A program made the position numbers and the translations under genes. From positions 1-2,909 of IMG/VR virus record IMGVR_UViG_3300014527_000093: 2,909 nucleotides of DNA; one strand, written 5' to 3'. The notes below the pieces were generated by a model. It searched no databases. It worked only from the letters and a program-made list of their open reading frames with translations, and was not told the DNA's origin. The DNA is from a virus. Lineage: Duplodnaviria > Heunggongvirae > Uroviricota > Caudoviricetes. Of the stretch, positions 1 to 2,909 are shown piece after piece; position 1 is the first letter of the stretch; every line of letters starts with the position of its first letter.

Positions 1-822
1 ATGAATCCTCTGGCGGTCCTGCGCGGTGGACTGGCAGCTTCAGGCGCGGTGCTGCGAGTGCTGGCATCCGGCCCGCTGGCGATGCTGCGCGTTGCTCTGT
101 ATGCCATATCTGGTCTGTTAGGCGCTCTGCTCAGTCCGATAGGTCTTGTGGTTACTGCACTGGCGGGCGTGGCGCTGGTTGTCTGGAAATACTGGCAACC
201 CATCACCGCATTTCTTGGTGGCGTGGTGGAAGGATTCAAAGCGGCGGCAGGTCCCATCAGTGCAGCGTTCGAACCACTTAAGCCTGTGTTTCAGTGGATT
301 GGCGACAAAGTGCAGGCGCTGTGGGGCTGGTTTACTGATCTGCTGACACCCGTTAAGTCGACCTCTGCCGAACTGCAGAGCGCAGCGGCAATGGGGCGGA
401 GATTCGGGGAGGCACTGGCGGAAGGGCTGAATATGGTCATGCATCCGCTGGACTCCCTGAAATCCGGCGTTTCCTGGTTGCTGGATAAACTCGGCATTGT
501 CAGTAAAGAGGCTGCAAAGGCGAAACTGCCGGAAAGCGTGACGCGTCAGCAACCTGCGACGGTGAATGCAGACGGTAAAGTGATGATGCCATCGGGTGGT
601 TTTCCGTCATGGGGATATGGCTTTGCGGGGATGTATGACAGCGGCGGCTATATCCCGCGCGGGCAGTTTGGCATCGTCGGTGAAAACGGGCCGGAAATTG
701 TTAACGGCCCGGCAAATGTGACCAGCCGGAGAAATACAGCTGCACTGGCTGGCGGTGTTGCCGGGACGAAGGGCGGTGCTCCCACCGTTGCATCCGTTGG
801 CGCTTCCCGCGAAAGGCGGTGA
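1..822 (+). CDS. T: Tail tape measure protein, C-terminal portion (P2 gpT-like); ORF is open to the 5' window edge, so the true start is probably upstream
   Basis: Frame 1 is open from position 1 to TGA at 820-822. Translation has long hydrophobic Ala/Gly/Leu/Val stretches (LAASGAVLRVLASGPLAMLRVALYAISGLLGALLSPIGLVVTALAGVALVV) and a Gly-rich C-terminal region with a GENGPEIV motif, both typical of tape measure C-terminal regions. It lies immediately upstream of recognisable gpU and gpD, matching P2 order T-U-D. The ATG at position 1 may be coincidental. Confidence 0.75.
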   Translation: MNPLAVLRGGLAASGAVLRVLASGPLAMLRVALYAISGLLGALLSPIGLVVTALAGVALVVWKYWQPITAFLGGVVEGFKAAAGPISAAFEPLKPVFQWIGDKVQALWGWFTDLLTPVKSTSAELQSAAAMGRRFGEALAEGLNMVMHPLDSLKSGVSWLLDKLGIVSKEAAKAKLPESVTRQQPATVNADGKVMMPSGGFPSWGYGFAGMYDSGGYIPRGQFGIVGENGPEIVNGPANVTSRRNTAALAGGVAGTKGGAPTVASVGASRERR

Positions 823-826
823 AGCG

Positions 827-1021
827 ATGGTGAGTCGTGCAGCTACTGTGCCGCCCATTTACCGGATTGAAGCACCGACGCAGATCATCATCCAGACACA
901 GCCAGGACAAAGTGCGCAGGATATTGCGCGGGAGGTGGCCCGCCAGCTTGATGAACGTGAACGCAGGCTGAAGGCAAAAGCCAGGAGTAACTACAGCGAT
1001 CAGGGGGGATACGACGCATGA
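827..1021 (+). CDS. Frame-2 ORF between tape measure stop and gpU start; most likely the frame-shifted true C-terminus of the tape measure protein, alternatively a small independent ORF (64 aa from ATG 827)
   Basis: Frame 2 is open from 722 to TGA 1019-1021; ATG at 827 follows the frame-1 TGA by 4 nt, with AAAGG at 812-816 as a possible RBS. Translation (MVSRAATVPPIYRIEAPTQIIIQTQPGQSAQDIAREVARQLDERERRLKAKARSNYSDQGGYDA) looks like real charged coding sequence. Its stop overlaps the gpU ATG as ATGA (1018-1021), a translational-coupling arrangement. Canonical P2 has no gene between T and U. Confidence 0.45.
   Translation: MVSRAATVPPIYRIEAPTQIIIQTQPGQSAQDIAREVARQLDERERRLKAKARSNYSDQGGYDA
1003..1009 (+). 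promoter_or_regulatory. Shine-Dalgarno sequence for gpU
   Basis: GGGGGGA, 8 nt upstream of ATG 1018. Confidence 0.6.
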
Positions 1022-1503
1022 TGATGGTACTGGGATTGTACGTGTTTATGCTGCGCACCGTGCCGTATCAGGAACTGCAGTATCAACGTAGCTGGCGACA
1101 TGCGGCAAACAGTCGGGTAAACCGTCGTCCGTCCACGCAGTTTCTGGGACCGGACAACGACATGCTGACGCTTTCCGGTGTTCTTATGCCGGAGATAACA
1201 GGCGGCAGGCTGTCGTTGCTGGCACTGGAGCAGATGGCAGAACAGGGGAAAGCATGGCCCCTGATTGAAGGCAGCGGCACGATTTATGGCATGTATGTGA
1301 TTGAGGGACTGAATCAGACTAAAACGGAGTTTTTCCGCGACGGTATGCCGCGCCGGATTGAGTTCACCCTGTTGCTCAAACGGGTGGATGAATCCCTGTC
1401 CGATATGTTCGGTGATCTCAGTGCGCAGCTGAATAATCTGCAGGGAACGGCAACATCTGCCTTAAGCGATATCAGTAAAACGGTGGGAGGGCTTCTGTCG
1501 TGA
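1018..1503 (+). CDS. U: Phage tail protein gpU (P2 U-like tail terminator/tail completion protein), 161 aa
   Basis: ORF 1018..1503 begins with three consecutive ATGs (MMMVLGLYVFMLRTVPYQELQYQRSW...), length ~160 aa. I recognise the translation as P2 gpU family. Strong SD GGGGGGA at 1003-1009 lies 8 nt upstream of the ATG. Start overlaps the upstream stop (ATGA) and the stop overlaps the downstream GTG start (GTGA). Confidence 0.9.
   Translation: MMMVLGLYVFMLRTVPYQELQYQRSWRHAANSRVNRRPSTQFLGPDNDMLTLSGVLMPEITGGRLSLLALEQMAEQGKAWPLIEGSGTIYGMYVIEGLNQTKTEFFRDGMPRRIEFTLLLKRVDESLSDMFGDLSAQLNNLQGTATSALSDISKTVGGLLS
1485..1490 (+). promoter_or_regulatory. Shine-Dalgarno sequence for gpD
   Basis: GGGAGG, 9 nt upstream of GTG 1500, inside the 3' end of U. 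Confidence 0.6.
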
Positions 1504-2600
1504 ATTTCAGCTCTGAACTGCTTAACAAAGGCAACAAAACTCCCGCATTCAGCATCAGTATTGAGGGCAGGGATATCACCACTGTGCTGGATAACCGCCT
1601 GATGAGTTTGACGCTGACGGACAATCGGGGCTTTGAAGCGGACCAGCTTGATCTGGAGCTGGACGACGCCGACGGAAAAATCGTGCTGCCGCGCCGTGGT
1701 GCGGTCATTACGCTGGCGCTGGGCTGGAAGGGGCAGCCGCTTTTCCCGAAAGGGGCATTCACGGTGGACGAGATTGAACACACTGGCGCACCGGACCGCC
1801 TGACTATCCGGGCGCGAAGTGCTGATTTTCGGGAAACGCTGAATACCCGCCGTGAAAAATCGTGGCATAACACCACCATCGGGGAAGTGGTGAAGGAAAT
1901 AGCCGCGCGGCACAAGCTGAAGATGGCACTGGGTAAAGACCTGTCGGATAAGCCCGTGGAGCATATAGACCAGACTAATGAGAGTGACGGCAGTTTTTTG
2001 ATGCGGCTGGCGCGCCAGTACGGTGCCATTGCATCGGTGAAAAATGGCAATCTGTTATTCATCCGGCAGGGACAGGGCAAAAGCGCCAGCGGTAAACCAC
2101 TGCCGGTGATTACTATCACACGTAAGGACGGCGACAGTCACCGCTTTACCCTGGCAGATCGCGGAGCTTACACGGGGGTAATTGCCAGCTGGTTGCATAC
2201 CCGCGAACCCGCGAAGAAAGAAAGCACTACGGTGAAGCGTAAGCGCAGGACTAAGAAGCAGAAGAAAGAGCCGGAAGAGAAGCAGGGCGATTACCTGGTG
2301 GGTACGGATGAAAACGTGCTGGTACTTAATCGCACTTATGCCAACCGGAGCAACGCCGAACGGGCAGCGAAAATGCAGTGGGAACGCCTGCAACGCGGCG
2401 TTGCATCATTCTCGCTACAACTGGCGGAAGGGCGGGCAGATCTCTACACAGAAATGCCTGTGAAGGTCAGTGGCTTTAAACAGCCGATAGATGATGCGGA
2501 ATGGACCATTACGACTCTGACGCATACCGTCAGCCCCGATAACGGTTTTACAACCAGTCTGGAGCTTGAAGTGAGGATTGATGATTTCGAAATGGAATGA
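1500..2600 (+). CDS. D: Phage tail protein / late control gene D protein (P2 gpD-like, tail hub-associated), 366 aa
   Basis: ORF 1500..2600 with GTG start overlapping the gpU stop (GTGA at 1500-1503). SD GGGAGG at 1485-1490 with a 9 nt spacer. Length and position directly after U and before ogr match P2 gene D. Consistent coding character throughout; the only overlapping ORFs are antisense. Confidence 0.88.
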   Translation: MNFSSELLNKGNKTPAFSISIEGRDITTVLDNRLMSLTLTDNRGFEADQLDLELDDADGKIVLPRRGAVITLALGWKGQPLFPKGAFTVDEIEHTGAPDRLTIRARSADFRETLNTRREKSWHNTTIGEVVKEIAARHKLKMALGKDLSDKPVEHIDQTNESDGSFLMRLARQYGAIASVKNGNLLFIRQGQGKSASGKPLPVITITRKDGDSHRFTLADRGAYTGVIASWLHTREPAKKESTTVKRKRRTKKQKKEPEEKQGDYLVGTDENVLVLNRTYANRSNAERAAKMQWERLQRGVASFSLQLAEGRADLYTEMPVKVSGFKQPIDDAEWTITTLTHTVSPDNGFTTSLELEVRIDDFEME

Positions 2601-2626
2601 TTCTTCGCAATGGAGAACTTTTAAGT

Positions 2627-2656
2627 TTGCAAAATGGAATAATGCGGTATCATTAT
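2627..2656 (+). promoter_or_regulatory. Putative sigma70-type promoter for ogr (-35 TTGCAA at 2627-2632, candidate -10 hexamers TATCAT/CATTAT around 2648-2656)
   Basis: The D-ogr intergenic region (2601-2690) is AT-richer than the flanking genes. TTGCAA is a 5/6 match to the -35 consensus, followed 15-18 nt later by A/T-rich hexamers resembling TATAAT. The exact -10 is ambiguous and the spacing is suboptimal for each candidate. ogr is an independently transcribed gene in P2. Confidence 0.3.
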
Positions 2657-2674
2657 TGTGAATTTAGCAAAAAT

Positions 2675-2680
2675 GGGGAG
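2675..2680 (+). promoter_or_regulatory. Shine-Dalgarno sequence for ogr
   Basis: GGGGAG, 10 nt upstream of ATG 2691. Confidence 0.55.
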
Positions 2681-2690
2681 AACTCGAAAA

Positions 2691-2909
2691 ATGATGATTT
2701 GCCCACTGTGTGGAAGTGCCGCCCATACTCGCAGCAGTTTTCAGGTATCTTCATTGACCAAAGAGCGTTACAACCAGTGCCAGAACATTAACTGCAGCCA
2801 TACTTTTGTTACCCATGAAACTTTTGTTCGTTCGATTGCAACGCCAAAAGAGTCAAATCCGGTTCAGCCGCATCCAATGAAATCAGGACAGGTGGCGCTC
2901 TCTCTTTGA
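2691..2909 (+). CDS. ogr: Ogr/Delta-family zinc-finger late-gene transcriptional activator, 72 aa
   Basis: Translation from ATG 2691: MMICPLCGSAAHTRSSFQVSSLTKERYNQCQNINCSHTFVTHETFVRSIATPKESNPVQPHPMKSGQVALSL. It has the Cys4 spacing C-x2-C-x22-C-x4-C (Cys at residues 4, 7, 30, 35) and the 72-aa length characteristic of P2 Ogr, and sits directly downstream of D as in P2. SD GGGGAG at 2675-2680 lies 10 nt upstream of the ATG. The ORF track's GTG start at 2658 is unlikely because it has no RBS and adds a non-conserved N-terminal extension. Confidence 0.9.
   Translation: MMICPLCGSAAHTRSSFQVSSLTKERYNQCQNINCSHTFVTHETFVRSIATPKESNPVQPHPMKSGQVALSL

What the first reader, a model, noticed from the sequence alone, without database searches (positions are those of the whole stretch)
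722..1021. Reading-frame break at the 3' end of the tape measure gene
The tape measure ORF (frame 1) stops at 820-822, but frame 2 is open from 722 through 1021 and ends in an ATGA overlap with the gpU start, the signature of the true upstream gene end in a coupled operon. P2-type operons have T directly followed by U with no gene between. This suggests a 1-nt insertion or 2-nt deletion somewhere in ~722-822 relative to an intact tape measure gene, either a sequencing/assembly error or a genuine frameshift that truncates the protein by ~65 aa. Less likely, the 64-aa ORF from ATG 827 is an independent small gene, or the site is recoded. A truncated tape measure protein would matter for tail length and function and could mark a defective prophage.
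Basis: partly seen in the sequence, partly recalled or inferred. Interest (0 to 1): 0.45.

Follow-up and report, generated by a model that had tools for sequence, protein, structure and literature searches.

The report
Frameshifted prophage tape measure gene
The tail tape measure gene of a P2-family prophage is broken near its 3' end by a one-off 17-base deletion with seven base changes around it, so the short open frame before gene U is the cut-off end of that gene and not a new gene; this is ordinary gene damage or a sequence error.

Summary
Frame 1 (tape measure gene T) stops at 820-822. Frame 2 is open from 722 to 1021 and ends in an ATGA overlap with gpU. The cause is a net 17-nt deletion at about 773-776 (equivalent to -2 nt) inside a 30-nt patch (752-781) that carries seven substitutions. 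Outside positions 18, 39 and 40, the rest of the window is identical to its closest relatives, whose T is an unbroken 1025-aa protein. More than 1,000 E. coli prophages, 56 phage records and divergent TMPs (down to 42-48% identity) read straight through the breakpoint. The 64-aa ORF equals T residues 962-1025. It is called as a gene only where T is broken or deleted. No slippery site exists and no homolog shares the two-frame arrangement, so programmed recoding and a separate small gene are both rejected. The frame-1 product (953 aa equivalent) loses 87 canonical residues, including the conserved terminal helix that docks on the spike in P2. The allele is a singleton in every collection searched. 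Without reads I cannot tell a genuine complex mutation from an assembly artefact. This is an ordinary finding of low interest.

The parts
1..822 (+). Frame-1 remnant of tape measure gene T. Codon 1 is Met681 of the canonical 1025-aa protein. The sequence is canonical to residue 930, altered at 931-938, then has 15 out-of-frame residues and a premature TGA at 820-822.
752..781 (+). Lesion patch with seven substitutions private to this sequence (C752G, T755G, A765G, T767C, T770A, A777T, T781C relative to L004/5/6). They change AVVAGMMG to GGVAGTKG.
   Evidence: clustering P<=1e-9
773..776 (+). Site of the net 17-nt deletion. Canonical ...GGGCG[TTGCTGCCGCGCCTGCA]GAGCT... is shortened here; placement is ambiguous by a few bases. 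This is the point where the frame shifts.
   Evidence: (601 nt vs 618 nt in every hit)
776..1021 (+). Frame-2 continuation, the orphaned 3' end of T. Codons 779-1018 are canonical residues 946-1025. The stop at 1019-1021 overlaps the gpU start (ATGA).
827..1021 (+). The 64-aa ORF, equal to T residues 962-1025. It is not an independent gene. Gene finders call it only where T is broken or deleted.
813..821 (+). Shine-Dalgarno-like AAGGCGGTG (-8.1 kcal/mol), 5 nt before ATG 827. The premature TGA overlaps its last two bases, a geometry that would allow termination-reinitiation (inferred).
914..997 (+). Codes for the conserved terminal helix SAQDIAREVARQLDERERRLKAKARSNY of T, which the frame-1 product loses.
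   Evidence: P2 structure preprint
1018..1503 (+). gpU (tube initiator), intact. PF06995, E=2e-43. DNA identical to L004/5/6.
1500..2600 (+). gpD (baseplate hub), intact. The exact protein is on record in 157 blocks of public contigs.
2691..2909 (+). ogr/Delta-like late-gene activator (72 aa), intact.

Best explanation
The window is the T(3' third)-U-D-ogr end of a Peduoviridae (P2-family, Elveevirus/Fels-2-type) prophage of the kind that sits next to ybjL in E. coli. In this copy a single complex lesion has shifted the reading frame of tape measure gene T at codon 939 of 1025. The lesion is a net 17-nt deletion at about 773-776 flanked by seven base substitutions within 30 nt. Translation in the original frame adds 15 wrong residues and stops at 820-822. 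The true last 80 codons of T now lie in frame 2 and still end in the ATGA overlap with gpU. I lean towards a genuine, recent, private mutation, that is, decay of a prophage tail gene. The truncated T lacks its conserved C-terminal helix. By analogy with P2, that helix forms the three-helix bundle seated on the spike inside the gpD/gpU hub. Tail assembly should therefore fail and the prophage should not make infectious particles (inferred). U, D and ogr are intact. U has its own strong Shine-Dalgarno site, and ATG 827 could restart translation 5 nt after the premature stop, so downstream expression need not be lost (inferred).
For: Every one of 32 phage records and about 1,060 full-coverage E. 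coli places covers the 601-nt query with 618 nt. Annotated T genes in these records are single 3078-nt CDSs overlapping U. The closest relatives L004/5/6 are identical to the window from 41 to 751 and from 782 to 2909. They differ only by the 17-nt gap and 7 substitutions at 752-781, plus 3 substitutions at 18, 39 and 40. One protein aligns across both window frames, including Fels-2, a Klebsiella Gegavirus phage and a Yersinia phage at 48% identity. In an exhaustive HMMER search of 1.84 billion representatives the frame-2 segment sits at the extreme C-terminus of TMPs of 767-1133 aa. The 64-aa ORF is called only in prophages with a deleted or split T. Seven of ten private substitutions fall within 30 nt, P<=1e-9, which points to one event. 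The terminal helix is predicted at pLDDT 76-86 and is nearly invariant. In P2 the TMP C-terminal region is modelled as three helices on spike gpV (preprint 10.64898/2026.09.14.750843).
Against: A 17-nt deletion with seven substitutions (four of them transversions) in 30 nt is not a typical spontaneous mutation. The allele was found in no other sequence. All ten private differences lie in T and none in the 1,888 nt of U-D-ogr. These three points fit a local sequence or assembly error equally well. The functional consequence is inferred, not shown. The C-terminus of this T aligns only weakly with that of P2 gpT (about 20% identity). The first 680 codons of T lie outside the window.
Confidence: 0.55

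Rival explanations
1. Sequencing or assembly artefact. The organism's T gene is intact, and the 17-nt gap plus the clustered miscalls arose in base-calling, consensus building, polishing or assembly of this GC-rich stretch.
For: The allele is a singleton in all collections. The lesion is complex and rich in transversions. A second small cluster of private changes lies at 18, 39 and 40, also in T, while 1,888 nt of U-D-ogr are flawless. The window starts exactly on an internal in-frame Met codon of T, which hints at a contig edge or a further break just upstream. Other public assemblies of this prophage show error-type splitting of T and of neighbouring genes (L011).
Against: There is no homopolymer in 722-822, so it is not the usual long-read indel error. 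No strong hairpin is present (z = 0.4 and 1.9, not more stable than shuffles). None of the private bases matches any paralogous or divergent allele that mis-mapped reads could have contributed. The 711 nt upstream and 2,128 nt downstream are error-free.
Confidence: 0.38
2. The lesion is genuine but T still works as a split protein. A 953-aa T' and the 64-aa C-terminal peptide, made by termination-reinitiation at ATG 827, would associate and still support tail assembly.
For: An SD-like AAGGCGGTG (-8.1 kcal/mol) lies 5 nt before ATG 827, with the premature TGA overlapping it, and this ranks in the top 8% of start-codon contexts in the window. The 64-aa piece contains the whole conserved terminal helix and keeps the ATGA coupling to U.
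Against: No homolog is organised this way. Residues 939-961 would be lost or replaced and 931-937 are altered. Met962 is not conserved outside the E. coli/Klebsiella alleles. A TMP is thought to act as one continuous chain from the spike to the tail terminator (general knowledge). The published test for homology between the small R2-pyocin 'ripcord' protein and the P2 TMP C-terminus was negative.
Confidence: 0.04
3. The 64-aa (or 88-aa) ORF is an independent small gene between T and U, and T naturally ends at 822.
For: It has an ATG, an SD-like site and an ATGA overlap with U. Gene finders call it in some assemblies.
Against: In every intact relative the same codons are the last 64 codons of T. 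All 77 representative hits carry the segment at a C-terminus, and the long ones are TMPs. The assemblies where it is called alone all have a deleted or split T. It has no Pfam family. The start Met is not conserved.
Confidence: 0.02
4. Programmed +1 ribosomal frameshifting, or another recoding event, joins frame 1 to frame 2.
For: The two frames overlap over 722-822. The same operon uses a programmed -1 frameshift upstream in E/E' (P2 annotation).
Against: The two-frame arrangement is absent from all homologs, so no selected signal can exist. There is no X XXY YYZ motif and no homopolymer of 4 or more in 700-830. The codon before the stop is CGG, which cannot re-pair in the +1 frame as the prfB CUU does (established knowledge). 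No Rfam element is present.
Confidence: 0.01

Closest known systems
Intact tape measure genes of Elveevirus-type Peduoviridae prophages (e.g. E. coli E2348/69 WP_001282790.1; Klebsiella phage 4LV2017 YP_009789858.1; CP099898.1 locus L005)
   Same: 95-99% nucleotide identity over the whole window. The gene order T-U-D-ogr is the same, as is the ATGA T/U overlap. U, D and ogr are identical to L004/5/6.
   Different: Those genes are uninterrupted 3078-nt ORFs (1025 aa). The window lacks 17 nt and has 7 substitutions at 752-781, which splits the 3' end into two frames.
Phage P2 gpT (NP_046782.1, 815 aa) and the P2 tail structure
   Same: Homologous N-terminal and central regions (44-47% identity over two blocks). 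T is directly followed by U, D and ogr. Both proteins end in a charged helix, which in P2 forms a three-helix bundle on spike gpV.
   Different: The last 150 or so residues are barely alignable (20% identity). P2 T and U do not overlap (14-nt gap). P2 gpT is 210 aa shorter.
Degraded P2-family prophage remnants at the E. coli ybjL locus
   Same: T is inactivated while U-D-ogr persist, and the orphaned 64-aa ORF is called by gene finders.
   Different: Those remnants carry kilobase-scale deletions or rearrangements, or error-type splits. The window has a 17-nt deletion with clustered substitutions, and as far as the window shows, the flanking genes are untouched.
Programmed -1 frameshift in the tail chaperone genes E/E' of P2-family phages
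   Same: Two overlapping frames in the same tail operon, immediately upstream of T.
   Different: E/E' is conserved across the family, has a slippery site and yields two needed products. The T break is private to this sequence and has no slippery site.

Membership tests
P2-family (Peduoviridae) tail tape measure gene T | Sequence homology to annotated T/TMP genes along its length | tested here: met
   99.1% identity to L004/5/6 and 95-98% to annotated TMP CDSs when frames 1 and 2 are joined. Homology to P2 gpT is 44-47%.
P2-family (Peduoviridae) tail tape measure gene T | Position in the operon: after E/E' and directly before U, D and ogr | tested here: met
   U (PF06995), D and ogr follow directly. 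The upstream E/E' genes lie outside the window but are present in all close relatives.
P2-family (Peduoviridae) tail tape measure gene T | PF10145 PhageMin_Tail domain | tested here: inconclusive
   The domain lies at residues 246-457 of the canonical protein (E=2e-18), upstream of the window. The window fragment itself has no Pfam hit.
P2-family (Peduoviridae) tail tape measure gene T | One uninterrupted ORF running to the start of U (an intact, functional gene) | tested here: not met
   A premature stop at 820-822 follows the 17-nt deletion. It is a disrupted allele of the gene, not an intact member.
Programmed ribosomal frameshift site | Two-frame arrangement conserved in homologs | tested here: not met
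   All homologs are in one frame: 32 phage records and about 1,060 E. coli places, 56 phage records by tblastn in one piece, and alignment A2.
Programmed ribosomal frameshift site | Slippery sequence or a prfB-like shifty stop, with a stimulator | tested here: not met
   No X XXY YYZ motif and no homopolymer of 4 or more in 700-830. The last sense codon, CGG, cannot re-pair at +1 (established knowledge). There is no Rfam hit.
Independent small gene between T and U | Conserved stand-alone ORF in relatives whose T ends upstream of it | tested here: not met
   No such relative was found. In all long hits the segment is the C-terminus of the TMP. Stand-alone calls occur only with a broken T.
Independent small gene between T and U | Conserved start codon | tested here: not met
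   Met962 is absent from the Fels-2, Gegavirus and Yersinia homologs.

The most novel reading that the evidence does not exclude
The lesion is genuine and the tape measure protein still works in two pieces. A 953-aa body and a 64-aa spike-docking helix peptide, the latter made by termination-reinitiation at the SD-ATG 827 site, would associate. That would be a natural demonstration that the TMP's C-terminal anchor can be supplied in trans.
Probability: 0.04. Interest if true: 0.45.

Novelty: already known. Interest (0 to 1): 0.1.

Why it matters
It matters mainly for annotation. The 64-aa ORF should not be annotated as a gene, and T should be flagged as a frameshifted pseudogene, or the sequence re-checked. 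If the lesion is genuine, this prophage copy probably cannot build tails and is a defective, decaying element, even though its U, D and ogr genes are intact. The complex form of the lesion (a deletion plus seven substitutions in 30 nt) is a minor curiosity. If confirmed at read level, it would be an example of a multi-nucleotide mutational event.

Tried and rejected
1. Templated (quasi-palindrome or ectopic-repeat) mutagenesis. The mutated patch gains an 11/12 direct match to 810-821 and a 10/11 inverted match to 705-715. Random substitutions at the same or at random positions do as well in 13-26% of trials, so I dropped this.

2. Hairpin-driven deletion or gel compression. Neither the canonical nor the mutant DNA folds better than shuffles.

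3. Donor paralogue, either gene conversion or mis-polishing from another P2-like T gene. No allele in 5,426 E. coli genomes or 50,697 phage records matches the patch better than canonical alleles do (about 84%). The divergent alleles do not share the private bases.

4. Finding the source contig or other carriers. Exact junction searches of GTDB representatives, IMG/VR and JGI metagenomes found nothing. Exact look-ups of the 273-aa and 88-aa products found nothing. The plasmid collection has only canonical alleles.

5. The word-indexed protein search returned only short fragments, so it could not serve as a length census. I replaced it with the exhaustive HMMER search.

6. A separate small-protein precedent (R2 pyocin ripcord). 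The P2 structure preprint tested homology to the TMP C-terminus and found none.

7. A deletion hotspot at about 760-780. Several remnant junctions fall there. However, L008 and L014 share both breakpoints and are probably one lineage, and my queries selected for fragments ending in this region, so I make no hotspot claim.

Full report
**What is in the window.** The 2909 bases carry four features:
- the last third of a tape measure gene T (frame 1, 1-822);
- gpU (1018-1503; PF06995, E=2e-43);
- gpD (1500-2600);
- an ogr/Delta-like gene (2691-2909).

The closest public sequences are P2-family (Peduoviridae) prophages inserted next to ybjL in E. coli, and Klebsiella/Escherichia phages of the Elveevirus type. 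In those records T is one 3078-nt CDS (1025 aa) that overlaps U by ATGA. Window position 1 is the in-frame codon for Met681 of that protein.

**Checking the observation.** Frame 1 stops at TGA 820-822. Frame 2 has a stop at 719-721 and is then open to TGA 1019-1021. ATG 827 opens a 64-aa ORF, and the U start ATG 1018 overlaps the frame-2 stop.

**What caused the break.** In all 32 phage records, and in about 1,060 E. coli places that cover the query, the 601-nt query 500-1100 aligns to 618 nt. Alignments place a 17-nt gap at about 773-776. The canonical sequence there is ...GGGCG[TTGCTGCCGCGCCTGCA]GAGCT..., and the placement is ambiguous by a few bases.
- Three contigs that encode exactly the same gpD (L004, L005, L006) have an intact T.
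- Against these contigs the window is identical from 41 to 751 and from 782 to 2909.
- The only differences are the 17-nt gap, seven substitutions at 752, 755, 765, 767, 770, 777 and 781, and three more at 18, 39 and 40.
- Seven of ten differences within 30 nt has a chance probability of at most 1e-9, and it never occurred in 200,000 simulations. The deletion and the substitutions therefore look like one local event.

**Protein-level reading.**
- Frame 1 is canonical to T residue 930.
- Residues 931-938 read GGVAGTKG instead of AVVAGMMG.
- Fifteen out-of-frame residues follow, and then the stop.
- Frame 2 from 779 encodes canonical residues 946-1025 exactly.
- The frame-1 product is therefore 72 aa shorter than canonical T and lacks 87 canonical residues.
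- The 64-aa ORF is T residues 962-1025.

**Is the 64-aa ORF a separate gene, or is the site recoded?** Neither reading holds.
- A 130-aa query spanning the break matches 56 phage records as a single unbroken tblastn piece, down to 60% identity.
- Annotated T genes of Fels-2, a Klebsiella Gegavirus phage and a Yersinia phage run through the breakpoint and abut U. One protein aligns across both window frames.
- An exhaustive HMMER search of 1.84 billion cluster representatives found 77 hits with the segment at the C-terminal end. These include TMPs of 767-1133 aa at 42-68% identity.
- The short hits are deletion fusions or broken fragments.
- The exact 64-aa product is called as a gene only in assemblies where T is deleted, rearranged or split.
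- It has no Pfam family, and its Met is not conserved outside the E. coli/Klebsiella alleles.
- The overlap zone has no X XXY YYZ motif and no homopolymer of 4 or more, and there is no Rfam element. The two-frame arrangement is absent from all relatives, so a selected recoding signal cannot exist.

**Likely consequence (inferred).** The lost segment ends in a nearly invariant motif, QPGQSAQDIAREVARQLDERERRxRAKARSNYSDQGGYD. AlphaFold2 models it as one helix at residues 47-74 of the 81-aa fragment, with pLDDT 76-86 and the rest disordered. [quoted passage not shown] These lie under a gpD hub trimer and a gpU tube-initiator hexamer. This T and P2 gpT share clear homology up to about residue 867 but only a weak terminal motif after that, so the analogy is reasonable but not proven. 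A T that lacks this anchor in cis should not support tail assembly.

Downstream genes need not be silenced. U has a strong SD of its own (-10.2 kcal/mol). An SD-like AAGGCGGTG (-8.1 kcal/mol) lies 5 nt before ATG 827, with the premature TGA overlapping it, and this geometry would allow reinitiation.

**Genuine mutation or artefact?** These tools cannot settle this.
- For an artefact:
  - The allele is a singleton in every collection searched: GTDB representatives, IMG/VR, JGI metagenomes, 5,426 complete E. coli genomes, the phage and plasmid collections, the 5.8-billion-cluster protein set and the exact-protein look-ups.
  - The lesion is complex and rich in transversions.
  - All ten private changes lie in T, and none lies in the 1,888 nt of U-D-ogr.
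  - The window starts on an internal Met codon, which hints at a contig edge or another break upstream.
- Against an artefact:
  - No homopolymer is involved.
  - There is no unusually stable hairpin.
  - No paralogue or divergent allele could have donated the variant bases.
  - The flanks are perfect.
- I lean slightly towards a genuine, recent mutation (about 0.55, against 0.38 for an artefact).

**Mechanism of the lesion.** I tested whether the substitutions were templated by nearby direct or inverted repeats. The mutant patch gains an 11/12 direct match and a 10/11 inverted match. Random substitutions do as well in 13-26% of trials, so nothing supports templating. A simple 3-nt (GCT) microhomology could account for the deletion alone, read directly from the sequence, but not for the substitutions.

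**Comparison with what is known, and verdict.** This is a disrupted allele of a well-known gene in a well-known operon. It resembles the many decaying P2-family remnants at the same chromosomal site, though its lesion is much smaller. It is neither a recoding site like E/E' nor a new small gene. A published test for homology between the small R2-pyocin ripcord protein and the TMP C-terminus was negative, so there is no natural precedent for a split TMP. Novelty: already known. Interest: low (0.1). The only reading with some novelty is a functional split T, which I put at about 4%.

Noticed in passing
window 18, 39-40: Three more substitutions are private to this sequence: A18C (synonymous) and CG39-40TT (Ala to Ser). 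They are absent from all 8 alleles compared. This is a second small private cluster, again inside T.
   Followed up: partly
window 1 and 2909: The window starts exactly on the in-frame Met681 codon of T and ends exactly on the ogr stop codon. It is probably bounded by gene calls. If so, T may be interrupted again, or the contig may end, just upstream of the window.
   Followed up: no
L007-L016 (E. coli ybjL locus); junctions at window equivalents 598, 646, 668, about 772-774 and 821: Many public assemblies carry remnants of this prophage in which large deletions or rearrangements end inside the 3' part of T while U-D-ogr are kept. L008 and L014 share both breakpoints (L002 409 and 3273-3275). 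The right-hand breakpoint lies within 1-4 nt of the window's 17-nt deletion. This may be coincidence or ascertainment.
   Followed up: partly
L011 (AP027897.1) 7115-10195 and 17969-20195: In this complete-genome assembly T is split into three ORFs, and the neighbouring chromosomal genes (the SBP and ABC transporter genes) are also split. That pattern suggests assembly-wide indel errors. It shows that artefactual T breaks exist in public data.
   Followed up: no
P0003, P0008 (E. coli proteins): Other independent frameshift alleles of the same T region exist. P0003 ends ...AALAAVVAE, consistent with a 1-nt deletion about 10 nt upstream of the window's lesion. P0008 shifts into frame 2 near the window equivalent of 712.
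   Followed up: no
window 2626-2653 and 2649-2651: A sigma-70-like TTTGCA-16-TATCAT lies upstream of ogr, at the position where P2 has its annotated ogr promoter. The window has 3 extra bases here relative to E2348/69.
   Followed up: no
window 2215-2290 (gpD residues about 239-263): gpD contains a strikingly basic, low-complexity stretch (KKESTTVKRKRRTKKQKKEPEEKQ). I did not compare it with P2 gpD or with the hub loop described in the P2 structure preprint.
   Followed up: no
window 813-829: The SD-like AAGGCGGTG plus ATG lies inside T and is conserved in the E. coli/Klebsiella alleles but not in the Fels-2-type alleles. I did not examine whether intact T genes also make an internal C-terminal product.
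   Followed up: no
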